A stretch of DNA of 25,826 nucleotides from positions 1 to 25,826 of the forward strand of contig JBHLLG010000037.1 in NCBI GenBank assembly GCA_048885925.1, read 5' to 3'. Under the pieces are notes generated by a model that made no database searches, was not told the origin of the DNA, and worked only from the letters and a program-made list of their open reading frames with translations. The translations under genes were made by a program, and so were the position numbers. Positions 1 through 25,826 of the stretch are shown piece after piece (positions within the stretch are counted from its first letter, which is position 1; every line of letters starts with the position of its first letter). This stretch comes from Candidatus Hermodarchaeota archaeon (lineage in GTDB: Archaea > Asgardarchaeota > Lokiarchaeia > Sigyniarchaeales > SOKP01).

Positions 1-210
1 TTTAAAAAGAAATTTAAATTTAAAATAAAGAAGAAATTTAATATATTTATATTTAAAGCTTGTTTATATTTTTGAAGATAGAAAAAAAGATAATACTTTA
101 TTCTGATTTAATCAATCAAATTCAATTATTTCTTTTTAAGTATTAAAAACATTAAAAGAAACTATAATAATATTAATTTATATATAAACTAACTTTTTAG
201 AGAAATGAAT

Positions 211-228
211 TAAGGTAACCCTACCTTA
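211..228. promoter_or_regulatory. Perfect 7-bp inverted repeat TAAGGTA-N4-TACCTTA; possible operator or hairpin upstream of the GTPase gene
   Basis: Seen directly in a very AT-rich non-coding stretch; function is inferred. Confidence 0.3.
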
Positions 229-384
229 GTTATAATAAGAATACAATAAAATAATAAGTACAATAATTTATAATTATAAATTGGTATTAAGTAATAAATA
301 AATGTTATAATATTAAATAATTGAAGATATTAAATTTATTCATTGTATTATTTTTGAACAGATAATCTAAGTAGGTGGGTCAAT

Positions 385-2442
385 ATTTTAAGGCTCATAC
401 AGATTTATAGAGAGAGTATCCTTATATATAAAAAGAGCTTTGGAAGAATTCCAGAAAGAGAAGTTTTTGAAAGATTAACAAAAGACTTTTTTTCAAAAGA
501 ACCTGGAGAAGTTCATTATCAAGACTATATGAATTACAGAATTTCCTATATTATTGAAAAAGATTTCAATTTATTATTTTTGTTTATTAATAGTAGAAAT
601 GATGATTATATAGTAATAAAAAAAGAAATATCCACATGTAAAGATAATTTTTTAACTCTTTTTAAAGAGAATTTAGAAAAACATATTGATTCGGATATAT
701 TAAAAGCATTTGATCCAGTAATATATTCTATTCAAAACAAATTTCCACCCGTTATTTCTTTGGTAGGAGATAAGGGGACTGGTAAAACAACAATTATTAA
801 TTTGATAAGAACAAACACTATTCCCTTCTTACATGATTCGAAAATAAGTGGAGAAATTGGCACTTTGAAGTTAGGGAAAATACATATTCTTATCCGAGAT
901 TTTACTGGGGAAGAAGAGATTGGTTTTTTATGGAACAATTTTATTAATGGTACTGATGCTGTTTTTGTTGTGGTTGATTCAAAGCCAGAAACTATAGAAA
1001 AAAGTAAATTTTTCTTGAAAAAGATTGAAGAACAGACTCCCTTTGCATATCCTGCTGTATTATGCAACAAACAGGATGTAATAAAAATATTGAATACAAC
1101 CCAAATTGAGGAGATCATGGGTTTAAAGACCTATGCAGTAATTGCTGCAAATCCAGAATATAAAGAAAAGTTAATTCATATCATTCTTGAGACTTTAGAG
1201 ATGTATGATGAAACTTTACCACTCTTAAATCTACTATATGAAAGAGACCTTTTGATAAAAGAATTTGAGGAAGAATTAATTAAAGCAAACTTTGAAAAAG
1301 CTAATTCTCTTTATGAAAAAATTTTTGATGTTTGTTCTATAGTAGGAGATAATCCTCTTGAAATGGAATTCCATAAAAAATATCAAGAGATGAAGATTAA
1401 ATTAAAAGAATCTAAAGATTTTCAAGAATTACTAACTTCTAAAGCTTTTTCAACCAAAGAAGTGCCTACTAAACAAATTTCTTCATTAGAGAGTCTTTTA
1501 AAAAATTTATTATTAATTTATATGGAAAATGTTAAAGGGATAAGATCTGTAATTATAAGCGATCGAGACGGTCTTATTATAACCTCAGAGAGCCGTAAAG
1601 AAACTGAAGATGAGTCAATATTAGGAGCAATAGCAGTTACCGTTGATACCTATATTGAGAGAATTAAAAAAGAATTTGGGCGAGAAAGTAGCTTTTTTAA
1701 TATTACCACTATTCAGGATAGAAAATTTGCTTATTGTTCAAAAGGTCCAAATTCAATATTATTGACGATTTCTGACTTATCTCCTTCAGATACAGAATTG
1801 AGAATCTATTCTGAACATGTCGCTTCGAAGATAGAATTAATATTAGAAGGAAATGAAAAGGTGTCTCTCGAGATTCCGGAGATAGTAAAAGTTTTATCTA
1901 AAACTAAAGAAGGTAAGATTCCAACCGGGGATTTTTCTTTTAAATTAATCATTACTGGTGATTATTCAGTAGGTAAAACATCATTAATTCAGAGATATGT
2001 TGTAAATCTTTTCCGAGAAGTTTATCATTCTACAGTGGGAATCGAAATTTCCCAAAAAGATTTAGAATTAAGTGAAAAAACAAAAATTAGGCTAATTATA
2101 TGGGATATTGGTGGTCAATTACCTAAGATAGCTCCTTATAGAAAAAAATTTTATGAAGGAGCACAATTTGCTTTTATAGTAATAGATAGAACACGTTTAG
2201 ACAGTTTAAATAGTGTAGAAAATTGGTATAATGAAATTAAACATTTTACTGCAACAGAGGCTCAAGTTGTTTTAATTGGAAATAAATCAGATTTAGTTGA
2301 TGACTTAGTAATTAGTGAATTAGATATAAAAAAAATTGCTGATAAGAATAATTTTCATTATATAATTACTTCTGCTTTGACTGGTGAAAATGTAAATGAA
2401 GCTTTTTTATATGTTTCATATAAATTTTTAGAATCCGTTTAA
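385..2442 (+). CDS. Multidomain small GTPase: longin-like N-terminus, degenerate Arf-like GTPase, helical linker, Roadblock/LC7 domain, Rab-like GTPase
   Basis: Domain 1 has GDKGTGKT, RDFTGE and NKQD. The Roadblock-like segment is VKGIRSVIISDRDGLII. Domain 2 has GDYSVGKTS, STVG, WDIGGQ, NKSD and TSA. The frame is open from 358 and the first ATG is at 529. I place the start tentatively at ATT 385, 6 nt after AGGTGG (373-378). Confidence 0.85.
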   Translation: MLRLIQIYRESILIYKKSFGRIPEREVFERLTKDFFSKEPGEVHYQDYMNYRISYIIEKDFNLLFLFINSRNDDYIVIKKEISTCKDNFLTLFKENLEKHIDSDILKAFDPVIYSIQNKFPPVISLVGDKGTGKTTIINLIRTNTIPFLHDSKISGEIGTLKLGKIHILIRDFTGEEEIGFLWNNFINGTDAVFVVVDSKPETIEKSKFFLKKIEEQTPFAYPAVLCNKQDVIKILNTTQIEEIMGLKTYAVIAANPEYKEKLIHIILETLEMYDETLPLLNLLYERDLLIKEFEEELIKANFEKANSLYEKIFDVCSIVGDNPLEMEFHKKYQEMKIKLKESKDFQELLTSKAFSTKEVPTKQISSLESLLKNLLLIYMENVKGIRSVIISDRDGLIITSESRKETEDESILGAIAVTVDTYIERIKKEFGRESSFFNITTIQDRKFAYCSKGPNSILLTISDLSPSDTELRIYSEHVASKIELILEGNEKVSLEIPEIVKVLSKTKEGKIPTGDFSFKLIITGDYSVGKTSLIQRYVVNLFREVYHSTVGIEISQKDLELSEKTKIRLIIWDIGGQLPKIAPYRKKFYEGAQFAFIVIDRTRLDSLNSVENWYNEIKHFTATEAQVVLIGNKSDLVDDLVISELDIKKIADKNNFHYIITSALTGENVNEAFLYVSYKFLESV

Positions 2443-2514
2443 GGTTTAGATTTTTTTAAATTATATAGGATAATGATTATTTAAGTAAGGGATAAAACAA
2501 AAAATTTTCAGCTA

Positions 2515-3300
2515 TTATTTGTTAGATTTCAATTCATCAATTATTTTATCTTTTTTTTTCAACAAATCCTCTAAAAAATTAATTTTATTTTGAAATTCAC
2601 TCATTTCTATATCATACCTTATTTTATCTCTCTGAGATACTTTGTATTTATTCAATTCACCTTTTAGATCTTCAATCTGTTTTTTATTTTTTTCGAGCTC
2701 CTTTTGTACTCTAGAATTTAGATCTTTTCTTATTTTTTTATTGATCTTACCTTCTATTATTAAATTTCCAGTTTTTAATTCTTGATTTAATTCTACAATG
2801 TTTAAATTTAAACTTTTAATTCGATCCTCTTTTTTTTCCAGTTCTTTTTTTAAATTTCCCATTATAATCTCGTGTGTATAAAGCTCTTTTCGTAATTCAT
2901 TAATTTCAGATTCAAGATTTAATATATAATCGACAGAATCTTGTCTTTGCCTTACTTCTTCTATAGATTTTGCAGAGGGTATACTAATTTTTTTAAATTC
3001 TTCTAGTTCTCTTTGGAGAATTACTTTTTCTTGTCTTAAAAATCCCATACGATTTTTTAAATCTCTTATTTCCCTCTCTTTCTCTTTTAATTCAAAAATA
3101 AATTTCGATTCAATCATTTTTACAATACTTTCATTGGAGGGTGTTTTTGAAATAAGTTCATGGAGTTTCATAAGTTCTTCCTCTAAATCATTGATCTTAT
3201 CAAGATATAGAATTATTTCTTGATCTTTTTTATCTAACTCCAAATCAAATTTATCTCTCTGAATCTTTAAACGATTTAAATTACTATCATCATCCTTCAT
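2515..3300 (-). CDS. Coiled-coil protein of unknown function
   Basis: E/K/L-rich heptad-like sequence along its whole length; ATG at 3300 preferred over TTG at 3315. Confidence 0.75.
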   Translation of the reverse strand: MKDDDSNLNRLKIQRDKFDLELDKKDQEIILYLDKINDLEEELMKLHELISKTPSNESIVKMIESKFIFELKEKEREIRDLKNRMGFLRQEKVILQRELEEFKKISIPSAKSIEEVRQRQDSVDYILNLESEINELRKELYTHEIIMGNLKKELEKKEDRIKSLNLNIVELNQELKTGNLIIEGKINKKIRKDLNSRVQKELEKNKKQIEDLKGELNKYKVSQRDKIRYDIEMSEFQNKINFLEDLLKKKDKIIDELKSNK

Positions 3301-3469
3301 AATAGATCTACGCAAACAAATAGAAAATCTGCTATATATTGATTAAATAAAAAAATTTTTTTTTCTAAATTAATTCAATCTAAATTTATTTATATAAATT
3401 ATTTTTTGAAATAATCAGATTTGAACATTTTGAAGATTTTATAGAAAAAAAGGTATATAAAATCATGAA

Positions 3470-4546
3470 TTAATTATCATCTGTATTATTAAAAACATAT
3501 TTATCATGATTAAGTATAAATATATTCCTATGTTCACTAAAACTTTCTATTGAATATAATAATAATTGAATCTCTTGTTTTGTAATAACAGGAAATTTAT
3601 AGTAATTTGAAGAATATTTAAAAAATTTATTTTCCTTCTTATATCTCTTAATGAATTCAACATGCTGGTTTAATCTATTACTATTAATATCATTATTTAA
3701 TTGTTTGAGTTTCCTTATGTTTCTTTTAAATACTTCCATAAATCCAGAGTTAATTTCATATCCTATTGAATTTCTTGCAGAAAGCATGGCAGCCAATGAG
3801 GTTGTTCCTGTTCCCCAAAATGGATCTAAAACTATATCTTCATATATTGAAAACATATTAATCAAACGATAAGGAATTTCTAAAGGAAAAGCCGCGGTTC
3901 GGTTTCTTAAATTCTTTTTATCATTCTTATTTTTATAGGTATTCTGTGGTATTCCCCTTATATCTTCCCAAATATCTGAAAACCATTTATTCCTTTCTTC
4001 CCAAAAAAAGGCGCTATTGTATCTATTTTTCAAGTTAGGCAATATTTTCCTGTTAATATTTCCTTTTTTAAAAATTAAGATATATTCATGCTCTAATGTA
4101 ACATACGCATTAGGAGGTAACATCCCAGATCCTAAGAATTTATTCGGACTATTTGTGGGTTTTCTCCATAGTATACAAGGTAATTCGATAAAATTATTGT
4201 TTAAGAAAAAATTTGTTATTTTAACATGATTAGGATATAATTGAAAATTTCCACCAATTTTTCTTGTAGCATCTCCAATATTTACACACACTATTCCTCC
4301 CAATCTTAAAACTCGTCCTACTTCACTCCATACTTTTTCAAGTTCTTCATGCATCAAATTAAATGCTTTTTTACCATTGCTTTCTTGGAGTGATCGTTTA
4401 ATTTCATCATTCAAGGAAGAGTATAATAAATCCCACATCTCAATCATAGGATAAGGTGGTGAAGTTATCATTAGATCTATTGAATCAGAGTCTAACTCGC
4501 ACATGTTAGATGAATTTTTAAAATATATCCTATGAGCTGTTTTCAT
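3470..4546 (-). CDS. Site-specific DNA amino-methyltransferase, beta class (N4-cytosine/N6-adenine family)
   Basis: Catalytic TSPPY near the N-terminus and SAM-binding VLDPFWGTGTT near the C-terminus. Confidence 0.9.
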   Translation of the reverse strand: MKTAHRIYFKNSSNMCELDSDSIDLMITSPPYPMIEMWDLLYSSLNDEIKRSLQESNGKKAFNLMHEELEKVWSEVGRVLRLGGIVCVNIGDATRKIGGNFQLYPNHVKITNFFLNNNFIELPCILWRKPTNSPNKFLGSGMLPPNAYVTLEHEYILIFKKGNINRKILPNLKNRYNSAFFWEERNKWFSDIWEDIRGIPQNTYKNKNDKKNLRNRTAAFPLEIPYRLINMFSIYEDIVLDPFWGTGTTSLAAMLSARNSIGYEINSGFMEVFKRNIRKLKQLNNDINSNRLNQHVEFIKRYKKENKFFKYSSNYYKFPVITKQEIQLLLYSIESFSEHRNIFILNHDKYVFNNTDDN

Positions 4547-4665
4547 TACAGTTTTTTGATTTTTCTTATTACTTTTTGTTAATCTTTAAAAATTTAAAAT
4601 TCAAATTCTATACAACAATATTTTATTTAGAATTTATATAAATTATTATCTAACTATAGATAAAA

Positions 4666-6186
4666 ATGAGTCGTAGTGCTAAAGTTAACCAAGTTATTCT
4701 GATTATTCTTGATGATGTTCGGGCGGGACATATATTCAAATTAATGAAGGAAGAAAAACTTCCAAATATAACACAAATTACCGATAATGGTATTGCGTGT
4801 TCAAATTGTATTACTTCCTATCCAGCTATAACTTTTCCTTGTTATGGTAATATAGTCACTGGTTCTTATTCAGGATATTTTCCAAAAGAAGGAAGCGCTG
4901 TTCCAATGTATCATTGGATGAATAGAATGGACCCTCCCTCAACGAGTAAAAAACCACCTTTTATCCGTAATTATGGAGATAGATCCCAATTATTAAAAAT
5001 AAACAACGATATTGGAAAAAATGTAAAAACATTATTTGAACAGGCACCCCACGGAAATTCTTTAAGTTCTAGTTGTTTTTTATTTCGTGGAGCTTATTTT
5101 GTTGCAGGAAAAAGTGTTATTGACGTAGAGGGTATCTTTAAAAATATAGCAGATGCATTTGAATATCCTAGATATTTTTTTGCAAATAATGAAGTTCCCT
5201 TGATAAGTGTAGGTTATGTATTCCAAACCGATGATATTATACATCAAAAAGGATTTGATAATCCCGAATATTTCAATCTTATAATTGAATGTGATAAATA
5301 TCTAGGAGCTTTAATAAATACATTGAAAAAGACTGGATATTATGATTCTACAGCTATTGGTATAATTTCAGACCATGGTAATTTTAAAGCAAAGGAGCAC
5401 TTCGACCTAGAGCCATTTTTCCAACAAAAGGGGCTGAAACCATACATCTCTCATAAAGGGATTGGAGATTTTGATTGTAATATTGGCTCAGTTGGTTTTT
5501 TTAATTTTTCAGGAGATACTTGGTATCACCATCCCACATTTCAACAACTACAGAAATTCAAACCGAGTGGTGCTGGAAAGCAAACACTAAATCTTTTTGA
5601 AACATTATGGGAAATTCCAGGAGTTAAATATATGTACTATAGAGATGATGATAATAAACCTGAAAAAGGGACAATTCATATTGAATATAAAGAAAAAAAA
5701 TCGGGGAAAATAATAAGAGGATCAATTGAATATCATGGCTTTGGAAAAGAACAAAAAACTAGATATACTTTTAATGGGAATGACTTTTATGGTTATAATA
5801 AAAATGAGAAATCAACACAATTACTTGATAATAGATTTCATTCCCTTGAAGAATGGTTAGAAGCTACAAATCAAATCAATTTTCCTATAATAATAGATCA
5901 AATTCCTAGATATTTTAAGAATCCTAGATCCTGTGATATTATAATCTCGACATTAGGAGAATATAATTTCAATTATGAGCACGGAAAGACTATGAATAGT
6001 TCTCTCTATTCTCACGATAATGGATTGAGAGAGTCAATGATCGTTCCATTCATTATTGGGTGTTCTCCAGAAGTTCCATCAAAAAAATTAGTATATTGTA
6101 AAACAACTGATATGGTTCCAACTCTCTTGGATTTATTAGGAATTATACCACACTCAAGTGTGATAGGGAAATCTGTATTGAAATAG
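4666..6186 (+). CDS. Alkaline phosphatase superfamily protein (nucleotide pyrophosphatase/phosphodiesterase-like)
   Basis: IILDD, YPAITFP (Thr nucleophile), TDDIIH, ISDHG, SHD and DMVPTLLDLLG motifs. Confidence 0.85.
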   Translation: MSRSAKVNQVILIILDDVRAGHIFKLMKEEKLPNITQITDNGIACSNCITSYPAITFPCYGNIVTGSYSGYFPKEGSAVPMYHWMNRMDPPSTSKKPPFIRNYGDRSQLLKINNDIGKNVKTLFEQAPHGNSLSSSCFLFRGAYFVAGKSVIDVEGIFKNIADAFEYPRYFFANNEVPLISVGYVFQTDDIIHQKGFDNPEYFNLIIECDKYLGALINTLKKTGYYDSTAIGIISDHGNFKAKEHFDLEPFFQQKGLKPYISHKGIGDFDCNIGSVGFFNFSGDTWYHHPTFQQLQKFKPSGAGKQTLNLFETLWEIPGVKYMYYRDDDNKPEKGTIHIEYKEKKSGKIIRGSIEYHGFGKEQKTRYTFNGNDFYGYNKNEKSTQLLDNRFHSLEEWLEATNQINFPIIIDQIPRYFKNPRSCDIIISTLGEYNFNYEHGKTMNSSLYSHDNGLRESMIVPFIIGCSPEVPSKKLVYCKTTDMVPTLLDLLGIIPHSSVIGKSVLK

Positions 6187-6331
6187 GTTTATCATATATC
6201 TATTAAACTCAAAATTTTTTTAGACAAATTCTTCAATAATTAATATAAAAAGTAATTAGTAATAGACAATTTGCTAAATATGAATATTATATTGACGATT
6301 TTACATTAAATAAAAATAGTTATTAGCTCTT

Positions 6332-9127
6332 ATGAAAGCAACTAACATTATAATTGTACCTGAAACTCATTGGGACCGTGAATGGTATCTTACTTTTCAA
6401 GAATTTCGCGCAAAACTAGTCATAATGATTGACAAGTTATTAGAAATTTTAAGAACTGACCCAGATTATAAAAATTTTGTTTTAGATGGACAAGTAATTC
6501 CGATTGAAGATTATTTAGAAGTAAGACCGGAGAGAGAAGAAGAAATTAAGAGATATGTAAAGGAACGAAGACTCTCTATTGGACCCATGTATGTATTGCC
6601 TGATGAGTTTTTAGTTAGTGGTGAATCATTAGTACGAAATTTTTTAATCGGGCATCAGTTAGCAAGAAAATTCGGGAGAGTTATGCAAACTGCTTATATT
6701 CCAGATCCTTTTGGACACATTGCTCAACTTCCACAAATTGTGCACAATTTTGAACTTTCATCAATTATTTTTGAAAGAGGGTTTGGAAATGAGTTTGAAG
6801 AGAATGGACTAAATATGGAATTTATTTGGGAATCTCCAGGAAAATCAGCGTCACTCTTAGCTATTCATCTAGTTAGAGGTTATGGTTCTTTACAAGATCT
6901 AGATCTTTCTTTAAAGGATGGCAAATATATAGAGGCATTGAATAAGATAAAGAGAGTAACCTCTGATATAGAAAATTATATTGCTACACCTATTGTACTA
7001 CTTAATAATGGTAGTGATCATCGGGAAGCATGTCCAGTTATTTCTGAAATAGTAAAACAATGGAATGAGTTAAATCCTGATATATTATTAGAGCAAAATG
7101 ACTTCGAATATTATATTAATAAAGTTATTTCTATAAAACCAAAATTAAAATCCTTTCAGGGTGAACTCCGAGCTAGTAAATATTCACCTGTTCTTTCGGG
7201 AGTACTTTCGGCAAGAATGTGGATAAAGCAAAGAAATACAGAAATAGAATATTTATATGAAAAATACGCTGAACCCTTTTCAACAATTACATGGATTTTT
7301 GATAAATATCAGAAGTTTGTTTATCCTAAGGAGTATTTTCGTACTGGGTTGAAATGGTTAATTAAAAATCATCCTCATGATTCAATATGTGGATGTAGCA
7401 TAGATCAAGTACATAATGAAATGATAACTCGATTTGATTGGGCTGAACAAATAGGAACAGAGGTATTTAATTTATCCATTTCTTATCTTGCTAATTTAAT
7501 TAAGCTTAAGCCTCAAAGTATTAATAGAATTGCCTTAATAGTTATAAATCCTTTACCATGGAAACGTAGAGATATCGTAATTTTCAATGGAATTTCAATG
7601 AAAAAAAATCAATCTCTCAAATTTCCTATAAGTTTTAAAATTGTAGATTCTGATGACAATGAGATTGAATACCAGAGTTTTTATCTAAAACAGAATGCTA
7701 GATTTCGCAGGGAAACCGATATAAACCATCAATTTTTCTTCTTAGCTGATACTCCCGCATGTGGTTTTAAGGTATATTACATCATACTTGAAGAGGAAAT
7801 TAACAAAAATCAAAATTCTAACAAAGAATTCGTTTTGGATGGAAATTTAATTGAGAATATCTTCTATAAAGTTGAAGTAAAAAGAAATGGTCAAATCAAC
7901 ATTTATGACAAAAAACGAGATATTTGGTATGAAGATATTTGCCAATTTGAAGATGTAGCTGACTGGGGGGATGAATACAATTTTTCAGGACCTACAAGTA
8001 AACAGATAGACAAGATATATACAACCAAAGATTCTGAAGTAGTAGAAATTTTAACTTTTCTAAACGGACCCTCTCATAAAATGATAAAGATCAAGTTGAT
8101 ATTGAAATTACCGGCTGCATTAACAGAAAATCGGTTAGGGAGAGAAAAGAAATTAGTTGAAAATTATATTGATCTTTATATTTCATTATACAAAAATATT
8201 AATCGAATAGATTTTAAAATCGATCTTGAAAATAACAGTAAGGATCACAGAATTAGAGTCCTCTTTCCCTCTAAAATTGAATCCGAAAAAATCTGGTGTG
8301 ATGGACACTTTTATATTGTTTCTAGAAATATTCTCTTACCAAATGGTAAACGTTGGGCTGAAAAACCTTCACGAACAAATCATCAAAAGGATTTTATAGC
8401 TTTAAATGATAATTCTAAATGTTTTGCAATTTTAAATCGAGGGTTACCTGAATATGAAGCAATAAAGAATGAGGATGGAACAATAACAATAGCCTTGACT
8501 CTGTTACGCTGTATTGAGTGGCTGTCAAGACAAAATCTAGATTGTAGAAGGAATGATGCAGGTCCAAGCCTTAAAACTCCTGGAGCTCAATGTATCGGAT
8601 CCCACGCATTTGACTTCTCATTAATTATTGAAGAATTTGAAAATAATTGGTTGGATTCAAAAATCCATATCAAGGGAAAAGAATTTAACTGTCCCTTAAG
8701 ACCCATATTCCCTTTAATGTTTAAATCACCTCTACGGAGAGCTGACTTATTATTGCTATCACGAATGGGTGTTTTATCTAATTCAAAAATATTGCCAGAA
8801 AAGAATAACGATTCCTATTTACCTAGTGAAATAAGTTTTCTTGAAATAGATAATAAAAATATTATGCTAAGCGCTTTAAAAAAATCAGAAGTAGGAGAAA
8901 GTCTAATTATTCGAATCTATAATATATCCCCTTCTTTAGAAAGTGCAAATTTGATTTTTTATAAGACTTTAGTTTTAAAAAAGGTTGAAATTGTAAATTT
9001 CTTAGAGGAAAGTCCAAAAATTCAAATTAAGGCTAAAATTCATAGTTTTCATAAAAATAATCTTAAAATAATATTAGAACCATATGTAATCGCTACATTT
9101 AAAATTGAATTTGATAAAATAAAGTGA
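6332..9127 (+). CDS. Alpha-mannosidase, glycoside hydrolase family 38
   Basis: THWDREW, LDGQ, PDPFGH, NGSDH and HDSICGCSID motifs. Confidence 0.93.
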   Translation: MKATNIIIVPETHWDREWYLTFQEFRAKLVIMIDKLLEILRTDPDYKNFVLDGQVIPIEDYLEVRPEREEEIKRYVKERRLSIGPMYVLPDEFLVSGESLVRNFLIGHQLARKFGRVMQTAYIPDPFGHIAQLPQIVHNFELSSIIFERGFGNEFEENGLNMEFIWESPGKSASLLAIHLVRGYGSLQDLDLSLKDGKYIEALNKIKRVTSDIENYIATPIVLLNNGSDHREACPVISEIVKQWNELNPDILLEQNDFEYYINKVISIKPKLKSFQGELRASKYSPVLSGVLSARMWIKQRNTEIEYLYEKYAEPFSTITWIFDKYQKFVYPKEYFRTGLKWLIKNHPHDSICGCSIDQVHNEMITRFDWAEQIGTEVFNLSISYLANLIKLKPQSINRIALIVINPLPWKRRDIVIFNGISMKKNQSLKFPISFKIVDSDDNEIEYQSFYLKQNARFRRETDINHQFFFLADTPACGFKVYYIILEEEINKNQNSNKEFVLDGNLIENIFYKVEVKRNGQINIYDKKRDIWYEDICQFEDVADWGDEYNFSGPTSKQIDKIYTTKDSEVVEILTFLNGPSHKMIKIKLILKLPAALTENRLGREKKLVENYIDLYISLYKNINRIDFKIDLENNSKDHRIRVLFPSKIESEKIWCDGHFYIVSRNILLPNGKRWAEKPSRTNHQKDFIALNDNSKCFAILNRGLPEYEAIKNEDGTITIALTLLRCIEWLSRQNLDCRRNDAGPSLKTPGAQCIGSHAFDFSLIIEEFENNWLDSKIHIKGKEFNCPLRPIFPLMFKSPLRRADLLLLSRMGVLSNSKILPEKNNDSYLPSEISFLEIDNKNIMLSALKKSEVGESLIIRIYNISPSLESANLIFYKTLVLKKVEIVNFLEESPKIQIKAKIHSFHKNNLKIILEPYVIATFKIEFDKIK

Positions 9128-9726
9128 AATCAATAATGTGGAAAGAAAAAATTTTAGACTTAGTGAAAGATTTTGAACATCCCGCATGGGGTTTTTCACA
9201 CTTTAATCGGATACTTGAACTATCTTTTAAGTTAGCGAAAGAACAATCTATTGAAGTTGATTACGATTCTTTATATGCTGCAGCTTATCTTCATGATATT
9301 GGGGCGTTCAAACCTTATAGTCAAAATGGGAGAGATCATTCTGAAGTTGCAATAGAAAATTGTGATGAAATACTTGGTTCAACAGATTTCCCAAAAGAAA
9401 AAATTCCTTTAGTTAAAGAAATAATTAGAAGCCACATGTTTAATGCGGAAGTCGGTAGAAGTGTTGAATCTAAAATTTTCCATGATGCTGATACTCTTGA
9501 TTTTTTGGGAATAATTGGAATCACTCGTATACTTTCTATTGTTGGCAATGCTGATTGGACACCAAATCTCAAAAGTGCCATAGATTTGATTGAAAAATTC
9601 AGCAAAAATTTGCCTCCAAAATTACAAACTGAATCAGCTAAAGAAATGGGAAAATATAGGCAAAAAGAAATGATTAAATATTTACAAAAATTAAGAAATG
9701 AAACAAATAATCTCGAATTAATTTAA
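9124..9726 (+). CDS. HD-domain phosphohydrolase family protein
   Basis: H...H, AAYLHDIG, RSHM and HDADTLDFLG motifs; GTGA start/stop overlap with the GH38 gene. Confidence 0.88.
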   Translation: MKSIMWKEKILDLVKDFEHPAWGFSHFNRILELSFKLAKEQSIEVDYDSLYAAAYLHDIGAFKPYSQNGRDHSEVAIENCDEILGSTDFPKEKIPLVKEIIRSHMFNAEVGRSVESKIFHDADTLDFLGIIGITRILSIVGNADWTPNLKSAIDLIEKFSKNLPPKLQTESAKEMGKYRQKEMIKYLQKLRNETNNLELI

Positions 9727-9738
9727 TTATGATTTTTT

Positions 9739-10857
9739 ATGAAAAATTCTGAAATTGATTTTGATATATTTATTATAGGTGCAGGTCCTGGAGGTTCTAT
9801 CGCAGGCAAGGTAGCTGCTGATAATGGTTACTCAACATGTATTATAGAAAAAGATGTGATTGGAGAGAAAGGGCGGTATAAGGCTTGTGGAGGAGCTATA
9901 GCGTGGGAATTAATAGAAGAAATAGATTATCCTGAAGAAAAGGTAAGCCGTAATTTTGAATCTTTAGAGCTTCATCATGTTGATGGAGATAAATACTCTA
10001 AAAAAGGAAAAGGAGCTACTATATGGAGAAATACTTTTGATAAATTTCTTAGCGATATGGCAGTTAATAGTGGAGCAATTCTGAAAGAAATGGAACCCTT
10101 AATTAATATTGAGAATAAAAATGGACATTATAGAATTAGCACAAAAAAGGGAAAATATAATGCAAAATATATTATTGCCTCCGATGGAGCCACTTCTACA
10201 ACTCTGAAATTATTAGGATGGCCATATTTCGAAAAAGAGAATATAATTTTGACTATTACTAAAGAAATGAAAACATCTAGTGAAATCATAAATCAAGAAT
10301 TAGGTAGCGACGCAATTCATGCATTTTTCGGTATAAAAAACCTTATACCTGTTGGTTATGCATGGTTATTTCCGAAGTCTGAAACAATAACGGTAGGATG
10401 GGGGAACCAGATAAATCTAGTTAAAAATTCAAGGGAAGAATTTAAAAAATTTGAAAACCTACCCTTTGTTAAAAAATCCCTGAAAAACTCTGAATTAACT
10501 ATTTTCAAACCGCATCTCATTCCAGTTGGTTTACGACCTATACTTTATGACGATAAAGTATTTGCTATAGGTGATGCTGCGGGAATAGTAGATCCTATTA
10601 CGGGAAAAGGAATACCCTATGCAATGATGAGTGGCCAAATAGCAATTGAAACTATTATACAGTGTGAGAAAAAGGATAAATTGGACAAACTTGGCATTTA
10701 TTATGAGAAAAACCTAGATAGAAAATTTCTTCGTGTTCTTAAAGCTAAAAGAATTGTTCGCAATCTAATTTTCCAAAGTGATGAGAATTTAAAAAAATTT
10801 TTATCTCTTTGGGAGAGATATCGTAGTTCTGAAATAGTAATGAAAAGGCTGATGTAA
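9739..10857 (+). CDS. Geranylgeranyl reductase family FAD-dependent oxidoreductase
   Basis: GAGPGG, KACGG, ASDG, GYAWLFPK and GDAAGIVDPITGKGI motifs; the actual substrate is not determinable. Confidence 0.85.
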   Translation: MKNSEIDFDIFIIGAGPGGSIAGKVAADNGYSTCIIEKDVIGEKGRYKACGGAIAWELIEEIDYPEEKVSRNFESLELHHVDGDKYSKKGKGATIWRNTFDKFLSDMAVNSGAILKEMEPLINIENKNGHYRISTKKGKYNAKYIIASDGATSTTLKLLGWPYFEKENIILTITKEMKTSSEIINQELGSDAIHAFFGIKNLIPVGYAWLFPKSETITVGWGNQINLVKNSREEFKKFENLPFVKKSLKNSELTIFKPHLIPVGLRPILYDDKVFAIGDAAGIVDPITGKGIPYAMMSGQIAIETIIQCEKKDKLDKLGIYYEKNLDRKFLRVLKAKRIVRNLIFQSDENLKKFLSLWERYRSSEIVMKRLM

Positions 10858-11049
10858 CTTTTCTCTACGAAGTTAATTATTGATATTAATACATTTTAGA
10901 AATTATTTAAAAGTACAGTTCTATAATAAAATAAATTTCAAATTAATCTCTAATGGTTAAGAATATTGAAAGTTTGGAATACCTTTTATTTTAATAAAAT
11001 AAATACAATATGCTCATTGTTAAAAAAAATGTAAAGAATGTGTATTTTT

Positions 11050-12117
11050 ATGAAATTTACTGAGTATGCAAAGAAGTTCATACCTAAGATTAATGATGCT
11101 ATAAAAAATATTTATGATAAAAAATTAAGTAGTGTTCAAAATTCTTTCTTAAGAGACTACTATTCAGAACTAAAGAACTACTTCCTTTCGGGGGGAAAAA
11201 GAATAAGACCACTATTATGCATAGCTACATATAATGCTTTTAATGAAAATCAAGATGAAAAGATTATTATACCAAGTGTTGGCGTAGAGTTTCTCCATAA
11301 TGCCTCTTTAATTCATGATGACATAATCGATAAAGACGATTTTAGAAGGGGAAAACCTGCTTTTCACTACAGATTCCGAAATTATCATCAAAAATATAAT
11401 TTAAAGAGGATGATTGATATTGACTATGGTAATTCAATAGGTATTATTGGAGGTGATTCAGCATTCTTCTTAGGATTAGAAGCATATCTTTTCAACGATT
11501 TTGAAAAGGATCTTAATTTTAAAGCAATAAATTATTATCAACAAGCCTTCATAGGGATAGTAAATGGAGTATTAATAGAAACAGATATGGTAAACAAGAG
11601 AAATCTAACGATTTCAGATTACATTAAAATGATTTCCTTAAAAACTGGCGCATTAATTGAAAAATCAATTTTAATTGGAGCGAATTATGCTAAATTTGAT
11701 AAGAAATTTCTAAAAGATCTTTCAATTTATGGAATAAACCTTGGAATTATCTTTCAAATTATTGATGATCTCTTAGGTACGTTTGGAGATGAGAAAGTAA
11801 CAGGGAAACCCACTGATGGAGATATCCGAGAAGGTAAAAAGACATGTTTATTAATTGAGGCTTTAAATAAATTAAGCAAACAAGATAAGATTAAGCTTGA
11901 GCAATTAATAGAAAAGATCGATATGTCAAATGAGGATGTTCAAGAAATCAAAAATTTATTTCATAAAGCAAATGTTATTAATTCATGCAAAGAATTAGCA
12001 AATTTATATTATAATGAAGCAAAATTGTCTTTAGATAAATTAAATCCAATAATCAATCAATCTGAAATGGAGTTTTTTGAAAACCTATTAAATTTTGTAC
12101 TTGAAAGAAAATTTTAA
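11050..12117 (+). CDS. Trans-polyprenyl diphosphate synthase (probable GGPP synthase)
   Basis: GGKRIRP, first Asp-rich motif HDDIIDKDDFRRG, KTG and FQIIDDLLG; start at 11050 or 11038. Confidence 0.9.
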   Translation: MKFTEYAKKFIPKINDAIKNIYDKKLSSVQNSFLRDYYSELKNYFLSGGKRIRPLLCIATYNAFNENQDEKIIIPSVGVEFLHNASLIHDDIIDKDDFRRGKPAFHYRFRNYHQKYNLKRMIDIDYGNSIGIIGGDSAFFLGLEAYLFNDFEKDLNFKAINYYQQAFIGIVNGVLIETDMVNKRNLTISDYIKMISLKTGALIEKSILIGANYAKFDKKFLKDLSIYGINLGIIFQIIDDLLGTFGDEKVTGKPTDGDIREGKKTCLLIEALNKLSKQDKIKLEQLIEKIDMSNEDVQEIKNLFHKANVINSCKELANLYYNEAKLSLDKLNPIINQSEMEFFENLLNFVLERKF

Positions 12118-12123
12118 TAATTG

Positions 12124-12150
12124 AAAATAGGGTTAAATTACTCTATTTTT
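12124..12150 (+). terminator. Putative terminator hairpin after the prenyl synthase gene
   Basis: AAAATAGGGT-taaatt-ACTCTATTTT forms a 10-bp stem with one G-U pair, starting 7 nt after the stop. Confidence 0.35.
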
Positions 12151-12211
12151 ATAATTTTATGATAATGTTACGCAATTTTCTCTAAAAACACATATTTATA
12201 AATTCTAATTT

Positions 12212-12670
12212 TTGTTAAAAATATATAATATTGATATTATATTAATTCAATTTCTAAGACATAAATTCCAGGGTTGGCAGAAAATTATCTATTCTAAATA
12301 TGACATTTTAATTGTAGACGATAGTAAATTTATAATAGCGTTATTGAAAGATATTCTAAAATCAAAAGGTTTTACATGTAAAGCAGTTGAAAACACTTCA
12401 AAAGCAATTGAAGAATTAAACCACCATACACCAAAATTAGTATTATTAGATGTAAATTTTCCTGATTCAAATGGATATGAATTTTGTAAAATGCTAAAAT
12501 CTAAGAATGAATTTGGAAATGTATTGATTTATTATTTTACAGGTATTTCCGAAGCTGAAATTGCTGTAAAGACTCTTGAGACACAAGCTGATGGATATTT
12601 AAAAAAACCTTTTGATTTTTCTGATTTTAATGATATTCTTGATCAATTAGAACAAAATAATGCATTATAA
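12212..12670 (+). CDS. Single-domain (CheY-like) response regulator receiver protein
   Basis: ILIVDD, phospho-acceptor LLDV, FTG and KPF motifs. The start is uncertain because there is no in-frame ATG before the domain. Confidence 0.88.
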   Translation: MLKIYNIDIILIQFLRHKFQGWQKIIYSKYDILIVDDSKFIIALLKDILKSKGFTCKAVENTSKAIEELNHHTPKLVLLDVNFPDSNGYEFCKMLKSKNEFGNVLIYYFTGISEAEIAVKTLETQADGYLKKPFDFSDFNDILDQLEQNNAL

Positions 12671-12862
12671 ATAATATTAATTTTATCTTATTTACCTAGG
12701 CGTTTATTATGTTTAATATAAAATCATTCTCCTGATATCACATTAATAGGACAACTTATTTTATGGTTAAATATCAAAAAGAATAAGAAGCAAAATTCAT
12801 AAAAGAATTATTAAAATCAAAATAATTATTAAAATTAGATTAAAAAACTAAGAGCAAATTAA

Positions 12863-13411
12863 ATGTTAGTTGCGATTACTGGAGCATCTGGAGTACATTT
12901 AGCAATTAAACTTTTAGAGAAACTTAGAGAAAAAGGTATCAAAACTGAATTAATTATCTCAAAGAATGCTGAAAAAATAATTTCTGTTGAAACAGATTAT
13001 GAAATTTCAGAAGTTCGAAATATTGCTAATAAAAATTATGAGGTTGATGACTTACTAGCTCCTCCAGCAAGTGGATCTTACAAATTAGAATCTATGATAA
13101 TCATACCATGTTCAATGAAAACTCTTTCTGCAATTGCAAATGGTTATGCTAATAACCTGATTACTAGAGCTGCTGATGTAATCATAAAGGAAAAGAGAAA
13201 ACTAATTCTTGTTGTGCGAGAGACGCCTTTCAGTGCAATTCACTTGCAAAATATGCTTAAATTGGCGAATTTAGGTGTTATAATTTTCCCTCCTATTCCT
13301 CCCTATTACCTTAAACCTAAAAATGTTAATGAACTCATTGAGTTTACTTTAGGGAGAATTTTGGATCAATTAGGGATTGAGAGCAACATTAAAAGATGGG
13401 GAAATCTATGA
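12863..13411 (+). CDS. ubiX: Flavin prenyltransferase UbiX (supplies prFMN to the UbiD-family enzyme)
   Basis: VAITGASG, ASGS, PCSMKTLSAIANG, RAADV..KE.R and RETP motifs. Confidence 0.95.
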   Translation: MLVAITGASGVHLAIKLLEKLREKGIKTELIISKNAEKIISVETDYEISEVRNIANKNYEVDDLLAPPASGSYKLESMIIIPCSMKTLSAIANGYANNLITRAADVIIKEKRKLILVVRETPFSAIHLQNMLKLANLGVIIFPPIPPYYLKPKNVNELIEFTLGRILDQLGIESNIKRWGNL

Positions 13412-13595
13412 TATTATCTCCGGTGTAAAAGACTTATTCGTTTAACTTAGATCTTAACATACATAAAATCTAAACAAAACCACATTAAGTTCAAAAAAAA
13501 TTTAATTTAAAGGATTCCTAGATTTAATTATTAAGATATATTTAAAATAAATTCTTTAGTTCAATAGTTTATTTGCAATTTTAGGAGGGAATCGA

Positions 13596-13982
13596 TTGAA
13601 AGTGCTTCAAGATGTTTGGATTGTCGAAAAATCAGGTATAGTGATTTTTCATAGAGAATTTGATAAATTAGTTTCTCCTCAACTTTTTGGGGCGATGATG
13701 AGTGCTTTAAACATGTTTGCTGAACAATTAGCTGAGGGAGGTTTGTCAAATTTTGAATTGCAAAATTCACGATTCACAATAATAAAGAAAGGTAAGTTAA
13801 TTTTTATCGCTAACTCTTCAAAAAAATATAACCAGAAAAAAGTAAATAAAGAATTAAGAAAGATTTCTGATAAATTCATGAGTCTTTATTCTAAGGAAAT
13901 AGAAAACTTTAAAGGGCAAATAGGAGCATTTTCTAATTTTAAGGATAAAATTGAAGATTCTTTAGAAGATAAACCAAATTAA
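13596..13982 (+). CDS. Stand-alone longin-like domain protein
   Basis: About 128 aa with the pattern LQDVWIVEKSGIVIFHR...PQLFGAMMSAL...beta strands...C-terminal helices; TTG start preceded by AGGAGG. Confidence 0.7.
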   Translation: MKVLQDVWIVEKSGIVIFHREFDKLVSPQLFGAMMSALNMFAEQLAEGGLSNFELQNSRFTIIKKGKLIFIANSSKKYNQKKVNKELRKISDKFMSLYSKEIENFKGQIGAFSNFKDKIEDSLEDKPN

Positions 13983-14111
13983 CTTAACTAAGATATTAGA
14001 TAAACTTAATATTATAAAGTGGACAACAATTGGACTCTTAAAATTTTTAATAAAATAAATTAAAAACTTATCTTAAAAGAACATAAACTAGATTTAATAG
14101 AATAAGATCTA

Positions 14112-14333
14112 ATGAATGAAAAAAAATTAATCCCTGAAGAAATTGCTCTTCAGATTTGTGAAGAAGTAAGAGAAAAGAATAAGTAGAAAAAATTAAGTTT
14201 CGCTTAAGGTCAATGCTGGGGATGCATGAAATATTCAGAAAAAAAGAATGATATTCGACATCGGTGTATTTTTAGCGATGAGAGGAATAGAGGTTGTCAC
14301 CGAGTAAATAGGATTTTTGATTTGAGATATTAG
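14112..14333 (+). pseudogene. Small Cys-rich protein (73 codons) with two in-frame stops
   Basis: One frame reads MNEKKLIPEEIALQICEEVREKNK*KKLSFA*GQCWGCMKYSEKKNDIRHRCIFSDERNRGCHRVNRIFDLRY*, with TAG at 14184-14186 and TAA at 14205-14207. Confidence 0.6.
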
Positions 14334-14356
14334 AAATTATAACCCATTTTAATTTA

Positions 14357-16249
14357 TTATTGATTTATCCATTGATATAATTTTCCCAATAAGACTCTTT
14401 TCTCATGATTATTTTTAAGTTTATCAAGACTCGGGATATTCATTAACCACATTGAGGATCTTAATTCTTGTTTTAAGGTTTTTATCTCTTTGATTGTATT
14501 TGATAAAGTATTATCCTTATAATCTTGCCATGCTGATTTTAGAAATTTGAAGGCAAATCCACCTATATTTGCTCCAATTGAGATTGCTTTAGCAATATCA
14601 ACACCATTTCTCAGACCTCCTGTAGCAATTATTAATTTTTGAGTCACTTTTCTAACATTGATTATACTAATCGGTGTAGGAATACCCCATTCTTTGAATG
14701 TATCTGCAATCTTCCGAGTATATACTTCATAACTATAGTCATCGCGTATTGATTCTATTGCAGCAAAACTCGTACCTCCAGCTCCACCGACATCAAATCC
14801 ATCAAATCCTAATAGATCGAGCTTTAAAGCTAATTCTTTATTAAATCCAGTTCCAACCTCTTTAGCTATAATTGGAATATCTGTGTTTTTTCTTAAATCT
14901 TTAAAATTTGATTCAAAATTTTTATAGGAAATATTTCCATCACTTTGAACTAGTTCATGTAGAGCATTAAAGTGTATAGCCATAGCATCAGCATTGATCA
15001 TCTCAATACACTGTCTAAAGTAATCTAAATTAAATTTTGGATCACACAATTGTCCTATACCCAAATTTCCTATCACAGGAATATTTGGGGCAATCTCGCG
15101 TATAATTGTAAATGAATCGATAGTTGAAGGATCTTCTAATCCGATTCTTTGACTACCAACACTCATAATGATATTTTCAGTTTTTGCGGCATTTGCCAAG
15201 ATATTATTTATTGCTTTAGAAACTTGGTGTCCTCCTGTTATTGCTGCGATACAGATGGGTGCTGAAATCTGTTTTTTGAAGAAATTAATAGAAAGATTGA
15301 TTTCATCTAATTCGATTTCTGGAAGTGGATGGTGGATAAGATTAATGTCATCAAAAAAGTTCTTTGAATGTTGCACATTATACTCTAAAGGTATTTTTAT
15401 ATGTTCTATCTTTCTGTTATACAGTTTATTTGGACTAATTTTTTCAGATGTAATTTCTATATTAGTACATTTTATTTTTTGATTAAGTAAAGCTTTCAGA
15501 ATATTGTCATTTTTTTTTCCATTGATAATTTGAACGGGGATATTTAATTTTATAATTTCTTCAATTTCTGATAATTTGCCTTTTATCCCACCAGTAACAT
15601 CTATTTTTTGATCTAATTGTGCTAATTCTATATTAGCTAAATCATTAAGCGTTAGCTTTAGAGCTAATTTTTCTTTCCCATTATCCTTAACATATATACC
15701 ATCCTCTTCTATGGCAAATATAACCTTTGAGATCTTGAACTCTCCAAGTTTTTCACACAATTTTGAAATGATACGATCTCCTGAAAGAATTGAAAATGAA
15801 TAATCCTTACTAAGTAAAATATCTCCATATAGGACAGGAATAATTCCAAGTTCAATTAATTTCTCAATTGGCTCAACAGATTTAAGTACAATTTCATTAA
15901 AATCGTGTATAAAAATACTGGAAGGTTGAATTGAAATCGCTGGGCATCCTTTATCCAATAATTTGTTTATAATTATTGAATTAAATCTAATCATAGCCTC
16001 ATGGGTTTTAGAAAGACCTATTATTTGATCTTTTATAGTAGCATTCAATCCTTGAGAAATTTGATATTTTTTAGCAACAGGATGACCAAAAGATCCACCT
16101 CCATGTACTAAAATGATAGATTTTTTGCTTTCAATGATTTGATCAAGACAGCTTTCTAAAATTTCATCTCTAAATGAAAATGGTTTATTTTTATCTGTTA
16201 ATAAACTTCCACCTAACTTTAATATAAATATCTCCTTAGGGTTTTTCAA
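14357..16249 (-). CDS. fni: Fusion of isopentenyl phosphate kinase and type 2 isopentenyl-diphosphate isomerase
   Basis: IPK half has LKLGGSLLTDK, HGGGSFGH, SGD and DVTGG. IDI-2 half has RKIEH, ITGG, GSQR, KEVG, GAGGTS, WGIPT and TGGLR. TTG at 16249 lies 7 nt after AGGTGA and is preferred over 16270. Confidence 0.92.
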   Translation of the reverse strand: MKNPKEIFILKLGGSLLTDKNKPFSFRDEILESCLDQIIESKKSIILVHGGGSFGHPVAKKYQISQGLNATIKDQIIGLSKTHEAMIRFNSIIINKLLDKGCPAISIQPSSIFIHDFNEIVLKSVEPIEKLIELGIIPVLYGDILLSKDYSFSILSGDRIISKLCEKLGEFKISKVIFAIEEDGIYVKDNGKEKLALKLTLNDLANIELAQLDQKIDVTGGIKGKLSEIEEIIKLNIPVQIINGKKNDNILKALLNQKIKCTNIEITSEKISPNKLYNRKIEHIKIPLEYNVQHSKNFFDDINLIHHPLPEIELDEINLSINFFKKQISAPICIAAITGGHQVSKAINNILANAAKTENIIMSVGSQRIGLEDPSTIDSFTIIREIAPNIPVIGNLGIGQLCDPKFNLDYFRQCIEMINADAMAIHFNALHELVQSDGNISYKNFESNFKDLRKNTDIPIIAKEVGTGFNKELALKLDLLGFDGFDVGGAGGTSFAAIESIRDDYSYEVYTRKIADTFKEWGIPTPISIINVRKVTQKLIIATGGLRNGVDIAKAISIGANIGGFAFKFLKSAWQDYKDNTLSNTIKEIKTLKQELRSSMWLMNIPSLDKLKNNHEKRVLLGKLYQWINQ

Positions 16250-16262
16250 ATATAATTCACCT

Positions 16263-17229
16263 TCATCCAATTAGGGTTTTCCATGCTTCATATCCTTCTT
16301 TTTTAATGGCTATAACAATTTTATTTTGTATTTTTTTATTTTCGGCTAAAGCTATAACTAAACCTCCTCGTCCAGTTCCAGTCAATTTAGCGCCAATCGA
16401 TCCATTTTTTAATGCAATTTCAACTAATAGATCATTAATTTCTCTAGAAACAGTTATATCTTGTAATAATTTATGGTTTTGATACATTAATTTTCCAATA
16501 GCAGGAATATCTCCTTTTATTAAAGCTTTTTTTGCTTTTGCTGCTAACTTTTCATACTCACTAAAAATTTTTTCAAATTTATTTGGATCCTCTTCCTTTA
16601 AACGTCGAACATCAGCTACTACTTCTGTTGTTGAGGCTGTTATCCCTGAATTTATTATAACTAAAGGAATTTTTTTTTGCGATTTAAGAAGATCCATGGT
16701 ATTTTTTCCCCCACTTAAATTTTTAACAAACCAAATCAAACCTCCATAAGTAGAAGCTGTATTATCAATCCCTGAAGGAGTGCCATGATAGGCTTTCTCT
16801 CCTTCATAGGCAGCTTGGTTTATTTTTTCTTCGCTTAGATTAAGATTAAATGTATTATTCAAAGCTCGAGAAAGTGATACACATTGAGCTGCTGAAGCTC
16901 CCACTCCACTAGTCGCGATCAAGTCACCAGAAAAAGTTATTTCAAGCTTCTGATTTTCTACATCGATTTTCAAATGTTCAATTACATTTTTAATTGATTC
17001 TTGTGCCTCATTGAATTTCTGCTTTTTATAACCTGGAGTTGCTGGTCTTTGATCATCAACCATCCAACCACTACCAGGAACTACTTTAACTTCCGCAGTT
17101 GTGGAAGACCCTAATGCCGATGCAATTGCGGGAAGACCATACACAACGAAATGATTGCGTTTATTTCCGAGTTGGAAAATAAAATTCGCCAAAAAGTATG
17201 GTTTTACCGTATCCCTTTCCAGTTCCCAT
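16263..17229 (-). CDS. mvk: Mevalonate kinase, split by a 31-nt putative intron (exon 1 17229-17185, exon 2 17153-16263; 311 aa spliced)
   Basis: ATG at 17229 directly follows the upstream TGA and reads MGTGKGYGKTILFGE. The sequence resumes in another frame as HFVVYGLPAIA. SGVGASAA, HGTPSGIDN and GAKLTGTGRGG motifs are intact. Confidence 0.93.
17154..17184 (-). other. Putative bulge-helix-bulge intron (31 nt) in mvk
   Basis: Insert TTTTATTTTCCAACTCGGAAATAAACGCAAT. Intron stem TTTATTTTCC/GGAAATAAA, central helix GGCG/CGCA, bulges AA^T and AT^C. Removal restores GE-H. Confidence 0.8.
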
Positions 17230-17619
17230 TCATTTCACTTCCACGGTTCCTTCAGAACCATTAACAACTATTTTTTGTCCAGTCTTTATATTATTTATAT
17301 CAATTTGGTCTACGCAAGGAATTTCGCTAATGATACACCCTACAGCAACTATTGTATCGATTTGCTTATTAACTATTGCTGCAGGAGCTGTGTTGTTCTT
17401 TTTCATTCTATACATAGTATAAGAACCTACTGTTGATCCTTTACCTGTTGGAAAAACTAAAATCTTCCCTGTTATTGATTGACCTTCAATTTCATGTCCA
17501 ACTTCAACAATTTTCCCAGAATCGGGGTCAACACCACCATAAAATGAAATTCCATCCTTTGTTACAATTGCTTCTGCTTCTGCCATACCTTTATATATCT
17601 TTCTTCCTTCCATCTTCAT
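17230..17619 (-). CDS. Phosphomevalonate dehydratase small subunit (AcnX swivel domain, DUF126)
   Basis: ISFYGGVDPDSG, GQSITGKILVFPTGKGSTVGSY motifs; ATGA overlap with the large subunit gene. Confidence 0.92.
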   Translation of the reverse strand: MKMEGRKIYKGMAEAEAIVTKDGISFYGGVDPDSGKIVEVGHEIEGQSITGKILVFPTGKGSTVGSYTMYRMKKNNTAPAAIVNKQIDTIVAVGCIISEIPCVDQIDINNIKTGQKIVVNGSEGTVEVK

Positions 17620-18809
17620 TTTATTGCTTCCTCCACACAGTCCTCAATTGAACCAATTTTTACTTTAAATTTATTTTTTGCTCGACCATAATAACACGCT
17701 TTTGCTGAATCTACCATTATTCCATTGAAACGTCCCTTAATTGGAGCAACTACACAACAAGTATCCGCAGCAAACTTAGCTCCTGCAGTTTCAATTATTT
17801 TAGAATAACCAGCTTCGTCAGCTATTCTTTTTGTAGGTCGCGCTGTTGTAATCCAAAATTCCTTTTTTACTCTCTTCCCCTTTAAAAGGTTAGCAATCTT
17901 TTCAATTTCATAAATTGACGCATGAGGACAACCTATACTAACAAAATCTATTTCAGAATCATCGTCAATAAGTTCTGTTCGTGCTTTATCCAGATCTTCC
18001 TGGTTTATTTCAAAAAATATGTTACTTGGTTTAGGATATTTATTATATTCTGGAGTTATTCCTTCCATATGGAATAATGCTGTTCCACCATAAGTTGCGA
18101 TAGAAGCACAAAATGATTTAAGCTCCTCAACAGTTGTATTGTTAATTCCAGTTATATATGGAATTTTTTTTCCTAATTCAACCAACTTAGTTCCAATAAT
18201 TTTACCCAACACACCAAATTCATCTGTACCTTTAAGGGGGATATTAACTTTGACTAAAACTTCCCCATGACGATTTTCATCTAAATGATACCCATATTTT
18301 GGCGTTTTCCCAGTAATAGCAGAAGCTAATGCACTCGGACCCCCTTCACGGTTAGTTCGAGCACCAATAACCGAATTAGCATAACAAACAGCACTACTTT
18401 CAGCCCAAGCAATATGTTGACCAAAATGTGGCGTATTTCCTATTAAGTATGGTGTACATGAGCACGTTGTAATTATACCCATTTTAGCAAAAGCATCAAT
18501 TGCGCGATTTTGATTTTTTGCAAAATCTTTATCAATTCCTAAGGCTTGCCAATTTTCTCGGTCCATTCCAGCTGGATTTAAGGTTGTTAAAACTCTAACC
18601 TTCCCATCTTCTGCCATTTCACTCAAGAATTCTAAACCCGCTTCTCCAAGATTATCATATGAAACTCCGGCTATTTGGACACCATAAACATCGACCATAC
18701 ACTCAGCCTCAAATATATCACCTAAAGTGGTTAGTATCTCCATTGATTTTTGAGCTGCTCTTCCAAATTTCCCATCTAGCATTTCCTGTTCTTCTGAGGT
18801 TAATTTCAT
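17616..18809 (-). CDS. Phosphomevalonate dehydratase large subunit (AcnX catalytic domain, DUF521)
   Basis: TTLNP, CSCTPY, WAESSAV.YANSV.GARTNREG, GCPH and DTC motifs; mevalonate operon context; AGGTGA upstream. Confidence 0.92.
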   Translation of the reverse strand: MKLTSEEQEMLDGKFGRAAQKSMEILTTLGDIFEAECMVDVYGVQIAGVSYDNLGEAGLEFLSEMAEDGKVRVLTTLNPAGMDRENWQALGIDKDFAKNQNRAIDAFAKMGIITTCSCTPYLIGNTPHFGQHIAWAESSAVCYANSVIGARTNREGGPSALASAITGKTPKYGYHLDENRHGEVLVKVNIPLKGTDEFGVLGKIIGTKLVELGKKIPYITGINNTTVEELKSFCASIATYGGTALFHMEGITPEYNKYPKPSNIFFEINQEDLDKARTELIDDDSEIDFVSIGCPHASIYEIEKIANLLKGKRVKKEFWITTARPTKRIADEAGYSKIIETAGAKFAADTCCVVAPIKGRFNGIMVDSAKACYYGRAKNKFKVKIGSIEDCVEEAIK

Positions 18810-18824
18810 TTTTCACTCTTCACC

Positions 18825-20138
18825 TTAAAAATATTTGCTAATATCTACTTTTGGAAATTCTGCAATTTCAAAATTCTTACCTTTTACAACAAGTGGTTTA
18901 GTTAAATCAAAACCAATTTTTGTGGTCATCTTTGTTCCCGGCTCAGCACTCGGATCTAAACTGCTTCCTGGTTCTTTATCTTTAACTATCATTCTTGTAT
19001 CTCCTTGAAAGCGAGTCGCCATTGCCCATTCTACAGATAAAGGATCATAGATATTGATATCTTTATCAACAATAAAGGCATGCTTGCAGCTTGTATGACC
19101 TGTAAAAGTTCCCTCTATTGCTTTTTTTCCATCCTCCTCTGACATTTTATCAATTTGAACTATAGCATGTAACCAAGAAGACCCACCAGGACTAATATTT
19201 ACATCTAAACACTTTACTCCCAATTCATTTACCTTGTTGAATATTGTTGGTTCACGGGGCATACCCATTAGTATCTTATGTTCGAGAGCACCTGGTAAGA
19301 GAGCTTGCCAAATCGCATCCTTTCGATGGGTAATTCTTTTTACCTCAAAGATGGGCTCTTGTCTTATAATGTCATAAGTTTCGGTCAGGTCAACAAAAGG
19401 TCCCTCTGAATGTTTTTCTTCCAAGTAAACACGTCCCTCCAATACAAATTCAGCTTCTGCAGGAATAAGAAGATCTACAGAATTTGCCTTTGTTACTTTA
19501 ATAGGTTCTAAGGCATTAGCTATTTCTAACTCATTGACTCCAATATCTACCGAAGTTGCTCCAGCAATTAATATATTCGGAGTATTTCCTATACAGAAAG
19601 CGACATCTAGTTCACCGTTTTTTTCTAAAAATTTATGGAAGTGCCGACCACTTACAATTCGAGTAGAAAATTTGTTTTTAGAAAATTGCATTGCTCTATG
19701 GAAGTCTAGATTTTGACCATAGTCTGGATCTTGAGTAACAACAACAGCAGAACTAATATAATTTCCACCATCCTTTTCACAATGAAATAAAATTGGCAGT
19801 TTGTCTAAATCAATATTTGATTCAATAACTTGTTGACAGGGAGCATTAGTGACTACTTCTGGTTTTGAACGTTCTTTGATTGCTTTTGAGAGCATTGGTA
19901 TGAGATCTGCGGGAGTAACACCAAAATATGATGCAATTACATTTTTCGTGCAAAATACGTTACCAACAACACGAAATTCAGATTCTCTAACATTATTAAA
20001 TATTACTGGAGTTGGCTCAATTTCTTTTAATATTCCCGCGATTTCTAATTTTTTTGATACTTCAAGATTTACTTTTCGAAGAAGACCATCTTCATCAATT
20101 TGGTTTATGTATTCTCTAAATCCCATATTATTACTCAT
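18825..20138 (-). CDS. UbiD-family decarboxylase, probable trans-anhydromevalonate 5-phosphate decarboxylase
   Basis: PAEAEFVLEG, EGPFVD, VDKDINIYD, WAMATRFQ and GSSLDPS motifs; adjacent to the AcnX genes and mvk. Confidence 0.9.
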   Translation of the reverse strand: MSNNMGFREYINQIDEDGLLRKVNLEVSKKLEIAGILKEIEPTPVIFNNVRESEFRVVGNVFCTKNVIASYFGVTPADLIPMLSKAIKERSKPEVVTNAPCQQVIESNIDLDKLPILFHCEKDGGNYISSAVVVTQDPDYGQNLDFHRAMQFSKNKFSTRIVSGRHFHKFLEKNGELDVAFCIGNTPNILIAGATSVDIGVNELEIANALEPIKVTKANSVDLLIPAEAEFVLEGRVYLEEKHSEGPFVDLTETYDIIRQEPIFEVKRITHRKDAIWQALLPGALEHKILMGMPREPTIFNKVNELGVKCLDVNISPGGSSWLHAIVQIDKMSEEDGKKAIEGTFTGHTSCKHAFIVDKDINIYDPLSVEWAMATRFQGDTRMIVKDKEPGSSLDPSAEPGTKMTTKIGFDLTKPLVVKGKNFEIAEFPKVDISKYF

Positions 20139-20219
20139 TTCAAAAATTTAATTCTTATAATATAATTATTACTATTTTCAATAATTTTTAGAAGAGTTAC
20201 AGAAACACTTTTTATAAAA

Positions 20220-21500
20220 CTAAATGTTTTCATCATTTACCATTCTTTGGAATATTTCTTTTGCATAATCAATTCTGATTTTTTTATCTTTAACCAATCT
20301 ATTTGCAACTTTTTCTACTAAATTCTCAGGGACTCCTGCTTGCCTGGCAATATTTTTTGAATGAAGAGCCATGTGCCCTTCTTGAATACCTTCTGAAGCT
20401 AAAGCTCTTAACGCAGCTACATTTTGAGCTAAACCGACCGCAGCAGCTACTTGAGAAAGTTCGTTAGCACTTTTGATATTTAAAATCTTTAATGCTAGTC
20501 GAGCCATCGGATGAATTTTAGTCATCCCTCCAACAATACCAAGAGCAAGAGGAATTTCAATTTCTCCAACTAAATTTCCATTTGAGTCAACTTGAAATTT
20601 AGTCAAAGGAGAATATTTTCCCCTTAGTGCAGCATATGCGTGTGCTCCTGCCTCAATAGCCCTTGTGTCATTTCCTGTGGCCAATGTTAAAGCTATAATT
20701 CCGTTCATTATTCCTTTATTATGAGTTGTTGCTCTGTAGGGATCTACTAATGCAAATTCATAAGCATTTAGAATTCCTTCAACGACCTCTTCTCCACCTA
20801 ATAAATCTCTATCAAAAGTAGCTCTACTTTTAGCAATTCTATGTGTGGCTAAGTTCGATACTATCCGAAGATAAATTATCCCACCGCTGAGTTCTTCAAT
20901 ATAAGGACTTATTGCTTCAGCCATGGTATTTACTACATTAGCACCCATAGCATCTAAAACATCGACTAATAAATGTAAAACTAACATCATGCCCTTTCGA
21001 GTTTCCAGCTCTCTAATTTCGAAATCAAAGGCACCTCCACCCAATTGATTTAAGGTGGGATCTTGATCATTTGCCAATTTTAAAATCTTATCTTTATTTT
21101 CTAATATCTTCCTTTTAGTATTTTCAATGTCAGATAATTTGGTTATTTGTATTTGTGAAATCATAACAGATTTTACATTATCTGAATGGAATCCTCCATG
21201 TTTTCTAGCAAATTTAGCTGCATTTGAAGCTGCTGCTACAACTGAGGGCTCTTCAATAACCATGGGAATTATGTAATCTTTTTCATTTACTTTAAAGTTG
21301 AAAGCTAACCCAAGAGGTAACTGATAACTTCCAACTACATTTTCAATTAAACTATCAATTTGATTTTTGGTAAAGTATCCCAAATTGCGTAAAATCTTAA
21401 TTTCTTCTCCATTAAGATTAACAATTTTACCTAAGATTTGCTGACGTTCTTCAAATGATAATTTATAAAAACCAGAAATATCTGAATGGAATTTCTTCAT
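20220..21500 (-). CDS. mvaA: HMG-CoA reductase, class II (MvaA-type)
   Basis: IENVVG, EEPSVVAAAS, DAMGANVVN, RATTHNKGIMNG and GIQEGHMALH motifs; start at ATG 21500 or GTG 21512. Confidence 0.93.
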   Translation of the reverse strand: MKKFHSDISGFYKLSFEERQQILGKIVNLNGEEIKILRNLGYFTKNQIDSLIENVVGSYQLPLGLAFNFKVNEKDYIIPMVIEEPSVVAAASNAAKFARKHGGFHSDNVKSVMISQIQITKLSDIENTKRKILENKDKILKLANDQDPTLNQLGGGAFDFEIRELETRKGMMLVLHLLVDVLDAMGANVVNTMAEAISPYIEELSGGIIYLRIVSNLATHRIAKSRATFDRDLLGGEEVVEGILNAYEFALVDPYRATTHNKGIMNGIIALTLATGNDTRAIEAGAHAYAALRGKYSPLTKFQVDSNGNLVGEIEIPLALGIVGGMTKIHPMARLALKILNIKSANELSQVAAAVGLAQNVAALRALASEGIQEGHMALHSKNIARQAGVPENLVEKVANRLVKDKKIRIDYAKEIFQRMVNDENI

Positions 21501-21728
21501 TGTTTTATTCACGATTCTAAAAACTATCTATATAAAAATTTAATTTCTTAGCTTTTAGTGATTTTAAATTTAATATTCGAAAGAAAATTTTAATTTTTTT
21601 TGAATTTCATTTAAACTTCTTTTTATTACGAAACTAAATTATATTTATCAATATTAACATTAATCTGAAACAAAGGAAACATTGTATTATATCAGAAATT
21701 CATACTAATTATCATTAAAGAAAAAAAA

Positions 21729-23390
21729 CTAAACATGTTGAGGAATCGCTTGTCGTTTCTTTATATATTTATCTGGTATAGCAATATATATTGGACTCCA
21801 GTTTAAGAGTCCCTGTGCCTCGATATTTTGTTCATTAGGATATTCTACTCTCCTTACTTCATATTCTAAAGAAATACCTTTCCTTACATTTTCAGCAACT
21901 CTTACTAAACCTTTGCTCAAATAACTCAAATCACTGCCATTATTATAAGTAACTGGATCGCTTGTAAGTTTGGCAAAGAGAGGGAAAAATCTTTTATGAT
22001 ATCCTGTATGCCCTTTTGGACAGTGATCTAAACCTTTTATATTTGGGATAATGCATCCCTCATCGCAAAAGTAAAGTGTAAAACCCCTTTTATCGTTTTG
22101 CTCATGTTCAATAATATTACCAACTAGAACTTTCGGTTTCGCATGTCCATTTTTTATTAGTTCGTATTCCTTAACACTTTTCTTCTTTTTTAAATGGATA
22201 AAATCATTTATAGATGGACCATTTTGAACAATTTCTTTAAATCTCTCTTGAACTTTCAGCAACCCAGAAATACATGTAGCCCCTGACCCATAAGAACCAA
22301 AATAAATTATATCATATACATTAGTATGGTTTTCCATCAAAAATATTATCTGTGCCCAGATACTGGCATTATACATATTTCCAAAATGCATTGGAACTCT
22401 TAATTGAGGAAGCACTCGAGCTTTAATGTTAGTATTTACCCAATTTGAAAGTCTTTCTAATGTTGTTGATGAAAATCCTCTTTCATTTAATTTTAAATAA
22501 ATATATTCAGGTAATACAGTAACATCGTGTAAAAATGAATCAATTTTCTTTAGGATAGTTGATCTAAATTTGTTTTGTTCAAACTTAGGTAAATCACCTA
22601 TATGTTTTATCCAACGTTTTAAAATAATTTGTTGCATTATTTTTAATGGTAACTTTGAAAAGGGGGCATGAAATGTATAAAAATCTGCATGAAAATCCCC
22701 TACATTTTTAATTAAGTCATCATATGCCTTTAATTGAAAATCGAGATATGCATCCTGAGAATATTGCCCAAAAGCTCTTGCATTCTTATCATTCGGAGGT
22801 CTAAAGAAGTCATTAACATTACCAGATATTTTTCCAAACCGTTTGGAAAAAGTAGCTACTCGGGGGTCCTTAGAAATCACAAGTCCAATAGCCCCTGAGC
22901 CTTGTGTTGGTTCTCCTGGAGATCCAAGGTGATATGACGAAATGTCTGCGCTTATAATAAGAGCTTTGTTTATAATTTCTTTTTCAATCATCCCAATTGC
23001 ATTAAGAATTGCTAGCGTACCACCTGCACACGCGTTGTAGACATCCATTGTAAACGCGTTGGGCGAAATCTCAAGCATTTCGGCATATATGTTTGAGATA
23101 CTTTTAGCTGCATATACTTCTGTTTCAGTTCCAACAAATAAAGCGTCAATACTCTTAGGATCGATTCCACCTCTTAATATTGCATTATATCCTGCCTTTA
23201 ATCCAAGAGAGATGATATCCTCATCAACGTCAGGAATTCGCATCTCTTTAGACAAGAGTCCTTTGCTATATTTCTCCGGCTCTACCCCTCGTGCTATAGC
23301 AAGTTCATCTAGTTTAACGTAATGCCTTGGTGCATAAAAACCAAGCGAATCAATGCCTATGTCGCTGAAAAGATAATCGTTTGAAAGCAT
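21729..23390 (-). CDS. HMG-CoA synthase with a long internal segment and a Cys-containing C-terminal extension
   Basis: VGTET, NACAGG (catalytic Cys), GEPTQGSGA, DFFRP, FHAPF, GNMY and SYGSG motifs. Confidence 0.9.
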   Translation of the reverse strand: MLSNDYLFSDIGIDSLGFYAPRHYVKLDELAIARGVEPEKYSKGLLSKEMRIPDVDEDIISLGLKAGYNAILRGGIDPKSIDALFVGTETEVYAAKSISNIYAEMLEISPNAFTMDVYNACAGGTLAILNAIGMIEKEIINKALIISADISSYHLGSPGEPTQGSGAIGLVISKDPRVATFSKRFGKISGNVNDFFRPPNDKNARAFGQYSQDAYLDFQLKAYDDLIKNVGDFHADFYTFHAPFSKLPLKIMQQIILKRWIKHIGDLPKFEQNKFRSTILKKIDSFLHDVTVLPEYIYLKLNERGFSSTTLERLSNWVNTNIKARVLPQLRVPMHFGNMYNASIWAQIIFLMENHTNVYDIIYFGSYGSGATCISGLLKVQERFKEIVQNGPSINDFIHLKKKKSVKEYELIKNGHAKPKVLVGNIIEHEQNDKRGFTLYFCDEGCIIPNIKGLDHCPKGHTGYHKRFFPLFAKLTSDPVTYNNGSDLSYLSKGLVRVAENVRKGISLEYEVRRVEYPNEQNIEAQGLLNWSPIYIAIPDKYIKKRQAIPQHV

Positions 23391-23510
23391 GTTGTGCTCT
23401 TCCTTTATTCCGATGAAAAAATAAATAATTAAATATAATATTTATTTGTTCAAAAACTTATCTAATTAAAAAATTGTATTATTAAACACTATTTAAGATT
23501 AACGATATGA

Positions 23511-24461
23511 ATGATAATTTCGAAAAATAAGAGTATGAAAAGTAATAATTTAAAACCTTATATATTTATATCAATTGCAATTGTTTGTTGGGGATTATCA
23601 AGCACTTTTATAGAATTAGGGTTAAATTCAATGCATTTTGCTCCATTTCTTTTTTATCGCTTCTCTATTTCAATGATAATATTAACTCCCTTAATTATAA
23701 TTAAGAAGCGACGTCAAACCGCAATTTTATTTAAAAATAAAATCGTTTGGTTTATTGGTATATTCGAAAGTTTGGGATTAATATTTCAATATATTGGACA
23801 AGAACTTCAAATTCCAGCAGGTTTAACAACTTTAATAACAATTATGTATGCAATTATGGTTCCATTTTTTTCTTATATCTTTTTAAAACAAAGATTGAAG
23901 CTATATCATTTGGTTGCTGTACTTACTGGCTTTATAGGGATTTTTTTTATTATTTCAGAAGGAGATTTGAATTTTCTTAAGCAAGGATCTTTATCATTAA
24001 TAGGAATTTTAATGCTTATAGCAGCAGCAGGCTTCTTTGGACTATATATAACATTTACTTCCTATATTCAAAAATCCACTGACAATAAAATAGATTCAAT
24101 TAGTCTTTTTTATGTAATGCTTGTAATTGTGACATTATTTAGTGTATTATCTATGATAATAACAGGTATTTATGTTCTTCCTTCTAAAGATACGTGGATA
24201 TGGTTATTCAATCTTATAATTTTTTCTACGATTATTGCTTTTTATATGTATTTTATTTCAATGAAAACTATCAGTGCAAATCAAGTCTCTTTACTTTTAC
24301 TTCTTCAAGTTATCATTCCATTTATTATAGACATATTTCTTTTTGGTCGAAATTATCATTTATTTGTTTTGATCGGGAGTATAATTTTATTTGTTTCAAT
24401 ATTATTTTCAACTCTAATATCAAATTTAAGCAAAGAATTAGATACTAGTTCTATAGGATAA
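23511..24461 (+). CDS. EamA/DMT family transporter
   Basis: About 10 hydrophobic segments in two repeats; CWG...F...G and FLFYRF motifs. Confidence 0.88.
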   Translation: MIISKNKSMKSNNLKPYIFISIAIVCWGLSSTFIELGLNSMHFAPFLFYRFSISMIILTPLIIIKKRRQTAILFKNKIVWFIGIFESLGLIFQYIGQELQIPAGLTTLITIMYAIMVPFFSYIFLKQRLKLYHLVAVLTGFIGIFFIISEGDLNFLKQGSLSLIGILMLIAAAGFFGLYITFTSYIQKSTDNKIDSISLFYVMLVIVTLFSVLSMIITGIYVLPSKDTWIWLFNLIIFSTIIAFYMYFISMKTISANQVSLLLLLQVIIPFIIDIFLFGRNYHLFVLIGSIILFVSILFSTLISNLSKELDTSSIG

Positions 24462-24572
24462 TTATCTTATCATTTCATATTTTTTTGAATAAAATTAGCT
24501 ATTTTCGATAAAATTAATATTTTTAATATTCATATTAATATTGAAAATAATACAACTATTTAATAGCATTAG

Positions 24573-25340
24573 ATGATAACCACTTTAGAAGAATTAAAAA
24601 AAGAAGCAAAGGATAAGCTACCTAAGCATATCGGGCTCATCGTTGATGGGATTTAGAAAGGATTTCCGTTTTTAACCAAAAACAGACGATGGGCGAAAAA
24701 GAGAAATCTAGATGTTAATTTAGGTCATTTAATTGGATATGAAAACCTTAAAAAGAGATTATTTGACTTTTTTGATGCGGGGATCCATTATCTAAGTTTA
24801 TATATTTTATCGCTTGAAAATGTGAGGAAGCGTAATCTACAAGAACTTGATTATATTTATAAGATAATGGTTAGAGCAGTAGATACTGTCATTAATGAAT
24901 CAATTGTAAAAGAAGAAAAGGTTAAATTTAATGTTATTGGAAGGACATATATGTTACCGGAAAAAGCAAAGCGGAAAATTGAAGAATTAGTTGAATTTAC
25001 TAAAGATCACGACCAAAACTATATTAATCTTTGTATAATGTATGATGGACACGAAGAAATTGTTGATGCAGTTAAAAGAATCATCAATGATGGAGTAAAG
25101 CCAGAACGAGTAAATACTGAATTAATTAAAAATTATCTCTATACTAAAAATTTCCCTCCCTTAGATTATATTATTAGAACAGGGATGAATGATGGTGCAA
25201 GAATCTCAGGATTTTTATTATGGGATTCTTCTTACGCAGAGTTTAAATTTCGAAATGATTTATGGCCTGATTATAATAAAGAGATGGTAATTGAAGATTT
25301 AGAAGATTATATTAATAGAATTCGACGCATGGGCCGATGA
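24573..25340 (+). CDS. uppS: Cis-prenyltransferase (UppS family), split by a 30-nt putative intron (exon 1 24573-24651, exon 2 24682-25340; 245 aa spliced)
   Basis: Reads PKHIGLIVDG [I*KGFPFLTK] NRRWAK, then GH..G, SLEN, YDG, DYIIRTG, RISGFLLWDSSYAE, WPD and the terminal RRMGR. The ORF track captured only the 3' part, from 24822. Confidence 0.93.
24652..24681 (+). other. Putative bulge-helix-bulge intron (30 nt) in uppS
   Basis: Insert TTTAGAAAGGATTTCCGTTTTTAACCAAAA. Intron stem TTAGAAAGG/CC(G)TTTTTAA, central helix ATGG/CCAA, bulges GA^T and AA^A, exon stem GCTCATCGT-TG/CA-(G)-ACGATGGGC. Removal gives GAT GGG AAC AGA CGA TGG. Confidence 0.83.
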
Positions 25341-25461
25341 ATCTTCTTTTTATGAAAAATTTTAAGTCCAAATTAAATAATTCATTAAAAATTGTTAAAC
25401 CTAAAAAATAATGAGAAATTTGAATCTTCATAAATAGAATATATAAAAAAAGATTTAAAAT

Positions 25462-25826
25462 ATGTCAAACATGGATAAAACCATCAATTTAAATATAATA
25501 CAGTTTCCACAAAATCTTTTAATTCCTAATGTTGATAATATAATAAAGATCCAAGTTATTAATAATTCACATAAACCAGAATATTTTAAATTTGATTTTG
25601 AAGGGGAAAATTTAAAGATTTTACTAACAAATGAGGAATTTAAAAAAGAGATTGAGTTTAGTCCAGGTGAAGCCAAGAATATAGATTTAAAATTAGTACC
25701 TACTGTAGATGGTTTTGGTAAATTAACTATTAATGCATACTGGGCTAAAGTGATAGAATTTAAAACTAAAGTTCAAAAAGTTAGACAAGAAGTCCCAGAA
25801 CATAAATTCAAAGAAATTTTAGAAAA
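25462..25826 (+). CDS. Hypothetical protein, truncated by the window end; N-terminal beta-sandwich (Ig-like) pattern
   Basis: Open frame MSNMDKTINLNIIQFPQNLLIPNVDNIIKIQVINNS...EFSPGEAKNIDLKLVPTVDGFGKLTINAYW running off the edge; absent from the ORF track. Confidence 0.75.
   Translation, partial: MSNMDKTINLNIIQFPQNLLIPNVDNIIKIQVINNSHKPEYFKFDFEGENLKILLTNEEFKKEIEFSPGEAKNIDLKLVPTVDGFGKLTINAYWAKVIEFKTKVQKVRQEVPEHKFKEILE

What the first reader, a model, noticed from the sequence alone, without database searches (positions are those of the whole stretch)
17136..24694. Candidate system: tiny BHB-type mRNA introns in two isoprenoid-biosynthesis genes of a probable Asgard archaeon
Seen: mvk and uppS, about 7.5 kb apart on opposite strands, each carry a 30-31 nt hairpin insertion. 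The two inserts differ in sequence but share one geometry: a 4-nt central helix (3 Watson-Crick pairs plus a purine-A mismatch at the exon-proximal end) flanked by two 3-nt bulges. Both lie in the first 30 codons, inside an invariant catalytic motif, start with TTT and contain a stop in the exon-1 frame. Cutting after the second base of each bulge restores the motif in both. Established: this is the cut rule of the archaeal tRNA splicing endonuclease EndA, with ligation by RtcB; the well-documented protein-gene case is crenarchaeal cbf5. Inference: this organism splices metabolic mRNAs, which could make isoprenoid and glycosyl-carrier lipid synthesis depend on EndA/RtcB activity. That would be loosely analogous to ligase-dependent XBP1/HAC1 splicing in eukaryotes. 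I do not know of reports of such introns in these genes but cannot check the literature.
Basis: partly seen in the sequence, partly recalled or inferred. Interest (0 to 1): 0.95.

Follow-up and report, generated by a model that had tools for sequence, protein, structure and literature searches.

The report
Mini-introns inside Lokiarchaeal protein genes
Two lipid-pathway genes of a Lokiarchaeal (Asgard) genome are each broken by a roughly 30-base hairpin with the shape cut by the tRNA-splicing enzyme, and similar mini-introns sit in other genes of this lineage, so it probably splices messenger RNAs routinely.

Summary
Each forms a 3-nt bulge / 4-bp helix / 3-nt bulge motif, and cutting after the second bulge base restores the frame and the conserved motif.

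These are not artefacts or decaying genes. The mvk insert is at the same site in 34 of 63 readable orthologues. The uppS insert is in 9 of 47 gene copies of the genus. Both show compensatory base changes and frozen synonymous sites in the exon half of the helix. Both genes are single-copy, and EndA and RtcB are present.

The "isoprenoid system" reading is not supported. Comparing this genome with 2.0 Mb of a congener found six more 28-36-nt inserts of the same geometry, in uL11, a Ras-like GTPase, a JAMM protease, a CooS-type gene and CdhD (two). uL11 carries inserts at four different sites across the family (three fold as the motif). The mvk and uppS introns also come and go independently.

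Best reading (0.85): EndA/RtcB-spliced mRNA introns, the cbf5 kind, in new genes and a new lineage. No RNA data could be reached.

The parts
17185..17229 (-). mvk exon 1: ATG plus 14 codons (MGTGKGYGKTILFGE). The ATG directly follows the TGA of the upstream AcnX small-subunit gene.
   Evidence: The same peptide is encoded upstream of exon 2 in orthologues. The scan matched GKGYGKTILFGE 12 of 12 to G021.
17154..17184 (-). mvk intron, 31 nt. Third base of bulge 1 at 17184; inner helix 17175-17183 with 17160-17168; loop 17169-17174; central-helix 3' strand CGCA 17156-17159; first two bases of bulge 2 at 17154-17155.
   Evidence: Present at the same site in 34 of 63 readable orthologue loci. Covariation.
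17187..17190 (-). Exon half of the mvk central helix (GGCG, ending in the Gly codon), followed by bulge bases 17185-17186.
   Evidence: The Gly codon is GGC in 31 and GGT in 3 of 34 intron-bearing genes. In 29 intronless genes it is GGA 14, GGT 6, GGG 6, GGC 3. In all three GGT cases the intron strand still pairs: a double change in two, a G-U wobble in one.
16263..17153 (-). mvk exon 2 (296 codons plus stop).
   Evidence: Pfam GHMP_kinases_N and GHMP_kinases_C. TIGR00549 scores 210.6 bits against a cut-off of 163.05, starting at profile position 11. It is the only match above the cut-off in the genome.
24573..24651 (+). uppS exon 1 (26 codons plus 1 base; ...KHIGLIVDG). It includes the central-helix strand ATGG at 24646-24649 and bulge bases 24650-24651.
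24652..24681 (+). uppS intron, 30 nt, with an in-frame TAG. Inner helix 24653-24659 with 24669-24675; central strand CCAA 24676-24679; bulge 2 at 24680-24682.
   Evidence: Same site in 9 of 47 uppS copies of the genus. Pair counts.
24682..25340 (+). uppS exon 2 (stop included). Bases 24685-24694 form the outer helix with 24635-24644.
   Evidence: Pfam Prenyltransf, profile 6-219 of 219, E 2.9e-52. Only PF01255 match in the genome.

Best explanation
The two inserts are archaeal bulge-helix-bulge (BHB) introns in pre-mRNA. The transcript folds so that the last bases of exon 1 pair with the 3' end of the intron, forming the 4-bp central helix. The intron body forms a hairpin, and for uppS the two exons also pair with each other. 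The splicing endonuclease EndA cuts after the second base of each 3-nt bulge, and RtcB joins the exons. This restores the mevalonate kinase and cis-prenyltransferase reading frames and releases a 30-31-nt intron that is probably circularised.

These are two members of a class of 28-36-nt mini-introns scattered through protein-coding genes of this Lokiarchaeal family. The class is old enough to be shared between species and is repeatedly lost precisely.

Shown: the structure, its conservation and covariation, the exact match between cut rule and reading frame, and the presence of the enzymes. Inferred: that cleavage and ligation actually happen, and by these enzymes.
For: 1. The cut rule gives the exact junction that homology requires in both genes.

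2. mvk conservation. The intron is at the same site in 34 of 63 readable orthologue loci out of 80 fetched from differently named MAGs. On 34 distinct sequences, 84.8% of cells pair against at most 44.0% when partners are slid. There are 22 cells with changes on both sides against 10.2 +/- 2.2 in shuffles (0 of 500 reach it).

3. uppS conservation. Across 9 sequences, 85.6% of cells pair against at most 52.8% slid. Three pairs change on both sides against 0.6 +/- 0.6 in shuffles (1 of 500).

4. Exon synonymous sites in the helix are frozen only where the intron is present (Gly codon counts).

5. Both genes are single-copy: PF01255 has 1 match, and TIGR00549 has only this locus above its cut-off.

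6. EndA and RtcB are present. The closest solved EndA chains are 3p1z_B and 3ajv_B at E 5.5e-38 and 1.4e-36, against 1a79 at 6e-22. That these are catalytic subunits of crenarchaeal heterotetramers is recalled, not from a call. PMC5829648 (passages read) says Asgard archaea have the (alpha-beta)2 type with the L1 loop that gives broad specificity.

7. Six more inserts were found by homology alone, without reference to structure, and all fold the same way. Their exon pieces hit one Pfam family at contiguous profile positions: Ribosomal_L11_N 1-26 then 27-58, and Prismane 3-457 then 458-512. Six of the 8 G000 introns, plus one found in G021, pass a simple BHB test (two of them after a 1-3-nt shift of the homology-placed junction). 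Its base rate is 1.1% exact and 5.5% within 2 nt.

8. Intron lengths of 28, 30, 30, 31, 31, 31, 32 and 36 nt show no bias towards multiples of three.
Against: The mvk outer helix is poor (one adjacent pair). In two uppS sequences (G010, G057) only the two middle pairs of the central helix form, and across the nine sequences the central helix is 69.4% paired. Several substrates are therefore relaxed motifs whose cleavage depends on a broad-specificity enzyme.

Only one EndA gene was found, and no beta-subunit paralogue turned up with the alpha protein as query.

A genome-wide ab initio scan showed no excess of frame-joining BHB-like hairpins over shifted-cut controls: 75 against 72-89 for internal sites and 52 against 63-84 for N-terminal sites. 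The class is therefore small, tens at most per genome, and structure alone does not identify members.

An intron in a coupled transcription-translation system raises an unanswered kinetic problem.
Confidence: 0.85

Rival explanations
1. One reading: the two introns form a regulatory device that makes isoprenoid and glycosyl-carrier lipid synthesis depend on EndA/RtcB activity, like XBP1/HAC1 splicing. This would add to, not replace, the BHB-intron reading.
For: Both genes belong to isoprenoid metabolism and lie 7.5 kb apart, beside a mevalonate-pathway cluster: HMG-CoA synthase and reductase, AcnX large and small subunits, a UbiD-like gene and an IPK-IDI fusion. Both introns sit early in the gene, so an unspliced message yields only a short peptide.
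Against: The two introns occur independently. Of 18 congeners, 5 have both, 7 have only mvk, 1 has only uppS and 5 have neither. Intronless relatives keep the same pathway. The same kind of intron sits in uL11, a GTPase, a JAMM protease, a CooS-type gene and CdhD. None of the other six pathway genes read in the window is interrupted.
Confidence: 0.07
2. Translational recoding: ribosomes bypass the inserts (as in phage T4 gene 60) or shift frame, with no RNA splicing.
For: Each insert is short, forms a hairpin, and has a stop codon soon after the take-off point in the exon-1 frame.
Against: Bypassing needs matching take-off and landing codons. That requirement is recalled from the T4 gene 60 case, not taken from a call. 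Here GAA is followed by a landing context AAT in mvk, and GGG/GGA by AAA in uppS, so there is no match. The conserved feature is the 3-4-3 bulge-helix-bulge with covariation in the helix that joins exon 1 to the intron's 3' end, which bypassing does not need. One CdhD intron, and the uppS intron of G043, have no in-frame stop at all.
Confidence: 0.04
3. Broken genes or artefacts: the inserts are assembly or sequencing errors, or mark pseudogenes in decay.
For: All genomes are metagenome-assembled drafts. The window's genome is 95% complete with 4.4% contamination.
Against: The same inserts recur at the same sites in dozens of MAGs whose record titles name different isolates and projects. Every readable copy keeps exon 2 open at full length. 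Exon 1 varies mostly at third codon positions. The genes are single-copy, and uL11, which cannot be dispensable, carries the same kind of insert.
Confidence: 0.03

Closest known systems
cbf5 pre-mRNA intron of Crenarchaeota (Desulfurococcales, Sulfolobales): Watanabe 2002, Yoshinari 2006, Yokobori 2009 (PMC2738675, abstract and passages read)
   Same: A short BHB intron inside a coding sequence. The predicted cut lies between the second and third bulge bases and matches the exon borders. The motifs are often relaxed. The hosts have a hetero-oligomeric, broad-specificity EndA. The distribution is patchy, with gain and loss among relatives.
   Different: The host genes differ: cbf5 in this genome is uninterrupted across the TruB_N domain. 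The lineage differs (Lokiarchaeia). There are many genes rather than one, with up to four insert sites in a single gene region (uL11). Splicing here is not experimentally confirmed, whereas cbf5 cDNAs were sequenced.
Archaeal tRNA BHB introns, including the heavily interrupted tRNA genes of some Asgard archaea (PMC11291895 passages; bioRxiv 10.64898/2026.10.13.758758, abstract and passages)
   Same: The same motif and the same presumed enzymes. Sizes are similar: ARAGORN finds introns in 19 of the 31 tRNA genes it detects in this genome, 14 of them 9-31 nt long. [quoted passage not shown] Gains recur at different positions.
   Different: The host RNA is an mRNA, so removal must be exact to the base to keep the frame. 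The exon half of the helix is also under protein-coding constraint. Those two papers, in the passages read, deal with tRNA genes only.
Haloferax volcanii HVO_1309 5'-UTR BHB intron (PMC7714728, passages read)
   Same: An mRNA processed by the archaeal splicing endonuclease, shown both in vivo and in vitro.
   Different: That intron lies in the untranslated leader, not in the coding sequence, and the host has a different EndA type.
IRE1-dependent XBP1/HAC1 unconventional mRNA splicing in eukaryotes
   Same: Spliceosome-independent removal of a short intron from an mRNA, with joining by a tRNA ligase (RtcB in animals).
   Different: The nuclease is IRE1 acting on twin stem-loops, and splicing is stress-regulated. 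That description is recalled, not from a call. Here the motif is BHB, no IRE1 homologue was sought, and regulation is not shown. This is an analogy only.

Membership tests
Archaeal BHB intron (EndA substrate) | [quoted passage not shown] | tested here: met
   mvk: GGCG [AA|T] ... CGCA [AT|C]. uppS: ATGG [GA|T] ... CCAA [AA|A]. Each has 3 of 4 standard pairs. In mvk the three pairs 26-58, 27-57 and 28-56 hold in 34 of 34 sequences. In uppS the two middle pairs hold in 9 of 9, and the outer two in 5 and 2 of 9.
Archaeal BHB intron (EndA substrate) | Cleavage after the second base of each bulge yields the functional mature RNA | tested here: met
   Removing 17154-17184 and 24652-24681 joins exon 1 to exon 2 in frame. 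The joined reading matches the contiguous sequence of intronless orthologues. This is inferred from DNA; no RNA was seen.
Archaeal BHB intron (EndA substrate) | Flanking helices h (exon-exon) and h' (within the intron) | tested here: inconclusive
   h' is present in both: 9 bp in mvk and 7+2 bp in uppS. h is strong in uppS (1+10 bp) but in mvk is one adjacent pair plus a distal 6-bp helix, which makes it a relaxed HBh'-like form.
Archaeal BHB intron (EndA substrate) | The structure is maintained in evolution by compensatory change | tested here: met
   mvk, 34 sequences; uppS, 9 sequences. In mvk, exon GGC to GGT is matched by intron CGCA to CACT in two sequences. In uppS, exon GAT to GAC is matched by A to G in the intron in G010.
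Archaeal BHB intron (EndA substrate) | The host encodes the splicing endonuclease and an RtcB ligase | tested here: met
   PF01974 at 101.7 bits on contig 22 and PF01139 at 569.6 bits on contig 12. EndA has both Pfam domains. A beta subunit was not found with the alpha protein as query.
Archaeal BHB intron (EndA substrate) | Cleavage by EndA and ligation are shown on RNA | not testable with these tools
Crenarchaeal cbf5 intron (same orthologous intron) | The intron lies in the cbf5 gene | tested here: not met
   The TruB_N profile 1-149 matches in one 342-codon open frame with no stops.
Programmed translational bypass (T4 gene 60 type) | Matching take-off and landing codons flank the skipped stretch | tested here: not met
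   The codons do not match at either locus. The requirement itself is recalled.
Group I / group II self-splicing introns and other described RNA families | A match to a curated RNA family model | tested here: not met
   No Rfam family reaches its gathering score anywhere in the window. No tRNA is found in the window.

The most novel reading that the evidence does not exclude
In this Lokiarchaeal family a still-active process seeds BHB mini-introns into protein-coding genes as well as tRNA genes. Tens of mRNAs per genome, including one for a ribosomal protein and ones for the acetyl-CoA pathway, cannot be translated without EndA/RtcB. Single genes can accumulate several introns at different sites. 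That would be a prokaryotic exon-intron gene organisation, serviced by the tRNA-splicing machinery, in close relatives of eukaryotes.
Probability: 0.45. Interest if true: 0.9.

Novelty: new member of a known kind. Interest (0 to 1): 0.8.

Why it matters
In the passages I read, BHB introns inside archaeal coding sequences were documented for one gene only: cbf5 in Crenarchaeota. PMC7714728 states this as of 2020, and PMC2738675 mentions only unconfirmed predictions for other genes. Eight literature searches found no report of such introns in Asgard archaea or in mvk, uppS or uL11.

If splicing is confirmed, three things follow:
- Essential metabolic and ribosomal genes of a Lokiarchaeal family depend on the tRNA-splicing enzymes.
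- Gene callers mis-annotate these genes as truncated or frameshifted. Here the automatic ORFs start at a spurious TTG in mvk and at an internal GTG in uppS.
- Intron gain, precise loss and the coding constraints on exon-borne splice motifs become testable in a prokaryote related to the eukaryotic ancestor.

It does not, on present evidence, reveal a lipid-specific control circuit.

Tried and rejected
Ab initio census. I scanned both strands of the 3.9-Mb genome for BHB geometry and asked whether removal joins two open frames.
- 1,767,236 loose hits, 229,801 stricter hits and 27,165 compact hits.
- Frame-joining at the true cut was 75 for internal and 52 for N-terminal sites. With the 3' cut shifted by 1-2 nt it was 72-89 and 63-84.
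- There is no excess, so structure plus open frames cannot pick out members. I dropped this route in favour of homology.

False leads from the homology screen. Inserts with stops at C106:~5406 (TFB), C109:~2216, C12:~51370, C22:~1080 and C52:~7165 lie upstream of the real start codons, because stop-to-stop frames were used as queries. Many gaps without stops fall in low-complexity linkers. Two inserts stay unexplained: C117:81-144 (64 nt) and C28:26116-26167 (52 nt). They have no BHB by the simple test.

Other points.
- A loop motif (AAUUC / AUUUC) seemed to recur in several introns. I did not test it.
- I looked for an EndA beta subunit using the alpha protein and found none. That does not show absence.
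Supplementary files of papers were not consulted; those of the Asgard tRNA-intron preprint and of PMC5829648 might bear on EndA types and intron catalogues.
- I did not search public collections for the spliced junction, because that would have meant typing a joined sequence.
- Structure prediction, complex prediction, the search for homologous proteins and the search of protein representatives were not needed and not used.

Full report
WHAT IS THERE. The window is a whole 25,826-bp contig (C37) of a 3.9-Mb draft genome, 29% G+C, 95% complete. Record titles of its closest relatives read Promethearchaeota / Promethearchaeia, that is Lokiarchaeia. The genus holds 53 genomes in the collection.

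The window carries an archaeal mevalonate-pathway cluster: an amino-acid-kinase / FMN-dehydrogenase-fold fusion (presumably IPK-IDI2), mvk, AcnX small and large subunits, a UbiD-like gene, HMG-CoA reductase and HMG-CoA synthase. An EamA transporter gene and uppS follow.

mvk reads MGTGKGYGKTILFGE, then runs into a stop, and HFVVYGLPAIA... resumes in the next frame after 31 nt. uppS reads ...KHIGLIVDG, then 30 nt with TAG, then NRRWAKK.... Automatic ORF calling therefore gives a spurious TTG start for mvk and an internal GTG start for uppS.

GEOMETRY. Each insert has the canonical arrangement. Four exon-1 bases pair with four bases near the intron's 3' end. A 3-nt bulge follows on each strand, and the intron body is a hairpin. 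Cutting after the second base of each bulge removes exactly 17154-17184 and 24652-24681. uppS also has an 11-pair exon-exon helix with one bulged base. mvk has only one adjacent outer pair plus a distal 6-bp helix, which makes it a relaxed form.

MORE THAN CHANCE. The shape alone is common in this A+T-rich genome: 1.1% of random sites pass a simple test, and there are 27,165 compact look-alikes. The comparative evidence is what decides.

mvk:
- Of 80 loci fetched from the species-representative collection, my pattern could read 63. Of the 17 it could not read, 11 are distant relatives (49-53% identity). 34 carry an insert at the same site (31 nt in 32, 30 nt in one, 28 nt in one) and 29 carry none.
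- On 34 distinct sequences, the proposed pairs are formed in 84.8% of cells against 35-44% when partners are slid.
- 22 cells change on both sides against 10.2 +/- 2.2 in shuffles, and the covariation score is 0.155 against 0.111. None of 500 shuffles reaches either value. Related sequences can beat such shuffles without structure, so the slid controls and the specific compensations carry more weight.
- Exon GGC to GGT is answered by CGCA to CACT in two sequences and by a G-U wobble in a third.
- The Gly codon that forms part of the helix is GGC in 31 and GGT in 3 of 34 intron-bearing genes. In 29 intronless genes it is spread over GGA 14, GGT 6, GGG 6 and GGC 3. The Thr-Ile codons that form the distal helix behave likewise.

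uppS:
- 9 of 47 gene copies read in 46 genomes of the genus carry the 30-nt insert. None of the 7 copies from other genera of the order whose flank was printed has it.
- 85.6% of cells pair against 36-53% slid. Three pairs change on both sides against 0.6 +/- 0.6 in shuffles (1 of 500).
- Against this, the outermost central pairs are often unpaired, and in G010 and G057 only two of the four central pairs form.
- In G043 the insert has no in-frame stop.

NOT BROKEN GENES. PF01255 has one match in the genome. TIGR00549 exceeds its cut-off only at this locus, and the match begins at profile position 11, right after the intron. Exon 2 is open at full length in all orthologues used. EndA and RtcB are encoded. 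The EndA protein is closest to chains 3p1z_B and 3ajv_B, which I recall as catalytic subunits of crenarchaeal heterotetramers. PMC5829648 (passages) states that Asgard archaea carry that type with the L1 loop linked to broad substrate range. No beta paralogue was found with the alpha query.

HISTORY. On a maximum-likelihood tree of mvk exon 2 (64 rows, first 30 nt left out), intron presence needs 12 changes, at least 6 of them forced by well-supported branches. Shuffled labels need 21.3 on average. Because the intron sequences are plainly homologous, the simplest reading is one old gain followed by repeated exact losses. After a loss the flanking synonymous sites drift. This reading is an inference. 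The tree is a gene tree with a midpoint root, and transfer of alleles between species is not excluded.

NOT AN ISOPRENOID SYSTEM. Across 18 congeners with both genes readable, the states are both 5, mvk only 7, uppS only 1 and neither 5.

To look for other members without using structure, I fetched 2.0 Mb (88%) of the single-contig congener G021, which lacks both introns. I compared its 3,498 stop-to-stop frames of at least 70 codons with the window's genome by tblastn. uppS was recovered as a control. mvk was recovered only by a dedicated scan for short terminal exons, so the screen gives a lower bound.

Six further inserts emerged in G000:

| Gene | Contig and strand | Position | Length |
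|---|---|---|---|
| uL11 | C20, minus | about 5248-5277 (ends ambiguous by 2 nt) | 28 nt |
| Ras-family GTPase | C12, minus | 62467-62497 | 31 nt |
| JAMM/MPN protease | C15, minus | 18539-18569 | 31 nt |
| Prismane / CO-dehydrogenase family | C4, plus | 38336-38367 | 32 nt |
| CdhD, first insert (no in-frame stop) | C17, plus | 26361-26390 | 30 nt |
| CdhD, second insert | C17, plus | 26531-26566 | 36 nt |

The CO-dehydrogenase-family intron has a 4-pair central helix, an 8-bp inner helix and a 6-bp outer helix.

The exon pieces hit the same Pfam family at adjoining profile positions: Ribosomal_L11_N 1-26 then 27-58, Prismane 3-457 then 458-512, Ras 1-34 then 38-157, and CdhD 7-135 ... 182-227. 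All six fold as bulge-helix-bulge. Two of them (uL11 in G000 and the first CdhD intron) have a mismatch or bulge next to the motif and fail my simple contiguous-pair test.

The reciprocal screen used 4,604 G000 frames of at least 90 codons. It found one clear G021-specific 30-nt BHB intron, in a metallo-beta-lactamase-fold gene.

uL11 ACROSS THE FAMILY. In the genus, 51 of 53 genomes matched. Of the 30 loci fetched, 25 were readable, and 8 carry the 28-nt intron with compensatory changes in the hairpin.

In a 150-genome sample of the class, open frames cut short just upstream of exon 2 (137-151 codons) appear in genera g1, g14 and g16 of family f1. None appears in the 22 matched genomes of families f2-f7.

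Aligning 17 N-terminal regions shows inserts at four different sites within about 35 codons, and some genes carry two:
- after ...GGS
- after ...PPI
- after ...PAV
- after ...GIN

Folds of representatives show the bulge-helix-bulge at the PPI, PAV and GIN sites. The GGS site was not resolved by folding. These extra sites rest on 2-6 sequences each and were read by eye from the alignment.

CONTEXT. ARAGORN finds only 31 tRNA genes in the genome, 19 of them with introns, 14 of which are 9-31 nt long. One tRNA gene (C24, about 7572-7611) has a 25-nt insert that is absent from G021. The genome is therefore rich in tRNA introns of the same size class. cbf5, the known crenarchaeal host gene, is not interrupted here.

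LITERATURE.
- PMC7714728 (passages): as of 2020 the only BHB intron in an archaeal coding sequence was cbf5, plus a 5'-UTR intron in Haloferax.
- PMC2738675 (abstract, passages): introns in other genes had been predicted but not confirmed.
- bioRxiv 10.64898/2026.10.13.758758 and PMC11291895 (passages) treat Asgard tRNA introns only.
- Eight full-text searches returned no paper on BHB introns in protein-coding genes of Asgard archaea. The library lacks most subscription journals, and PMC3064391 was not held, so this is not proof of absence.

VERDICT. The pathway-specific interpretation is not supported. The broader result is a small, dispersed and evolutionarily dynamic population of 28-36-nt BHB introns in protein-coding genes of a Lokiarchaeal family.

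Noticed in passing
G000 contigs C20:5248-5277(-), C12:62467-62497(-), C15:18539-18569(-), C4:38336-38367(+), C17:26361-26390(+), C17:26531-26566(+): Six further 28-36-nt BHB inserts sit in uL11, a Ras-like GTPase, a JAMM protease, a CooS-type (prismane family) gene and CdhD (two). All are absent from the congener G021.
   Followed up: yes
Loci L311-L324 with L281, L297, L302 (alignment A4): The first ~35 codons of uL11 carry inserts at four different sites in genera g1, g14 and g16 of the family. Some genes have two. At the GIN site, G143 has a quite different hairpin sequence from the others.
   Followed up: partly
G021 contig 1, minus strand, near 335,883: A 30-nt BHB intron sits in a metallo-beta-lactamase-fold gene of G021 and is absent from the window's genome. 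G021 (2.27 Mb) lacks all eight G000 introns found.
   Followed up: partly
G000 C24:~7572-7611: A tRNA gene has a 25-nt insert relative to G021, a tRNA-intron polymorphism. ARAGORN finds only 31 tRNA genes in the genome, 19 with introns, which suggests that many interrupted tRNA genes go undetected.
   Followed up: partly
G000 C117:81-144 and C28:26116-26167: Inserts of 64 nt and 52 nt lie between conserved N-terminal peptide segments and the rest of the gene, relative to G021. Neither shows a BHB by the simple test. They are unexplained.
   Followed up: no
window 14357-16270 (-): One 637-codon frame fuses an amino-acid-kinase domain (isopentenyl phosphate kinase-like) with an FMN-dependent dehydrogenase-fold domain (type 2 IDI-like).
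   Followed up: no
window 21729-23390 (-): The HMG-CoA synthase frame is 553 codons long, with a ~170-residue C-terminal extension that contains Cys/His clusters and has no Pfam hit at E 0.001.
   Followed up: no
L064 (G007) and L065 (G019): Two congeners have, at the syntenic place, a mevalonate kinase only 33-35% identical to this one. It resembles that of the neighbouring family and has no intron, which suggests gene replacement.
   Followed up: no
L168 (G043) uppS; L161 and L174 (G063): The uppS intron of G043 has no in-frame stop, so an unspliced message would encode a 10-residue insertion in the DG/NRRW motif. G063 has two uppS copies, both intronless.
   Followed up: no
G021 contig 1, 739,359-739,370: A 10-nt surplus relative to G000 appears at codon 38 of a 498-codon frame. 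It may be a frameshift, an error or something else.
   Followed up: no
Intron hairpin loops of mvk, uppS, uL11, GTPase, JAMM and CdhD: The loops often read AAUUC, AUUUC or similar, flanked by GG/CC or GA/UC pairs. This could reflect shared origin or an enzyme preference. It was judged by eye only.
   Followed up: no

What the first reader, a model, noticed from the sequence alone, without database searches (positions are those of the whole stretch)
17136..17229. 31-nt frameshifting intron candidate in the mevalonate kinase GK.ILFGEH motif
On the minus strand, ATG 17229 abuts the upstream stop and gives MGTGKGYGKTILFGE-FYFPTRK* (TAA at 17163-17161). HFVVYG resumes at 17153 in another frame. Fold: GGCG (17190-87) with CGCA (17159-56), bulge AA^T, bulge AT^C, and a 9-bp intron stem with one bulged U and an AACUC loop. 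The exon side is relaxed: one U-A pair, an internal loop, then a 7-bp ACCATAC/GTATGGT stem. The ORF caller's start (MANFIFQLGNKRN) lacks the conserved catalytic Lys. The rest of the gene is intact and sits mid-operon in an essential pathway, which argues against a pseudogene.
Basis: partly seen in the sequence, partly recalled or inferred. Interest (0 to 1): 0.88.

Follow-up and report, generated by a model that had tools for sequence, protein, structure and literature searches.

The report
Mini-intron inside Lokiarchaeal mevalonate kinase gene
A 31-base insert that breaks the reading frame of an essential lipid-pathway gene in an Asgard (Loki-type) archaeon looks like a small intron cut out by the cell's tRNA-splicing enzymes, which would make it one of very few introns known in archaeal protein-coding genes.

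Summary
On the minus strand, 15 codons (MGTGKGYGKTILFGE, 17229-17185) are followed by a 31-nt insert (17184-17154). The mevalonate kinase frame then resumes at His 17153.

The insert is not an assembly artefact or a pseudogene lesion:
- 52 of 89 orthologues in the same Lokiarchaeal (Promethearchaeota) family carry a 28-31 nt insert at exactly this GAR|CAY site. The other 37 are seamless.
- All 52 inserts contain an in-frame stop.
- In 20 of 52 no single frameshift could restore the frame.
- In 0 of 52 is there a matching landing codon for ribosome hopping.

The insert folds as a relaxed bulge-helix-bulge (HBh'-like) motif. Its predicted cuts, between the 2nd and 3rd bulge nucleotides, give exactly GE|H. 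The helices covary. Synonymous sites in the exon parts of the structure are frozen only in insert-bearing genes.

The host encodes a crenarchaeal-type EndA alpha subunit and RtcB.

No transcript data could be found, so splicing itself is inferred (confidence about 0.85).

The closest precedent is the crenarchaeal cbf5 pre-mRNA intron. In the literature I could search, this would be a new gene and a new phylum for that kind of intron.

The parts
17185..17229 (-). Mevalonate kinase exon 1: 15 codons, MGTGKGYGKTILFGE. It carries the conserved Lys and the first half of the GKxILFGEH motif.
   Evidence: The same 15-residue peptide (xGxGKGYGKTILFGE) is conserved in frame in 52 insert-bearing and 37 insert-less orthologues. 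An insert-less orthologue (L031, 311 aa) covers TIGR00549 positions 3-276, whereas exon 2 alone covers 11-276.
17154..17184 (-). 31-nt candidate BHB-type intron (UUUUAUUUUCCAACUCGGAAAUAAACGCAAU). It contains the in-frame TAA at 17163-17161.
   Evidence: Homologous 28-31 nt inserts at the identical site in 52 of 89 family orthologues and in 30 of 80 metagenome contigs. A covariance model built from them hits only this place in the genome (60.9 bits).
16263..17153 (-). Mevalonate kinase exon 2: 296 codons plus stop, starting HFVVYGLPAIASALG.
   Evidence: Pfam GHMP_kinases_N and _C. TIGR00549 mevalonate kinase at 210 bits against a cut-off of 163.
17187..17190 (-). 5' strand of the central helix H (GGCG, exon 1: Gly codon plus the G of the Glu codon).
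   Evidence: Pairs with 17156-17159. Across 51 distinct sequences: G-C 51; C-G 47, U-A 3, U-G 1; G-C 47, G-U 4; the fourth pair is G-U 20, G-C 1, G.A 30. The Gly codon is GGC or GGT only in insert-bearing genes, against all four codons in insert-less genes.
17156..17159 (-). 3' strand of the central helix H (CGCA, the last intron bases before the 3' bulge).
   Evidence: The central helix is present in the MFE of 51 of 52 core sequences.
17184..17186 (-). 5' bulge A-A|U. The predicted cut lies between A17185 and U17184.
   Evidence: The bulge is AAA 39, AAU 10, AAG 1, AGA 1, AGU 1 of 52. The rule that the cut falls between the 2nd and 3rd bulge residue comes from PMC2738675, section 8.
17153..17155 (-). 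3' bulge or loop A-U|C. The predicted cut lies between U17154 and C17153. It is closed on the exon side only by U17191-A17152.
   Evidence: The bulge is AUC 35, AAC 12, AGC 4, ACC 1 of 52. The U-A closing pair is found in 51 of 51. The Phe codon supplying that U is TTT in 52 of 52 insert-bearing genes against 15 of 37 insert-less genes.
17160..17183 (-). Intron hairpin h': a 9-bp stem (17175-17183 with 17160-17168) and the loop CAACUC (17169-17174).
   Evidence: MFE. Five of its 9 pairs show changes on both sides across 51 sequences.
17197..17208 (-). Exon 1 arm of the long-range exon-exon helix (GGUAAAACCAUA).
   Evidence: Pairs with 17131-17141. Mean paired is 10.35 of 11 in 52 insert-bearing genes against 7.57 of 11 in 37 insert-less genes.
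17131..17141 (-). Exon 2 arm of the exon-exon helix (UAUGGUCUUCC).

Best explanation
The 31 nt at 17184-17154 (minus strand) are an archaeal bulge-helix-bulge-type intron in the mevalonate kinase pre-mRNA of a Lokiarchaeon (Promethearchaeota, Asgard).

Proposed structure:
- The last exon-1 bases (GGCG) pair with the last intron bases (CGCA) to form the central helix.
- An 8-9 bp intron hairpin abuts that helix across a 3-nt bulge (AA|U).
- The 3' site (AU|C) lies in a bulge or loop on the other side, closed by a single U-A pair.
- An 11-pair exon-exon helix further out holds the two exons together.

Proposed mechanism:
- The tRNA-splicing endonuclease EndA cuts between the 2nd and 3rd nucleotide of each bulge. 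In this lineage EndA is the crenarchaeal-type alpha-beta enzyme with the broad-specificity loop.
- RtcB joins ...GGC GAA to CAU UUC...
- This restores the frame and the GKTILFGE|HFVVYG motif, giving a 311-aa kinase.
- Unspliced RNA yields only a 22-aa peptide.

Shown: the sequence anatomy, the comparative pattern, the RNA-level constraint, and the presence of the enzymes. Inferred: the cleavage and ligation themselves, and any regulatory use.
For: 1. Site-exact polymorphism. Of 134 family genomes, 90 have the orthologue. One is cut by a contig end, so 89 were scored. 52 carry an insert (48 of 31 nt, 3 of 30 nt, 1 of 28 nt) exactly between the Glu and His codons; 37 are contiguous. An independent set of 80 metagenome contigs gives 30 with and 50 without. 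Eleven of 11 MVKs from other phyla are contiguous.

2. Translation cannot read through. All 52 of 52 have a frame-0 stop inside the insert. 22 of 52 also have a stop in the exon-2 frame inside the insert. 20 of 52 leave no window for any single shift. Lengths of 28, 30 and 31 nt differ modulo 3.

3. Structure.
- The named BHB-plus-exon-helix structure has 83.3% of cells paired, against 35-42% when slid.
- Its covariation score is 0.141 against 0.105 for shuffles (0 of 500 reach it).
- It has 32 double-change cells against 15.2 expected (0 of 500).
- Position 57 is A only where the Gly codon is GGU (3 of the 4 GGU genes, 0 of 48 GGC genes).
- The central helix appears in 51 of 52 core MFEs, and the exact 3-nt bulge with an abutting stem in 34 of 52.

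4. The BHB cut rule (2nd|3rd bulge nucleotide; PMC2738675 section 8) gives exactly the GAA|CAU boundaries required by the protein alignment. The mirror arrangement does not pair (by inspection).

5. Exon constraint tied to the insert.
- The exon-exon helix has 10.35 of 11 pairs in insert-bearing genes against 7.57 of 11 in insert-less genes.
- In 8 of 8 neighbour contrasts on the tree the counts are 10-11 against 6-8.
- Third-position entropy at model-paired sites is 0.48 against 1.33 bits. At unpaired sites it is 1.03 against 1.15 bits.
- The Phe codon is TTT in 52 of 52 insert-bearing genes against 15 of 37 insert-less genes.

6. Machinery.
- The EndA alpha subunit (198 aa) best matches the A. 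pernix alpha subunit 3p1z_B (E = 5.5e-38) over its full length, including the loop with the KPR segment.
- A second EndA paralogue is present in 14 of 17 same-genus genomes.
- RtcB is present.
- Asgard EndA is reported as (alpha-beta)2 with the L1 loop (PMC5829648 passages).

7. The gene is intact. None of the 89 sequences has a stop in exon-2 codons 31-295, and the gene sits inside the AMPD / AcnX / MVK / IPK-IDI operon.
Against: - No spliced RNA, circular intron or junction peptide was seen. No RNA holder was listed.
- The motif is not a strict hBHBh'. In this window the 4th central pair is G.A, as in 30 of 51 sequences, and the outer helix h is a single U-A pair.
[quoted passage not shown] BHB-likeness alone is therefore weak evidence.
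- In the 91-nt context the MFE contains the central helix in only 22 of 52 sequences. An alternative exon 1-exon 2 pairing (GGCGAA with UUYGUN) competes. The BHB-constrained fold costs a median of 2.0 kcal/mol and up to 8.3 kcal/mol; in this window it costs 0.6.
- RNAalifold on the 52-sequence MAFFT alignment did not recover the structure.
- The EndA beta paralogue was not found in this assembly, which is 95% complete.
- Sequences are related, so shuffle statistics overstate significance.
Confidence: 0.85

Rival explanations
1. Translational bypass (ribosome hopping, as in phage T4 gene 60 or yeast mitochondrial byps). The ribosome takes off at the Glu or Gly codon, skips the structured 31 nt, and lands before CAU.
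For: There is a conserved hairpin directly after the take-off region, and an in-frame stop lies within the gap in 52 of 52 sequences. The gap length is in the range of known bypass elements (recalled, not from a call).
Against: In 0 of 52 sequences does the codon before CAY match the take-off codon GAA/GAG; those codons are AAU, UAU, AAA, UAA, UAG, CAA or UAC. The only GAA inside this window's insert is out of frame with CAU (by inspection). Bypass also does not explain the covarying pairing between the exon GGCG and the last intron bases, nor the exact fit to the BHB cut rule.
Confidence: 0.05
2. Programmed +1 ribosomal frameshift within the insert, giving a kinase with about 10 extra residues inside the GEH motif.
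For: In this window the +1 frame is open from TTG 17192, so a shift between 17192 and 17163 is formally possible. 49 of 52 inserts have a length of 1 modulo 3.
Against: 20 of 52 orthologues have no window for a single shift, because stops in both frames overlap. Three inserts are 30 nt long with in-frame stops. The insert's 'codons' vary in the way a stem varies, not the way a peptide varies. Ten extra residues would split a motif that is contiguous in 37 insert-less orthologues and 11 outgroup MVKs.
Confidence: 0.02
3. No repair at all. The gene is expressed as a truncated kinase from an internal start (TTG 17192 here), or as two polypeptides, or it is a decaying pseudogene.
For: ORF callers produce a 309-aa protein from TTG 17192. 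22 of 52 orthologues have some in-frame ATG, GTG or TTG between the last stop and the His codon.
Against: - 30 of 52 orthologues have no such start.
- Exon 1 remains a conserved, in-frame 15-codon peptide with its own start in the insert-bearing genes, identical in pattern to the insert-less ones.
- There are no stops in exon 2 in 89 of 89 sequences.
- The insert itself is conserved with compensatory changes across a whole family, which decay would not produce.
- The missing segment holds the conserved Lys of the GHMP motif (established knowledge of mevalonate kinases, recalled).
Confidence: 0.03
4. The insert is removed from the RNA by a mechanism other than EndA/RtcB, for example an unknown nuclease-ligase pair that recognises the hairpin and the exon-exon helix.
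For: The outer half of the BHB is weak: one U-A pair and, in most sequences, a G.A fourth central pair. The strongly conserved 11-pair exon-exon helix is not a standard BHB element.
Against: The boundaries fit the EndA cut rule exactly. The lineage has a broad-specificity EndA and RtcB. Relaxed BHB motifs are the norm for the cbf5 pre-mRNA intron (PMC2738675 section 8; PMC10485636 passages). No other candidate machinery was seen.
Confidence: 0.05

Closest known systems
cbf5 pre-mRNA intron of Desulfurococcales and Sulfolobales (Watanabe 2002; Yokobori 2009, PMC2738675: abstract and section 8 read)
   Same: A short intron inside a protein-coding ORF. It has an unconventional or relaxed BHB at the exon-intron borders, with cuts between the 2nd and 3rd bulge residues. 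The host has a hetero-oligomeric EndA. Distribution is patchy, with lineage-specific losses.
   Different: A different gene (mevalonate kinase; cbf5 in this genome is an uninterrupted 342-aa frame). A different phylum (Asgard/Promethearchaeota, not Thermoproteota). The intron lies 45 nt from the start codon. It is flanked by an 11-pair exon-exon helix whose synonymous sites are frozen. Splicing is not yet shown experimentally.
HVO_1309 5'-UTR BHB intron of Haloferax volcanii (PMC7714728, passages read)
   Same: An mRNA substrate of the tRNA-splicing endonuclease outside tRNA and rRNA.
   Different: That intron lies in the 5' UTR and is cut by an alpha'2 enzyme. The present one interrupts the coding frame.
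BHB introns of Asgard tRNA genes (bioRxiv 10.64898/2026.10.13.758758, abstract and passages read)
   Same: The same lineage and presumably the same enzymes. Relaxed motifs and repeated gains and losses are reported there.
   Different: Those introns are in tRNA genes. The text has 0 occurrences of 'mRNA' and mentions 'protein-coding' only for neighbouring genes.
HAC1/XBP1 unconventional splicing in eukaryotes (recalled; RtcB's role in XBP1 splicing is stated in the abstract of PMC8718801 seen in the listing)
   Same: A tiny frame-switching intron in an mRNA, removed without the spliceosome and ligated by a tRNA ligase (RtcB in metazoa).
   Different: There the cut is made by IRE1 at twin stem-loops and is stress-regulated. 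Here the fold is BHB-like, the presumed nuclease is EndA, and regulation is unknown.
Translational bypass elements (T4 gene 60; mitochondrial byps) - recalled
   Same: A short structured gap with a stop codon inside an ORF.
   Different: Those need matched take-off and landing codons, which are absent in 52 of 52 sequences here.

Membership tests
Archaeal BHB intron, strict hBHBh' form | A 4-bp central helix flanked by two 3-nt bulges on opposite strands, with helices of at least 2 bp on both outer sides. | tested here: not met
   The outer exon helix h is a single U-A pair followed by a U-rich internal loop. The 4th central pair is G.A in this window and in 30 of 51 sequences.
Archaeal BHB intron, relaxed forms (HBh' / 3-of-4 central pairs) | A central helix with at least 3 of 4 pairs, one canonical 3-nt bulge, and an abutting intron helix h'. 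| tested here: met
   Three Watson-Crick or wobble central pairs in 51 of 51 sequences. A 4th pair (G-U or G-C) in 21 of 51. The 3-nt 5' bulge with an abutting 8-9 bp stem appears in 34 of 52 MFEs, and the central helix in 51 of 52.
Archaeal BHB intron | Cut sites between the 2nd and 3rd bulge nucleotides coincide with the true exon borders. | tested here: met
   The structure-derived cuts (AA|N and NN|C) equal the GAR|CAY borders fixed independently by alignment to 37 insert-less orthologues. The rule is from PMC2738675.
Archaeal BHB intron | Helices are maintained by compensatory change. | tested here: met
   7 pairs with changes on both sides; 32 double-change cells against 15.2 in shuffles (0 of 500); 83.3% paired against 35-42% when slid. 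The sequences are related, so these are not probabilities.
Archaeal BHB intron | The host has a splicing endonuclease able to cut relaxed motifs, and an RNA ligase. | tested here: inconclusive
   An alpha subunit with the crenarchaeal-type loop is present, and RtcB is present. The second (beta-like) paralogue is found in 14 of 17 congeners but not in this assembly.
Archaeal BHB intron | Excision and exon ligation are observed in RNA. | not testable with these tools
   No RNA holder was listed. Three metatranscriptome runs were laid and 0 contigs mapped.
cbf5-type pre-mRNA intron | The intron lies in the cbf5 (pseudouridine synthase) gene. | tested here: not met
   cbf5 of this genome has a complete TruB_N match in a 342-aa open frame with no stops. 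The present intron is in mevalonate kinase.
Translational bypass element | Matching take-off and landing codons flank the gap. | tested here: not met
   0 of 52.
Programmed +1 frameshift site | A stop-free path from frame 0 to frame +1 exists in all members. | tested here: not met
   There is no such path in 20 of 52 sequences. Three inserts are 30 nt long.
Mevalonate kinase (GHMP; TIGR00549) | The score exceeds the curated cut-off, and the N-terminal GKxILFGEH motif is present. | tested here: met
   Exon 2 alone scores 210.3 bits against a cut-off of 163 and covers model positions 11-276. Exon 1 encodes GKTILFGE. The insert-less orthologue covers positions 3-276.

The most novel reading that the evidence does not exclude
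The intron is a switch rather than a passenger. It sits 45 nt into the ORF, every copy has an in-frame stop, and an alternative exon-exon pairing competes with the BHB. Splicing by EndA/RtcB could therefore gate how much mevalonate kinase is made, coupling isoprenoid-lipid precursor supply to the state of the tRNA-processing machinery. That would be an Asgard counterpart of IRE1/RtcB-type HAC1/XBP1 frame-switch splicing, and possibly the first of a wider, so far unannotated set of mRNA introns in Asgard archaea.
Probability: 0.12. Interest if true: 0.92.

Novelty: new member of a known kind. Interest (0 to 1): 0.78.

Why it matters
- Introns in archaeal protein-coding genes are extremely rare in the literature I could search. 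One paper states 'only one example' (cbf5) besides its own 5'-UTR case (PMC7714728). A 2023 review counts 'at least two archaeal genes' (PMC10485636).
- A conserved, family-wide intron in an essential lipid-pathway gene of Lokiarchaeia would add a third gene, and the first in the closest prokaryotic relatives of eukaryotes.
- It also has a practical side. Gene callers truncate this kinase in 52 of 89 genomes, so pathway reconstructions of Asgard MAGs may mis-score MVK.
- The 52 natural variants and 37 natural 'deletions' give a ready-made mutational series for testing what a broad-specificity EndA needs in an mRNA.

Tried and rejected
Transcript evidence. The look-up of sequencing runs (kind rna) listed no RNA holder. 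The 3 same-study metatranscriptome runs laid at 80% likeness gave 0 contigs. This is no evidence either way.

cDNA-like copies. Among 50 insert-less metagenome contigs, none kept 10 or more of the 11 exon-helix pairs, so no spliced-looking record was found.

More copies of the element. Covariance model R1 hit only the MVK site in this genome (60.9 bits). The next hits had E = 0.27 or worse, so this is not a repeated or mobile family here.

More mRNA introns.
- A genome-wide scan looked for a loose BHB core whose removal fuses two frames of at least 40 codons each.
- It gave 8087 hits, against 7773-8147 in three controls.
- Stricter structural filters gave no excess either.
- The scan has no power. 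It would also miss MVK itself, whose exon 1 is only 15 codons. It therefore neither shows nor excludes further introns.

Other searches.
- Rfam gave no match in 16800-17600 at E <= 1.
- ARAGORN found no tRNA in the window.

Folding.
- RNAalifold on the 52-sequence MAFFT alignment returned an unrelated 5-pair structure. On the first 12 sequences it recovered the exon helix, the central helix and the intron stem. I ascribe the failure to register shifts in the stem, but did not test that.
- In the 91-nt context the MFE contains the BHB central helix in 22 of 52 sequences.

EndA beta subunit. It was not found in this assembly with PF01974 at E <= 10, with PF02778, with phmmer using the alpha subunit, or with tblastn/phmmer using the second paralogue of G014.

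Explanations rejected. Frameshift, bypass, split or truncated protein, and pseudogene are covered under the rival explanations. A DNA-level artefact is rejected because the insert recurs in 52 genomes and 30 metagenome contigs.

Literature. Searches found no report of an intron in an archaeal mevalonate kinase gene or of an mRNA BHB intron in Asgard archaea.
- The library holds only open-access papers and bioRxiv.
- Supplements were not consulted and may bear on the EndA tables of PMC5829648 and of the 2026 preprint.
- PMC11052028 (passages only) has 0 occurrences of intron, frameshift or pseudogene.

Rows dropped.
- L098/G101 was cut by a contig end and left out of all counts.
- L019 and L020 (another family, 47-48% identity) were used only as outgroups.
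- In one search a looser regex mis-scored L130 as '9'. One search shows it is a normal 31-nt insert.
- The, 66 loci largely repeat the genomes and were used only for taxon names and outgroups.
Full report
WHAT IS IN THE WINDOW

On the minus strand an operon encodes five products:
- a UbiD-like decarboxylase (18825-20138);
- the AcnX large subunit (17616-18809);
- the AcnX swivel subunit (17230-17619);
- mevalonate kinase;
- a fused AA_kinase/FMN_dh protein (14357-16270).

Together these form the archaeal anhydromevalonate-type lower mevalonate pathway.

The kinase is broken.
- ATG 17229 directly follows the TGA of the swivel gene and opens MGTGKGYGKTILFGE. That frame runs on as FYFPTRK and stops at TAA 17163-17161.
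- HFVVYGLPAIASALG... starts at CAT 17153 in the +1 frame.
- Exactly 31 nt (17184-17154) separate the Glu and His codons.
- Exon 2 alone scores 210 bits on TIGR00549 but covers only model positions 11-276.
- An insert-less orthologue of 311 aa covers positions 3-276. The missing positions are therefore those encoded by the 15 upstream codons.

WHO HAS IT

Record titles name the relatives as Promethearchaeota/Promethearchaeia, that is Lokiarchaeota, Asgard. The genome is 3.9 Mb with 29% G+C.

- Of 134 genomes in the family, 90 have the orthologue at E <= 1e-90. One is cut by a contig end, so 89 were scored.
- 52 of the 89 carry an insert at exactly the same GAR|CAY junction: 48 of 31 nt, 3 of 30 nt, 1 of 28 nt. 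The other 37 read ...TTY GGN GAR CAY... without interruption.
- An independent collection of 80 metagenome contigs gives 30 with the insert (28 of 31 nt, 2 of 30 nt) and 50 without.
- MVKs of Thorarchaeota, Hadarchaeum, Thermoplasmata and Aenigmatarchaeota records are contiguous in 11 of 11 cases.

This rules out an assembly artefact and a private lesion.

TRANSLATION-LEVEL RESCUE DOES NOT WORK

- All 52 inserts have a stop in frame 0.
- 22 of 52 also have a stop inside the insert in the exon-2 frame.
- 20 of 52 leave no position at which a single frameshift could join the two frames.
- Insert lengths are not constant modulo 3.
- In 0 of 52 does the codon preceding CAY match the take-off codon GAA/GAG, which known hopping elements require (that requirement is recalled, not from a call).
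- Only 22 of 52 have any ATG, GTG or TTG from which a separate C-terminal protein could start.
- Exon 1 stays a conserved in-frame peptide (xGxGKGYGKTILFGE) with its own start in both groups.
- None of the 89 genes has a stop in exon-2 codons 31-295.

The gene is therefore under selection as a whole, and the insert must be removed before decoding.

THE RNA STRUCTURE

The 45-nt core of this window folds as GCG/CGC, a 3-nt bulge AAU, and a 9-bp stem. The energy is -8.0 kcal/mol with z = -2.48; 4 of 200 shuffles fold as well.

Written as a BHB, the elements are:
- central helix H: G17190-G17187 with C17159-A17156 (3 Watson-Crick pairs plus G.A);
- 5' bulge: A17186 A17185 | U17184;
- intron helix h': 17183-17175 with 17168-17160;
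- 3' bulge: A17155 U17154 | C17153, closed on the exon side by U17191-A17152 only.

Published cbf5 work places the cuts between the 2nd and 3rd bulge residues (PMC2738675 section 8). Applied here, that rule gives exon 1 ending in ...GGCGAA and exon 2 starting with CAU... These are exactly the borders demanded by the insert-less orthologues.

Results on the 52-sequence alignment A2:
- The named structure has 83.3% of cells paired, against 35-42% when the 3' partners are slid by 1-3 columns.
- The covariation score is 0.141 against 0.105 in shuffles (0 of 500 reach it).
- There are 32 double-change cells against 15.2 expected (0 of 500).
- Central helix, by pair (51 distinct sequences): G-C 51; C-G 47, U-A 3, U-G 1; G-C 47, G-U 4; the fourth pair is G-U 20, G-C 1, not paired 30.
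- The intron position opposite the Gly third base is A only in 3 of the 4 GGU genes and in 0 of 48 GGC genes. L099 lies in a different deep clade from L007 and L036, so this represents at least two events.
- Five of the 9 intron-stem pairs show changes on both sides.

Folded one by one, 51 of 52 cores contain the central helix. 34 of 52 show the exact 3-nt bulge with the stem abutting.

THE EXONS ARE PART OF THE STRUCTURE

RNAalifold on the first 12 sequences also found a long-range helix. It pairs GGAAAGACCAUA in exon 1 (17208-17197 here) with UAUGGUCUUCC in exon 2 (17141-17131).

- This helix has on average 10.35 of 11 pairs in the 52 insert-bearing genes, but 7.57 of 11 in the 37 insert-less genes, which encode the same amino acids.
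- In 8 of 8 comparisons between tree neighbours that differ in insert state, the counts are 10-11 against 6-8.
- Third-codon-position identity within 16 codons of the junction is 0.719 in insert-bearing genes against 0.494 in insert-less genes. Far from the junction both are about 0.53.
- Split by the model, third positions that pair have entropy 0.48 bits (insert) against 1.33 bits (none). Third positions that do not pair have 1.03 against 1.15 bits. This argues for structural constraint rather than co-conversion of flanks.
- The Phe codon giving the closing U is TTT in 52 of 52 insert-bearing genes against 15 of 37 insert-less genes.
- The Gly codon in the central helix is GGC or GGT only in insert-bearing genes, against all four codons in insert-less genes.

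HISTORY

I built a quick ML tree from exon-2 codons 31-295, deliberately leaving out the structured region. It has 91 rows including 2 outgroups; L098 was dropped.

- On this tree the insert state needs 17 changes, of which at least 5 are forced by well-supported branches.
- Four of the five small basal groups are insert-bearing: 8 + 4 + 3 + 1 rows. One basal group of 3 is not.
- The simplest reading is an insert present early in the family followed by repeated precise losses, as reported for cbf5. Repeated gain or transfer is not excluded, and the root is only a drawing convention.

MACHINERY

- The genome has one EndA gene (198 aa). Its best solved relatives are the catalytic alpha subunits of the heterotetrameric enzymes of Aeropyrum pernix (3p1z_B, E = 5.5e-38, aligned over residues 18-198, including the loop with ...KPR...), Sulfolobus tokodaii and Pyrobaculum aerophilum (organism names for these PDB codes are recalled).
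- A second, weaker PF01974 paralogue of about 207 aa is present in 25 of 29 relatives, including 14 of 17 of the same genus. It is not in this 95%-complete assembly.
- RtcB is present.
- Kaneta et al. report that Asgard archaea have the (alpha-beta)2 enzyme with the L1 loop linked to broad substrate range (PMC5829648 passages).
- A 2026 preprint finds two paralogues in 44 of 60 Asgard genomes and heavily interrupted tRNA genes.
- ARAGORN calls introns in 19 of the 31 tRNA genes it finds here (unverified).

CAVEATS

- No RNA evidence could be obtained.
- The motif is relaxed. There is no real outer helix next to the 3' site, and in this window only 3 of 4 central pairs form.
[quoted passage not shown] The case therefore rests on exact borders, covariation and synonymous-site constraint, not on BHB-likeness.
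- In a 91-nt context the MFE shows the central helix in only 22 of 52 sequences, because GGCGAA can pair instead with UUYGUN of exon 2. Forcing the BHB costs a median of 2.0 kcal/mol: at most 3 kcal/mol in 34 of 52, a maximum of 8.3, and 0.6 in this window.
- The sequences are related, so the shuffle counts are not probabilities.

COMPARISON WITH WHAT IS KNOWN

- The nearest precedent is the cbf5 pre-mRNA intron of Desulfurococcales and Sulfolobales. It has a relaxed BHB, a hetero-oligomeric EndA, and lineage-specific loss (PMC2738675).
- A 5'-UTR intron in Haloferax HVO_1309 is the only other mRNA case named in PMC7714728 and PMC10485636 (passages).
- cbf5 in this genome is uninterrupted.
- My searches found no report of an intron in a mevalonate kinase gene or of an mRNA BHB intron in Asgard archaea, within an open-access library only.
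- The model built from the intron finds no second copy in this genome.
- A crude genome-wide scan had no power to find unrelated mRNA introns.

VERDICT

This is most likely a relaxed BHB intron of the mevalonate kinase pre-mRNA, removed by EndA and RtcB (confidence about 0.85).

Noticed in passing
window 14357-16270 (-): A single 637-aa ORF joins an amino-acid-kinase-family domain (isopentenyl phosphate kinase-like, residues 14-250) to an FMN_dh domain (type-2 IDI-like, residues 455-622). Its TTG start overlaps the MVK stop. This looks like an IPK-IDI2 fusion.
   Followed up: no
L051, L054, L055, L057, L061, L065, L066 (insert-bearing) and L053, L068 (insert-less), at the codon 15 codons before the Glu|His junction: In 9 of 89 orthologues the position of the MVK start codon reads ACG, directly after the upstream TAA. 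This suggests non-AUG initiation, or a start somewhere I did not identify.
   Followed up: no
upstream of MVK in the family loci: There are two gene contexts. In one, MVK directly follows the AcnX swivel gene and mostly has an ATG start. In the other, MVK stands alone behind a GGTGA-like motif and has a TTG start. TTG starts number 20 of 52 in insert-bearing genes but 2 of 37 in insert-less genes.
   Followed up: partly
window 17185-17190 with 17145-17150 (-): An alternative exon 1-exon 2 pairing (GGCGAA with UUCGUU) competes with the BHB central helix and wins in the MFE of this window by 0.6 kcal/mol. It could be a conformational switch or just noise.
   Followed up: partly
G000 whole genome; relatives G001-G035: The second (beta-like) EndA paralogue is present in 25 of 29 relatives but is missing from this assembly. 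By eye it lacks the catalytic His that the alpha subunit has; the catalytic triad is recalled, not from a call.
   Followed up: partly
G000 C8:82388-83811, C4:22663-22904, C17:2791-2989 and others: ARAGORN finds only 31 tRNA genes and predicts introns in 19 of them. These include implausibly long ones (1335 nt in a tRNA-Pro call). The tRNA set is probably incomplete or heavily interrupted.
   Followed up: no

What the first reader, a model, noticed from the sequence alone, without database searches (positions are those of the whole stretch)
24635..24694. 30-nt in-frame, stop-containing intron candidate in the cis-prenyltransferase DGNRRW motif
The invariant DGNRR diphosphate-binding motif is split by I*KGFPFLTK, with TAG at 24654-24656. 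The RNA can form a near-canonical BHB: exon stem GCTCATCGT (24635-43) with ACGATGGGC (24686-94) plus TG/CA, central helix ATGG (24646-49) with CCAA (24676-79), bulges GA^T (24650-52) and AA^A (24680-82), and an intron hairpin with a 4-nt loop. Ligation yields GGG AAC (Gly-Asn). Stop readthrough alone would leave 10 extra residues in the active site, so excision is the simpler explanation.
Basis: partly seen in the sequence, partly recalled or inferred. Interest (0 to 1): 0.88.

Follow-up and report, generated by a model that had tools for sequence, protein, structure and literature searches.

The report
Short splicing-endonuclease intron inside archaeal uppS
The only cis-prenyltransferase gene of this Asgard (Lokiarchaeia-type) archaeon is interrupted by a 30-base stop-containing insert that looks like a tRNA-type intron, so this relative of eukaryotes probably splices some of its messenger RNAs.

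Summary
The uppS reading frame (24573-25340) has 30 extra bases between Gly and Asn of the DGNRRW motif, with TAG at 24654-24656.

Eleven other species carry a diverged 30-base insert at the same site. Together they hold all three stop codons; one has two stops and one has none. 46 relatives lack the insert.

The 12 sequences support a relaxed bulge-helix-bulge (BHB) fold. 78% of cells pair, against 37-48% in slid controls, and six pairs show changes on both sides. Only the register that cuts after 24651 and 24681 gives this geometry, and it restores Gly-Asn.

The gene is the only uppS copy and is under purifying selection, dN/dS 0.07-0.11. EndA and RtcB are present.

My genome scan recovered this site and found further BHB inserts. 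Two 32-base ones, in a CO-dehydrogenase/prismane gene and a 4Fe-4S gene, are absent from orthologues at exactly the predicted cut sites. A 31-base one lies in a Ras-family gene.

No RNA data exist, so splicing is inferred. Verdict: BHB mRNA intron, confidence about 0.85; a new member of a known kind, in Asgard archaea.

The parts
24573..24651 (+). uppS exon 1: ATG, 26 codons up to Asp-Gly, plus the first base of the Asn codon
   Evidence: Translation. The exon is intact, with a conserved N-terminus, in all 12 insert-bearing genes.
24652..24681 (+). Predicted 30-nt BHB intron, with an in-frame TAG at 24654-24656
   Evidence: It is absent from 46 orthologues and present at the same site in 11 other species.
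24682..25340 (+). uppS exon 2: last two bases of the Asn codon, RRWA... to TGA
   Evidence: PF01255, E 2.5e-53, profile positions 5-219 of 219. The first residue aligns to N28 of E. coli UPPS chain 1jp3_A.
24635..24645 (+). 5' strand of the outer (exon-exon) helix; pairs with 24683-24694, with G24685 bulged
   Evidence: Pairs 20-60 (UA in 8, GC in 4) and 21-59 (GC in 12) of alignment A3.
24646..24649 (+). 5' strand of the central helix (exon 1); pairs with 24676-24679 (3 of 4 pairs; A24646 faces A24679)
   Evidence: Column pair 23-54 covaries (UA in 8, CG in 4).
24650..24652 (+). 5' three-base bulge; predicted cut after 24651
   Evidence: Geometry test. Column 28 (24652) is variable among the 12 sequences.
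24653..24675 (+). Inner intron hairpin
   Evidence: Four of its ten pairs show changes on both sides; 83% of cells are paired.
24676..24679 (+). 3' strand of the central helix (intron)
24680..24682 (+). 3' three-base bulge; predicted cut after 24681
24683..24694 (+). 3' strand of the outer helix (exon 2: Asn third base, Arg-Arg-Trp-Ala codons)
   Evidence: AAC is used in 12 of 12 insert-bearing genes, while most of the 46 genes without the insert use AAT.

Best explanation
The 30 bases 24652-24681 are a bulge-helix-bulge (BHB) intron inside the coding sequence of uppS. uppS encodes cis-prenyltransferase, the enzyme that makes the polyprenyl carrier lipid.

Proposed mechanism: in the transcript, exon 1 and exon 2 pair with each other and with the intron. 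This forms an outer helix, a short central helix flanked by two 3-base bulges on opposite strands, and an inner intron hairpin. The archaeal splicing endonuclease EndA cuts after the second base of each bulge (after 24651 and after 24681). RtcB joins the exons, giving GGG|AAC and an intact DGNRRW active-site motif in a 245-aa enzyme. Unspliced RNA would give only a 27-residue peptide.

Shown here: the insert, its exact conservation of site and length in 12 species, covariation of the helices, the frame-restoring cut register, purifying selection on gene and insert, presence of EndA and RtcB, and sibling inserts in other genes of the same genome.

Inferred: cleavage by EndA, ligation, and that the relaxed central helix is accepted by this organism's enzyme.
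For: (1) Site and length. 12 distinct uppS genes (G000 plus 11) carry exactly 30 extra bases between the Gly and Asn codons. In the sampled genus, 6 of 23 genomes with a match have it and 16 have uninterrupted DGNRRWA; one match is cut by a contig end.

(2) The stops are not a recoding signal. The inserts hold TAG, TAA or TGA. L079 has two stops and L089 has none.

(3) Structure on alignment A3. 78.3% of 300 cells pair, against 37-48% when partners are slid by 1-3 columns. The covariation score is 0.213 against 0.142 when shuffled (0 of 500 reach it). 6 of 25 pairs have changes on both sides, including the pairs next to both bulges.

(4) Register. Of six cut registers tested, only exon 1 ending at column 27 (24651) gives BHB geometry, and it does so in 12 of 12 sequences. 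It is one of the three registers that keep Asp-Gly-Asn.

(5) Exon codon choice fits the outer helix. 8.58 of 11 pairs form in insert-bearing genes against 6.24 of 11 in 46 genes without it (Mann-Whitney p 0.0007; the rows are related, so this overstates).

(6) Not a pseudogene. G000 (95% complete) has a single PF01255 match. All 12 genes keep 219 open codons after the insert. dN/dS is 0.07-0.11 in the 9 of 10 pairs compared where it could be computed, including pairs inside insert-bearing clades.

(7) The insert itself is constrained. It shows 1-10 differences per 30 bases where synonymous sites differ by 0.31-0.74, in 10 of 10 pairs.

(8) Machinery. The EndA catalytic subunit (PF01974, E 7e-29; N-domain PF02778; 198-aa ORF) and RtcB (E 5e-171) are present. 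Passages of PMC5829648 assign Asgard archaea an (alpha-beta)2 EndA with the L1 loop linked to broad substrate range.

(9) Same genome, other genes. My BHB-plus-ORF scan recovered uppS.
- A 32-nt insert in a Prismane/CO-dehydrogenase gene: Pfam positions 302-457 | 458-512, and 18 of 18 orthologues are contiguous at the predicted junction.
- A 32-nt insert in a 4Fe-4S gene: it restores CxxCxxCxxxC, 22 of 24 orthologue loci lack it, and the spliced length of 185 aa equals the orthologues' 184-185.
- A 31-nt insert in a Ras-family gene: Ras profile 1-34 | 38-157.
The 31- and 32-nt inserts shift the frame, so only removal of the bases from the RNA can rescue those genes.

(10) Decoy control. A mirrored geometry gave 1 hit at dE<5, against 4 for the real geometry.
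Against: No RNA evidence. No RNA run holds the stretch, and three metatranscriptomes of the same study laid nothing on it.

The BHB is relaxed. The central helix has 2-3 standard pairs, never 4, in all 12 sequences. Pair 25-52 is G-A in 10 of 12 and pair 22-55 is unpaired in 6 of 12.

The helix next to the 3' bulge is only 2-3 pairs before a bulged G. In the three most distant genes the outer helix scores no better than in genes without the insert (5-6 of 11).

The BHB-constrained fold is 1.5-7.4 kcal/mol above the MFE.

Only 12 related sequences support the covariation, and the tool's text warns that relatedness alone can beat shuffles.

A structural (beta) EndA subunit was not found with my queries.

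My control on tRNA introns of this genome was uninformative.
Confidence: 0.85

Rival explanations
1. Programmed translational bypass: the ribosome takes off at the Gly codon before the stop and lands 30 bases downstream, as in phage T4 gene 60 (mechanism recalled, not read here).
For: A Gly codon lies shortly before an in-frame stop, followed by a stable hairpin. The gap is in frame.
Against: Bypass needs matching take-off and landing codons. The codon before Asn is AAA, ATA, ATT, GAA, GTT, GGA or GGT, and it could match the Gly take-off codon in at most 2 of 12 sequences (L079, L085). L089 has no stop. The stop is not directly after the Gly codon. Covariation includes exon-exon pairs far from the take-off site. 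Sibling inserts of 31 and 32 nt in the same genome have the same fold.
Confidence: 0.03
2. The gene is a decaying pseudogene, or the insert is a neutral insertion that killed it.
For: There is an in-frame stop in the active-site motif. Presence among species is patchy.
Against: It is the only uppS in a 95%-complete genome. All 12 interrupted genes keep both exons open, with dN/dS 0.07-0.11 even within insert-bearing clades. Insert length is invariant and its sequence changes more slowly than synonymous sites.
Confidence: 0.03
3. The insert is translated, by stop read-through or recoding, giving a UppS with 10 extra residues.
For: The insert is a multiple of three. In L089 it holds no stop, so a gene caller would read straight through.
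Against: All three stop codons occur among the 12 sequences, and L079 has two different ones, so no single recoding fits. The window's other genes are long ordinary ORFs under code 11. The insert falls between residues equivalent to G27 and N28 of E. coli UPPS, next to the catalytic Asp (role recalled). The insert's changes follow base pairing, not codon positions.
Confidence: 0.02
4. The bases are removed from the RNA, but by something other than EndA/RtcB: another nuclease-ligase pair or an unknown guide-dependent process.
For: The central helix is imperfect in all 12 sequences. No beta subunit was found. No cleavage data exist.
Against: The cut register predicted from BHB geometry is the frame-restoring one here, and it matches orthologue-defined boundaries in two other genes. 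EndA and RtcB are present. Relaxed motifs are known substrates of (alpha-beta)2 enzymes (passages of PMC5829648 and PMC10485636).
Confidence: 0.05

Closest known systems
cbf5 pre-mRNA intron of Crenarchaeota (Watanabe 2002; Yokobori 2009, PMC2738675, passages read; review PMC10485636, passages read)
   Same: [quoted passage not shown] Its distribution among related species is patchy and read as gain and loss. Gene callers mis-annotate it.
   Different: The gene (uppS, not cbf5) and the lineage (Asgard, not Crenarchaeota) differ. cbf5 of this genome is uninterrupted. Splicing of cbf5 was shown experimentally; here it is inferred. This genome holds at least three further candidate mRNA introns.
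HVO_1309 mRNA intron of Haloferax volcanii (PMC7714728, passages read; PMC10485636)
   Same: It is an mRNA substrate of the archaeal splicing endonuclease outside tRNA and rRNA.
   Different: It lies in the 5' UTR, not the coding sequence. The host enzyme is the alpha2 type, which needs a strict hBHBh' motif.
Non-canonical tRNA introns of Asgard archaea (PMC11291895, passages read; preprint 10.64898/2026.10.13.758758, passages read)
   Same: Same presumed machinery, short length, relaxed motifs, and many independent gains between close relatives. [quoted passage not shown]
   Different: The host RNA is a tRNA, not an mRNA. Neither paper's passages mention introns in protein-coding genes.
Translational bypass in phage T4 gene 60 (recalled, no call)
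   Same: An in-frame gap with a stop near a Gly codon and a hairpin.
   Different: There are no matched take-off and landing codons. Sibling elements of 31-32 nt have BHB folds in other genes.

Membership tests
Archaeal BHB (EndA-dependent) intron | Two 3-nt bulges on opposite strands, 4 positions apart, flanked by helices (hBHBh' or a relaxed form) | tested here: met
   The bulges are 24650-52 and 24680-82, separated by four positions, with an outer and an inner helix in 12 of 12 sequences. This meets the relaxed form only.
Archaeal BHB (EndA-dependent) intron | Canonical central helix of four standard base pairs | tested here: not met
   There are 2-3 standard pairs in all 12 sequences. Pair 25-52 is GC in 2 of 12 and pair 22-55 is AU in 6 of 12. 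The sibling inserts in C4, C31 and C12 do have 4 of 4.
Archaeal BHB (EndA-dependent) intron | Cuts after the second bulge base give a functional exon junction | tested here: met
   This removes 24652-24681 and restores DGNRRW and a 245-aa ORF. It is the only register with the geometry. The position of the cut inside the bulge is recalled; papers read say only 'one cut in each bulge'. The same rule hit orthologue-defined boundaries in two other genes.
Archaeal BHB (EndA-dependent) intron | Helices supported by compensatory change | tested here: met
   6 of 25 pairs have changes on both sides (14 cells), and 0 of 500 shuffles reach the covariation score. Caveat: the 12 sequences are related.
Archaeal BHB (EndA-dependent) intron | Orthologues exist that lack exactly the insert | tested here: met
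   46 Promethearchaeota-type uppS genes read DG|NRRWA with nothing between.
Archaeal BHB (EndA-dependent) intron | Host encodes the splicing endonuclease and the RtcB ligase | tested here: met
   A beta subunit was not found with my queries.
Archaeal BHB (EndA-dependent) intron | Spliced RNA and excised (often circular) intron observed; cleavage by EndA in vitro | not testable with these tools
   No RNA holder was listed and nothing was laid.
cis-Prenyltransferase / UppS (PF01255) | Family profile match and an intact DGNRRW-type motif | tested here: met
   PF01255, E 2.5e-53. PDB UPPS chains match at E 7e-31 and below. The motif is intact only after removal of the 30 bases.
Gene 60-type translational bypass | Matched take-off and landing codons | tested here: not met
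   At most 2 of 12 sequences could match.
Stop-codon reassignment or read-through | One stop codon consistently read as sense | tested here: not met
   TAG, TAA and TGA all occur. One insert has two kinds and one has none.

The most novel reading that the evidence does not exclude
Lokiarchaeia-type Asgard archaea carry a small, turning-over population of roughly 30-base endonuclease-type introns inside ordinary protein-coding genes. In this one genome these are uppS, a CO-dehydrogenase/prismane gene, a 4Fe-4S gene and a Ras-family GTPase gene. Some are confined to a single species among those sampled: the C4 insert was found in 1 of 19 orthologues. On this reading, introns are still being gained in mRNAs of the closest archaeal relatives of eukaryotes, and expression of essential genes there depends on mRNA splicing by the tRNA machinery.
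Probability: 0.55. Interest if true: 0.9.

Novelty: new member of a known kind. Interest (0 to 1): 0.8.

Why it matters
According to the passages I read, confirmed archaeal mRNA introns number two: cbf5 in some Crenarchaeota and a 5'-UTR intron in Haloferax. The review states that more likely remain to be found.

This case puts a coding-sequence intron in an essential lipid-carrier gene of Asgard archaea. It is conserved in 12 species with presence/absence variation between close relatives, and the same genome has at least two frame-shifting siblings.

If splicing is confirmed:
- It gives a natural system for studying intron gain and loss in protein genes on the archaeal side of eukaryogenesis.
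- It shows that gene callers mis-annotate such genes as truncated, split or pseudogenes.
- It gives EndA an mRNA role in this lineage.

My five literature searches, found no report of BHB introns in Asgard protein-coding genes in the held library. Subscription journals and supplements were not searched.

Tried and rejected
RNA evidence: the look-up of sequencing runs listed no RNA holder. Read laying on three metatranscriptomes of the same study laid nothing. This is no evidence either way.

tRNA control: I tried to validate my cut-site geometry on this genome's own tRNA introns using aragorn calls (31 tRNAs, 19 with an intron call). The calls and my hits did not line up, and aragorn's intron calls are unreliable for multiply interrupted tRNAs. 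The control was dropped as uninformative. The geometry was validated instead on orthologue-defined boundaries.

EndA beta subunit: it was not found with PF01974 at E up to 10, with PF02778 at E up to 1, or with tblastn of the alpha subunit. The best weak hit (C78, E 1.0) lies in a 188-aa ORF that I only read; I did not scan it.

Scan false positives:
- C1+ 28688-28709 and C6- 71899-71921 lie inside intact 429-aa and 916-aa ORFs.
- C19+ 7038-7064 has a good fold, but its 'ORF' matches relatives only through many stops, so it is not a real frame. It has no Rfam match.
- C19+ 29858-29898 (FmdE) was left unresolved.

It is not a census.

Mobile family: blastn-short of the three inserts against the genome found no other copy.

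cbf5 of this genome is uninterrupted.

Papers: PMC3064391 is not held. Supplements were not asked for.

I did not use the search for homologous proteins, structure prediction or complex prediction, because no open question here needed them.

Full report
WHAT IS THERE. The window is contig C37 of a 3.9-Mb, about 29% G+C archaeal genome. It is 95% complete and 4.4% contaminated. uppS homologues at 68-88% identity sit in records titled Promethearchaeota/Promethearchaeia, that is Lokiarchaeia-type Asgard archaea.

The gene lies next to an EamA transporter gene. It is in the same stretch as HMG-CoA synthase, HMG-CoA reductase, a UbiD-family gene and an aconitase-X-family gene, which together form an isoprenoid gene neighbourhood.

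From ATG 24573 to TGA 25340 the frame reads ...KHIGLIVDG, then ten codons I*KGFPFLTK with TAG at 24654-24656, then NRRWAKK.... The part after the stop matches PF01255 over profile positions 5-219 of 219 (E 2.5e-53). Its first residue aligns to N28 of E. coli undecaprenyl-diphosphate synthase (1jp3_A residues 28-244). The insert therefore sits between the residues equivalent to G27 and N28, directly after the Asp that I recall as catalytic.

COMPARATIVE EVIDENCE. PF01255 hits G000 only once.

In a sample of 40 related genomes, 38 have a match. In the window's genus, 23 of 24 genomes (G000 included) have one.
- Six of these (G000, G003, G006, G009, G010, G022) start at profile position 2-5 in a 225-227-aa open frame.
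- One is cut by a contig end.
- Sixteen are full length.

Reading the DNA shows that the six all carry exactly 30 extra bases between the Gly and Asn codons. The sixteen read DGNRRWA without interruption.

A scan of one genome per species found 68 loci, of which 66 include the N-terminal part. Eleven of those carry the insert. Five are the same records as the G handles and six are new: L059, L072, L079, L085, L087 and L089. That gives 12 distinct genes in total.

The inserts have diverged (mean pairwise difference 0.27) but are clearly alike. They hold TAG, TAA or TGA. L079 holds two stops and L089 holds none. This excludes a code change or a single read-through signal. It also shows that the stop is incidental to whatever keeps the element.

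STRUCTURE. I aligned window 24625-24704 with the 11 counterparts; there are no gaps (A3).
- 78.3% of 300 cells form standard pairs, against 37-48% when the 3' partners are slid by 1-3 columns.
- The covariation score is 0.213 against 0.142 +/- 0.013 when shuffled (0 of 500 reach it).
- 6 of 25 pairs show changes on both sides (14 cells).

The two pairs that flank each bulge are the best kept:
- 21-59 is GC in 12 of 12.
- 20-60 is UA in 8 and GC in 4.
- 24-53 is GC in 12 of 12.
- 23-54 is UA in 8 and CG in 4.

The last two covariations link synonymous exon changes (GAT/GAC, GTT/GTG and others) to changes in the intron or in the Arg codon.

The weak point is the central helix. Pair 25-52 is GC in only 2 of 12 (G-A in the rest), and pair 22-55 is AU in 6 of 12. 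So there are never four standard pairs. The BHB-constrained fold lies 1.5-7.4 kcal/mol above each sequence's MFE.

I tested six cut registers. Only the one with exon 1 ending at 24651 gives the geometry, with central/outer/inner pair counts of (2-3, 3-4, 5-9) in 12 of 12 sequences. The neighbouring registers give almost nothing. That register removes 30 bases and restores Gly-Asn.

EXONS ADAPT TO THE INTRON. The eleven outer-helix pairs form in 8.58 of 11 cases in the 12 insert-bearing genes, against 6.24 of 11 in 46 genes without the insert.
- Pair 20-60 forms in 12 of 12 against 6 of 46.
- Asn is AAC in all 12 insert-bearing genes, but AAT in most of the 46 genes without the insert.
- Leu is the rare CTC in most insert-bearing genes.
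The Mann-Whitney p of 0.0007 overstates the case because the rows are related. The three most distant insert-bearing genes score only 5-6.

NOT A DEAD GENE. All 12 genes keep the 26-codon exon 1 and exactly 219 open codons after the insert. dN/dS is 0.07-0.11 in the 9 of 10 pairs where it could be computed. These include pairs inside clades where every member has the insert. The insert changes less than synonymous sites in 10 of 10 pairs, for example 1 of 30 bases against pS 0.46.

DISTRIBUTION. I built a quick maximum-likelihood tree of 59 UppS rows. The rows were all fetched loci that passed my motif filter, de-duplicated. Nine bacterial rows were dropped, and the loci of the other families did not pass the filter and are not in the tree. 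On this tree the 12 insert-bearing rows need at least 7 changes, 4 of them forced by well-supported branches. Because the inserts are homologous, repeated loss (or transfer by recombination) is more likely than repeated gain. The gene tree cannot decide between these.

MACHINERY. G000 encodes an EndA catalytic subunit (198-aa ORF with N-terminal and catalytic domains) and RtcB. I found no beta subunit. Passages of PMC5829648 say that Asgard archaea have the (alpha-beta)2 enzyme with the L1 loop associated with broad substrate range. Passages of the 2026 preprint report two paralogues in 44 of 60 Asgard genomes.

THE SAME THING ELSEWHERE IN THE GENOME. I scanned both strands of G000 for the same geometry combined with an ORF test: splicing must join at least 20 and 40 open codons, 150 in all, that are interrupted when unspliced. 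I ranked hits by how close the forced BHB fold is to the MFE.

Of 7,273 short candidates (16-64 nt), four lie within 5 kcal/mol of the MFE: uppS, C4+ 38336-38367, C31- 18957-18988 and C19+ 7038-7064. A mirrored decoy geometry gave 7,269 candidates and one such hit.

- C19 is a false frame.
- C4 is a 32-nt insert in a Prismane/CO-dehydrogenase-family gene. The exon translations match profile positions 302-457 and 458-512. Relatives have open frames of about 635 aa, against 565 in G000. In 18 of 18 orthologue loci the two flanks abut with 0 bases between them, exactly at the predicted cuts.
- C31 is a 32-nt insert in a 4Fe-4S protein gene. Splicing restores CxxCxxCxxxC and gives 185 aa, against 184-185 in close orthologues. 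22 of 24 orthologue loci have a single codon where G000 has that codon plus 32 bases. Two (G016, G023) have their own, different 32-nt insert at the same place within one base, and it also folds as a BHB.
- C12- 62467-62497 is a fourth, weaker-folding case. It is a 31-nt insert in 1 of 86 Ras-family matches, with Ras profile positions 1-34 before it and 38-157 after it, and a 4-pair central helix. I did not check its orthologues.

The 31- and 32-nt inserts shift the frame, so read-through or bypass of the uppS kind cannot explain them. The C4 and C31 motifs are canonical (4 central pairs). None of the inserts has another copy in the genome. cbf5, the classical host gene, is uninterrupted here.

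WHAT IS KNOWN. From passages read:
- EndA-dependent splicing of a coding-sequence intron is established for cbf5 in Desulfurococcales and Sulfolobales, with gain and loss among species (PMC2738675).
- A 5'-UTR intron is cut in Haloferax (PMC7714728).
- Asgard tRNA genes are heavily interrupted (PMC11291895; preprint).
Searches found no report of such introns in Asgard protein-coding genes or in uppS. The library lacks most subscription journals, and I saw no supplements.

VERDICT. The motif is relaxed, not near-canonical. The element is not a one-off but one of several in this genome. Splicing is inferred, not shown. Confidence is 0.85. I rate it a new member of a known kind (BHB intron in an mRNA). 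Interest is high because of the lineage, the essential host gene, the 12-species conservation with presence/absence variation, and the sibling introns.

Noticed in passing
G000:C4:38336-38367 (+), locus L111 2336-2367: A 32-nt insert with a canonical BHB fold (4 central, 6 outer, 8 inner pairs) interrupts a Prismane/CO-dehydrogenase-family gene. 18 of 18 orthologues in relatives are contiguous exactly at the predicted junction, so among those sampled it is specific to this species.
   Followed up: yes
G000:C31:18957-18988 (-), locus L109 957-988: A 32-nt insert with a canonical BHB fold (4/8/10 pairs) splits the CxxCxxCxxxC motif of a 4Fe-4S protein gene. 22 of 24 orthologue loci lack it. The spliced length equals the orthologue length.
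   Followed up: yes
L152 (G016:C24) and L153 (G023:C29), ferredoxin orthologues: Two other species have a different 32-nt insert at the same site (within one base) of the 4Fe-4S gene, with a 12-pair exon-exon helix. This is either a diverged homologue or a second insertion at a site that can form the motif.
   Followed up: partly
G000:C12:62467-62497 (-), locus L177 1567-1597: A 31-nt insert lies in a Ras-family GTPase gene. The Ras profile matches positions 1-34 upstream and 38-157 downstream, restoring a TIGVDF-type motif. It has a 4-pair central helix but only 2 outer pairs. It is the only split one among 86 Ras-family matches.
   Followed up: partly
L089:571-600 (uppS of another Promethearchaeota MAG): This copy of the uppS insert has no stop codon (TGG where others have TAG). 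A gene caller would predict a full-length protein with 10 extra residues in the active-site motif. Such database proteins may be unspliced artefacts.
   Followed up: partly
G000:C21:14066-14575 (-): A Ras-family gene has one in-frame TAA but no extra length compared with its two tandem neighbours. This looks like a point-mutated or mis-sequenced copy, not an intron.
   Followed up: no
G000:C17:46579-47241 and 52621-53232 (+): Ras-family matches are in unusual arrangements. In one ORF, profile 1-54 is followed by 29-161. In another, 30-158 (with a TAA) is followed by 1-53. These may be duplication or permutation.
   Followed up: no
window 529-2442 (+): This ORF holds two Ras-family matches (window 760-1086 and 1942-2418), so it encodes a two-GTPase-domain protein.
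   Followed up: no
whole genome G000: aragorn finds only 31 tRNA genes in a 95%-complete genome, and 19 of them have an intron call. This fits the heavy, partly hidden interruption of tRNA genes reported for Asgard archaea (papers).
   Followed up: partly
G000:C19:7038-7064 (+), locus L110: A 27-nt stretch has a near-perfect BHB-type fold (dE 0.0, -18 kcal/mol). It lies in a frame that is not a real gene, because the frame matches relatives only through many stops. It has no Rfam match. It may lie antisense to, or in another frame of, a multi-copy gene family.
   Followed up: partly
window 17616-23390 (-) and 24573-25340 (+): uppS sits beside HMG-CoA synthase, HMG-CoA reductase, a UbiD-family gene and an aconitase-X-family gene, which forms an isoprenoid/mevalonate gene neighbourhood.
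   Followed up: no
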